From: Octopus vulgaris
Taxonomy: Eukaryota
Length of the DNA: 64,000 nucleotides
Direction: 5' to 3'
Assembly: GCA_951406725.2 (NCBI GenBank)
Contig: OX597827.1
Location: 72,168,001 to 72,232,000, forward strand
How positions within the stretch are numbered: position 1 is the stretch's first letter; each line of letters starts with the position of its first letter. Under the pieces are notes generated by a model. It searched no databases and was not told where the DNA came from. It saw only the letters and a list, made by a program, of their open reading frames with translations. The position numbers were made by a program, and so were the translations under genes. Positions 1-64,000 of the stretch are shown one piece after another.

Positions 1-860
1 TTAGCGGCATTTCATCCATCTTTATGTTCTGAGTTCATATTTCGCCGAGGTCGATTTTGCCTTTCATATTTTCAGGGTCAATAAAATAAGTACCAGTAAT
101 GCACTGGGTTTGATGTAATTGACTTGCCCCCTCCTCCAAAATTTCAGGCCTTGTGCCTGTAGCAGAAAGGATTATTATTATTATTAATATTATTGTTAAT
201 ATCAGAGTGGTGAGCTGGTAGAATTGTCAATATGCCAGACAAAATGCTGTTTAGTATTTTGTCTGCCTTTATATTCTTATTTCTTTATTGCCCACAAGGG
301 GTTAAACATAGAGGGGATAATCAAGGACAGACAAAGGGATGAAGTCGATTACATCGACCCCAGTGCGTAACTGGTACTTAATTAATCGACCCCGAAAGGA
401 TGAAAGGCAAAGTCAACCTCGGTGAAATTTGAACTCAGAATGTAACAGCAGACGTAATACCTATTTCTTTACTACCCACAAAGGGCTAAACACAGAGAGA
501 GGACAAACAAGGACAGACAAACGGATTAAGTCGATTACATCAACCCCAGTGTGTAACTGGTACTTATTTAATTGACCCCGAAAGGATGAAAGGCAAAGTC
601 GACCTTGGCGGAATTTGAACTCAGAACATAGTGGCAGACGAAATACTGCTAAGCATTTCGCCCGGCGTGCTAACATTTCTGCCAGCTCGCTGCCTTTATA
701 TTCTGAGTTCAAATCTGCCAAGTTTGACTTTGCCTTTCAACCACTTGGGGTCAACAGAATAAGTACAAGTTTAGCACTGAAGTTGATCAAATTGACTAGT
801 GCCTCCCCCCTCCCACCAGTCTAAAAATTTTAGGTCTTGAGCTTATAATAGAAAGGATCA
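1..860. mobile_element. Nested cluster of SINE family 2 copies in both orientations
   Basis: Plus-strand copies at 1-172 and ~205-275 continuing at ~696-860, interrupted by a minus-strand dimer at ~278-695. Confidence 0.8.
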
Positions 861-1016
861 TTATTATTAACATTCTCAGCTAAACAATAAAGTGTTTGTA
901 TTATTTGGTATGTTTTAATGGTAATGATTTTCTCTCAGAACGTTAGTGGATGCTCATATGCTATTTTAAAATGTTTCCTTTTGTCTACAAATGCTAAAAC
1001 TTCCACCATTTTGCAG

Positions 1017-1190
1017 GTCGAGAGAGTCAGTATATCAGTGATGTGTTACTTTTTGCCAACCACCCCGATCCACAGTTAAAGGGAAACACTGCAGTGATTG
1101 TGGCGAATTTACTGCGCAGTGCTTTGATTGAAGGGCAAGGAGATTTCCAGAAGTGGTTGGAACATAACAGTTCATCCCTCTCAGAGAAAG
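1017..1190 (+). CDS. HTT: HTT exon (window exon 1)
   Basis: ttgcag|...AAAG|gtttg; RESQYISDVLLFANHPDPQLKGNTAVIV, cf. human [25 protein letters not shown]. Confidence 0.9.
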
Positions 1191-3242
1191 GTTTGTCTTG
1201 TTGCTCGTTTCTATCGGGATTTTGTATTTTTATAGATGTCATACAAATGAAGGGGTTTTAGATCAGATGGGTTCAAAGGTTCCAGTATTTTAGTTTCTAA
1301 AGCCAATTATCTTGTTGACTTTGAATTTGTTGTTTAGTCACAAGTCAGATCTGACTGAATAGGTTTATAATCAATCAGAGGTGTTTCAGCCATGACCAGG
1401 TGTGTGATTAAGAAGCTCGCTTTCCAACCACATGGCTTCAGGTTCAGTCCCACTGTGCGGCACCTTGGACTATAACCCTGGCTATAACACCTTTTACTAT
1501 AACCCTGGGCCAGCCAATGCCTTGGATAGACAGAAACACTCACATGCACAGTCGAACAATCAGCTCCGGTACTGCTTATCAAATTCACTTATAAGGCATT
1601 GATTAGTCTAAGTCTACAGTAGAAGACACTTGTCCAAAGTGCTGAGCAATAGGACTGCATCTGAAACCATATGGTTGAGAAGCAAGCTTAAGCATACAGC
1701 CATGTCTGTGCTCGTGTGTGTATGTTAACCTTTAGCATTTAAACCTTCCACATCCGGCCAAAATATTCTACTTTTTATTTGTTCAAACCAGTCCAATCTG
1801 GTCTCTCACACTTACCCTGCAATATCCATTATTAAAATAAGCAATAACATCAGCAAAATCTCAAAGTTACAAGATAAAGCATGGATAATTCAAAACAATG
1901 TGAATAAATAAGCATCAGACATTAGACAAAGAAATTTGAATGCTGAAGAGTTAAACATATATTTGTGTGTGTGTGTGTGTGTGTGTGTGTGACAACATAT
2001 ATTTCAATGAAACAGAAAATTAGCAACTCAAGCCTAAAAACTTTGATATGATTTGATTGAGTCAAGGAATGACCCGTCTGCCCACCCTCTCCACTAGCCC
2101 TCTCCAATATATACAACACTGTAACTTGGGTGTTCAACCCGTGCCTTCTCTCATTCCCATCTTCACCATCTTTCTCTCTCTCTCTCTCTTTCTACTTCTG
2201 AGGTAGCTATGTTTTACTTTTATTGCTTCTCAAAACTATTGCACCCAGTTGAGGGGTCTTGTCCTGCAAGTTCTTTGTGGTGGTAGCACAAGAAAAAGCA
2301 CCCCAGACCACTCTGCAAAGGGGTTGGCATTAGGCCAGTTCTCTGGGTTCCTCTCCTTCTCTCAACTGAGATGTCCTTGTCTTGCAAGCTACTTGGCAAC
2401 CCCATGGGTATTTGTGTCACATAAAAAGGGTCCCATGTCAGCGTCACACAAAAAGCACCTGTGCTGGCACTGAGTAAATGGCACCCATGTGAAAAGCATC
2501 CATGCCGGAATCACTTAAAGAAGCACCTGTGCTGGTACCCATGTACAAAACCACCGATGGTGGTACCATGTAAAAAGAACAGACATTCAGTCGTAGAAAC
2601 CATGTCAAAAGAGATGACTGGAGCCTGATGCAGCCTTCTGGCTTGCCAGCATGGAAAACGGGCATTAAGTGGTGGTGGTGGTGGTGGTGGTTGCAATGGC
2701 AGCAGCTGTGGCGATGACAGTAGAGCATGGTGTAGTCTTCTGACTTACCTGTTTCTATCAAACTGCCTGACCCGTGATTGCGTGGAAATTTTGTTAAATG
2801 ATGTTGGTGATGAGATATTAAAGAATATTCTGTAGACATTTTCGTTTTTGGATTTGGTTTGCAAGATTCTTTATATGAGTTTGTGTGTTGAAGCATATTC
2901 TGTTGTGTCTGGGGAGAGTCATTTTCTTTTTGTGCCTTATAATTTAATATACACTCACCGGTGAAATTTCCCCTTTTTTTCTTATTTTTATTTTCCTAAA
3001 ATTTTCGTTGCGTCTTGCAACCTTTTCAATAGTCTTGACTCTGTAGACAAATGTTTAAGAAAGACTCAAAGCATCTACTTTGTGTAACATGTAACATTAT
3101 CTGAATAGTAATAGCTGGCTAAAATTGTTAACTCAAGTTATTGACCTACACTGTTGACTGTAGCAAAAACATTAAGAAAAATATAAATGCAAGCCTAACC
3201 CTTATTTCCTCATTTTTTAATTTCTATTTTCCTTAATTTCAG

Positions 3243-3445
3243 CATTATCGTATCCTTCCGTCGTTGATCTTGTTCAAGTAATATTGAACATCATTGAAGA
3301 CGAATCGTCGATGGCAGCTCGGCAAGGCCTTCTTGCTCTTCAAGTGTGCTTGTCGAACCTCATGGTCTCCGCTCATTCAGATCTGTGTATAAATATTCTA
3401 CTGAAATTGCTGCCTATCATATCAAATCCTTACTGGCTCGTTAAG
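3243..3445 (+). CDS. HTT: HTT exon 2
   Basis: tttcag|...AAG|gtgag; ILNIIEDESSMAARQ...SNPYWLVK. Confidence 0.92.
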
Positions 3446-4078
3446 GTGAGATCTTGGAGAAATATTTCAGTTTGGAGTGTGTATGATACTTTTTTTTTAT
3501 TTTTTGCTGTGAAAAAAAAAATTTGTTTCTTTGTTTTTATTGCTTTTTGTGTTTACTCTTTTGATCAGTGGTGCCGCAAAATGTTTGCCACCTGGTGCAG
3601 CCCTTGAGCTTGCTCCTCTCCAGCCCCCTCTACAAGCTTATACAGCAGCCCAAAAGCGTTGCTCCCATTAAAACATTGCTCAAGGTGGTGGACAGCCCTC
3701 ATTGCCCCCCCCCCCCCATACGAGCTCTGTTACTGGCTTTGATTTTGAGTAAAGTGGTAAAATGTTAACCCCAGGTCAAATCTAATGCAGTAAAACTATG
3801 GCCAAAAGCAATCCACGTGTGACCATCATGTCATCTTTATCTTCAGACGTTTCATTTGTGCAATTCTTTGTACAATGCGTACGTTTCCCTTTTTTGTTTT
3901 CCCCCCATTGTTGTGGGGTTCAAGTGAGACTGTGTGGTTAAGGAGCATGCTTCCTACCCATGTGGTCTCGGGTTCAGTCCCACTGCCCAGCATCTTTGGC
4001 AAATGTCGTTATAGCCTCAGGCCAGCCAAAGCTTTGCGAATGCATCTGATAAACAGAAGCTGAAAGAAGCCCATTGTA

Positions 4079-4123
<45 letters not shown>

Positions 4124-4734
4124 CCTTGTCTTGACATCTCATGATGGTTGTAAATGAGCATCATCATCATCATCATCACCACCAGAGGTGGCAAGCTAGC
4201 AAAATTGCTAGCACACCAGGCGAAATGATTAGTAGCATTTCGTCATTTTTACACTCTGAGTTCAAATTCCACCGAGGTCAACTTTGCCTTTCATCCATTC
4301 TGGGTCAACGAAATAAGTACCAGTTGAGTACTGGGGTCAATGTAATCGACTAACCTCTGCCCCAAATTTCAGGCCTTGTGCCTATAGTAGAAAGGATTAT
4401 TATTATCCTTTTTTTTTGCAGGCATTGTGTATACAGAACAATAGCCATTTTATTTTCTCAACTGTAGGTAATTAGTTAAAGGATATTTAGCTGCTATTTC
4501 TAGCAGTTTGAGCATCTGTATAGAAGCTCCCATGCTGCTTCACATTTGTCTTTATTGCCATTGTATATAATTACCATGTAAAATATATTAATATATTCCA
4601 GTATATTATTGTAATTAAGGCATTGTTGAGTAGCCTCAGGTTAGATCTGATGACACAAACCTGGGCATTGATAGCTGCTGCTAATCACTATATTTCTATT
4701 AACGAGGAAATAATTATATTGGGTTGTGTGCCTT

Positions 4735-5205
4735 CGACATCATAATCACCATCATCATCAACATCGCCATAATTTTTATTGTTATTGTTACAATTGTTTC
4801 AGCTATTGCCTATTACACCTCCACCACCAAAATTAGTATAATTACTATCGACTCAACCAAAATAACCACCCACAAGCACCTACCACCAATATTACTATCA
4901 TCAAAATTACTACCATTATTACTATAACCACTGCTACTATTACTGCTCCAATCAGAATAACCACCATTAATACCACCACCACCTCCACTACCACCACCAC
5001 CACCACCTTTGGTAATAATTATGACACCACCTGTCACTATCACTACTGTTACAACTACTCCTACCTTGACTGGTATCAGAATAACTATTACTACTACCAT
5101 CACCCACTACCACCACCATACCCAACTGTCATCACAACCACTTAAACACAGGAGCTACCACCCTGATCCCTCCATTTCCACCACCACCATCACCACCACC
5201 TCTCA
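4735..5205. repeat. Degenerate (CAC/TAC/CAT)n low-complexity tract
   Basis: Trinucleotide periodicity without splice-consistent coding. Confidence 0.8.
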
Positions 5206-5556
5206 ACAGCTATCACATTGACTCCTTTTATCCAGGGTACTCCACTACCAACAGATATTCTCTGATGTGAAATTTATGCAAATATAAAAAAAATATATGT
5301 AAAAAAAAGAGAAAAAATTATAATACAATTAATTACTTTAAATTCATTGGAATTTAGAACTGCGTTTCTCAACTGGAGTTCCTTGGAACCCTAGGGTTCT
5401 GCAAAAAGGTTCCTAGGGCATTTCATCTATCTTTTTATTATGAGTTCGAATTCTGCTGAGCTTGGCTTTGTCTTTCATTCCTTTTGGGGTCAATAAAATA
5501 AGTTTCAGTTGAACACAGGGGCTGATGGAATTCTGTAATCATTATTTATAGTTTTA

Positions 5557-5785
5557 TTAACCCTTTAGCATTTAAACCGGCCATATCCAGCCAAAAGTAT
5601 TCAACCTGTTTTATGTTCAAACTGACCAGATCTGGTCTCTCACACCAACCCTACAATATCATTTTAAAAATTAGCAGCTACCTCATCAAAATCTCATAGC
5701 TACAAGATAATGTATTATTAGTTCAAAACAACAAGGATAAAAAAACATTAATTTTAGCAGAATAATATGAACACTAAAGGGTTAA
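5557..5785. mobile_element. piggyBac-type MITE (family A); others at 1725-1955, 11149-11335, 30680-30894, 54671-55230 (interrupted), 63560-63780
   Basis: TTAACCCTTTAG ... CTAAAGGGTTAA termini. Confidence 0.78.
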
Positions 5786-6321
5786 AGCAGCAAGCTGGCA
5801 GAATTGTAAGAGTACTGAACGAAAAGTAAATCAAAATCAAATCACAATCAAATGGAAATTGTAGTTGTGACTGATACAGTGCCATCTGACTGGCTCCCAT
5901 GCCAGTGACATGTAAAAAGCACCCACTACACTCATGGAGTGTTTGGCATTAAGAAGGGCATCCAGCTGTAGAAACATTACCAGATCAGATTGGAGCCTGG
6001 TGCGGCCTTCCTGGCTTGCCAGTCCCCAGTCAAACCGTCCAACCCATGCCAGCATGGAAAGCAGACATTAAATGATGATGATGATGATAATTCTACATTG
6101 AGTTCAAATGTCACTAAGGTTAACTTTGTCTTTCATCCTTTGAGGTTGAGCACTGGGGTCGCTGTAATTGACTAAGCCCCTCCCAAAGGTTCACACCTTG
6201 TGCCTATTTGAATATTTGAAGAAAGGATTATTTATAATTTTGTTTGCTTTGACTTTTTTCATTCCAAGAAAGAATTTCTTTTAATCCCTTTTTTTCCCCC
6301 CTCCTACTTCTCTTATTGCAG

Positions 6322-6423
6322 GTTGAACTTCTGGAACTTGTGTCAAAAATAAACTTTAAAATTGTTTACTATTTACAAAGTGTGTGTTTACCAAGACGAG
6401 CACAGGAGGATAAATATCTTGGG
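6322..6423 (+). CDS. HTT: HTT exon 3
   Basis: ttgcag|...GGG|gtatg; VELLELVSKINFKIVYYLQ...KYLG. Confidence 0.92.
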
Positions 6424-7062
6424 GTATGTAACTTCATTCATCTTTATCTATTGTCTTCATTCACACACATACACACACACACACACACACAAACAGATTT
6501 TGTTTCTCTAGATTCTTGAGGTGTTGAAACAAATTGTGGTACTTTGGGAGGGTCATTCTGTTAGCAATTAATTAAGGATAAAAAAGGTGCAGGTGTTGCT
6601 GGGTGGTTAAGGAGCTTGCTTCCCAACCACATGGTTTGGTGTTCAGTCCCACTGTGTGGCACCTTGGACAAATGTCTTCTACTATAGCCTTGGGCTGACC
6701 AAAGCCTTATGATTGGATCTTGTAGATGGAAACTGAAAGAAGCCTGTCGTATATATGTGTGTCTCAGTGTTTGTTACCAACCTCTGCTTGACAACTGGTT
6801 TTGATGTGTTTATATCCCTATGACATAGTGGTTTAGCAAAACAGACTGATCAAGTAAGTACCAGGCTTAACAAAAAAATAAATAAGTAGTGGAATCGACT
6901 TATTTAACTAAAATTTTGCATGCTGGTGCTCCAGCATGGCTACAGTCTAATGACTGAAACAAGTAAAAGATAAGGTAGATACACATTACAGAAATCTCAC
7001 CTATTAAGTGTTTAGCTGTTTCCTAAACGTCTGCAAAGTTCTGTATTTTTTCTTGTGAACTA

Positions 7063-7450
7063 GGCATAGGAGTGACTGTGGTAAGTAGCTTGCTTACCAA
7101 CCACATGGTTCCGGGTTCAGTCCCACTGCGTGGCACCTTGGCCAAGTATCTTCTACTATAGCCTCGGGCTGACCAAAGCCTTGTGAGTGGATTTGGTAGA
7201 CGGAAACTGAAAGAAGCCTGTTGTATATATGTATATATATGTGTGTGTGTATATGTTTGTGTGTCTGTGTTTGTCCCCTAACATCGCTGGTGTGTTTACG
7301 TCCCCGTAACTTGGCGGTTCGGCAAAAAAGACTAATAGAATAAGTACTTGGCTTACAAAGAATAAGTCCTGAGGTCGCTTTGCTCGACTAAAGGCGGTGC
7401 TCCAGCATGGCCACAGTCAAATGACTGAAACAAGTAAAAGAGTAAAGAGT
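7063..7450 (+). mobile_element. tRNA-derived SINE family 1 (internal (TA)n(TG)n microsatellite, AAAGAGT-type tail), full-length copy
   Basis: A/B-box-like head (TGTGGTAAG...GGGTTCAGTCCC), CORE-like GCACCTTGG.CAAG; more than 12 similar copies in the window, e.g. 6586-6972, 36955-37335, 46755-47075, 50617-51000, 58183-58585. Confidence 0.85.
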
Positions 7451-7454
7451 AACT

Positions 7455-7745
7455 AAAGCATTGTTCTTTACTCAGTTTACTTTGATCCATGTTGGTTTTA
7501 GCTTCTCCTTCCATAATTCAAACTTTGCATCTAGTTCTTTGACTAATCTGGCTTTGAGAACCAGGTTGTCAGCATTCAGAAATTCCTGTGGACATTCTCT
7601 TGAATTCCTCTGTTATGGCCTGGAGATACATAATAGATAACAAGCAATATGAGAACCAAGCCCTGATAAACACCTACTTGCATTCTAAATTCATTGTTGC
7701 TGACACTCATATTTCAACTCAATATATGGTTTTCACACTCTTTAC
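7455..7745 (-). mobile_element. Decayed RTE-like reverse transcriptase fragment
   Basis: Frameshifted minus-strand translation with VGVYQG...LQAITEEF...ADNLVL...WK...IKVN (QG and ADD motifs). Confidence 0.6.
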
Positions 7746-7925
7746 ATAAATGTGCGCGCACGCGCGTGTGTGTGTGTGTGTATTATGGGCATATAGCTGA
7801 GTGATTAAGAAGTTCAGTTTGCAATGAAGAGGTAGCAAATTTAAACACATACACATGCTCACAACTGTCACATCATTGTACCTGAGGTATGCTAATTGTT
7901 GTTTGTTTTGTTTTTATTTTCACAG

Positions 7926-8026
7926 AAATTTAGTTTGCAGACAACTTTCCTTGAAGATGCCGTTTTAGCCCTGTTGGGTGATGAAGACTGCCGAGTTCGG
8001 CATTGTGCTGCAGTATCACTGGTCAA
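7926..8026 (+). CDS. HTT: HTT exon 4
   Basis: cacag|...AA|gtaag; KFSLQTTFLEDAVLALLGDEDCRVRHCAAVSLV (HEAT repeat). Confidence 0.95.
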
Positions 8027-8189
8027 GTAAGTTTATCCTGTGGCTCCATCCATTCTTCCTCACTCCCTCCTGTGTATATTTTTTTTTGATTTTGAGATAG
8101 GCCAAGGCCTGCTCGAAGGGTGGTGGCTTGTACTTTGTCTAGAATCATTATATAAAGAGAAAAAATTACCAGATATTTTAAAACTATAT

Positions 8190-8231
<42 letters not shown>

Positions 8232-8697
8232 AGTAGAAAATAAATGAAATGACAAATAAGGAAAGCTTCTAATAATGCAGAAGACTTGTAAGAACTTTTA
8301 TATTTTGGGCACAAAGGCCCATCTTCAGTCAAAGAAATGTGTATTTACATAAATTATTTTGTTATATGAACTAGATTAGATGAAGGGCATCCAGCCATAG
8401 AAACCATTCCAAATTAAACTGGAGTCTGGTGCAGCCTGTCAGCTTACCAGCCATGGTCAAATTGTCTGACCCATGCCAGCATGGACAACAGACATTAAAT
8501 GATGATGTTGATGATAAAATAATAAAATCTATGTGAATACACATTTCTTTGACTATATTCTTCTGAAGATAGGCCTCTGTGCACGAAATATAAATGGTTT
8601 TTAAAACTTTCTGTATTGTTAGTAATTTTCGTTTTTTCTCTTTTCATTCGTTTTCTACTTCTGAACTCCAGTGCTTCAAGCAGACCACAATGCTTTT

Positions 8698-8759
<62 letters not shown>

Positions 8760-9713
8760 TATATTAAATTAGAGATAAAACCACTATTAGGCAAATCAAA
8801 CAGTGAAAAACATAAGCCAATACATAAAATTAATTTAAAAATATAAAAGTTAAAAATAAAAAATTATTTAAATAATTTAAACTTATAAATTTTATATATA
8901 TATTCAAATATATATATATATATGTATGTATGTATATTTTTATATTTATATATTATTTTATTTATTAATTTATTTATTTATTTTTTTAAATATATATCAA
9001 AAGTATTAAAAGTTTAATAAAAGATAAAGATATAATAATAATAATAATGATGATAATAATAGCAGAGAATATAATTCCAAACTTACAGGGAAAAATTCAA
9101 TTTAGCAATTCTAAATCAAATTTCACAATATATATGTATATAATTTAGAGAAAAAGTCTTTATTCACACCACATAGAAAAATAGATATACTATAAAAACC
9201 TTATTCTATAAAGTACATAAACAATAAATAGTAAATATTATTTAGTATTTATTATGTACTTTATTGATTTTTAGAGTAAGGTTTTTATAGTATATTTTTT
9301 TTATATGGTGTGAATGTCTTTCACTATTGAATTGGTTAAGAGAGGTTTTTCTGTAAATTATATAATATATATATATAAATTGTTTCATTTTTGGACTTGG
9401 TTTGCAAGATTCTTTATGTGAATTCGTGTATTGAAGCATATTTTATTGTGTCTGGGGAGAATCATTCTCTTTTAGTGCCTTATTATTTAACACACCCACC
9501 TGTTCAATTTCCACTCATTTACTTATTTATTTTCTATTTTTCTATTTTTTCTAAAATAGAAATAAATAAGTAATTGGAAATTGAACCAGTGGAAGTGTTA
9601 AATAATAAGGCACTAAAAGAGAATGACTCTCCCTAGACACAATATATAAATTGTAATACAGGTGAATTTTTTTTTAGGTATCTATAGTTTTTTTTTTTCC
9701 CTAATCATTTCAG

Positions 9714-9975
9714 GATGATACCTAACCTGTTTTTTGCGGTTGATTGCCCTATGCAAGATCCAGTCATTACAGTGGCCAAGGATTACACTGACAGTTATTT
9801 TACACCAATTGTACATGACTGGGCCCAAGAGTCACCTCCGACAGTCCTCGGACTCGTCAAGCCTTTTAATTTCAACGCGAACATCCCAGTGCATCCCTCA
9901 GTGGAATCTAGCCTGTCCAGAGTGATCACTGCCATTAAATCTCTACTGCGCAAATGTCAATGCAAATACCTCAGT
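9714..9975 (+). CDS. HTT: HTT exon 5
   Basis: tttcag|...AGT|gtaag; MIPNLFF...QDPVITVAKD...ESSLSRVITAI. Confidence 0.94.
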
Positions 9976-10187
9976 GTAAGGAAACATTTCTGAATTCTTC
10001 ATGTGAATCCTGTTTATCACTGGAGTTTGAACCACTCTGCTCTTATGTATGCCTTTGTTGTTTTTTTTTACCTCTTGGTTTGTTTTTTTGTTTATTTTTG
10101 CAAGTGCAGAACACTTGGTCATAATGTCAACAAGGAATGAATATATATATATACACACATACATATATTTGTGTGTGTGTATGTATG

Positions 10188-10221
<34 letters not shown>

Positions 10222-10515
10222 TATATACATACACACACATCATCATCATCATTTAACGTCCGCTTTCCATGCTAGCATGGGTTGGACGATTTTGACTGAG
10301 GGCTGGCGAACCAGATGGTTGCACCAGGCTCCAGTCTTGATTTGGCAGAGTTTCTACAGCTGGATGCCCTTCCTAACGCCAACCACTCCGGGAGTGTAGT
10401 GGGTGCTTTTTACATGCCACCGTCACGGGGTCCAGTCAGGCGGTACTGGCAACGACCTCACTCGAATCCTTTTACACATGCCACCAGCACAGGTGCCAGT
10501 AAGGCGACTTTGGTA

Positions 10516-10546
<31 letters not shown>

Positions 10547-10551
10547 TATAC

Positions 10552-10584
<33 letters not shown>

Positions 10585-10897
10585 CACACACTCACACACA
10601 CATATAAATATATATACATATATTGATCAGAGGTATTTCCATCTTTCCTTGTCTTTTGTTTTTATTTCTGTTAATTGTTTCCATGTTCCATCTTGAATTC
10701 TATACATATAAATTATATATATAAAGATATACACCTGGCTGTTGTAGGCTGTTGTGACTACACATTTGGCTGTTGTGGCCACATACTTGGTCCATTGGAT
10801 ATGTTTCGTCTTTGTGGCCACATTCCTGGTCATTAAACTGTCGTTACAAAACACTTCTTTTTCACTAACCATCTGTTTTATTATTTTCCTTCTTCAG

Positions 10898-11061
10898 TAT
10901 GGCTGTTGTCATGCCTTATCCCTGTTATCAGAACACTACCTGCCTACATCACATTCCTTTGCTTGGAGCTGTGCACCCCCCTTGCCTGTGCTCACCAAGG
11001 ATGGAGATCGACCGATGGCTAGGCATGGTGTTAACCGAAAAAGACTTAGTTCTGCATCAAG
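10898..11061 (+). CDS. HTT: HTT exon 6
   Basis: cttcag|...AG|gttcgt; YGCCHALSLLSEHY...AWSCAPP...RKRLSSAS. Confidence 0.88.
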
Positions 11062-11841
11062 GTTCGTATTTCAAATCTTTCCAGATATGTTGCATGGTTA
11101 TTAATTCTTCTCTGGCAACAGTGCTTCTGGCCATTGCTCGTGTTTTTGTTAACCCTTTAGTATTTAAACCGGCCAACAAGTATTTTTATATGGGGTTCGG
11201 TTGTCACACCTACCCTACAATGTTATTCTACATTAGGTAATTACACCATCAAGATCTTGAAGATATGAGATAATGCATGATTAATTCAAATCAATGGGAA
11301 TCAATTAGCATTATGTTTGATTGAATAATCTGACCGTTCCATCTTTGTTTATTTTCCTGACTCAATATATCCAATATGTCTTACTTTTTTAAAGATAGTA
11401 GTGTGTACTTTGAGGGAGATTTGAGGAGGCTGGCTGTGTAGATGGTTAGGCCACTTTACTCTATAAGGAGCATAAGAGCAGTTTCCTGGTGTATATATTC
11501 CTCTTTGGATGGGGCACTGGCCCATCACAGGAATACTCACTTTTGCCAGATGAAATGAAGTGTTTTGCTCAAGGACACTACACATCACCTGGTCCAGGAA
11601 TTGAAACCACAATCTTATGATCATGAGTCCAATACTCTAACCACTAAGCTAAACTCCACCTCTGTGTAGAAGCCACATCAAAACTGAGACATGGGATATT
11701 GGGACATAACACTGTCCTCTGACCTGTCGGATCCTGTCAAACAAAAAAAGAAAGAAAGAAGGAAAATTAAAATATCAATACATACATTATGTTGTATTTT
11801 ATTTCTGTGTTTTTGAAGATTGTATTTTATTCTCATTGCAG

Positions 11842-11990
11842 CTTACGGACACCAAGTACAGATGATGACAACTTTCTCTGTGGTGGTGGCCCACTAGCTT
11901 TGACTTTGTCCCTGCTGTGTTCGTCCCCACTAGCCCTTGACTTGTCTGCACACCAGGATACCTTGTTATTGGCTGGAAATTTACTTTCAG
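11842..11990 (+). CDS. HTT: HTT exon 7
   Basis: ttgcag|...G|gtaat; LALDLSAHQDTLLLAGNLLS. Confidence 0.93.
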
Positions 11991-12095
11991 GTAATCTTTC
12001 TTGTATACTCACTTCTGACACTTAACCTCCTCACAATACAACACACACACACACACTGAATCTTACTCAACCTGGCTTTTTCTTTGACTTCTTCA

Positions 12096-12463
12096 TCTCT
12101 GTATATATAAAGCTGAAGTTGTCTGTGTATGGCAGGTTTGGTTGCCTTCAACTAACACTATCTCCTCCGCAAGTTGACCAAAATTGAGAGTATGATAGAA
12201 GAAGGCTTGCTCTTCCTTCTGTAGAAGAAAAAATTAAAATCGGACCATGTTAACGCCAAAAATTATTTACATCAAAAAGGTGCTTTTTTCTATGAAAATC
12301 CCTATTTTTTTACTGCTGTGTCGCCATTTTTCGGTGTATTTCAACCAGAAAAATGTTCACTTAAAGAGAATTACAAGCTACATAATGCAAAATTTTTACT
12401 TTTCAAAAATTCCTATTCTAAAGGATTGAAACAAACCTGAGCAACGCTGGGCGATACTGCTAG
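12096..12463 (+). mobile_element. Non-autonomous Helitron-like element
   Basis: A|TC start, 3' GC-rich hairpin (CCTGAGCAACGCTGGG) then CTAG|T. Confidence 0.75.
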
Positions 12464-12776
12464 TTTGTGATATAGTCAAACCTATTTAGTACTTAGATGG
12501 ATATCAATAGAAAAGGTACATCAATTAAATTATTCTTCAGTTAGTTGTCATTGTCTATACAACAGCTTCTTCCAAGACAGCAATAACTGTGGATGTTGCA
12601 ACCTACTTGGGACTAGTATTGAACCTGCACTCCTTGTATCTTCTGCAAATGCTTGCAATGTTTGCAGTTCCTGCTTCTCCTTGTTCATCTTCACATTTTG
12701 TCCATTTTCCATCTCACATCAAAAATGCTACCTTTTGATTTAATAATTAATGATGGGTTTTGTGTGTTATTGCCAG

Positions 12777-12909
12777 GTACTGCCTATAGGTGTCTCCGTT
12801 CGGCAGATGAAACAAATAACCTGTGTGGAGTAGACGATGGCAAGTGGCTGTGTGTTTCCGATCGACAGCTTGTTCCTCTTGTTGACATTCTCTTGACTCA
12901 CATTGCCAG
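12777..12909 (+). CDS. HTT: HTT exon 8
   Basis: gccag|...AG|gtatg; TAYRCLRS...WLCVSDRQLVPLVDILLTHIAR. Confidence 0.93.
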
Positions 12910-14138
12910 GTATGTGCTGGTTTTTTTTTTTGTTTTCCAACATCTACTCACCACCACTTTGTTTACAATTGAAAATAAAAAAGAAAAAGGAAGCAAAATT
13001 AATATTTTTTTCTTATTGAAATCAAATTCAATGACTGGCACCATCCGAGCATGATCGTTGCCAGAGCAACAAACTGGCTTCCGTGCCGGTGGCATGTAAA
13101 AAGCACCATTTGAGCATGATTGTTACCTGCGTTGCCTTACTGGCACTTGTGCATGTAAAAAAACGTTTGAACGAGGTCGTTGCCAGTGCCGCTGGACTGG
13201 CACCTGTGCAGGTGGCACATAAAAAGCACCATTTGAGCGTGGCCATTGCCAGTACCGCCTGACTGGCCCTCGTGTTGGTGGCACATAAAAGCACCCACTA
13301 CACTCTCAGAGTGGTTGGCGTTAGGAAGGGCATCCAGTTGTAGAAACTCTGCTAGATCAGATTGAAGCCTGGTGCAGCCATCTGGTTCACCAGACCTCAG
13401 TCAAATCGTCCAACCCATGCTTGCATGGAAAGCCAATGTTAAACGATGATGATGATGATGATTTTGCCATTCATCCATCTTCTCTGCTCGCTATCCTTGG
13501 GAGGATTGTGGGTATAGAATCCTCAGTCACCTCCTCTTTAGGGTCCTATCAGAAGTAACTATCATTAGACTTTCTGGCTGCATTCCCAAGCATTGACTAA
13601 CTGAAACCATGGATATTATCCAACCATCTTGTTCCTAGTCTACCTCTAGATTTCCTGGTTGGTGAGCTCAGCCTGAAGAATTTGTCTTGTGACTCTTTCC
13701 TGTGACATCCTAATCACATGTCTCTCGTAGCAGAGCTGTGACCTCTTGATGCAAAATAGCAGCTTGACCAGGAGAAACTCCCTAATTTTTTATCTATGCA
13801 TCCTGTTGCTTAACATTATTCCACGGATCCTTCTAAGGGTCTTCCTTTTCTTGTCCTTTCTTGTCTTGCAAGTTACTTGGCAACCTCTCCAGTGCTGGTG
13901 GCATGACAAATGTACTTGGTACACACTGTAAAGGGATCAGCTTTAGGAGGGGGCCCTCCAACCGTAGAAAGCATGTCAAAGCTGACATGGAACCTATGAA
14001 GCCTTGTGGCTCACTGGATCCTGTCAAACTATCCTACCTAGGCCAGCATAGAAAACAGATGTTAAATGATGATGATGGTGGTGACACTTGAGCTGAGAAC
14101 TGGCTTTCTAAATGTCTTACCTTGCTTTTATGTTTCAG

Positions 14139-14341
14139 ACTGTTAAACGCCTGTACTCATGTGATAGATGACATAACACCTGGACCTCCCCAAATTAAAC
14201 CTTCCCTCCCATCGTTGCCTACTGCTCCTTCCCTTAGTCCAATCAAGCGGAAAGCCAAAGGAGATAAGGATGGCTCAGGGCCATCAGTACTTCTTGGATC
14301 AACCATCGATCCCAAAGCTTCAGCAAAATCCACACAAAAAG
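14139..14341 (+). CDS. HTT: HTT exon 9
   Basis: tttcag|...G|gtgag; LLNACTHVIDDITPGPPQIKPSLPSLPTAPSLSPIKRK. Confidence 0.95.
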
Positions 14342-14795
14342 GTGAGCCAAGTATTTTTTTTTAATTCTGTAATTTTACTTGTTTATTTGAATTTTTATTT
14401 TTCCTTTTTTTTTTCCTCTTTTTTAATTAAGGAAGTTTCCAATTATTTCATTTATTTTCTGTTCTAAAGAGAAACCAAATACACTGTGTGTGTATACAAT
14501 GATTCAAAAGTCTCTTTTAGCATTTTAATCTTATATATTGGCCACAGGCATGGCTGTGAAGTTCATAAGCTTGCTTTGCAATCATGTGGTTTCTCTTTGC
14601 TTTATTAGCGATCTTTATCTTCTTGAATCCTGTAGCAATGGTTACCATTTCTTTCTTTTCATTTCCATTCCCACATATTCTCGCTGTAAGGTTTTGTTTT
14701 GGTTTGTTTCCAGTACACTTTCACCTCCCTTCCTTTTATTTTGTTTAAAAATAAAAATAAAAAAAGTATTATTTTGATAATTCTTTATTTTGCAG

Positions 14796-14914
14796 AACGA
14801 GAGAAAGAAGTTGAAAGGGAAAAAAATCGTAAAGAAGGACTTGGAACTTTCTACAATCTACCTCAATATATGAGAGTTTATGATGTATTAAAAGGTGCTT
14901 ACTCTAACTACAAG
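14796..14914 (+). CDS. HTT: HTT exon 10
   Basis: ttgcag|...AAG|gtatg; GLGTFYNLPQYMRVYDVLKGAYSNYK. Confidence 0.94.
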
Positions 14915-15514
14915 GTATGCAAATGCTTCTAAATTTTATATTGTGTGCAGCAGATGGGGAAGCTTCTATGTTTTTTGCTTTACCTGCTAGAAATAGCAGT
15001 TATATCTTCTTGAATTTTACCAGAAAGGATAGAAAGAGAAAAGGAAGGACATAGTGTGGGAGCATACTATGTCATCATCACCACTATCATCATCATCATC
15101 ACGCTCAGATGGTGCTCTTAGCACCCTACTAGCACGGGGCACAAGTGCCAGTAAGGCAAAGCTGGTAACGATCACACTTGAATGGTGCCTTTTATGTGCC
15201 AGTTGCCAGTTAGCCGCTCTGTCAATGATCACGCTCGTATGTTGCTCGTACCTGTCATCGAATTTCACTTTGATTTTGGAGCCTGGTGCAGCCATCTGGT
15301 CCCGCCAGCCCACAGTCAAACCGTCCAACCCATGCTAGCATGGAAAGCAGACATTAAACGATGATTATGATGATGATGATGATGATGATATAAACAGTAT
15401 ACATAATATGAATTCCTCATATCACAAATGTAGGATTGAATTGAATTCTTTGTCTATGACATGGCTGGTGTTTTGATGATTTCGTCTCTTAGAGCACATT
15501 TGTTTCTTTTATAG

Positions 15515-15700
15515 ATCTCTCTGGATTTGAATGTATCAGACAAATTTGGCAGCTTATTGAAAGTAGCACTGGAAGTGTTTGCTAAATTACTGGAAATTTC
15601 CTCGCTCTTCGACATTGGAAAATATGCAGAAGAATTTCTAACTTATTTGAAGACAACATTTTCAATGGAGGCCACAAGCACTGTTCTCTGTGTTCAACAG
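15515..15700 (+). CDS. HTT: HTT exon 11
   Basis: ttatag|...CAG|gtttg; ISLDLNVSDKFG...DIGKYAEEFLTYLK...CVQQ. Confidence 0.95.
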
Positions 15701-15862
15701 GTTTGTTCTGTGTAAATTTACTTTTATTTAAAAAAAAAAACCCCAACATTTTCATGTTTTCATATGAAGTCAATGTGAATTAAAAAATGAAATATAAGTG
15801 ATTTTTTTTTTTATTACTTTATCACTTTGCAAGCTCTTACTCTCTGTTTTTTTATGTTTCAG

Positions 15863-16083
15863 CTGCTGAAAGCACTCTTTGGTACGAACCTGTCTAGCCA
15901 GTGGGAGCTTCCCCAAAACTTGAACTGTTCCCATCTACGGCATGGGAAAAGCAGTCGTTTGTCGACCAACATGAAACCTGGCTTATACCATTGCTGCTTT
16001 ACACATCCCTATACTCAGTTCACTCAGAGTCTGGCAGGAGCTGCTTTCAGAAGTGGTCAGGCAGACCAAGAGGACAGTACAAA
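15863..16083 (+). CDS. HTT: HTT exon 12
   Basis: tttcag|...AA|gtatg; LLKALFGTNLSSQW...PGLYHCCFTHPYTQFTQSLA. Confidence 0.95.
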
Positions 16084-18393
16084 GTATGGGTCATTACAGA
16101 ATTTCAATTTTGTTGTTGCAGTTAGTGTAATGAAGGTGGATGTGACGTAATGATCATTAACGAGATTTAGAATGTCTCTGAAATGAGTTGTTGTTAATAA
16201 GATTATAGCTCTTAGAACTATTAACTTTTCTTAAAATATTTCCACCAACATTACACATTGATTGATTGATTTTGATCTGTCATTAATCATTTGTCTTATT
16301 CATGAATATCTAAATAGCTGAGAGGCTTTGTTTTTAATAGCTTCTTTACGATAAAAACCTGCTCTGCCACTCTACCCATTTCCCTCATTCTCTAACACCT
16401 CATCACCTAGCATAAAACCGACCACACTCTGTCAGGTTTTGTAGTCTTGTGGGCTGCATGGTGACCTCACTAATACTAGTGGCATGAAAAAAGCACCCAG
16501 TACACATTGTAAAGTGGTTGGTGCTAGGAAGGAGATCCACTTGTAGAAACTGTGCCAAAGCTATTACTAGGGCACAATGAAGTCCTTGGACACATCGGAT
16601 CCCAACTTATGCCAGAATGGAACATGGATGTTAAATGATGATGATAATGATGATGATGATCATCATTTAACGCCTGCTTTCCATGCTAGCATGGGTTGGA
16701 CGATTTTGACTGAGGGCTGGTGAACCAGGTGGCTGCACCAGGCTCCAATCTTGATCTGGCAGAGTTTCTACAGCTGGATGCCCTTCCTAACGCCAACCAC
16801 TCCGAGAATGTAATGATGATATTTTAAACTGTTTATCATTGTCATAATTTTACATCTGTTTTTCCATGCTGGCATAGATTGGATGGATGGGTTGTTGACT
16901 TCCCCATCACACTCTCTTGTTATTCTTTGCAGTCCGTTATTATCTCCTTTGTGAGGTCCAGTACATTGAGATCAAACTTCACTTCTTCTGCCGGTTCCTC
17001 CTTCTCATGTTGCTCGACCTACCTTCACCTTTACCCATCTACCACCCCTCATACATATCACATGTTCATACCAACAGTGTCTTCTCTCCATCTGATTCCT
17101 CTCATATACTTTTTTTGTCTCTGTTCATCTGTACTTCATTACCATCATCATCATCATCGTTTAGCATCTGCTTTCCATGCTAGCATGGATTACACATTCA
17201 GCATTGCATGAATCAAGCTTCATTTCTTTCTGCTATCCAGAATCACACTTCATACGTAAGCATCATACAATTTGCTCTTCACTCAAAGAGAGAAACCCTT
17301 TCTTGTCAACAGGTACAAAAGTTCCCTGAACTTTTTACACTCTGCGCTTACCCTGGTTATTATACTTTCAAAAGAACTACCTCCATTGCTGATTAGGTCA
17401 TCTAGATAACAGATGTTGTGAGCCTTCTGGGTATTTGTGGGATTACATGACTGAGGTGGTAGTGAATCTTAATTGCTAACTGATCCTCTGAATCTATTAT
17501 GTATAAAGTCCTTATCTGTCAGCCTGTTGATTGAGATCTCACTGCATCTTTTGCAGTTCTATAATTTACAGTGGGTATTCAGCTTAGAATGATTCCTACC
17601 TGTTCTTCTGTGTGGGAGTATGTGGGTTAGTGGTTAGTGTATTACATTTGGGTTCATAAGATTGTAGTTTCAACTCCTGGACTGGGTGATGCCTTGTGTT
17701 CTTGAGCAAAGCACTTCATTTCACATTGCTCCAGTCCAATCGGTTAGCAAAAACGAGTATTCTTGCAATGGACTGACATCCTGTGTAATGGGAGAATATA
17801 TATACTCCAGAGAATTTGGGAAACCAGCCTTATGAGCTTGCGGCTCAGGTTGGACCTTTGATCTATTTTTTTTTTTGTTCTTTTCTGTATGATGGCAACT
17901 TCCCAAATGGCAGTAGGATTCTACCATCTGCTAATTAAAACTATTAATCTCATTAAATTTTACATTCCTCCAATATTTGTCATTACAAAGCTTCCAAGTT
18001 CATAATTTGCTTCTTTATATTTCCTTAAAAATTATTTTATTTGTTGCGGTCATTCTAGCTCTTGCCATCATCATTTCAACCTAGCTGTATGCAGTGTACC
18101 ATTTGGACATAAAATACACTTCTGTAGTTAGTGGGAGCATGTTATAATTGATGAATGTTAAGCGAGTTTGTAGCACTGCCCTTCAATCCTCCTCCTGCAG
18201 GCTACTTGTGGCGTGGATGGAGATGTATATTACCAAGTTATTACAGGTTGTAATATTGAAAATGGTGTAAATTTTCGCTGGAACCATCTGAATTTTTGCT
18301 AACCAAAAAACATTGATTCCAAAGTTTGTTGATTGTAAAACATAATTATGTTATGTTTTAAATTCAAATAATTGATGTTTTTTTTTTTTTCAG

Positions 18394-18469
18394 TAGCCTT
18401 GCCTGGTTTAAAAAACGAATTGAACGGAAGACTCCTGCTATATTGAAACCTGGTAGCCGTACCGACAAG
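18394..18469 (+). CDS. HTT: HTT exon 13
   Basis: poly-T cag|...AAG|gtaag; SLAWFKKRIERKTPAILKPGSRTDK; phase 2 to 0 bridges its neighbours; NAGNAG acceptor. Confidence 0.87.
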
Positions 18470-18673
18470 GTAAGTCCATGTGTCCCCCCCCCCCCCATCC
18501 GTCTGTTTGTGTCCCCTATTTTCATGCATGTGGCTATAATACTATAGAAAGCCAAGCTGTGTTGAATCTACAGAACTGGTTCCTGTATAGTTTCTGCAGT
18601 GTTCAGCAGACAAGAGAAAAATATTCTCTTTGATAAGCATGTTCCATATTTATAGCATTTTAATTTAAATCCT

Positions 18674-19097
18674 TACTCTCTTTACTCCTTTACTCTTTTA
18701 CTTGTTTCAGTCATTTGATTGTGGCCATACTGGAGCACCACCTTTAGTCAAGCAAATCGACCCCAGGGCTTATTATTTATAAGCCAAGTACTTATTCTAT
18801 TAGTCTCTTTTGCCGAACCGCTAAATTACGGGGACGTAAACACACCAGCATCGGTTGTCATGTGATGTTGGGGGTACAAACACAGACACACAAATACACA
18901 CACACACACACACATATATATACACATATATACAACGGGCTTCTTTCAGTTTCTGTCTACCAAATCTACTCACAAGGCTTTGGTCAGCCCGAGGCTATAG
19001 CAGTAGAAACTTGCCCAAGGTGCCACGTAGTGGGACTGAACCTGGAACCATGTGGTTCGTAAGCAAGCTACTTACCACACAGCCACTCTACTCCTAC
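18674..19097 (-). mobile_element. SINE family 1 copy
   Basis: Reverse complement of the 7063-7450 family. Confidence 0.85.
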
Positions 19098-19417
19098 ACC
19101 ATTATAGAAAATTTAAGTCTATTTTCAAAATTTTTCTTTTTTTTCTTTGTTCCTTAAATGTTTTTTTTACTCAGATGCTCTAGAAGCATTTGCAAGTTTT
19201 TTCTTCAAAGACTTAAATTGAAGTTTAAAGTAAATTTTCTCAAATATCTTTTTGGATACATTTTTTATTTACATTTATATATTTTTTTTATACTTGTTTC
19301 TTTGTCTTCCTCATTTTTTCTTCCCTTTTTCCCTATCTGAACTGTTCTGTTTTTTTTTTCTCTTGTGCAATTTCACTCTGTTAATTAAAATTTCCGTTTC
19401 CTCTTTCTCTTCTCAAG

Positions 19418-19579
19418 TCTTCAATTGCATGGTACATCCGATTGTTTGAGCCGCTGGTCATCAAGGCTCTTAAGCAGTACACTGTGACCAGCTCTCTGCC
19501 ACTGCAGACTGAAGTGCTGGGTTTGTTGTCCCAGTTGGTACAGTTGAGGGTCAATTACTGTCTTTTGGATTCTGATCAG
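19418..19579 (+). CDS. HTT: HTT exon 14
   Basis: ctcaag|...CAG|gtaac; [22 protein letters not shown]...[15 protein letters not shown]. Confidence 0.96.
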
Positions 19580-19594
19580 GTAACATCATAAGAT

Positions 19595-19955
19595 CTTTTT
19601 TCTCCTCCCCTCCACCTCTTCTTCCACCACCTCCTCTTCCACCTCCTCCTCCACCTCTTCCTCTTCCTCCACCTCCTCTTTCACCTCCTCCCCATCCACC
19701 TCCCCATCCACCTCCTCCTTCCCCCTCCTCGTCCTCGTCCTCTTCCACCTCCTCCTTCCCCCTTCGTCCTCTCCTTCCCCCTCCTTAAATCCTCCTCCTC
19801 CTCCTCTTCCACCTCCTCCTTCCCCCCTTCGTCCTCGCCTTCCCCCTCCTTCCATCCTCCTCCTCCTCCTCTTTCTGCTCTCAATCCTCCTCCTCTCCCT
19901 CCCCCACCTTCCTCCTGCAGCCTTTCTCCTTCCCTAGTCAATCCCCCCTCCTCAT
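19595..19955. repeat. (CCT)n polypyrimidine low-complexity tract
   Basis: ~350 nt of almost pure C/T starting just after the exon 14 donor. Confidence 0.9.
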
Positions 19956-20630
19956 TAATCCGTTCCTGCCCCCCCCCCCCAAACCACCCAAAAACAATTT
20001 TTCATGGGTTTTAAAACAGAAAAGGTGTAGTTACAAGTAAAATGGCAATTATAAAAAATAGAGAATGCAAAAAGAAATATGTAAACTTGTTTTATTAACT
20101 GAATTACGTTAAAGGTGGGATGATTTGTGTGCTTCAAGACAAAAATTGTATGAGTCTCAGCTCGTAGAGCAAATGACTTGTACAATGGTGCACTCATACT
20201 ACAAGGTTCTACTGTATGTATGTATATGTGTGTGTGTGTATATATTTATATATGTGTATCTGAACACTGGCTCCTGTGTTGGTGGCACATAAAAAGCACC
20301 ATCCGAACATGGCCGTTGCCAGCGCTGCCTTGCCTAGCTTCCATGCCAGTGGCACGTTAAAAGCTCCAACCAATCGTGGCCGAAGCCAGACGCCCCTGGC
20401 ACCTGTGCAGGTGGCACGTAAAAAGCACCCACTACACTCGCGGAGTGGTTGGCGTTAGGAAGGGCATCCAGCTGTAGAAACTCTGCCAGATCAGACTGGA
20501 GCCTGGTGCAGCCCCTGGCTTCCCAGACCCCGGTCGAACTGTCCAACCCGTGCTAGCACGGAAAACGGACGTTTAACGATGATGATGATGATTGTATTAT
20601 GGTTAAAATGATGCAATTTTTTACTTACAG

Positions 20631-20686
20631 ATTTTCATTGGTTTTGTCATAAAACAATTTGAATACATCGAAGAAGGGCAGATAAG
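20631..20686 (+). CDS. HTT: HTT exon 15
   Basis: ttacag|...AG|gtaag; IFIGFVIKQFEYIEEGQIR. Confidence 0.96.
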
Positions 20687-21532
20687 GTAAGAGTTTGATA
20701 TTCTTTTCTACTTTAGGCACAAGGCCCGAAATTTTTGGAGAGGGGGCCAGTCAATTAGATCAACCCCAGTACACAGCTGGTACTTAATTTATTGATCCCC
20801 AAAAGGATGAAAGGCAAAGTCGACCTTGGTGGAATTTGAACTCAGAATGTAAAGACAGATGAAATACCGCTAAGCATTTTGCCTGGCGTACTAACATTTC
20901 TTCCAGCTCACTGCCTTAGAGATGGTTTGATATTACTGGCATAAATGCCATCTTTACGTTCTGAGTTCAAATTCTGCCGAGGTTGATTTTGCCTTTCATC
21001 CTTTCAGGGGTTGGGGGGGTCAAGAAAATAAGTACCGGTTTAATATTAGGGTTGATGCAATTGACCCCCCCACCCCCACCCCCTGAACTTGCTGGCCTTG
21101 TGCCAAAATTTGAAACCAATGTTATTGTCATAAATAAGAGTTTCAATTTAAGGTTTTAGTTTCAAAAGACAGAACAACTTATTGGATGAAGTTGCCTTAG
21201 ATACACCATGACTGAATAAAAGACCGGATGGTCATGGTTGGAACACATCTGATCAGGGCTGACCTGGTCTAAGACAACTACAGACACCAAAATTGGGGTT
21301 TGCTTCTGATTTGATGATATTGTTTTTCTTTTTTCTTTTTATTTATTTCAGTCACTAGACTGTGGCCATGCTGGGGCACCAACTTGAAAAATTTTAGTTG
21401 AACGAATCAACACCAGTACCTATTTTACTGAGCCTGATTCTTATTCTATTGGTCTCTTTTGCTAAGCTGCTAAGGGACATAAACACACCCACACCGGTTT
21501 TCAAGTAGTAGCGGGGACAGACAGACAGACAA

Positions 21533-21567
<35 letters not shown>

Positions 21568-21583
21568 CATATATATATATATA

Positions 21584-21754
21584 GGTGTAGGAGTGGGCGT
21601 GTGGTAAGTAGCTTGCTTACCAACCACATGGTCCCGGGTTCAGTCCCACTGTGTGGCACCTTGGGCAAGTGTCTTCTACTATAGCCTCGGGCCGACCAAA
21701 GCCTTGTGAGTGGATTTGGTAGACGGAAACTGAAAGAAGCCCGTCGTATATATG

Positions 21755-21785
<31 letters not shown>

Positions 21786-21992
21786 ATATGTTTGGGTGTC
21801 TGTGTTTGTCCCCCCAACATCGCTTGACAACCGATGCTGGTGTGTTTATGTCTCCGTAACTTAGTGGTTTAGCAAAAGAGAACGATAGAATAAGTACTAG
21901 GCTTACAAAGAATAAGTCCTGGTGTCGATTTGCTTAACTAAAAGGCGGTGCTCCAGCATGGCCGCAGTCAAATGACTGAAACAAGTAAAAGA
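21584..21992 (+). mobile_element. SINE family 1 copy, flanked by inverted partial copies
   Basis: Near-consensus copy; minus-strand fragments at ~21345-21560 and ~22015-22180. Confidence 0.85.
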
Positions 21993-22233
21993 GATACATA
22001 GATACATACATATATGACAGGCTTCTTTCAGTTTCTTTCTACCAAAATTCCACTCACAAGGCTTTTGTTGGTCTGAGGCCATATAATAGAAGACACTTGC
22101 CCAAAGTGCCATGCAGTGGGACTGAACCCAGAACCATATGGTTGGGAAGGAAACTACTTTACCACACAGCTATGCCCGCACTTCCTTTATAATTACAATG
22201 CTTTTTTTTTACTTCAATTTTCTTGTCCTTCAG

Positions 22234-22382
22234 ATATTCCGAAAGTCTAGTACCCCACATCTTCCAATTTCTGGTGATGCTCTCATATGAAAAGTTCCAT
22301 ACCAAGCCAATCATTGGTATTCCTAAAATAATACAACTCTGTGATGGAATCATGGCAAGTGGCTTACAGCCTACAACACACG
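22234..22382 (+). CDS. HTT: HTT exon 16
   Basis: cttcag|...G|gtgag; [32 protein letters not shown]. Confidence 0.97.
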
Positions 22383-22708
22383 GTGAGTGTGGCAGAGTGT
22401 CTTGCCTGTTTGTTCATTTAATATCTGTCTTTTCATGCTAGCATGGTTTGGTTGGGAATTTGACTTTGAGGCAGGATTTTAAGGCCAGATGCTCTTCCTG
22501 ATGCCAACCCTCGCCTGTTTTTTTTGCAGGTAAACGATCTTTGTATTCTGCAGGGTGACTGGTCCGTAATATTACAAAGAATATTAACACCAGCACTGCT
22601 TCACTTACACTTACACAGCGACATGCAAAAATCAAAATTTATGCACATTTACACACACACATGCATGCAAGCAAGCACACACACACACACATGCATGCAC
22701 ACTCACAC

Positions 22709-22767
<59 letters not shown>

Positions 22768-24228
22768 ACAGGCATAATAGTTTGTTTACTAAATTTAACG
22801 ACATCATTGATTGTTTTGCTAGATCACGCCTGCGTCCATGTGTACGTGGGCGATACTGCGTGCTGAGGTTTGTTCTTTCGATTTCGGGCATGGTAGCGCG
22901 GTGGAGCTCCGGGCGACGGGCGCAGGCCTGGCGCAAGCCCGCTGCTGGCGGCCAATACCTGCACTGGCCGCAGTTGTCATCTTTCGGGAATTTACGGAAG
23001 ATCTTGCCCAAGCTGCCTGTAGTGGGATTAAACTCAAAACTGTGATACCATACTGTAATACTGTGTGGACCAAGAATCTTATTGACTGGTTCCTGTTATG
23101 TACAGTCTGACCTGCTTCAGTCTTTTAATAGGTTAAGTCTTCTAATTTGTACAATCAAAGTTGTGTTGTTCGCTTTGGTGACTCCATTAGCACAGTTGCA
23201 TAGTTTTTCAGCAGCCATAGCATTGGAACTCTCCTTCCAGCTGGGCTTGGTCATGTATCACCTCTGCAGCAACATGCCTATTCTTGTCTCTCCCTTTCAA
23301 CCCCTTGCAGAAAGCCACATCCCTCTCTCCTACATCCTCCACTCAGTTGAAAGGGCTTGTTTTGCAAGTTACTTGGTGGCATCACTAATACTGTAAAAGT
23401 ACAACCCACTACACTCTGACATTAGGAAGGGCCAGAGGACTGCACTGAGGTCCCTTGCCCTTCAAATGCCAGAGTGTTCTAGTGGGGCCACCAAGTAACT
23501 TGCATCTCTATTACATACTCCACTCAAATGAGTGGAGTATGTAATAGAGATGGATGTGCCCTTATACAAAGGGTTGAGAGGTTGAGAGTCTGTCGAACTG
23601 TCCAACCCATTTCCGTGTGGAATACATGTTGAATGATGATGGTGCTATATATGTATCATCATCATCGTTTAATGTCCATTTTCCATGCTGGCATTGGTTG
23701 GATGATTTGACTGAGGTCTGGAGAGCCAGTGACTGCACCAAGCTCCAATCTGATCTGGCAATGTTTCTACAGCTGGATGCCCTCCCTCATGTAGGGCTTT
23801 TTATGTGCCACCAGTACAGGAGCCAGTCAGGCGGGCCTGGCATTGATATATATATATATATATATAGCTTGTTATGATCAAGAAGGTGAATCACAATGAC
23901 CTTTTCGTGTGCACTGTTTGTGACAGATCATGCCTTTCTTTTTCTGGGCTCAAATCTCATTTGCAAACTCATGGAAAATGAACTTCCACCAACTATTCTG
24001 CTTATATGTCTGTGCACACCTTTCAATGCAGTGTATGCCAGAAGGTCTGCAAATCTAACAGACGCCTCAGAACTTATGTGCAGCTCTTGGTGCTCCAAGT
24101 TGGATATGCAATCTATGTGGGTGTCTTTTTCAAAACATTGTCTGGTTTAAAAAGCCACGTCAGATGACATGATGGTTCTAAGTTGTAGGTGCAGGCAGTG
24201 GTCAAACTCTGCATAAGGAGTAGACATC

Positions 24229-24283
<55 letters not shown>

Positions 24284-24494
24284 TGCATGCATGCATGCAT
24301 CCATACATCCATACGAACGAATGAACGAAGTTCTTTAGTTTAGGCTCTATAGGTACAAAAAAATTAAGTTGCAAATTAATTATTAAAAGAATCATCCTGT
24401 TTTCTCTTGAAAATTCTTAATCTTAATTGTTTTAATTGTTTTGTTGTTGTTGTCAAAACAACTTCAATCTTACTTCCTTGTTTCTCTTCCACAG

Positions 24495-24631
24495 CCATTC
24501 CAGCTCTACAACCTATAGTCTATGATTTGTTTCTTCTGCGAGGAACCAACAAAAGTGATGGCGGCAAGGACTTAGAAACACAGCGAGAAGTTGTTGTTTC
24601 AATGTTACTGCGGCTGATAAATTTCTATCAA
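24495..24631 (+). CDS. HTT: HTT exon 17
   Basis: ccacag|...CAA|gtacg; [19 protein letters not shown]...[16 protein letters not shown]. Confidence 0.96.
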
Positions 24632-24692
24632 GTACGTAACCCCATGAGAAATGGTGAACCCCTAGTATATCATCATCATCATCATCATCATC

Positions 24693-24724
<32 letters not shown>

Positions 24725-25327
24725 AGTTCAGCAAAAATTTAGATTCAAATGAATATGGTACTTAATTTAGATGCACCAGAATTTTGTATGGTGTTATCCA
24801 TAAAAATCCGTGGGGTGATTATAATCAAAGTAAGCAACAAGAATGACTCTGGTAATTTGGTACGATCGTTTCGTACTACATCATTTTATTAAATGTTGTA
24901 AGTATTACAACAGATTTAAGATGTTGCTTACTTTGAGTATATATATATATATAAATTTATAAATGAGGGTGAAAAATTGATATTAATTTAATAATACCAT
25001 TAATTTAACACCGAGTGGCTTAGCACAAAAAACTAGCGAGAAAATACAAATTTATACATAAATTATTAGAGAGTTAGCACTATGTGGATTGCTCTAGTGC
25101 TAAAAATAGCTCAGATAGTATAGCCACAGAAATAATGTTTCCAACTAGAAATAACATTACAAGTGTAATGTTATTTCTAGTTGGAAACATCATTTCTGTG
25201 GCTATACTATCTGAGCTATTTTTAGCACTAGAGCTATCCACATAGTGGTAACTCTCTAATAATTTATGTATATATATATATATATATTTATTTATTTCCA
25301 TTTCATTATTTTGCGTATTTTCTACAG

Positions 25328-25444
25328 GCTCTGGAAATGTTTGTCATCATTTTGCAACAGTGCAGGAAAGAAAATGAAGATAGATGGAAACGCTTGTCGA
25401 GACAAGTCACTGATATGGTTCTGCCTGCTTTGGCTAAGCAACAA
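25328..25444 (+). CDS. HTT: HTT exon 18
   Basis: ctacag|...CAA|gtgag; [26 protein letters not shown]...LAKQQ. Confidence 0.96.
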
Positions 25445-25654
25445 GTGAGTGCACAAATTCACTTCCACGATTCCTAGTTTACCATTGCTGTCAAAATTAA
25501 CATTCTTATACTTTTATTGTTTTCTTGAAACTTCTTTCTCTTTCGTTAACCTAGTTGTGTCTTTTTAGGCACATCAGGAATATATTATTATTATTTTTAT
25601 TATTTATTTTTAATCTGAATGTTTGTTACAATCACTCGGTGAGACACACTTAGC

Positions 25655-25784
25655 ATCCTATTGTTGTCATCATTGTCGTCGTCATCATCATCATCACAAC
25701 AACCACCTCCACTACCACCACCATCACCACCATCATCATCATCACCATCACCATCACCATCATCCCCTCCACCCCTCCATCCCC

Positions 25785-25830
<46 letters not shown>

Positions 25831-25842
25831 ATTATTATTATG
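25655..25842. repeat. Compound (CAT)n(CAC)n(TAT)n microsatellite
   Basis: Directly visible. Confidence 0.9.
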
Positions 25843-26470
25843 CAAGGTGGTGAGCTGACAGAATCATTAGCATGCTGGATGGAATGCTTACCTCATTCTG
25901 AGTTCAAATTCTGCCGAGGTTGACTTTGCTTTTCATCTTTTTGGGAGTCAATAAATTAAGTACTAGTGAAACACTGGGGGTTGATGTAATCGACTTAATC
26001 CCTTCCCCCAAGCTGCCGCTGTAGCAAAAATTTTAAATCGTTATTATTAAGTAAGGTGGTGAGCTAGCAGAGTCATTAGCGTGCTGGACGAAATGCTTAA
26101 CAGTATTTTGCCTGTTGCTATGTTCTGAGTTCAAATTCCACCGAGGTTGACTTTGCTTTTCATTCTTTCAGCATCGATAAAATAAGTACCAGTTGGACAC
26201 TGGGGTCAATGTAATTGACTCATCTCCCCTCTCTCTACATTGCTGCCCTTGTGGCAAAATTTGAAACCATAAGGCAGCGAGCTGGCAGAATTGTTAGCAC
26301 GCTGGATGAAATGCTTAGCAGTATTTCGCCTATCGCTATGTTCTGAGTTCAAATTTCACCGCAGTCAACTTTGCCTTTCATCCTTTCGGGGGTCGATAAA
26401 TTAAGTACCAGTAATGTTTTACTGGGGTTGAATGTTATAAACTAGTCCCCTCCTCCAAAATTTCAGAACT
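25843..26470 (+). mobile_element. Three tandem SINE family 2 copies
   Basis: Three successive AAGG.GG.GAGCT heads at ~25844, ~26052 and ~26271. Confidence 0.8.
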
Positions 26471-26548
26471 CAGAACATAGCTATAACAAACAATAATAAG
26501 CAATATTTTCACTTTCTCCCTTTGCCACTCACATTTGAACTATTTCAG

Positions 26549-26671
26549 GTGAATCTAGACAGTTTGGAGGCATTGGATGTTCTTCACCATCTCTTTGAAT
26601 CAGTGGCACCAAGTGTTTTTCGGCCTGTCGATATTCTGCTGAAAACCTTAGTGGCTAAACCAGCAGATGTA
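26549..26671 (+). CDS. HTT: HTT exon 19
   Basis: tttcag|...GTA|gtgag; VNLDSLEALDVLHHLFESVAPSVFRPVDILL. Confidence 0.95.
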
Positions 26672-27437
26672 GTGAGTATACATTCTATAGATTCTTTTAT
26701 TATTTTTCACTGGTTTCATTCATTGAACTGCAGACATTGCAGGGTTCTGCTTTCAAGTGTCTTTTTCTGTTTTTTTTTTTCAATCTATCATATAGATCCT
26801 AGTAGTTCCTTTATTTTTCTATAATCTCTCTCTAATATATATTACCTCAATACATCTGACTAATATGGGCATAATGAGATACTCTTATCTACGGGCTGAA
26901 ACAGCTGTAAGATCCATTTTATATATATTATCCTTATGGTATTATCTTACTTATTGATGTATATTGTTTTATTCTGTATTATTCTGTTGGATTTGGATGT
27001 TCCTATTTAATATAAATAATTAGTTAATAAATTATATGAATTGGTATTATCTGGAAGTTGATGATTGAAAGAAATCTATTCCTCCATTTTCTTATTTTGT
27101 ATATATATATATATATTTATTTATTTATTTATTTATGTGCCCTTTTCAAGGCTAGCCAGGCTCATGGGCCCAGTTTCCTGGTTTCTGTGGCATGTGTGTT
27201 CCCCCCAGCTGGACCGGACGTCAGTCCATCGCAGCGCTACTCAAGAAACAGGAAGAAAGACTGAAAGAAAGTTGGAGCAAAAGTGTACAACAGGTGTCCC
27301 CACCCACCTTCCTGCTGGAGCCTCGTGGTGCTTTAGGTGTTTTCGCTCAATAAACACACACAATGCCCGGTCTGGGAATTGAAACCGTGATCCTCTGACC
27401 GCGAGTCCGCTGCCCTAACCACTGGGCCATTGTGCCT

Positions 27438-27471
<34 letters not shown>

Positions 27472-27473
27472 AG

Positions 27474-27516
<43 letters not shown>

Positions 27517-27907
27517 AGCATGGAAAACGGACGCTAAATGATGATGATGATGATGATGATGATATATGTATATATATATTTATTCTGCTTGTTTTATTCA
27601 TTTGACTGTGGCCATGCTGGAGCACTGCCTTTAGTTGAAGAAATTGAACCCAGGACTTATTATTTGTAAGCCTGTTACTTATTCTATTGGTCTCTTTTGC
27701 CAAACCGCTAAGTTATGAGGATGCAAACACACCAACATTAGTTGTCAAGCAATGGTGGAGGGGGGGCCAAACACAGACACAAAGATGGGCTCTCAGTTTC
27801 CATCTACCTGATCCACTCACAAGGCTTTGGTCAGCCTGAGCCTATAGTAGAAGACACTTGCCCAAGGTGTCATGCAGTTTGAATTTGAATCAAACTATTT
27901 TAGTCAG

Positions 27908-28327
27908 ACTACTCTTTACTCTCTTTTACTCTTTTACTTGTTTCAGTCATTTGACTGCGGCCATGCTGGAGCACCGCCTTTAGTCGAGCAAATCGACCCC
28001 GGGACTTATTCTTTGTAAGCCCAGTACTTATCCTATCGGTCTCTTTTGCCGAACCGCTAAGTGACGGGGACGTAAACACACCAGCATCGGTTGTCAAGCA
28101 ATGCTAGGGGGACAAACACAGACACACAAACACACACACATGCATATATATATATACATATACGACAGGCTTCTTTCAGTTTCCGTCTACCAAATCCACT
28201 CACAAGGCATTGGTCGGCCCGGAGCTATAGCAGAAGACACTTGCCCAAGATGCCACGCAGTGGGACTGAACCCGGAGCCATGTGGTTGGTTAGCAAGCTA
28301 CTTACCACACAGCCACTCCTGCGCCTA
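27908..28327 (-). mobile_element. SINE family 1 copy
   Basis: Near-consensus, CpG-rich (young) copy. Confidence 0.85.
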
Positions 28328-28429
28328 CTTTGTATCTTACTCTATACATTGATTACCAGCTGCTATTTATTCTTTTCATTTTTTGTGTCCCTGTATACAT
28401 ATTCACATAATTAAGTGTTACCTTTGCAG

Positions 28430-28689
28430 TCGAGTGTCACCGGTCTGCAGCGTTGGCAGTGTTTAGTTCTGTCGTTGCTGCGTGTGATTATATCCCAGTC
28501 GAAGGAGGAAGTGGTGCTATCACGGCTTGAGGAGCTGTGCCTGTCCGTTTGTATCTTGAAGCGAAACCCAGACTATGTGGTGGTCCCTCAGGTCGAAGAA
28601 GAGATGGAGGAAGATCAAGAAAGAGAAGGGGCTGAAGTTTTGGCTAAAGAACTGCCTCAGGCACTTCCACCTGAAAACACAGTTGCCAG
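28430..28689 (+). CDS. HTT: HTT exon 20
   Basis: ttgcag|...AG|gtaag; LRVIISQSKEEVVLSRLEEL...PPENTVAR. Confidence 0.95.
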
Positions 28690-29685
28690 GTAAGAGTTAT
28701 GTTTTTATTTTCAGTGTTGCTCAACAAGCTGCCCTTCACTGAAAAACTACATCAAGTACAGACATGGCTGTGTGATCAAGAAGTTCACTTTGAAACTATG
28801 CAGTTTCAAGTTCAATCCCACTGCACAACACCTCAGGTTACCTAGGATTACATGATGCAGTGTATCCTTCCTTCTCTTTAACCATTTCAATACCAGCCTG
28901 ACTGAAAGCACCTCTGGCTCTGTAATACATATGTATTGTTTACATAAGTTTTGAATTAAAATCTTCCACCAAACCTTAGTCACAATTTATGTTCCTAACA
29001 CTAGCTTAATCATAACCAAGTTCATCATCATCATTTAATGTCTGTTTTCCATGCTAGCATGGGTTGGACAATTTGACTGAGGACTTGCGAACCAGATGGC
29101 TGCACCAGGCTCCAATCTTGATCTGGCAGAGTTTCTACAGCTGGATGCCCTTTTCAATGCCAACCACTCCGAGAGTGTAGTGGGTGCTTTTATGTGCCAC
29201 CGGCATGAGGGCCAGTCAGGCGGTACTGGCAACAGCCATGCTCGAATGGTGTTTTTTACGTGCCACCTGCACAGGAGCCAGTCCAGCAGCACTGGCATTT
29301 TACTAAATTCTTTGTTATATTTAAAATTAGTTGGAAGAAACACAGAGCATCCCAAAATAAATACAGTAATGAAAGGGTTAATAACATAACTTGGTGGATG
29401 TTTGGCTACTATGTTTAGTAGGTCAACAACCATATAGTGCTTTCTTCAAAGGCTTCACTAACTGACATTAACATGTTAACCACCATGTTAACCACATTAG
29501 TGACTGTTGTGTGAAGTTAAGCAATGAACTACCAGTGACACAGGTGGCAGTTAACATGTTGATATACTGAAGTTAGCTCTATCCATTAATCTCTACCTCC
29601 CACACACACAGACACCAGCCCTTTATGTCTTAGTAAGAAGTCATCATTTCGTTTATGTAATTTTTATATTTGACTTATTTTCCAG

Positions 29686-29834
29686 GTTCCTGTTTCAAGT
29701 TGCTGGTCTTGTTGCTGATACTATCAGCCAGAAAGTTAGCAATCTTACATTCCTTGAAGGCGGCCAGAATATAGACTTCCTTTGCCAACAGTTGTCCCAT
29801 TTGCTGTTGTTTGTGACTCATATGTTTCAGTCAG
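29686..29834 (+). CDS. HTT: HTT exon 21
   Basis: ttccag|...G|gtagg; FLFQVAGLV...FLCQQLSHLLLFVTHMFQS. Confidence 0.94.
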
Positions 29835-30917
29835 GTAGGTGCTTTGTGCCTCTTCGTTCTAAACATAACTGTAGTGAGACAGACAAATAACTAGTGTGTG
29901 TGTGTGTGTGTGTAATACATGTGTGGTAGTTTTGGGCTACTGTGTTTGTGTGTTGTAACAAATGTGTGTGGTAGCATGGGTTAATGTGTATGTTTGTGTG
30001 TTGCAACAAACATGGGTTTGATAGAGCCGTGAATGCTTGTGTGTGTAAAAGCTAATGTGTTAGTGTAAAGTGTGTTTGTATGGGACTGTAGTGTGTGTAT
30101 GCATGAGGTGATATGGAAAGTGACCACATCAATGACCATGTCAAAAGTTCAGATTAGTCTCTCTGTGTGCGTGTGTGTGTGTATGCATGCATGTGATGGT
30201 GTGTGTGTATGCATGTGATAGTGTGTGTGTGAATTTATTTTTTCATCTGTTGGATGAGGGTTAAATCGAAATTCTCTTTCATAGATGCTATTTGCTGAAT
30301 ATTTAGTGTTCGCTGTTGATTGGAGCACACAAAGAATATATAAGGATTTAGCCACCACCCATGAAAGGGTGGTGTCATTTACTATGGTTTGCTAATTGTT
30401 TTAGACGACTGTGTAGTCACAAAACAGAGGCACTCTCTCAACTCCCCCATCTTTTGACCCAGTAGCACATCCAGGATGTGACAACTGAAGGGATGGAGTT
30501 GGGTTGTACCAGCACCTGGCTGGTTTTCATTTTCAGTTGAGTAAACTGCAGCAGCTTGAAATGAAGTGCCTTGCTCAAGGGCACAACCCATTGCTCTGTG
30601 CAGGAATTGAACCCACAGCGTTAAGATCCTAACACCCTAACCACCAAAGCATGCACCTTCGAACCAGTAATATACTGCATTTAAACTGGCCATATCTGGT
30701 CCAAATATTCTACCTGTTTTATGTTCAAACCAGCCTAATTTGGTCTCTCACACTTACCCTGCAATGCCATTCTAAAAGTAAACAATCACATCACTGAAAT
30801 CTCAAAGCCACAAGATAATGCATGATTAATTCAAAACAATGTCAATAAATAAGCAGAACATTTGACATGGTAATCTGAATGCTGAACAGTTTAAACGGCT
30901 TATTTCATTGTTTCCAG

Positions 30918-31146
30918 GTCTATTCAGACGGGTAGCAACAGCTGCCATGGGAATTGTCCAAGAAGAGGTCGAGCCCTTCATGTACAGTATCGAGGAGATA
31001 AACCAAAGTTTCTTGTGCCTCGGGGTCAGCTTCCCGACGATCACACTGCAGTGGTGCAACATTCTAATCTTGCTCAACTCTTATGATCCTCACTGGTGGA
31101 GTGCAATCATGCAGACACCAAACAAATTCATTATTCCAAGTCCCAG
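30918..31146 (+). CDS. HTT: HTT exon 22
   Basis: ttccag|...AG|gtaag; GLFRRVATAA...LQWCNILILLN...WWSAIMQTP. Confidence 0.94.
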
Positions 31147-31606
31147 GTAAGACAATCATGGAGATTACCATCATCATCATCATCATCATCGTTTGACATT
31201 TGTTTTCCTTACTGGCATGGGTTGGACAGCTTGATAGGAGCCAGCAAGGCCAGGAGTCACTCTAGGTTCTATAATCTGTTTTGGCTTGGTTTTTACAGCT
31301 GGATGCCCTTCTTAATACTGACCACTCCACAGAGTGTACTGGGTGTTTTTTTACGTGGCACCAACACCTACACCAATGCTTTTTATGTAGCACCTTGGTT
31401 TTAGGATCTCAATTTTGTTGTGGTGGGTGGGTCCAAGACCCAGGTAAGAGAGGAATGATACAGAATGTTGATTTAAACCAGTGCTTCTTCACCTTTTTTT
31501 TTTTTCATAATACCCCCTTTTTAAGTAGTTATGCCTAGCACCCACCTAATGGTGAATGAGGTATCACAACTAAACTAACTTAATGAGGTATCACAACTAA
31601 ACTAAC

Positions 31607-31797
31607 TCACGCTCAGAGTTGCTGAAGCATGGAATAAACTGCCTGCGTCAGTTGTTGACTGCCATGACACTGCATCCTTTAAGGCCCTCATGCTTTCCGA
31701 AATCCGCCGAAACTACACCTGATTATATATACACTTTAGATAAGTTGTAGTGCACCTGAGCACTGTACACAATTATTATTATTATTATTATTATTAT
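31607..31797 (+). mobile_element. Short 3' fragment of the same CR1-type LINE
   Basis: Near-identical to the reverse complement of 61745-61915; (TTA)n tail. Confidence 0.88.
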
Positions 31798-32135
31798 TTA
31801 ATATAGATTTTAACCCTTTTGTTACTAACTTGGCTCTGGCTCTGTAGTACGAATGTCTTGTTTTCATAGGTCTTGAATTAAAATCTTCCACCAAACCTTA
31901 GTCACAATTTATGTTCCTAACACCAGCTGAATGATAACTAAGTTATTTTACTAAATTCTTTGTCATATTTTAAAATAATTGAAAGAAACACAGAGCATCT
32001 CAAAGTATATACAGTAACGAAAGGGTTAAGTTGTAAATTATTTTACTCAAACAATGGATTGTATAAAAATTTTGAAGCAATTGTCGTGATTAATAATAAA
32101 TTCTCGTATATTCTATCTCCTGTCTTTCATTTGTC

Positions 32136-32166
<31 letters not shown>

Positions 32167-32524
32167 TGTGTGTGTCTTATTTTCATACTTCTTTGCATTT
32201 ATATCATTATACACACAGATATATATGATATCTTTATATATAAAAGTCAAGTTGTGTGTCTGTCTCCTACGATTTAGATTCCTAACTACTCCCACATTTT
32301 GCGGTGTAGTTTAACCAAAACCGGGTATCTTATAGTCGTGATTCATATCGAGCCCTTCTGGGTATTAGCGCGCGTCTACGATGAGTCAACGATTTAAAAA
32401 AAAATTTACCATCATTTTTTTCCCATTTTTAATGCATTTTTTGGCTATTTTTTTGGCTATAACTCTCTAAAAATGCTTATATAGTTATTTCCCTTACAAA
32501 CCTGAGCAACGCCGGGCGATATTA

Positions 32525-32525
<1 letters not shown>

Positions 32526-32599
<74 letters not shown>

Positions 32600-32645
32600 G
32601 ATATATATATATATGATATATATATATATAATATATATATATTTA
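32526..32645. repeat. (TA)n microsatellite
   Basis: Directly visible; one of many (TA)n/(CA)n tracts. Confidence 0.9.
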
Positions 32646-32798
32646 TAGGCTGCACACCCTCATAAGCCATAAATAACGAAAGGTCAAAAAAACATGCTTA
32701 ATTAGTTGTAGCCCCATCCACACCTCACTGCACCCACCCTTGACTTTATTTACCCCTAACTGATGGTTGTATCTCTCTCTCTTGCTCTCTGTTTTCAG

Positions 32799-32901
32799 CC
32801 ACCATCTGTCAGTAATGCCTGACATTCCAAGAACACCAGTTCACAGTTGCAATGTTGAGATTGTCCGACGTGGAGCGCTGGTTCTCTTCTGTGATTATGT
32901 G
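32799..32901 (+). CDS. HTT: HTT exon 23
   Basis: tttcag|...GTG|gtgcg; CNVEIVRRGALVLFCDYV. Confidence 0.94.
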
Positions 32902-34339
32902 GTGCGTCTCACTCTTGATTTGCTCAGTTTTCTTTGTATGCATACATATGTATGTGTGTGTGTGTGTATTACTGTAGTACCCATCTCATGTGTGTGTGTG
33001 TGTGTGTTTGTCTGTGTTACTGTTATTCTCCTTGTCCTGTCTTTTACTGTTTATATTTTGTACTGTCTTTACTGTCCTGTTTTTGTTACCATTTTTACCC
33101 CTCCGCAAAAAAATCTCAAATTTTATTTAATTTGCTTTTTGCGGAAAAGAATGTTTCATTAAAGTCATGTCTCATCGGCTTGACCTTCGAAACACGGAGT
33201 AGATGAAACAAAGGCGACTGAAGAAGGGAAATTTTCCTTGTATTGTATGTCCTGTACTCTATTTTTTCGTTGTTTAAGAAAAATGTCCATTTCCTTGGTT
33301 TTGTGTTTATGTTTTCGTTTCTCATTGTGTTCGACGTTTTTGGTGTCCTGTACCCATATATGCATGTATATATACATGTAGAGGTAGGTACGTACATATA
33401 TGTATGTATATATGCACATGTTTTATTTTATTTATTAATTTATTATATATATATGTATGTATGAATATATAGTGTGTGTGTATATATATATTTGTGGGTA
33501 CCTCTGTCTAGACATCCTGTGGTAGTTGTAAATGAACATCATCATCCTACACAAGGTTATTTCATTTCCAGTCTTCCATGAGAAACATGTCTGGCTATGG
33601 TGGAAATATTACCTTGCTTGAAACCAGGCGAGGGTTGGTGACAGGAAGGGTACCCAGCTGAAGAGTCTGCCTCAACGAATTGTGTCTGACTCATGCAAGC
33701 ATGGAAAGCTAGCTAGTTTGTTAGTTCTCTCCATGCCACGAGGCACATAAAACTACAACACAGTTATCTCCAAGCAGCTCTGTTTTCTGCCCCTGTTCTG
33801 GTCCCATTCTGGCTTCTCCACTCTTCTTGTCTCATCTCATCACATGGAAAAGTGGACATTAAATGATGATGATGATGATGAAGAGGAGGTTGCAAAAGTC
33901 AGAAACAGTACACCTAAGCATTGACTTATTCTTAGACTGGAAACCTAACTCAAATACTTACCACAAAGTGAGCTATACTGAAGGTACTCAAGAGTCAAGG
34001 GCTGGTGTGAACCTGGTAAAAAATTATCTCTATTACCCTAAAACAGACACAAGCTACCTTTGGATTCTGTACAATTTCTATTTGGCCTATGTCACTCCCA
34101 AGACTATGGTAAAAGACACTCAGACAAGGTACCATGGGGTGGGATTGAACATAGAACCATGTGATTGTGAACTGAACTTCTTAATCATGTCTCCTTACTC
34201 CTCCTTCTCTTTGAGCTTCGTTCAAGCCGCTCGCTTTTATTTTATGCTGCAACATTTTCTATTTCTGTTGATCTTCTCTCTCTTTTCCATGATTTGATTG
34301 AACTAATTACTTAATGATTAACGATTGAATCTCTTCTAG

Positions 34340-34443
34340 TGTGAGAACTTGACAGATGCTGAACACATGACTCAATTAATTATCAATCATGTTAACGATC
34401 TGGTGGAACTATCACATGAATCTCCTGTACAAGACTTAGTCAG
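34340..34443 (+). CDS. HTT: HTT exon 24
   Basis: ttctag|...AG|gtcag; [34 protein letters not shown]. Confidence 0.94.
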
Positions 34444-34651
34444 GTCAGAATTAATATTCTTTACCGAAAATTAAATTTATTCTTATTCCTTTATAAATCT
34501 TTATCACTGTAAAAGCTTACATGTCGTCAGTAACAATATTATTTAGCATGACTGAGGGCAGAATTAAAAGATTTAAGAACAGAATTAATAGAATTTAGGA
34601 CATGGTTAATTTAAGGACATAATTAATAGAATTAAGGACATAATTAATAGT

Positions 34652-35278
34652 ATTCTTTTCTACTTTAGGCACAAGGCCCGAAATTTTGGGGAGGAGCCAG
34701 TCGATTAGATCGACCCCAGTATGCAACTGGTACTTACTTTATCGACCCTGAAAGGATGAAAGGCAAAGTCGACCTTGGCGGAATTTGAACTTAGAATGTA
34801 AAGACAGACAAAATACCTATTTCTTTATTGCCCACATGGGGCTAAACATAGAGGGGACAAACAAGGACAGGCAATGGGATTAAGTCGATTACATCGACCC
34901 CAGTGCGTAACTGGTACTTAATTTATCAACCCCAAAAGGATGAAAGGCAAAGTCGACCTCGGCGGAATTTGAACTCAGAATGTAACGGCAGACGAAATAC
35001 CGTTAGGCATTTCACCTAGCGTGCTAATGCTAACGTGTCTGCCAGCTCGCTGCCTTTTCTAAAAATATTCTTTTCTACTCTAGGCACCAGGCCCAAAATT
35101 ATTTTGGAGGAGAGGGCCAGTCGATTAAATCGACCCCAGTACACAACTGGTACTTAATTTTTCGACCCTGAAAGGATGAAAGGCAAAGTCAACCTTGGTG
35201 GAATTTGAACTCAGAACATAAAGACAGACAAAATACTGCTAAGCATTTTGTCTGGTGTGCCAACATTTTTGCCACTTT
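34652..35278 (-). mobile_element. Cluster of SINE family 2 copies inserted in a 21-bp minisatellite
   Basis: Three bodies; flanked by AGAATTAAGGACATAATTAAT-like repeats at 34560-34650 and 35280-35385. Confidence 0.8.
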
Positions 35279-35502
35279 GGATAATTAATAGTATTAAGGG
35301 GATAATTAATAGAATTAGAGGCATAATGAATAGAATTAAAGATAAGATTAATAGAAATGGGGACATGGTTTAAGAGAATTAAGGATATATTGTCATTTAA
35401 TGTCCGTTGTCATTGATAGATGAATGGCAGAATCAGTAAAATTAAGGTGTGGCAATTGATTTCTTCCATTTACCATTCTCCTGTATTTTATATTGTGTGC
35501 AG

Positions 35503-35578
35503 TGCAATTCACCGAAACTCTGCCGCCAGTGGCCTCTTCATCCAAGCTATACATTCCAGGTTCGAGAACTTGACTAAG
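35503..35578 (+). CDS. HTT: HTT exon 25
   Basis: gtgcag|...AAG|gtaag; [25 protein letters not shown]. Confidence 0.95.
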
Positions 35579-35836
35579 GTAAGATAGCTTTATAATAATA
35601 ATAATACTCCATTTGCCGAGAAGAAGAATGTGTGTATGTGTGTGTGTATGTGCATATATGAGTGTGCGCCTATGTGTACAAGAATTTTGTGTGTGCATGT
35701 GTATGGGTATAGATGTATATATACTTATAGGTGCAGCCTTCTGGCTTCCCAGATCCCCGGTCGAACCATCCAACCCATGCTAGCATGGAAAATGGACTTT
35801 AAACGATGATGATGATGATGATGACATGTGTTTATA

Positions 35837-36046
35837 CAGGGTGTCCCAGAAGTCACCCACCAGTGTGATTTTTTAAAAGAATACACTCTTACTGATTTCA
35901 AAAATGCGTTATTGAAATTAATCATAACAAATGCTCAAATTGAGCACCTTTTACAATAAAACATGCCGAAAAAAATATAATAAAATAGAATGCTTTAATT
36001 ATTTTTAATGAAAACCGGAATGGTGCACGACTTCTGGGACACCCTG
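35837..36046. mobile_element. Tc1/mariner-type MITE
   Basis: Perfect 18-bp TIR CAGGGTGTCCCAGAAGTC / GACTTCTGGGACACCCTG with TA duplication. Confidence 0.88.
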
Positions 36047-36229
36047 TATATGTGTCTATGTGTGTGATGGTGAAGGTTTTGTTAGGATCACAATGTCAGT
36101 GCTCCTTTCCTGCCTCCTTCTTGATGCCAGCTCTGATAGTGAGAGGTACAGGAGGGCTGCAACAAATACCACAAGGCATTCTGTGCTCTGTTTTAATCCT
36201 TCTGTTAATTTGTCACTTTCACTTTCTCA

Positions 36230-36508
36230 TGGGAAACTACCACCTGTGTCATCTCTTGTGAAAGGTAGGAGAGTCCAGTTTGCTGGACATTGTTGTAGAG
36301 CTGAAAAAGAAGTAATTTCTACTCTTCTCCTCTGGAAGCCATCTACTCGCAACACCAGAGAGCGCACACTCTCCTACCCTGATGTAATCTCCAGGGATAC
36401 AGGCATCCACCAACAGGACCTCCGTAATGCTATGATGGACCGTGAAGTCTGGCGCAACATAGTAAATTCCATTGTCTCGACCACGGTCGAACAATGATGA
36501 TGATGATG
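36230..36508 (+). mobile_element. 5'-truncated RTE-clade LINE 3' end
   Basis: Open frame KGRRVQFAGHCCRAEKE...AMMDREVWRNIV followed by stop and (TGA)n tail, typical RTE C-terminus. Confidence 0.8.
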
Positions 36509-36615
36509 AACACATAAAGCGTGATGGGCCACAATCGTAGCCCAGATAGATGATGATAATGATAATGATAATGATGATGATGATGATATTAATTTATTTA
36601 TTTGTTTATTTGTAG

Positions 36616-36792
36616 CCATCTCTTGTGAAGAAAACTCTGCAGTGTTTAGAAGCGATTCATCTGAGCCAGAGCGGTGCACTTTTGACTTTGCTAATTGACA
36701 AATTCCTGCACACCCACCATTTATCTGTGGCCCGCATTTGTGACAGTATTGCCTGCAGAAGACTCGAGACACTTCTTGCAGAAGTGGTTGAA
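36616..36792 (+). CDS. HTT: HTT exon 26
   Basis: ttgtag|...GAA|gtaag; KKTLQCLEAIHLSQSGALLTL...ACRRLETLLA. Confidence 0.96.
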
Positions 36793-37602
36793 GTAAGTTC
36801 TTCTTGCTCTGATATGATCGATTCTTTTCTCTGTAATGCGCGAACGTTAGTACAGGACATGGGAACTTGCAGATGGGTACGCATACATGGGGTCAGAAGA
36901 CATACATTTGAATCCTTTTGTGAACCGTCTTGGACAATTTTGTGTGTATGTGTACGTGTGGTAAGTAGCTTGTTTACCAACCACATGGTCCCGGGTTCAG
37001 TCCCACTGCATTTCACCTTAGGCAAGTGTCTTCTACTATAACCTTGGGCTGACCAATACCTTGTGAGTGGATTTGGTAGACGGAAACTGAAAGAAGCCCG
37101 TCATATATATGTATATATATGCATGTATGTGTTTGTGTGTCTGTGTTTGTCCCCCTAGCATTGCATGACAACCGATGCTGGTGTGTTTATGTCCCCGTTA
37201 CTTAGCGGTTCGGCAAAAGAGACCGACAGAATAAGTACTGGGCTTACAAAAGAATAAGTCCCGGGGTCGAGTTGCTTGATTAAAGGCGGTGCTCCAGCAT
37301 GGCCGCAGTCAAATGACTGAAACAAGTAAAAGAGTAATATGTTTTATCTTTTACTTGTTTCAGTCATTTGACTGTGGCCATGCTGGAGCACCACCTTGAA
37401 GGGTTTTAGTCTCATACAATAATTTTGTCTTGTACAATCTTGTGAAAGAACAATAATTATACTGATTGGATAGTGTGGTGGTGGTAGTGGTGGTGGTGAA
37501 GATAAGAAAGTGGAGATCTTATAAATTGTTTCTGCTATTTTGCTCTGCTATTTCAACCATCACAATGTAATTTATCAGCCACTTAACAGTGGTTACATTA
37601 CT

Positions 37603-37834
37603 TATTTCTTTACTGCACACAAGGGGCTACACACAGAGGGGACCAAACAAGGACAGACAAACGGATTAAGTCGACAATATCAAATCCAGTGCGTAACTGG
37701 TACTTATTTAATCGACCCCGAAAAGATGAAAAGCAAAATCGGCCTCGGTGGAATTTGAACTCAGAACGTAGGGGCAGACGAAATACCACTAAGCATTTCA
37801 CCTGGCGTGCTAACATTTCTGCTAGCTCGCTGCC
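37603..37834 (-). mobile_element. SINE family 2 copy with 19-bp TSD
   Basis: TSD TAACAGTGGTTACATTACT at 37584-37602 and 37835-37853. Confidence 0.88.
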
Positions 37835-38039
37835 TAACAGTGGTTACATTACTAACGTTCGAGGTAGTGAGATGTCCTGCCTCAGATGTAAGTCTGCAAT
37901 GAAAAATAAAGCCACATTCAATCCTGAATCATGTCGTAAATAGAGAATACCAAACGAGTTCCCTATGGATACCGTATTTATTACAAGCCACGAGTTGTAA
38001 TAAATACGGTATCCATAGGGAATGATTTTGGTATTTTAT

Positions 38040-38303
38040 TTATTACACACGAATAAATGACCATATTTTATTAACCCAATAACTAAATTCTTCACGTTTA
38101 GTTGTAACTTATGAATAACAAAAGTAGTGCCGTCACCGTGACCTCGGGTCATCACCATGGATTGACCAATCAGAAGCAGCGCTGTCACCGTGACCTCGGG
38201 TCATCACCATGCATTGACCAATCAGAAGCAGCGCTCGCAGTATCTGACATATGTTAGATACCAAAAATATCTCAAAGTGTTCTCACTCACATGTGTGTAA
38301 TAA
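38040..38303. mobile_element. Small TIR element (Crypton-V-like non-autonomous?) with duplicated CCAAT unit
   Basis: TTATTACACAC / GTGTGTAATAA termini; internal ~52-nt tandem duplication containing GACCAATCAG. Confidence 0.45.
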
Positions 38304-38739
38304 AGTTTAATTAGTCCAGTTGGATTAACAGATAAAGCTACGAGATAATGCATGATTAATTCAAAACAATGTGAATAAATAAGCATTACATTTGATGAAG
38401 AAATCTGAATGCTAAAGGGTTAAAGCAGGGAATTTGTATCCTAAAACCAGGGTCAATTTAAGGCAAGTTGCTATCAAAAGGGTTAAAACACATCTCAACT
38501 CTTGGAACACTGGGGTTCTAAATCTGCTAGGTTAGCAGAATCTTGAATTACATTATCTAAGGTGTATTTCTGTATTTAAGACAACAAGGAGACTTGGCTG
38601 CTATTTTTGGTAAGCCAAGCGATGAAGTTGAGACTCCTTTGTTGGCTTGGTGAAATTGGTTTTTCTCTCCATCACAAATTGGTTTTTCTCTCCATCTCAA
38701 ATCGGTGCTTCTCATACTTGCCTGGATATATTTACATCT

Positions 38740-39210
38740 GTCCGTTGCCAGCCTCGCCTGGCCCCCGTGCCGGTGGCACGTAAAAGTACCATCCGTTCGT
38801 GGCCGTTTGCCAGCTCTGTCTGGCACCTGTGCAGGTGGCACGTAAAAAGCACCATCCGTTCGTGTTCGTTTCCAGCCTCGCCTGGCCCCCGTGCCGGTGG
38901 TACGTAAAAGCACCATCCGTTCGTGTTCGTCGCCAGCCTCGCCTGGCCCCTGTGCCGATGGCACGTAAAAGTACCATCCATTCGTGGCCGTTTGCCAGCT
39001 CTGTCTGGCACCTGTGCAGGTGGCACGTAAAAAGCACCCACTACACTCACGGAGTGGTTGGCATTAGGAAGGGCATCCAGCCGTAGAAACACTGCCAGAT
39101 CTGACTGGGCCTGATGCAGCCTTCCGGCTTCACAGACCCCAGTTGAACCGTCCAACCCATGCTAGCATGGAAAATGGACGCTAAATGATGATGATGATGA
39201 TGATGATGAT
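38740..39210 (+). mobile_element. Non-autonomous (GAT)n-tailed element with internal ~61-nt tandem array and RTE-like GGAAGGGCATCC.G..GTAGAAA motif
   Basis: Many copies: 5828-6088, 10238-10515(-), 13020-13460, 20268-20590, 29023-29297(-), 47178-47375(-), 51553-52057, 52203-52643(-); shared tail CAACCCATGCTAGCATGGAAA...(GAT)n. Confidence 0.8.
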
Positions 39211-39273
39211 GTCTTAGTAGCTAATTCATTATACTTCTCTGTTTGTAATTCTTTGTACATATTTATGTTTTAG

Positions 39274-39350
39274 GAAAGCAGTAACCAATTGCCATTAGAA
39301 GACTTGGAGAAACTAGTGCAGTTCATAAAAAACAATGGACTGGCTAAACG
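39274..39350 (+). CDS. HTT: HTT exon 27
   Basis: ttttag|...CG|gtaag; ESSNQLPLEDLEKLVQFIKNNGLAKR. Confidence 0.92.
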
Positions 39351-40257
39351 GTAAGTGTTTTCTTCTTGAACAAGTCTTGGTTTGTATTCTGTAGTTGTTG
39401 AAGTTATGCTTTAATGAAGCTGCTAGTTTCTGTTCACTTGTCTCTTAAGGATGATGATCTGGTATGAGTCTGTGGCTGTGTGGTAAGAAGTTTGCATCCC
39501 AACCACATGGTTCCAGGTTCAGTCCTACTGTGTGACACCTTGGGAAAGTGTCTTCTACTATAGCCTCAGGTTGACCAAAGTCTTGTGAGTGGATTCAGAA
39601 GACAGCAACTGAAAGAAGCCCATCGTGTGTGTATGTGTGTGTGTGGTAAGTGAAATCACAGTCATCCAGACATACAAGCTTGTCTTTTACAGGTATCAGT
39701 GCCATGTAAAATGTGCTCGTACCACTGCTGTGTAAATGCACCTGTGCTGGTAGCACATTAAGAGGACCCAGCACACTCTGGAAAGTGGTTGGTGTTAGCA
39801 AGGGCCTCCAGCCATGGAAACCATGCCAAAACAGACAATTGGAGTCTGGCCAGCTCCTGTCAAACCTATTTCTTTATTACCTACAAGGGGCTAAACACAG
39901 AGCGGACAAACAAGGACAGACATAGGTATTAAGTCGATTACATCGACCCCAGTGCGTAACTGGTACTTAATTTATCGACCCCGAAAGGATGAAAGGCAAA
40001 GTCGACCTCGGCGGAATTTGAACTTACAACGTAACGCAGACAAAATACCGCTAAGCATTTCGCCCGGCGTGCTAACGTTTCTGCCAGCTCGCCGCCTGTC
40101 AAACCGTCCAACCCATGCCAGCATGGAAAACAGACATTAAACGATCTGGATGATGAATATTATACATGCATGAAGGAATGTGTGTGTGTGTGTTTAGTAT
40201 TCTGTCTGTAAACATTCACCATCATTTCTCTTTCTTATAACTTTTATCATTTCATAG

Positions 40258-40393
40258 TCATGCACGGTTGGCCTCTCTTCTGAGCAAATTCCATCAAGTT
40301 CTCTGCCCAACCAACAGCTGTAATTTATCTCCTGAAAGAACACACCCGTTATCTTTACCAACACCACCTGTTGCAGATATCACCGTTGACAAG
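40258..40393 (+). CDS. HTT: HTT exon 28
   Basis: tcatag|...AAG|gtaag; HARLASLLSKF...THPL...TVDK. Confidence 0.92.
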
Positions 40394-42032
40394 GTAAGAT
40401 AAGATTTAAAGTAATTTATTCTCTTAACTCCAATTGGCTCTGTGATTCAAACTTGAGTCTTTTTGATAATAAATCACCTCTCAATTTAATCCTTTTACGT
40501 GCTGTCCCATGTTACCCACTTCACAAAAGCTGAACGTCTTCACTTTACAACTGGAGAATATTTTAGTTCTAACCTGAGTCTTGCGCAGTCATTTTTGTAT
40601 TTTCTTCATTCTGTTGGGCACTTTACCCTGACCATAGAGGGGCCCTGTAAGGTAAGTGAGCACTGTTTTGCCTTGCTGGGTACAAGACAACCTCACTAGT
40701 GTTGGTGCCATTATAAAATGCACTCAATGCACTTAGTAAAGTTGTTAGTAAATGAGCAGAGACAATGTAGGCTTTAGAAGACTCTTTTGTCTCATCTCAC
40801 TGAGGACATGGTAACCTCTGATGGTGGCACAATAAGCAAATGCAGCCACCACATACTGTAAACTGATTGGTGTTTAGAAGGGCATCCAGCTACAGAAACC
40901 ATGCCAATAATAGAACATACCTTGTGAGTGAGTTGTATTCCTCTGACTCATCGAGAAGAGTGACAGTAACACTGAATAAGAACTGACTTGGACTGTGACG
41001 ACTCATCTAACCCATGCCAGCATAGAAAGAGGATGTAAAATGAAAGAAATGTTGATGAAACTGTTGATAACTCAATAATTATTTCTTCCAAAGACCTCAA
41101 ATGGCTTTTAAATATCTATGTGGTTCAAGAGTTCTCTTCTCAATTCCAAGGTTCTGTGTTCAACCCTAGTGTGCAGCATGTTGACCAAGTGTTTTTTTAC
41201 CCTAGCTCCAGGTCATTCTTTGATTCCGGAGTGAAATTTGATTGAAAGCCCCTTCCAATGGACTGTATGTGACCTTGGGTGGTGGACAGTTAATCCTTAA
41301 TCTGGCTTAGCACCACCAAGTGGCTCTTAAGTAGGTGCCTTTCAGATAGTCCTCTCTGTTACTAGCACTCAGTACAGGTTTCTGGTTTAAAGTAAACTTG
41401 ATATCTTGATCCACTAGCAACCTATGAGTCATTTTTTGTCCTCCCTTTTCCCCATGTTCTTTGAGACCCTTTCTACAGCTAAAGTTCCTTTTTACTAGCT
41501 ACATTTTCTGTGGTACCAATGTACTTTTTGTCTATATACTGTTTGTCAAAGTTAACCTTACTTTTGTGTTTACATCCCCGTCACTTAATGGTTTGGCAAA
41601 AGAGTCCGATAAAATAAGTACTGGGCTTACAAAGAATAAGTCCTAGGGACAATTTGTTTGACTAAAAGGCGGTGCTCCAGCATGGCCACAGTCAAATGAC
41701 TGAAACAAGTAAAAGAATAGTGTAGATGATGTAAGTATTGTTAACAACAATTAAATGTTTCATCTTATAAGATCATATTAAAAGTCCTGAAAATTATTGT
41801 GTTCACTGCAACATACTCCAGACCTTTATATTAAGTATTTATAATTATTGCTGCTTATAAAAATTTTAAATCATGAAAAGAAATCATTTTGAATTAAAAA
41901 AAGATTAAATAGTGAATTATAATCTAATTTGGAATTTTTTTTTTATTTATTAAAAAACCCCCAGAAATTTCCGGTTATATGATTTCTGGCACTTTTAAAA
42001 GAGAAATAAACATTTTACTGTTTTTCTTGCAG

Positions 42033-42152
42033 GAATGGTATTTATCTGTTGTTAAGGATCAATGTTTTGGCGCAGAACCCAACACGAGAGAATGTGCCCT
42101 GCTCTTACAAAAACTTGACTATGCTGATATATTGACAGTTATCATGGCCAAG
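42033..42152 (+). CDS. HTT: HTT exon 29
   Basis: ttgcag|...AAG|gtaca; EWYLSVVKDQCF...ECALLLQKL...IMAK. Confidence 0.93.
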
Positions 42153-43533
42153 GTACAAATTCTTGTACAACGCTTTCTTTTCTTTTTTTTAATTTTAAAA
42201 TCTTTTGTTTTCATTATGGATAATATATGAAGGCAGCGAGCTGGCAGAATTGTTAGCATGCCGGGCGAAATGCTTAGCAGTATTTCGCCTGTCATTATGT
42301 TCTGTGTTTAAATTTGCCGAGGTCAACTTTGTCTTTCATCCTTTCAGGGTTGATAAAATGAGTACCAGTTACACACTGGGGTTGATGTAATCAACTTAAT
42401 CCCTTCCGCCAAAATTTGAGGCCTTGTGCTTTCAGTAGAAAGGATTATTAATAATGTGTGTGTGTGTGTGTGTGTTAGTATGAGAAAGCTGAATGTGTTT
42501 CAATCGTTGGACTGCAGCCATGATGGGGTACCACCTTGAAGGGTTTGGCGAACAAATCAACTTTAGGCCTTTTTTTAAACCTAATACTTATTCTATCAGT
42601 CTCTTTTGCTGATCTGCTAAGTTTCCGAGACACAAACACACCAATACTGATTGTCAAGTAGTGGTGGTGGTGGTGGAATAAGTTCAGACATAAACACAAA
42701 CACACACACACACACACAGAGGCAAAAATATAGACGTCACTAAAGTGAACAAGGGCACTAATCAGCGCCAGTATTGCTAGAAATAAGAGTTAAAACAACT
42801 CAATAGCCACAAAAGCACTATCTTAATGAGCTGACAATGGAGACAAGCTCCCTATGGTCGAGGATAGAGCCAGATGAGCGATGATTTCACATGTTGATGC
42901 TTAATGCATCTTAACACTCATCAGTGGTTCTCACCACGCCTAGGGTTAAACACATCTTACCTTGTCAGCTTATAAACTTATATATACCAAATCAACTCAC
43001 AAGGCTCTGATTGGCCCGAGGTTATAGCTGAAGACGCTTGCCCAAGGTGCCATATGCTATGGGACTGAATCCAGAACTCTGTAATTGGAAAGATAGCTTC
43101 TTATTTCTTTATTCCCCACAAGGGGCTAAACATAGAGGGGACAAACAAGGACAGACAAGATTAAGTCAATTACATCAACCCCGAAAGGATGAAAGGCAAA
43201 GTCGACCTCGGTGGAATTTGAACTCAGAACATAGTGCCAGACGAAATACGGCTATGCATTTCGTCCAGCGTGCTAATGTTTCTGCCAGCTCACTGCCCTT
43301 TTTTTTTTTTTTTATCTCAGATATTTAGGTCCTTAATTTCTTTTTCAGACAGGGATAACAACAAAGTCATCACAGAAATCTAGCTTCTTACCACACTAGA
43401 CAAAGCACAACTTCGCACACATAAAAAGAACAAAGAAATAGCATAAATACTCCTCCAAAACTCCCAGTTTGTAGTCTTGTACTGTATGTTAGATGGTATT
43501 GTCATAGTTGTTTTGTTTGTCTGTTTATTGCAG

Positions 43534-43752
43534 GAGTTCAGCCCTTCTATTTTGAAAGAGTGTATCTCTTTAGGCACCTTATGCACTCTTGAACAACACC
43601 GGATGGACGAGATGTCATCATGTTTACGTGGTGAACCTGTGAATATGTCTCGCTCATCCGAAGTCACATACGAACCACTGTTCCAGGCTGCCCAGCTCAT
43701 GCTCTTCCGACACATTAACAGCGTGATTAATATGCTCCCTGTTCCACACCAG
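43534..43752 (+). CDS. HTT: HTT exon 30
   Basis: ttgcag|...CAG|gtaag; EFSPSILKECISLG...PLFQAAQ...LPVPHQ. Confidence 0.93.
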
Positions 43753-45628
43753 GTAAGTGCTTTTACTTTCTACCTTTTCTTTTGTTTTTTTTCTTACTCT
43801 TTACTCTTTTTACTCTTTTACTTGTTTCAGTCATTTGACTGTGGCCATGCTGGAGCACTGCCTTTAGTCGAGCAAATCGACCCCAGGACTTATTCTTTGT
43901 AAGCCTACTACTTATTCTATCAGTCTCTTTTGCTGAACCGCTAAGTTACGGGGATGTAAACACACCAGCATCGGTTGTCAAGCGATGTTGGGGAGACAAA
44001 CACAGACGCACAAACACACACACACACACACGCACTCACGAGTGCGATGCCATGATAGATCATTAGCCACTACACACATTTTTTTCTCTTTTTGTTTTCT
44101 GTTTCCCTTTCTGTAGAAGAGCATAGGCTCGAAACATAAAAGACTTATTCTGTTCCTGAGTGTTATACTAATACATCTGTTTGTTTTGTACACCACCCGT
44201 CTTCGTCTTTTGTATTTTTCCATAAATTTTCCCTATATATACACTCACATACATACATATATGTGACGGGCCTCTTTCAGTTTCCGTCTACTAAATCCAT
44301 TCACAAGGTTTTGGTCGGGCCAAAGGCTATAGTAGAAGGCACTTGCCCAAGATGCCATGCAGTGGGACTGAACATGGGACCATGTGGTTCGTAAGCAAGC
44401 TACTTACCACACAGCAACCCCTACACTTATTTAACCATTTTTTACTGTCCCTAGTTTGAATCCTGTCAGGCCTTAACTATGCATAACTCTAGTTTGTTTA
44501 GCCACGGCAACTCATACCAGACAGGAGCATCATCATTATTATCATCATCATAATCATTTAATGTCTATTTTTCATGCTGGTATGGGTTAGACGGTTCAAC
44601 TGCAGCTGCAGAAGGCTCTTTTTTGTTTGGTTTCTATGGCCATATTCCTTTCCTAACATCAGTCATTTTGCAGAGTACCCTACATGCCTTTTATGTGTCA
44701 CCAGTACAGGTGCCTTTTACATGGCAGCGGCACAGAGGCCTTTTATGTGTCACCAGCACAGGTGCCTTTTACATGGCAGCGGCACAGAGGCCTTTTATGT
44801 GTCACCAGCACAGGTGCCTTTTACATGGCACCGGCACAGAGGCCTTTTATGTGTCACCAAGCACAGGTGCCTTTTACATGACACTGGCATGGCTGTGTAA
44901 ATATTTTTGTTGACATCATAAGAATTGGTAAACTTTTAAGAGAATGTAAAATAATTTTTTTGTTGGAACATTGTATCTCGAAGCACAACACATAAAGCTA
45001 TAAATAACAGCATTACATATTGGATTGAAAAATTCATTTTGGACAGAAAATCAAAGGCTTTTTGTGGGATATGAATTCACATCTGTAGACAGCCTTCAAT
45101 TTTTTCTATCCAAAAAGGCATTTTTTAACCCAAAATTTACATGAAGGCACGTGGCTTAGTGGTTAGGGCATTCGGCTCATGATCGAAGGTTGTGAGTTCA
45201 ATTCCCAGTGACACATTGTCTCCTTGAGCAAGACACTTTATTTCACATTGATCCAGTCCACTCAGCTGGCAAAATTGAGTTGTACCTGTATTTCAAAAGG
45301 GCCAGCTTTGTCACATTCTATGTCACACTGATCCTCTCTGAGAACTATGTTAAAGGCACACCTGTCTCTGGAATACTCAGCCACTTGCACATTAATTTCA
45401 CAAGCAAGCTGTTCTTGTGAATTGGATCAATTCGGTCATCGTCATAACCAATAAAGTGCCTGTTATTTACATGCTATTATTTATAGCCTTATGTGTGCTT
45501 CAAGATTCTCTGTTCCAGGACAGTAAATATCTTTTTGTCAGAAAAATTTGAATCTTCTGCAACATCTATTTTCAATTTTACATTTTCTCTCTCTTTTTTC
45601 TTTTTCTTCACCCTCTCCTTTTTTTCAG

Positions 45629-45856
45629 GTCCTTGTTGATTTCCCCCCTCCTGGAATTCCAATGAGTCCTCGTGAGATCCAATACCAGGAGAAGATGGAG
45701 GATTTCTTTATAGATGCTGCCTGGATGGATGCTGTGTTCCAGTTTGCTGCCTCACTGCTGCAGTATCTGCAGTCGTTGATGTTGTTTCCATGGCAGCCGG
45801 CAGTGCCTCAGGAGTCACAGACAGACGTCTGTCGGTTTATCATACTAACACTAGAG
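45629..45856 (+). CDS. HTT: HTT exon 31
   Basis: tttcag|...GAG|gtaag; YQEKMEDFFIDAA...LLQYL...DVCRFIILTLE. Confidence 0.92.
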
Positions 45857-47455
45857 GTAAGCACCTGGCTGTTGACTATTATTGTTGTCGCCATGGTTAC
45901 CACTGTCACCCCCACCTCCCACTCAAAACTGTCCCCACTGCTGTTAGCACCCCCACTACAACTCACCACCAACATCCTCAGTATTGTTACTATAGATTTC
46001 TCTCTATATAAACGGCAGTTTGTCTGTCTGTGTGTCTGTCAGGTTGTACCCTCATCCTGACCACAGCTTTCAACCGATTCTGATGAAACTTGACACACAC
46101 ATAGCCCAATGTCATAATTCAAAACTAATGCAGCAAAAATTTTGAAAAGTTCCCCCAGTTCTGAAAAAAATCGATAAATTCGACATGGGATCGAGAATCT
46201 AAGCTTTTTATATGCAACACATTTTCTGTTGTAGTTTTTGCAACTTGCAATCGATTTTCACCAAACTTATGGTGAAGCTTAACGTTACCCTAAGAAACTT
46301 AGTTCTGACGTTAGTTTTCCATGCAATACCTTACCATCAGAAAAAAATCCATAAAATCATGCCATTTTGGGAAATCGCGTTTTCGCCCAAAGGGACAGCT
46401 AGGAACATCATATACACAGAGGACATTGCAACCTACACATGCGCCTTCGTTCCCTAGAGGGAAAGGACTAGATTGGGATTAGTCGTTGCCTACTAGGGGC
46501 TCTTACATACCCGGGCAACGCCGGGCTACTATAATATAAACCTTAAACTTTTGGCCCCCTTAACCGTTAATTCTAATTGTAAACCACGGGAGAAGATAAT
46601 TTTTTAGACTCTATTATGAAATGAAATGAGTAAATACACAGTTTGGATCTTTATCTTTTACTTATTTCAGTTATTAGACTGTGGCCATACTGGGGCACTG
46701 CCTTGAAGAATTTAGAGTCAAATGAATTGAGCCCCGGTACTTTATTCTTTTTATTCTTTATTTGTTTCAGTCATTTGACTGTGGCTATGCTGGAGCACTG
46801 CCTTTAGTCGAGCAAATCGACCCCAGGACTTATTCTTTGTAAGCCTAGTACTTATTCCATTGGTCTCTCTTGGCGAACCACTAAGTTATGGGGACGTAAA
46901 CACACCAGCATCGGTTGTCAAGCGATGTTGGGGGAACAAACACTGACACACAAACATATACATACATACATAAATATATGTATATATATGATGGGCTTCT
47001 TTCAGTTTCTGTCTGCCAAATCCACTCACAAGGCTTTGGTCAGCCCGAGGCTATAGTAGAAGACACTTGCCCACGTTGGATAAATAAACACATTCTTTTC
47101 AAAAGTTGCTTATTTCACTAAACGTTTCTGAATTCTTGATTATTTTCCAAAATTAATATGCAGGGCTGGTAGAAGATCATCATCATCATCATCGTTTAAC
47201 GTCCGTTTTCCGCGCTAGCACGGGTTGGACGGTTCGACCGGGGTCTGGGAAGCCAGGGGCTGCTCCAGGCTCCAGTCTGATCTGGCAGAGTTTCTATGGC
47301 TGGATGCCCTTCCTAACGCCAACCAATCCGCGAGTGTAGTGGGTGCTTTTTACGTGCCACCTGCACAGGTGCCGGGGTGGGTGGGTCATACTTGTTAAAA
47401 ATTTGGTCACAAAAGGATTCTAATCTATTTTTTTTTCTTCTTTTCTTTTTGTCAG

Positions 47456-47633
47456 ATGATAAATTGGCTCGTTCAGCATTCTACACTTCCTCCATCAAAC
47501 CAAATCCAAATAGCTCTCGAAGGCCTCTCTGTGGTATTGCAGAACCCGCAGCTTGCTAATGTGGTCGGACAAAAAGATCACATAAGCTGGGTTTGCACTT
47601 GTGTGAAGACTGTATATCGTTTGTTAGAATCCT
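47456..47633 (+). CDS. HTT: HTT exon 32
   Basis: tgtcag|...T|gtaag; MINWLVQH...LQNPQL...YRLLES. Confidence 0.91.
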
Positions 47634-47701
47634 GTAAGTTACAAGTTTTAATTTTTTTTTTCATTTTGATATCTTTGAAGAATGTTTGTGAATGGTATTT
47701 A

Positions 47702-47934
47702 AAGGTGGCGAGCTGGCAGAATCGTTAGCACGCCGGGCGAAATGCTTGGCCGTATTTCGTCTGCTGTTACGTTGTGAGTTCAAATTCTGCCAAGGTAGTC
47801 TTTGCCTTTCATCCTTTTGGGGTCGATAAATTAAGTACCAGTTACGCACTGAGGTCGATGTAATTGACTTAATACCTATGTCTGTCCTTGTTTGTCCTCT
47901 CTGTGTTTAGCCCCTTGTGGGTAATAAAGAAATA
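47702..47934 (+). mobile_element. SINE family 2 copy
   Basis: Full-length; flanking direct repeat GGTATTTAAAG (47694-47704 / 47935-47945). Confidence 0.85.
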
Positions 47935-48369
47935 GGTATTTAAAGATCATTGGTTGGTTGGTTGGTTGTTATTTAGTCACCAAGTTGATTCTGATGGAAC
48001 AGTTTTGTGACTAACCCTTTTGGTACCAACCCACATGAGATTGCCCCTTAGACTATTTCATTCCTTTTAGAAATCATCAGCATGATATAACCTGGGTTAT
48101 ATTAATTAAACATCTTATGAAGCCAGATGTTGCTTATTGATGGAAAATGATTACAGTCTGGAAGAAATTCATGGAATGTGTGTTGTTCTTTTTCTTCTTA
48201 GAGCAATGGTGGTTTAGCAATTGGGAGAGAGAACAGTACTTAGCATTCTTGTTACAAAATATAATATAAACATCCTTATTGAAGGACATCAGATGAATAG
48301 AATTGTCTAAGCTTGGCTGGATTCATGCTTTTGCTTGACAGGGCTGAGGTCATTCCAAATTTGTGGTCC

Positions 48370-48605
48370 AAGAGGTGTCACCATGCACAGAGGTGACCGG
48401 GTCCACTAGTGCTCTCTATCAAGGGCAGTCTCATGCCAACCCCATTGCATCCTCCAAGGTGTTGTCAAACCTCTGGAATTCTTCCCCAACCACATCCAGC
48501 CACAAGACCTCTTCCAGCCACAGCTGCTCATCAAACGAGAGTAAAACCCTGGTAGGATGGTCTAGCTGGACGTGGAGGACATGTCCATACCAGCTCATGG
48601 GACGG
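48370..48605 (-). mobile_element. Decayed RTE-like LINE C-terminal fragment
   Basis: SWYGHVLHVQLDHPTRVLL...WLDVV; similar relics at ~13470-13860(-), ~16900-17090(-), ~50200-50400(+). Confidence 0.55.
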
Positions 48606-48613
48606 ATAACTAT

Positions 48614-49006
48614 ACTCTCTTTTACTTGTTTCAGTCATTTGACTGCGGCCATGCTGAAGCACCGCCTTTAGTCAAGCAACTCGACCCCGGGACTTATTCT
48701 TTTTGTAAGCCCAGTACTTATTCTATCGGTCTCTTTTTGCCGAACTGCTAAGTGACGGGGATGTAAATACGCCAGCATCGGTTGTCAAGCAATGCTAGGG
48801 GAACAAACACACACACACACACAAACACATACACATACATATATACGACAGGCTTCTTTCAGTTTCCGTCTACCAAATCCACTCACAAGGCATTGGTCGG
48901 CCCGGGGCTATAGCAGAAGACACTCGCCCAAGATGCCACGCAGTGGGATTGAACCCGGAACCATGTGGTTGGTTAGCAAGCTACTTACCACACAGCCACT
49001 CCTGCT
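48614..49006 (-). mobile_element. SINE family 1 copy
   Basis: Near-consensus copy. Confidence 0.85.
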
Positions 49007-49143
49007 ATGATTACTTTTAATTTCCATTTGCTACTTTTGTGAATCTATAAAGCTACAAAATTTTTTTTTTATATAAGGATTCCCATGTTTTTCTCTTTCC
49101 TTCTTTTCCTCACTGATTGTTGTCAAACTTTCAATGGTTGCAG

Positions 49144-49224
49144 TAATGGTTCTCCCTGGTATGAAACTGGCCATTCTGCCCAACCAAGATGTCCATGATG
49201 ATCAGCCAAAACAGAGTTTTGATG
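49144..49224 (+). CDS. HTT: HTT exon 33
   Basis: ttgcag|...G|gtaag; MVLPGMKL...SFD, cf. human AVQPGEQL; phase 1-1. Confidence 0.85.
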
Positions 49225-51141
49225 GTAAGTAGACTTGACCACATCAGCTTAAAAATGCTTTTTATTTACTTGTGCCCATTACTTGTGTATTTGAACTGGA
49301 TTGGATTGCCAATGTTCGGTCCACTGTGGATGATGACCTCAAGCATGTTTTCTCCACCAACCATGGTCTGATGTGGGAGCTGTGAATTTGAACTTGAGAT
49401 CATACTAGTTTGATGAACCTACTCTTCCACACTGGCTTGGCATGGCTTTGTTGAGGGGTGCAGTTTTTATACTCTTACCCAGGAGTTTTTTTAAGTCGAT
49501 TACATCGACCCCAGTGTTCAACTGGTACTTATTTTATCAAACTCAAAAGGATGACAGGCAAAGTCAACCTTAGCAGAATGTGAACTCATGATGCGAAGAC
49601 ATGAAATATCACTAAGCATTTCATCTTTTGTGCTAACAATTCTGCCAACCTTTGTGTATTATATACACAAACGAGCAAAATGCCCCCCATCCAATGGACG
49701 GTACTGAATCATATCTGCTGAATAAAAAGCAATCAGTGTTTTCTTTTCATTAAAAAATAATTAAGCATGCCTTTATTTCAATAAAATTTTTGGTTTTGTT
49801 AAATGAAGTTAAGGCAAAAAAAAAAAACTTATTGAGAAACCAAATAGTCTTTCCTTCTGTCATGCCAAGTTTGAAGAAAATATCTCTTTTGCGTCTTACT
49901 TTTTTGATCTCTTAAATATACTAGCTTTTTTTGCGCAAACTGCACATGCATTTTTCTCACGTATGCCTAGTATCGATTGCAACAGCTGATGTACTTGCGC
50001 TTACAAATGCATGTTCCCATGGCTTTATCGATTGCATTCTCACCTGGAATCGATTTTTGTAATTTTTTCAAGACTTATACACGACCTGATACCATCAGTA
50101 TCTACATATCAAATTTGAGCACAGTCAGATGGAGGATGCCCGAGATCCTAGAAGACACACACACACAGACAGACAGAACGGATTTTATATAATAGATGAT
50201 GCAAGCATTGTTCTGTTAGATGAGTAATGTCAGCATGTATGGATGGTGGAACATAGATGAGCTGGGAGAAGAAAATAAAGGCAGTAGAGAAATCGTCTGT
50301 AGTGTGGACAGCAGAAGACTGTGCTGGTTCAGACATTTGACATGTGTGAAGACATCTTGGAATAAAATACCTGATGATGATCGGAGATTGAAATGTTTTG
50401 TAGATATAGATATTTATTTCTTTATTGCCCACCGGGAGCTAAACATAGAGGGGACAAAGAAGGACAGACAAAGGGATTAAGTTGATTACATTGCCCCAGT
50501 GCATAACTGGTACTTGTTTGAGCGACCCTGCAAAGATGAAAGGGAAAGTTGAACTCAGAACGTAACAGCAGACGAAATACTGCTAAGCATTTCACCCGGC
50601 ATGATGTCTTTTAGACTTTTACTTGTGTCAGTCATTTGACTGTGGCCATGCTGGAGCACTGCCTTTAGTCGAACAATCGACCCCCAGAATTTAGTCTTTG
50701 TAAGCCTAGTACTTATTCTATCAGTCTCTTTTGCCAAACCACTAAGTTACAGGGACGTAAATACATCAGCATCGGTTGTCAAGCAATGTTGGGGGGACAA
50801 ATACAGACACACAAACATAAACACACACACACATATATACGATAGGCTTCTCTCAGTTTCCATCTACCAAATCCATTCACAAGGCTTTTGTTGGCCCAAG
50901 GCACTTGGTACAAGACACTTGCCCAAGTTGCCATGCAGTGGGACTGAACCCAGAACTATGTGGTTCATAAGCAAGCTACTTACCACACGGCCACTCCTAC
51001 ATTGTAAAAAAAACGTATTTCGTCTTTAAAGATGAGGTTAATTAGTTAATTATAATGTGATTAAGAATAACTCAATTTTTACATATTTCGACATGTATTA
51101 TCCTTATTCTCTCTCTCTTCCACTTTGTTGTCTTTCCCTAG

Positions 51142-51279
51142 ATTACCACCACGTGGTTGTGTCCTGTGATCATATATCTGAACTGGTGCATTGTCTGCGC
51201 TCTCATCTCAGCCTCAGTTGCCAAATGGATCAACATCTGCCACTCTTTTTGATTGCTCCCATTCGTAAAATCATCGTTG
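51142..51279 (+). CDS. HTT: HTT exon 34
   Basis: ccctag|...G|gtaac; SCDHISELVHCL...LPLFLIAPIRKIIV. Confidence 0.92.
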
Positions 51280-52804
51280 GTAACGTACAGATTTTTCTCT
51301 CTTTCTCTCTCATTACTCTGTCTTTCTTTTTTTCTTTCCTTCCCTTTAACATTATCTCACTCTCCTCTCTCTCTCACTCCCACTTTTCACCCTTCTCCCC
51401 ACTTTATCTCTAGATTCCTTTCTCTCTCTCTTCTTTATCTGTTTCTCTATCTTCCTCTCTCTCTCTCTCTCTCTCTCGTTTCTCTTTTCATCTTTCTCAG
51501 CATTTCTCTTTTTTTCTATCCAACTCTCTGCCTTTCTTTTTCCTTCTATGACCAATTCGATGACTGGCATCCGTGCTAGCGAGGTGCAAAGAGCACCATA
51601 CGAGTGTGATCATTGACAGAGCGGCTAATCGCCTTCCATGCCAGTAGCACGTAAAAAGCATCATTCGAGTGTGATCGTTACCAGCATCACCTTACTGGCA
51701 CTCGAGCCCCATATTAGTAGGGTGCTAAGAGCACCATCCGAACGTGATCGTTGCCAGAGCGGCTAACCGGCTTCCGTGCCGGTGGCACATGAAAGGCACC
51801 ATGCGAGCGTGGTGGCATGTATAAAAAGATTCAAGCAAGGTCGTTGCCAGTATTGCCTTACCGGCCCCCGTGCTAGTGGCATGTAAAAGCACCCACTACA
51901 CTCTCGGAGTGGTTGGTGTTAGGAAGGGCATCCAGCTGTAGAAACTCTGCCAGATCAAGATTGGAGCCTGGTGCAGCCATCTGGTTCGCCAGCCCTCAGT
52001 CAAAATCGTCCAACCCATGCTAGCATGGAAAGCGGACATTAAACGGTGATGATGATGTATCTATCTCTCTGTCTCTTAAATTCTTCTCTTCAAATCTCTA
52101 AACTAATCTAACTTTGTGCACATTGTGTATGCATCTTGTGTGATCATCTGAAACAACTTGTAATTCTCTCAGTTAATCCTTTAATCCTGCTTCACATACT
52201 TTCATCATCATCATCATCATTTAACGTCTGCTTTCCATGCTAGCATGGGTTAGACGGTTCAACTGGGGTCTGGGGAGCCCGAAGGCTGCACCAGGCCAGT
52301 CAGATCTGGCAGTGTTTCTACAGCTGGATGCCCTTCCTAATGCCAACCACTCCGAGAGTGTAGTGGGTGATTTTATGTGCCACCGACACAGGTGCCAGAC
52401 GAGGCTGGCAGACAGCCACGCTCGGATGGTGTTTTTATGTGCCACCGACACAGGTGCCAGATGAGGCTGGCGAACGGCCACGATCGGATGGTGTTTGTTA
52501 CGTGCCCACAGCACGGAGGCCAGTCGATGCGGTACTGGCTACGGCCACGTTCGGATGGTTTTCTTGTGTGCCACCGGCACTGGTACCACAAAGATACAAA
52601 TTCCATTGATGTTCATCTATTTCGATTTGATTTGATTTGATTTTCACAATAATAATATTAATAATAACAATGATGATGATGACAATGATGTTTTTTCCTC
52701 TCTTCTGTGTTTTTCTTTAGATTACCATTCTGGGTGCCAAACTGTTTCTTACTCATTTCCACTTTTTCTTTTCAATTCTTTGTGAACCCTACAAACTTTG
52801 TCAG

Positions 52805-52981
52805 GTCTTGCCCGGCTACCTTTGTTGAACAGTTATGCTCGAACACCACCCCTTGTCTGGAAGATGGGCTGGATGCCCTCACCAAGTGGGGAGATGCGGA
52901 CCAAGTTACCTCCATTACCGTTAGACTATCTGCTGGACAAGGAAGTCCTGAAAGAGTTTGTCTTCAGAGTCAATTCTTTAG
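52805..52981 (+). CDS. HTT: HTT exon 35
   Basis: tgtcag|...G|gtttg; LARLPLLNSYARTPPLVWKMGW...KEVLKEFVFRVNSL. Confidence 0.96.
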
Positions 52982-53013
52982 GTTTGTTAACATATTATTA
53001 TTATTATTATTAT

Positions 53014-54442
53014 TTTATCTTTGACTTTTGCTTTGCATTTGTACAAGTTGGCTCCAAGTCTCACCCAGAGACCTCAAGAGACAACAAGTTAGAAGTTCCT
53101 GTTGGTGTTATGCCTAGGGTGCCATATATTTGGTTTTGTACATAGTGCTGTTCTAGAGAATGTTTAACCCTTCCGTTACCAAACCGCCCGAAAAAAATTT
53201 TGGTTAATGTGACCAAACTGCCCAAAGCCGCCCGAATTTACCTATTCATATTTAAATGAGAATATCAGAGCAAATCTCTTTAGTACATTCGTGAAAATAC
53301 GTATTATACTTTGTAAAGAGTTCAACTACAGTTTTGTACAAAAATCGAAGTGTAATTTTAATTCCGTGAATTTTGGGAGATTTTTTTCCGAAATTTGTTC
53401 CTATTGTGTTTTCAAAATTTGTAATTCTGACAAAAAATGGATACGAATTTCATTATATCAAGCAGCAAGTCAGAATTCGAAGGATTTTCTTCTGAAGACC
53501 TTCATAAATCTAACTCTATGACTGGAAAAAAAAAGCATGTGGTATTTGATAATGAATCTGATGTTTCATTTTCCAAAAATGAAAACAGTGAATCCGAGAG
53601 CTCCGACAGCGATAAAGAAAATGAATTGGCACCTGAATGGAGTGAAAATTTAAAAACTGTTTCTTTCGGTGATTTTTCTGAAGAAACTGGACCAAGCCAC
53701 AGACTTTCCCAAAAGAGTAAAGCTTTAGACTATTTCTTTTTACTTTTTCGAATGAGCCTATTTGAAATCATTACGGCGGAAACGAACCGTTATGCTAAAT
53801 GTAAACAAAATGAAAGAAAGGATAGTTAGTGGTTTCCCATAACCTTAAATGAAATTAAGACTATTTTGCCATAAATATTATTATGGGTATCAGAAAGTTA
53901 CCCATAATAACAAATTCTATCATAAAATTTTGTTGTATACCTAATTGAATATTAGCTAATAACCCATTTTCTATAGCGATGTTTGAACAAAATTTTAATA
54001 ATTTTATATGTTGTTGAATTTACCTGTTTCTACCTGCAATTAGAGTCACTTTGTGACAAAAATTATAGTATAGAATTGGTTGAGAACATTTCATTAAATT
54101 ATCTTCCAAAATTCACGTTAAGATATTGATAAATAAAAAAGTTATAGTTGTTTAATGAAACCAGACTAAATTTATGATTATGTTAGAAATTAATTGAAAC
54201 ACATAAGGGGTGTATTTTGGTCAGAAATATAGTAACGAAAGGGTTAAGAAACCATAAGAAAATTATGTTTGTTTTAAAATATGAGATTACATAGACAGTA
54301 TTTTACGTAGGATATGGGCAGTTCCCATGTGCACTATCTTTTGAATTTCTGCCATTTTGGGGTTTCCTGGTATCCGAGCTAGGCAGGAATCAGCCCCTTT
54401 TGCTACCATTTCTAGGGCACCTATGACAACAGGAATTGTTTT
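53014..54442 (-). mobile_element. 5'-truncated R4/Dong-clade (restriction-like endonuclease) non-LTR retrotransposon, split by a piggyBac insertion
   Basis: KTIPVVIGALEMVAKG...IQKIVHMGTAHILRKILSM* at 54287-54440 is an RLE C-terminal signature; (TAA)n tracts on both flanks. Confidence 0.75.
53168..54243 (+). mobile_element. Internally deleted piggyBac transposon with N-terminal transposase relic (53437-53900)
   Basis: TTAA on both sides, TIRs CCCTTCCGTTAC / GTAACGAAAGGG; acidic N-terminus then F.EETGP...LDYFFLLF...ETNRYA...W.P.T..EIK...IIMGIRKLP, with stop and frameshift. Confidence 0.85.
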
Positions 54443-54524
54443 ATTATTATTATTATTATTATTAAGGTGGCAAGCTGGTATTTTGCTGTTTGTGTTTTTG
54501 ATGAATACTCTTCGTCTCTTATAG

Positions 54525-54622
54525 GTTGGATTAGTCGACAACAGTTTGAAGAAACCTGGATGAGTTTGTTGGGTGTGGTTAGTTCTGCACCCTCCATGGA
54601 AGAGGAACATCTTTCTCCTGAG
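54525..54622 (+). CDS. HTT: HTT exon 36
   Basis: ttatag|...GAG|gtggg; WISRQQFEETWMSLLGV...SPE. Confidence 0.96.
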
Positions 54623-54719
54623 GTGGGTCCTTTTTTTTTTTTTAATATGTCTCCAAGAATTTTTGACTTGTTAAACCCTTTAGCATTCAGATGAGTTTTT
54701 TTTCAAATGTAATACTTAT

Positions 54720-55092
54720 TTATTACCTCCGCCTTAGCGAAGGCAGAGGTATTGTTTTTAATCATGTTTGTTTGTTGGTCTGTGGACAAGATATCTCAAG
54801 AAGCCCTGAATGGATTCGGATGAAACTTTCAGAGATGTTTGGCCTTGTGACTGGCACAAACTGATTAGATTTTGGGATCGATCCGGTACTGGATGAGGAT
54901 TCTGAATTATTTTTCCTGCTATTTTTTTTGTTACTTAATTTTTGAGAGCAGTTGGTTTCATTTTTAGTATTCCCATTTGTGAGAGCAGTCGAATTTATTT
55001 CAGATATTCTCATTTAAGAAAATCATCTCTGGCTAGTCATTGAGAGGACGTTGGTGTTGCCTTGGCAGAGGTTTGTGTCCTCTGAGTGCTTT
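54720..55092 (+). mobile_element. Helentron-associated (HINE/DINE-1-like) element nested in a piggyBac MITE
   Basis: Sub-terminal inverted repeats ACCTCCGCC / GGCAGAGGT, (GTTT)n after the 5' IR, 3' short hairpin, T-rich insertion site. Confidence 0.65.
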
Positions 55093-55567
55093 TGTTCATC
55101 TTGTTTTCACTTAATCATGCATTGTCTCATAGCTTTGAGATTTCGATTATGGGATTATTTACTTTTAGCATGACATTGTAGGGTAGGTGTGAGAGACTGG
55201 ATAAAGCCAGTTTAAATGCCGAAAGGTTAAATGTAAAAGAAAACTGAACATTTTGAATTTAAAATTCGAGGGTCGTTTAGTATTTTAAGCATCACAGCCA
55301 GAGTATTGAGTACTACTGCCATTACTGCTGTTACTATTACCAATGATAATATGATTATAACAGTTTTAAAGTGGTGTGCTGGCAGAATCATTAGGATGCT
55401 GGACAAAATGCTGAATGGCATTTCATCTGTCTTTGTGTTCTGAGGTTGAACTTGCCTTTCATCCTTTCGGGGTCTATAACATAAGTACCAGTTGTGTATT
55501 GGGTTCGACCTACCCTCTGACCTGAAATTGCTGGCCTTGCACCATAATTTGAAATTGCCATTATTAT

Positions 55568-55675
55568 AGCTGCTGCTGCTACTACTACTACTACTGCTGC
55601 TACTACTACTACTACTACTGCTGCTGCTGCTACTAGCTACTACTGCTGCTGCTGTACTACTATTTACTACTACTT

Positions 55676-55706
<31 letters not shown>
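55568..55706. repeat. (CTA/CTG)n microsatellite
   Basis: Directly visible. Confidence 0.9.
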
Positions 55707-55815
55707 ATTTTATCTGATGCTCTATTGCTAATGCCAAACCACCCATCTTTTTATATTTAAGACTATCAAAAAGCTGGTTCATGTTTATTGTTTATCTTTC
55801 TCTTTTTCATTTCAG

Positions 55816-55970
55816 GAAGAAATGGAAAGATCACAAGCAATGGTTTTGGCTGTGAAAGCTATAACATCCTTATTAGTACAATCTATGTTGACACCTTCTC
55901 CTGGCAATCCTTCTAACAGTCGCTATGAAATGGCCCCACGGGATAAACCTTTAGCATTTCTCCATACAAA
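55816..55970 (+). CDS. HTT: HTT exon 37
   Basis: tttcag|...AA|gtaag; EEMERSQAMVLAVKAITSLL...PGNP...PRDKPL. Confidence 0.95.
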
Positions 55971-56125
55971 GTAAGTGTTGAATAATAATAATTATTATTA
56001 TTTATTGTTTTGAAAAGTTTTCCTTGTTTTCTTTTTTAATTTTATACCTATGTTCTTTTCTTGGCACATAAAAAGCAGTGGTGCTGGTGCCACATGAAGC
56101 CCCCAGTTGACAATTGACAAGTCCC

Positions 56126-56650
56126 TTAATCCTTTCGTTACCAACCTGGCTCTGAGTACAAATGTCTTGTTTGCATAAGTTTTGAATTAAAATCTTCCAC
56201 CAAACCTTAGTCACAATTTATGTTCCTAACACTAGCTTAATGATAACTAAGTTATTTTACTAAATTCTTTGTTATATTTAAAATTAATTGAAAGAAACAC
56301 AGAGCATCTCAAAATAAACACAGTAATGAAAGGGTTAAAATATATAATAGAGAAATAATTCTTAACTGTTTTGATACCAACCCAGCTGAAACCGCCTCTG
56401 GCTCTGTGTACAAATGTCTTGTTTTCATAAGTTTTGAATTAAAATCTTCCACCAAACCTTAGTCACAATTTATGTTCCTAACACTAGCTGAATGATAACT
56501 AAGTTATTTTACTAAATTCTTTGTTATATTTAAAATTAATTGAAAGAAACACAGAGCATCTCAACAGAAATATGGTAACAAAAGGGTTAAAATATATAAT
56601 AGAGAAACAATTCTTAACCCTTTTGATACCAACCTGGCTGAAACCAGCTC
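56126..56650. mobile_element. piggyBac-type MITE (family B), ~2.2 tandem copies; others at 31810-32029, 62840-63067, 28880-29380 (interrupted)
   Basis: TTAA-CCCTTT..TTAC termini shared with the 53168-54243 element. Confidence 0.8.
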
Positions 56651-56846
56651 TACTTTTCATCCTTTTGGGGTCTATAAATTAAGTACCAGTTGAGGCACAG
56701 GGATCAAAGTAATCGACTAGTCCCCTCCCACCAAATTCCAGGCCTTGTGCTTATAGTAGAAAGGTTTATTAATGTTTACATTTCGTGTCCCAGTTCTCCA
56801 CAATCAAACCTTTTAAAACTTTTATATAAAACCAATCTCATTTCAG

Positions 56847-56915
56847 ATGTGGGAAGAAGCTTGCCACACTCCGTGGCTTCATTGAACAACACATACAGCG
56901 TATATGCAGCTCAAA
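56847..56915 (+). CDS. HTT: HTT exon 38
   Basis: tttcag|...AA|gtaag; CGKKLATLRGFIEQHIQ, cf. human FGRKLSIIRGIVEQEIQ. Confidence 0.93.
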
Positions 56916-56982
56916 GTAAGAGAGAATTCTTTTATTTTTTAACCAAATTTTGTGTGTGGCTGACTCTATATTCTTACTTATG

Positions 56983-57214
56983 AAGGCGGCGAGCTGGCAG
57001 AAAAGTTAGCACGCCGGGCGAAATGCGTTGCCGTATTTCGTCTGCTGTTACGTTCCGAGTTCAAATTCCGCCGAGGTCGACTTTGCCTTTCATCCTTCCG
57101 GGGTCGATAAATTAAGTACCAGTTACGCACTGGGTCGATGTAATCGACTTAATCCGTTTGTCTGTCCTTGTTTGTCTCCTCTGTGTTTAGCCCCTTATGG
57201 GCAGTAAAGAAATA
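56983..57214 (+). mobile_element. tRNA-derived SINE family 2 (central domain resembling the MetaSINE/Sauria-type GTCGACTTTGCCTTTCATCCTT...GGTCGATAAA...AGTACCAG), young copy with TSD
   Basis: Head GGCGGCGAGCTGGCAG, B-box GAGTTCAAATTCC; 15-bp TSD TATATTCTTACTTAT (56967-56981 / 57215-57229). Confidence 0.88.
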
Positions 57215-58616
57215 TATATTCTTACTTATCTTGATATGTGTGCACTGCTTGTGAACAACATTTTCACTAGTAAAGATTGTTTGCCAACATAATATGGCAG
57301 TCCTGGTTTTGGACTAATGTTACTGTAATTCACCCCCAGGAGACATCGTCTCCAGCTGGCTGTACGACACGATCTGTGTCTTTATATTTTCGAACAAGGG
57401 ACACAGATCATGTTGTATAGCCAGCTGGAGACAATGTCTCCTGGGGCTAAATTACAGGACTGCCATGTTAAGTTGGCAAACAATCTTTACTCCAAAGTAC
57501 TGTTGCTGAATATCTCTCATTGTGAGATTTAAAAATAGTAATTTTCTAATTTATAGATCAGTTGACTAGTTGTCACTTTGAAAACTATATATTTCAAACG
57601 AGAATTCGGCAGCACCACCTCTAGCCGAGCAATTATTCCGTGCTGATGAAGGGAAATAACCTGGAAATAGTGATACACAGATATTGTTTTGAGCTGAGCG
57701 GGGTTGCTAGATTCCCTTGTTTGCAAATATAAGGACATAGATTGTGTTGTATAGCCAGCTGGAGACAATGTCTCCTGGGGCTTAGTCCTAAACCAGGACT
57801 ACCATGTTATGTTGGCAAACAATCTTTACTACAAAGCACTGTTGCTGAATATCTCACGTTGTGAAATTTAAAAATAGTAATTTTCTAAAATTTTCACTGT
57901 TCGCTCCAACAGTGTTATTCGCAATCCTCTGTGAAAGCTTGTTGTTCAGTAAACCAAAGGATTATTACTTTGCTTAGACTCAAGCGAGGTTTTGGTGTCA
58001 GGAAGGGCATCTGGCTGTAGAAAAGGTTGTCTCAGCGAAGTCTCATCTGATCCATGCAAGCATGATGTTACCCATGCTGGTTGATGATGATGATGATGTA
58101 GCTAGGTGTCACTTACTACTAACCTGGTGCCTATAGATTGCTGGGAGGCCTTTTGCTCTAACAGCCATTACCAATGACTCACTTGGACTGTGGCCATGCT
58201 GGGGCTCCAGCGTGAAGCATTTTTAGTCGAATGAATCAACTCTAGTACTTATTCTATTGGTGTCTTTTGCCGAACTGCTAAGTAACAGAGATGTAAACAT
58301 ACCAACATCTGTTGTCAAGTGGTGATGAGGGATAAAGACACACACACACTCACAAACACACACTCACACACACGCACATGCACACGCACACACACACACA
58401 CACACACACAGAGGCTTCTTTCAGTTTCTGTCTACCAAATCCACTCACAAAGCTTTGGTTGGCATGGGGCTATAGTAGAAGGCACTTGCCCAAGGTGTCA
58501 CACACACACACATAGTGGGACTGAACCCACAATCATGTGGTTGGGAAGCAAACGTCTTCTTACCACGCAACCACACCTGCACCTACATTATCTTTTTTTT
58601 TTTTTTTGCCCTCTAG

Positions 58617-58731
58617 TCCTGTGAGCAGTAATTCCAGTTCCAGAAATGGCCACCCTGATTCATCCTTCCTTCAGATGCTTGAGGTAAATCTTGAGAGAGA
58701 AATCGGAGAAGAAGAACTGATGCTTGGCCAG
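58617..58731 (+). CDS. HTT: HTT exon 39
   Basis: ctctag|...CAG|gtcag; LEVNLEREIGEEELMLGQ, cf. human LQINPERELGSMSYKLGQ. Confidence 0.9.
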
Positions 58732-58825
58732 GTCAGTACTGCAGCAAAACACACACGTTCTGTTAGTTTCTGCCTCTTTGTTTTTCCTTTTCTCTTTCTT
58801 TCTCTCTCCTTTTGTATGATTTGCC

Positions 58826-58897
<72 letters not shown>

Positions 58898-59448
58898 ATG
58901 TGGCATCGTCCGGTTTTCTGTCCTTGTTTCGTATACATTTGATCCTTTTTCCAAGAAATCTAATGCTCGCAGCTTAGTTTTTCCTTGGGGCTGGCCGGAT
59001 CGGAGCGATATCAGGATTAATCAGCCGAAATTGCTAAGATGATCCGGTTCCTGACTGAAGATTAGAGGCTTCGAATGACCTGTCTGTTTTTTTGTGTCGT
59101 CTCTTTGTGTAGTTTGCGTTCTTGTCCCTTTTGTACATTTTATATATAAGTTTTATACATATATATATGTATATATGTATTTTTTCACTTTCTTTTCCTA
59201 TACATTTCCCTCCTTTAATTTTTAATTCTTCTCTTTTCTCTCTCTCCGTCTTTCCCTCTCTCTTCTCTTTCTCTCTCTCTCTCTCTGTCTCTTCACACAC
59301 ATCCCTTACCCTTTCGTTTAGTTTCCATACCACTCTCTCCCTCTCTTGAGTCTTTTACATTTTTATCTTTTAATTTAATTTTTTTTTTTAACTTTTACTT
59401 TTGTTATAAACGATTCCTGTCACGTTTCTTTCCTGTCCACAAAACCAG

Positions 59449-59718
59449 ATCTCCATCGATTCAATATGGACCATAGTGGGAATGCTAGAGATGAGTCTGT
59501 CCGAATCGGACAGCCCGGAGTCTATGGAGAGTCCGCCTATCCAACGTAAGAAGCAGACGCCATCGACGACAGACGGAGGCCGGGAAAGGTCAATTTCAGT
59601 CAGTGGCCTTGACATCCATTCCTGCCTTCAGTTTTTGTTGGAGCTCTATGGTCAGTGGCTTTCTCCAACTGCAAAACCAAAGCCTCCTCCGATGTTGGTC
59701 AATGCTGTGGTCAAATCA
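59449..59718 (+). CDS. HTT: HTT exon 40
   Basis: aaccag|...TCA|gtaag; ISIDSIW...GLDIHSCLQFLLELYGQW...VVKS. Confidence 0.95.
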
Positions 59719-60349
59719 GTAAGTATTGTTTATATTCACACGCTCCGCCAACACCACCACCACCACCACCACCACCTGCTCTAGAACTCACATTCTTCCT
59801 CTTCTGCCACTCGCCACCCATCCCCTCTTCCTCCAAAATGCTAACACTTTTACTCTTTTACACGTTTCAGTCATTTGAGTGCGGCCATGCTGGAGCACTG
59901 CATTTAGTCGAGCAAATCGACCCCCAGGACTTATTCTTTGGAAGCCTAGTACTTATTCTATCGGTCTCTTTTGCCGAACCGCTAAGTTACGGGGGACGTA
60001 AACACACCAGTGTCAGATACTGTGACTCAACTATTTACAAAGTGAAATCAAGTGTTTTTACGAATTTACTAACAAGATTTGTACTGAAATTCACATTTAA
60101 ATATCAATGGGTTCACTTGGCTGGCTTAGGCAGGGTTAGTCGTTTGAGCCCCAAAATTTTTTGGCCAGCTGCAGCCAGGTTGGTAACGAAAGGGTTAATC
60201 CTTTCAGAGTTGATAAAACAAGTACCAGTTGAGCATTGGGATTTCCCCTGTAATCCACTAAGACCCTCCCCCAAAATGAAAGGCCTTGAACTTGTAGTGA
60301 AAACAGTTATAATTGTTATTATTCTGCTGAGGTCTACTTTATCATGCGT

Positions 60350-60730
60350 GGAGGCGCAATGGCCCAGTGGTTAGGGCAGCGGACTCGCAGTCATAGGATC
60401 GCGGTTTCGATCCCCAGACCGGGCGTTGTGAGTGTTTATTGAGCGAAAAAACACCTAAAGCACCACGAGGCTCCGGCAGGGGATGGTGGTGATCTCTGCT
60501 GTACTCTTTCACCACAACTTTCTCTCACTCTTACTTCCTGTTTCTGTTGTACCTGTATTTCAAAGGGCCGGCCTTGTCACTCACCGTGTCATGCTGAATC
60601 TCCCCGAGAACTACGTTAAGGGTACACGTGTCTGTGGAGTGCTCAGCCACTTACACGTTAATTTCACGAGCAGGCTGTTCCGTTGATTCGGATCAACCGG
60701 AACCCTCGTCGTCGAAACCGACGGAGTGCT
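60350..60730 (+). mobile_element. tRNA(Arg)-like SINE family 3 (possibly an octopus OR-type SINE); related copies at 27120-27436(-), 45145-45460(+), 17620-17850(+)
   Basis: A box TGGCCCAGTGG, B box GGTTTCGATCCC, TCG in the anticodon-loop position; family assignment is inference. Confidence 0.75.
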
Positions 60731-60898
60731 TCCATCCCACTTTATCATGCATCCTTTTAGTGAATAAAATAAGTACCAGTTGAATACTGGGGCCAATGTA
60801 ATCGACTAAATCCTTCCCCTAAAATGTCAGGCCTTGTGCCTATTGTAGAATGAATTATTGTCCCTCTATTCCATGTCTTCTCATTTTTCTGCCAACAG

Positions 60899-61054
60899 AT
60901 TGTATGTTTGTCTGATCTCTTCACTGAACGCTTCCAGTTTGAATGGATGTTGGAAACTCTATTAGACGTGCAGAAGGTGCACCCTGCAGAAGATGAACTG
61001 GTGTTGCAATACTTGAATGTTGGTATTTGCAAATCTGCCGGTCTTGTCGGAGTT
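60899..61054 (+). CDS. HTT: HTT exon 41
   Basis: caacag|...GTT|gtacg; LSDLFTERFQFEWM...VHPAEDELVLQYL...CKSAGLVG. Confidence 0.95.
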
Positions 61055-61732
61055 GTACGTTCATTTATTTCTTCACTTGTTTTCTTTGACTTTTAATTTA
61101 AAAAAAAAAAATTTTTTTTAATTTTGAAATTTTATTTATTTTTTAAAAATTTGTCTTTCTCTTGCACCCCCCCCCCAATCACTTGTCTGATATCAGCTTC
61201 AGTTGTTGTTGAAGTCGCCTTTCTCTTTGCACTTCAGTCAAAGGCTGCACTGTGCCCAAGTTTCGGCTTTGGCATGGTTCCAGTGGCTGGATGCCCTTCA
61301 TAACATTGACAACTTTACAGAGTGTACTGGGTGCCTCTTTCGTGGCACCGACGCTATTGATAATTTATATTTAATATTAAGCCTAAAATAAGGTGGCACG
61401 CTGGCAGGATCATTAGCACACCAGGCAAAATGCTTGATGATGTCTTGTCCGTCTTTATGTTCAGAGTTCAAATTCCACTGAGGTCCACTTTGCCATTCAT
61501 CCTTTTGGGATTGATAAAGTAAATACCAGTTGAGCTTTGTGGTTGATGTAATCGACTTACCCCTCCCCACGAAATGTCAGGCCTTGTGCCTAAAGCAGAA
61601 AGGAATATTAAGTCTAAAATGAAAATTATATATTCCATAATGTATATAATGGGTCTTTCTACTATCAGATGTGAACATGATTCAGTATTTAAGTCAGTGA
61701 GGGAATCTATGAGGTGGCTTGACCTACAGCTA

Positions 61733-62105
61733 TAATAATAATAATAATAATTGTGTACAGTGCTCAGGTGCACTACAACTCATCTAAAGTGTATATATAA
61801 TCAGGTGTAGTTTCGGCGGATTTCGGAAAGCATGAGGGCCTTAAAGGATGCAGTGTCATGGCAGTCAACAACTGACGCAGGCAGTTTATTCCATGCTTCA
61901 GCAACTCTGAGCGTGAAAAAATGTTTCCGAAAGTCATGGGAGCTGTGTTGTTTTCTGACTTTGTAGGCATGTCCACGTGTGTTAGACACATGGAGATCAA
62001 AAAGGTGTTCAGTGTTGTTGTTGGTGAGGTGGCTGATAACTTTGTGGGTGTTTACCAAGTCCGTCGCCAGACGCTGGAGCTTCAGTGAATCCATGCCCAG
62101 GGAAA
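61733..62105 (-). mobile_element. 5'-truncated CR1-type LINE 3' end with (TTA)n tail
   Basis: SNTRGHAYK...RKHFFTLRVAEAWNKLPASVV...SFK is the CR1 C-terminal signature. Confidence 0.88.
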
Positions 62106-62359
62106 CAAATCAAATTAAATGTTGGCTTTATAAAAAGGCAAACACATTGGCTAATATTGTCCGTGTACACAGTAGCAAGTAAGAAAAGTGGCAGGATGGT
62201 GGTAGATGTTCTGGAATCCCTTCAATTATAGCCAACATGGGGGCTGAACATGAACATTTTATATAGAAATTCTAGTCTCTTTTCTTAACTCCTTAGACAA
62301 TTGTGTGTCATACACATAAAGAGAAGTCTTATAGACTGAACATTACACGGATCTGATCA

Positions 62360-62738
62360 TCTCTCTCTATATAAACGGCAGTTTGTCTGTGCGTGTTTCT
62401 GTGTGTCTGTTTGCTTGTACCCTCACTCTGACCACGGCTTTCAACCGATTCTGATGAAACTTAACACACACATAGCCCAATGTCATAATTCAAAACTAAC
62501 GCAGCGAAAATTTTGAAAAGTTCCCCCAGTTCTGAAAAAATCGATAAATTCGACATGGGGTCGAGAATCAGAAACCCAAACCACAGACCGTCTAGGGGAC
62601 GCAACTCCACCTTTTTTAACTCAAAAAAAATTTACCATTTTTTCCCCATTTTTTTGCTATTTTTTGGCTATAACTCTCTAAAAATGCTTTATAGTTATTT
62701 CCCTTACAAACCTGAGCAACGCCGGGCGATACTGCTAG
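62360..62738 (+). mobile_element. Non-autonomous Helitron-like element; relatives at 32231-32525, 45999-46530, 49668-50197(-)
   Basis: A|TCTCTCTCTATATAA start, 3' hairpin plus CTAG|T, no TSD. Confidence 0.75.
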
Positions 62739-64000
62739 TTTTCACATAAAGACACCTGGTTTAATCCTTTTGATACTAACTTGCTAAAGATTACCTTTTG
62801 TTTGCTGACACAAAACTGTCTCTTTTAAAATATTTATATTTAACCCTTTCCTTACTGTATTTCTGTTGAGATGCTCTGTATTTCTTTCAATTACTTTAAA
62901 TGTAACAAAGAATTTAGTAAAATAACTTAGTTATCATTCAGCTAATGTTAGGAACATAAATTGTGACTAAGGTTTGGTGGAAGATTTTAATTCAAAACTT
63001 AAGAAAACAAGACATTTGTGCTCAGAGCCAGAGCCGGTTTCAGCCGAGTTGGTAATGAAAGGGTTAATGCTTTAGCATTCATATTGCTCTTTTGTAAGTT
63101 TAAACACACACACACACACTCCAGTATGGAAAAGTGGACATTAAATGATGATGACATACAATGAGTTTCCACTTAATTTCCATCTGCCAAATTCATTCTC
63201 AAGGCATTGGTCAACCCAGGGCTATAGTAGTAGACATTTGCCCATGGTACCATGCAGTGGGACTGAACCTGAAACCATATGCTTGCAAAGAGAGTTTCTT
63301 AATCACAACACAACCTTGCCTGAACTTCATCATAGTTTTCTATGGGAACCTTTTGTTATATTTCAAAGATCAGCTTCATAACAGAGGAGTTGGTTAATTA
63401 ATTAAACATCTTCAAATTCTTGATAATTTTAAAATAATTGAAACTCACAGATAGTTGTGCATTTCATCAGAAATATAATCACAAAAGGGTCCTATATCTA
63501 AAATAAGGCCTGAAGACTGTCCATAACATTATTCTAATGCTTTTGACAAAAGCCCTTAAAGTATCACTGTGACCCTTTGGCAAGATTATGTTGTCAAAAG
63601 TAATACTTATTTAATCACATTATTTTGGATTAATCATGCATTATCTTATAGCTTCAAAATTTTGATGATTGCTTATTTATTTTTAGAATGGTATTGTAGG
63701 GTAGGTGTGAGGGGCTGGATCTGGTTAGTTTGAACCTAAAGCAGAATATTTGGGCCAGATATGGCCAGCTTAAACTCTTAACATAAAATCCTGTATAATT
63801 TCACTCAGAGATGTCTAGTAAATATATATTTGAACGAAAATATACGTTCACTGTACCCTGAGGCATATGTCACTTATTTCTAACCCCAAATACTTCGTTT
63901 ATGATGTCATTCCCGTTTTCTATCATCAACTATCATTTCTGCGGCGAGCTGGCAGAAACGTTAGCACGCCGGGCGAAATGCTTAGCGGTATTTCGTCTGC

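What the first reader, a model, noticed from the sequence alone, without database searches (positions are those of the whole stretch)
42866..42931. Candidate type I hammerhead ribozyme with intact core inside a unique insert carried by a SINE
Seen on the minus strand: AGAACCA-CTGATGA-GTGTTAAGATGC attaa GCATCAACATGT-GAAA-T catcgctc ATC-TGGCTCT. CUGAUGA and GAAA are intact and the cleavage triplet is AUC. Stem I pairs at 6 of 7 positions, stem II has a GAUGC/GCAUC helix plus a G-U-rich base, and stem III is only 2 bp. Established: minimal-stem-III type I hammerheads occur in Penelope-like elements and retrozymes. The motif sits in a ~260-nt sequence unique in this window (42720-42982), inserted next to the internal (CA)n of a minus-strand SINE1 copy. 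It is therefore co-oriented with the SINE and antisense to HTT. Inference: a SINE carrying ribozyme cargo, or a retrozyme/PLE relic. Weak points are G10.1-U11.1 instead of G-C and a non-palindromic loop III.
Basis: partly seen in the sequence, partly recalled or inferred. Interest (0 to 1): 0.72.

Follow-up and report, generated by a model that had tools for sequence, protein, structure and literature searches.

The report
Decayed retrozyme copy in huntingtin intron
This is one worn, clipped copy of an old family of small jumping repeats with hundreds of genomic copies that carry a self-cutting RNA motif; it sits inside a SINE rather than being carried by one, and this copy is predicted to be inactive.

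Summary
The hammerhead motif is real (42866-42931, minus strand; 3 of 200 shuffled windows give one). The 'unique insert' is not unique and is not SINE cargo. It is positions 61-316 of a ~344-nt non-coding repeat unit: 150 of 150 scored genome hits match its ribozyme model, and none of 29 other loci lies inside a split SINE. Copies close head-to-tail, form mirror-image 5'-truncated pairs and mostly end in microsatellites, the insertion footprint of Penelope-like elements (PLEs). No PLE ORF was found attached. Divergent subfamilies and a second family keep the core, the stems (28 of 33 pairs change on both sides) and a palindromic stem III, so the ancestral ribozyme was selected. Genomic copies then decayed neutrally (core 9.1% vs other 9.4% mismatch). 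Verdict: a relic of a non-LTR retrozyme, antisense in a huntingtin intron. The scan has noted other, younger retrozyme families of this type on other DNA; this family was not in its index.

The parts
42866..42931 (-). Type I hammerhead motif, decayed (core intact; G10.1-U11.1; stem III palindrome broken)
42850..42945 (-). Extended stem I closing the ribozyme domain, with a 2x2 internal loop 7 bp from the core
   Evidence: model R1, 109.7 bits; this copy was in the training set
42720..42975 (-). Retrozyme fragment: unit positions 61-316 of a ~344-nt unit, clipped at both ends, one ribozyme only
42873..42880 (-). 8-nt stretch with two private substitutions (42878, 42876) that pairs with 42922-42915 and is predicted to trap the catalytic core
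42490..42719 (-). 3' half of the host SINE, starting with its (TG)n tract
42985..43103 (-). 5' half of the host SINE (B-box part)
43104..43380 (-). Second insertion into the host SINE head: snoR38-like C/D snoRNA copy, A-tract and a second SINE type, flanked by a 10-nt duplication (43390-43381 and 43103-43094)
42153..43534 (+). Huntingtin intron (presumed limits) that holds all of the above

Best explanation
The motif is a type I hammerhead inside a clipped copy of a multi-copy, non-coding ~344-nt repeat that was likely spread by Penelope-type reverse transcriptase/endonuclease, and this copy is predicted to be catalytically dead. Shown: the family, its self-closed unit map, its insertion footprint, covariation across subfamilies, neutral decay within the family, and the nested position in a SINE. 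Inferred for the ancestral element: a transcript longer than one unit was cut by hammerheads pairing through the palindromic stem III (double-hammerhead mode); the unit probably circularised; a PLE enzyme cut (TA)n-type DNA and copied the RNA from fixed points near unit positions 308 and 350, running past one unit length or leaving a mirror-image second arm. One such event hit the internal microsatellite of an old SINE in the huntingtin intron. Afterwards CpG decay (C11.1 to U) and two changes in stem III removed the palindrome and created a competing helix.
For: Family: 55 matches from 40 scored of 1516 candidates; 150 of 150 scored with model R1; 822 exact matches of a 19-mer, 0 for its control (at least 2 of the 30 viewed look unrelated). 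Footprint in 45 distinct loci: 15 partial head-to-tail, 16 with an inverted piece, 26 with either; 30 end in a microsatellite against 21% of random flank positions; 21 end at unit >=337 and 15 at 297-317. In 7 of 20 mirror-image composites one arm ends at 348-350 and the other at 300-308, like the one-sided 30-40 bp tail of PLEs (PMC8557442). Head-to-tail joints in DNA contigs of run X2. Covariation over subfamilies and family B: 82% of cells paired, 28 of 33 pairs changed on both sides, 0 of 500 shuffles as high, slid controls 36-39%. Stem III is a perfect even palindrome (G-U allowed) in 23 of 35 distinct rows, with different sequences of 10, 12 and 14 nt. Intact copy L007 cofolds as a double hammerhead (-53.3 vs -44.0 kcal/mol for two monomers); the window copy does not. 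Freeing the core costs 9.8 kcal/mol here vs 3.6 in L007, 35th of 38. RT + GIY-YIG ORFs exist in the genome.
Against: No cleavage, circle or transcript was shown. No autonomous partner shares sequence with the unit (30 + 8 PLE loci). No array of more than about two units was seen, whereas described retrozymes are often multimers. Alignment A2 was fitted to the model and its rows are related, which inflates covariation. Within the main family the covariation is weak and largely CpG decay. Folding energies ignore tertiary contacts and Mg2+, and even intact copies have a non-hammerhead monomer minimum.
Confidence: 0.85

Rival explanations
1. The unit is the terminal repeat (pLTR) of an autonomous Penelope-like element, and these are 5'-truncated stumps.
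For: Same footprint; PLE pLTRs carry hammerheads with small palindromic helix III (PMC4209133); the genome is rich in PLEs.
Against: Where copies extend upstream of unit position 1 they continue with the unit's own 3' end, not an element body. A PLE protein search of loci L001-L154 hit only one family locus, L128, where a fragment lies after another PLE's end. One PLE protein was used as query, so a distant or extinct partner could be missed.
Confidence: 0.08
2. This copy still cleaves, or has been recruited, in an antisense or read-through transcript in the huntingtin intron.
For: Core intact and long stem I kept. The upstream second SINE has A- and B-box-like motifs (read by eye), and the first T4 run on the minus strand comes after the ribozyme, at 42814.
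Against: G10.1-U11.1, broken palindrome, predicted core trap, single ribozyme. An intact core is common among decayed copies. Being antisense it cannot cut huntingtin pre-mRNA in cis.
Confidence: 0.05
3. A SINE subfamily carries the ribozyme as cargo.
For: Co-oriented and inside a SINE here.
Against: 0 of 29 other loci; SINE sequence lost at the junction; another SINE at 43795-44420 has a different insertion at the same internal tract.
Confidence: 0.01
4. Chance motif, or a C/D snoRNA / miRNA-like hairpin.
For: UGAUGA resembles a C box; the region folds well (z -4.4).
Against: No D box at the 3' end; no Rfam match on the motif; family-wide hammerhead covariation.
Confidence: 0.01

Closest known systems
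Metazoan non-LTR retrozymes (Cervera and de la Pena 2020, PMC7229834; Li, Clavereau and Pollet 2026, 10.64898/2026.07.22.740005)
   Same: 150-450-bp non-coding unit with a type I hammerhead, multi-copy, head-to-tail junctions, predicted self-paired circle (z -3.7); mussel units are 350-390 bp.
   Different: Old and dispersed (median 12% from the family majority), mostly 1-1.5 units rather than arrays; circRNA not shown; 4-bp stem III from a 10-14-nt palindrome; stem II interrupted by an AA/AR internal loop.
Penelope-like elements and their pLTR hammerheads (PMC4209133, PMC8557442)
   Same: 5' truncation, partial tandems, inverted arms, one-sided tail, microsatellite targets, palindromic stem III.
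   Different: No RT/GIY-YIG ORF; full-size rather than minimal hammerhead; no sequence link found to the PLEs examined.
Rfam hammerhead families (Hammerhead_1, HH9, HH10; names from the finding and recall)
   Same: Catalytic core and three-helix topology.
   Different: No Rfam hammerhead model matched at E<=10.

Membership tests
Type I hammerhead ribozyme | Core CUGANGA, GAAA, NUH | tested here: met
   15 of 38 aligned copies keep it, 4 of them picked for it
Type I hammerhead ribozyme | Three helices, stem I formed by the two ends | tested here: met
   86% of cells paired vs 29-40% slid
Type I hammerhead ribozyme | G10.1-C11.1 pair, in this copy | tested here: not met
   G-U here; G-C in 22 of 38 family copies
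Type I hammerhead ribozyme | Palindromic stem/loop III for dimer cleavage, in this copy | tested here: not met
   2 mismatches here; met across the families
Type I hammerhead ribozyme | Loop 1-loop 2 tertiary contact | tested here: inconclusive
   Internal loops in stems I and II are kept in both families, but no contact was modelled
Type I hammerhead ribozyme | Self-cleavage | not testable with these tools
   needs an assay
Non-LTR retrozyme | 150-450-bp non-coding unit with a type I hammerhead | tested here: met
   ~344 nt; no attached PLE ORF
Non-LTR retrozyme | Head-to-tail repeats | tested here: met
   Partial tandems in 15 of 45 loci; two consecutive ribozymes in L022 and L112/L113; the window copy is a sub-unit fragment
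Non-LTR retrozyme | Expressed as circular RNA | not testable with these tools
   Only assembled contigs were available
Autonomous Penelope-like element | RT + GIY-YIG ORF in the element | tested here: not met
PLE-type insertion | 5' truncation, inverted arm, one-sided tail, microsatellite target | tested here: met
SINE subfamily with cargo | Insert recurs between the same SINE halves | tested here: not met
   0 of 29

The most novel reading that the evidence does not exclude
These families are a fossil series of circular-RNA parasites of Penelope enzymes with a hammerhead variant that Rfam misses: internal loop to internal loop contact between stems I and II, and 10-14-nt palindromes that may act as family-specific dimerisation keys, so that each subfamily is cut only with its own kind.
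Probability: 0.2. Interest if true: 0.6.

Novelty: new member of a known kind. Interest (0 to 1): 0.27.

Why it matters
For this locus, little: it is a decayed insertion. The family adds an unlisted retrozyme lineage whose insertion footprint fits the proposed link between animal retrozymes and Penelope-like elements. It also gives a natural set of covarying hammerheads for testing palindrome-dependent dimer cleavage, and shows that Rfam models miss this architecture.

Tried and rejected
Rfam scans gave no hammerhead hit. A PLE-thumb Pfam accession recalled from memory was not in the library. Search for an autonomous partner: 30 GIY-YIG loci and 8 longer PLE stretches share nothing significant with the unit; a cluster of copies on C11 looks like a duplicated locus without a PLE ORF. 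Sequencing runs: no RNA holder listed. Three runs guessed to be RNA held 78, 41 and 20 short pieces and no listed joint; no silent control was laid, so this says nothing on expression. Within-family covariation was set aside as mostly CpG decay. One piece starts at the cleavage site (L082, unit 164); a single case, not counted. Rows dropped: 1 of 39 candidates (a junction piece of L015) was left out of alignment A1; loci duplicated between searches were removed before the counts; 50 of 99 open frames were scanned; 46 of the loci then held were searched. Whether this insertion is shared with other species was not tested. Literature: 5 searches showed no paper on this family; subscription papers and all supplements, where it could be listed, were not seen.

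Full report
Observation. The motif is at the stated place on the minus strand, with the cut site between 42873 and 42872. A descriptor of my own finds only this site in the window, and 3 of 200 shuffled windows give a hit. Rfam gave no hammerhead match. Pfam places huntingtin exons on the plus strand on both sides, so the motif is intronic and antisense. That the animal is an octopus is my recall of its repeats; no call established it.

The insert is a mobile family. It has no second copy in the window, but the genome search returned 55 matches, the 40 best at 81-88% identity apart from the self match. A covariance model matched 150 of 150 scored candidates, and a 19-mer occurs 822 times against 0 for its control; these are lower bounds or mixed counts, not copy numbers. 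Contigs from four other organism labels cover a 236-nt family stretch in all 30 bins at >=80% likeness, and copies differ from the family majority by a median 12%, so the family is old. The unit is about 344 nt and closes on itself: sequence upstream of position 1 is the unit's own 3' end. The window holds positions 61-316.

The SINE is the target. None of the 29 other loci has the element between SINE halves. Here part of the SINE before its microsatellite is lost. The SINE head is split again by a snoRNA-A-tract-SINE insertion with a 10-nt duplication, which separates the host's promoter boxes (read by eye). A neighbouring SINE has a different insertion at the same internal tract.

Insertion footprint. 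Of 45 distinct loci, 15 have a partial tandem, 16 an inverted piece, and 30 end in a microsatellite (background 21%); 3' ends cluster near unit 308 and 350. In 7 of 20 mirror-image composites one arm uses each end. Craig et al. (PMC8557442, passages read) describe these features for PLEs. The genome holds many RT + GIY-YIG ORFs, but none examined shares sequence with the unit, so the partner is unidentified.

The ancestral ribozyme was selected. The family majority has G10.1-C11.1 and a 12-nt palindrome in stem III. Divergent subfamilies and a second ~350-nt family found through a weak model hit keep the same layout with other sequences. On their joint alignment 28 of 33 pairs change on both sides, no shuffle of 500 reaches this, and slid controls fall to 36-39% paired; the alignment was fitted to the model, so this is an upper view. 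Stem III stays palindromic in 23 of 35 rows while changing sequence and length. Cervera and de la Pena (PMC4209133, passages read) link such palindromes to dimer cleavage and list G10.1-C11.1 as highly conserved.

This copy is probably dead. Within the family the core mutates as fast as other non-CpG sites (9.1% vs 9.4%), so an intact core is expected in a fair share of relics. The window copy has U11.1 and two stem III changes seen in 1 of 38 copies each. These make positions 42880-42873 complementary to the core strand, and the predicted fold buries the core. Freeing it costs 9.8 kcal/mol (35th of 38), or 20.0 with stems enforced (37th of 38). It has one ribozyme and no palindrome for a dimer. 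These are 2D predictions, not assays.

Comparison and verdict. It works like, and by the features tested belongs with, metazoan non-LTR retrozymes (PMC7229834, parts 2-3 of 6 read; 10.64898/2026.07.22.740005, part 1 of 5 read); circular RNA is untested. A repeat annotation of an octopus genome has no occurrence of 'ribozyme', 'hammerhead' or 'retrozyme' in its main text (PMC13282606, term search), while 235 hammerhead-1 hits were reported in giant squid (PMC6962438, passage). Earlier notes of this scan describe younger families of the same type; this sequence had no match among them. New member of a known kind, and an ordinary decayed copy.

Noticed in passing
window 43104-43390 (-); L156, L157, L158: snoR38-like C/D snoRNA copy followed by an A-tract and a SINE, with a 10-nt target-site duplication. 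A second such snoRNA-A-tract-SINE copy is at L156; two tail-less, likely parental copies are L157 and L158.
   Followed up: partly
window 42880-42873 and 42922-42915 (-): The two private substitutions make an exact inverted repeat of the family-majority core strand, as a template-switch (quasi-palindrome) mutation would; inference only.
   Followed up: partly
L135-L154: Second ~350-nt hammerhead repeat family with the same layout, AUA cleavage triplet, 10-nt palindrome and (TA)n ends; 61 matches from 40 scored of 182 candidates.
   Followed up: partly
window 44040-44240 (+), motif near 44116: Fragment of a likely PLE end with a decayed minimal-hammerhead-like motif, inserted in the internal microsatellite of another SINE; a similar sequence follows a PLE ORF in L128.
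   Followed up: partly
alignment A1: 8 of 38 copies have C instead of U at core position 4, and this variant makes up 14-40% of depth in four other organisms: possibly a subfamily that spread with an atypical core.
   Followed up: no
L002:1681-1704: A ~24-nt segment is far more widely shared than the rest of the unit (about ten times the contig depth) and is kept across divergent subfamilies; possible cis signal.
   Followed up: partly
L159-L162: Young ~4-kb PLE with a 781-aa open frame, up to 99% identical between copies, ending in (TA)n; near its 3' end is a hammerhead-like core starting UUGAUAA (seen by eye).
   Followed up: no
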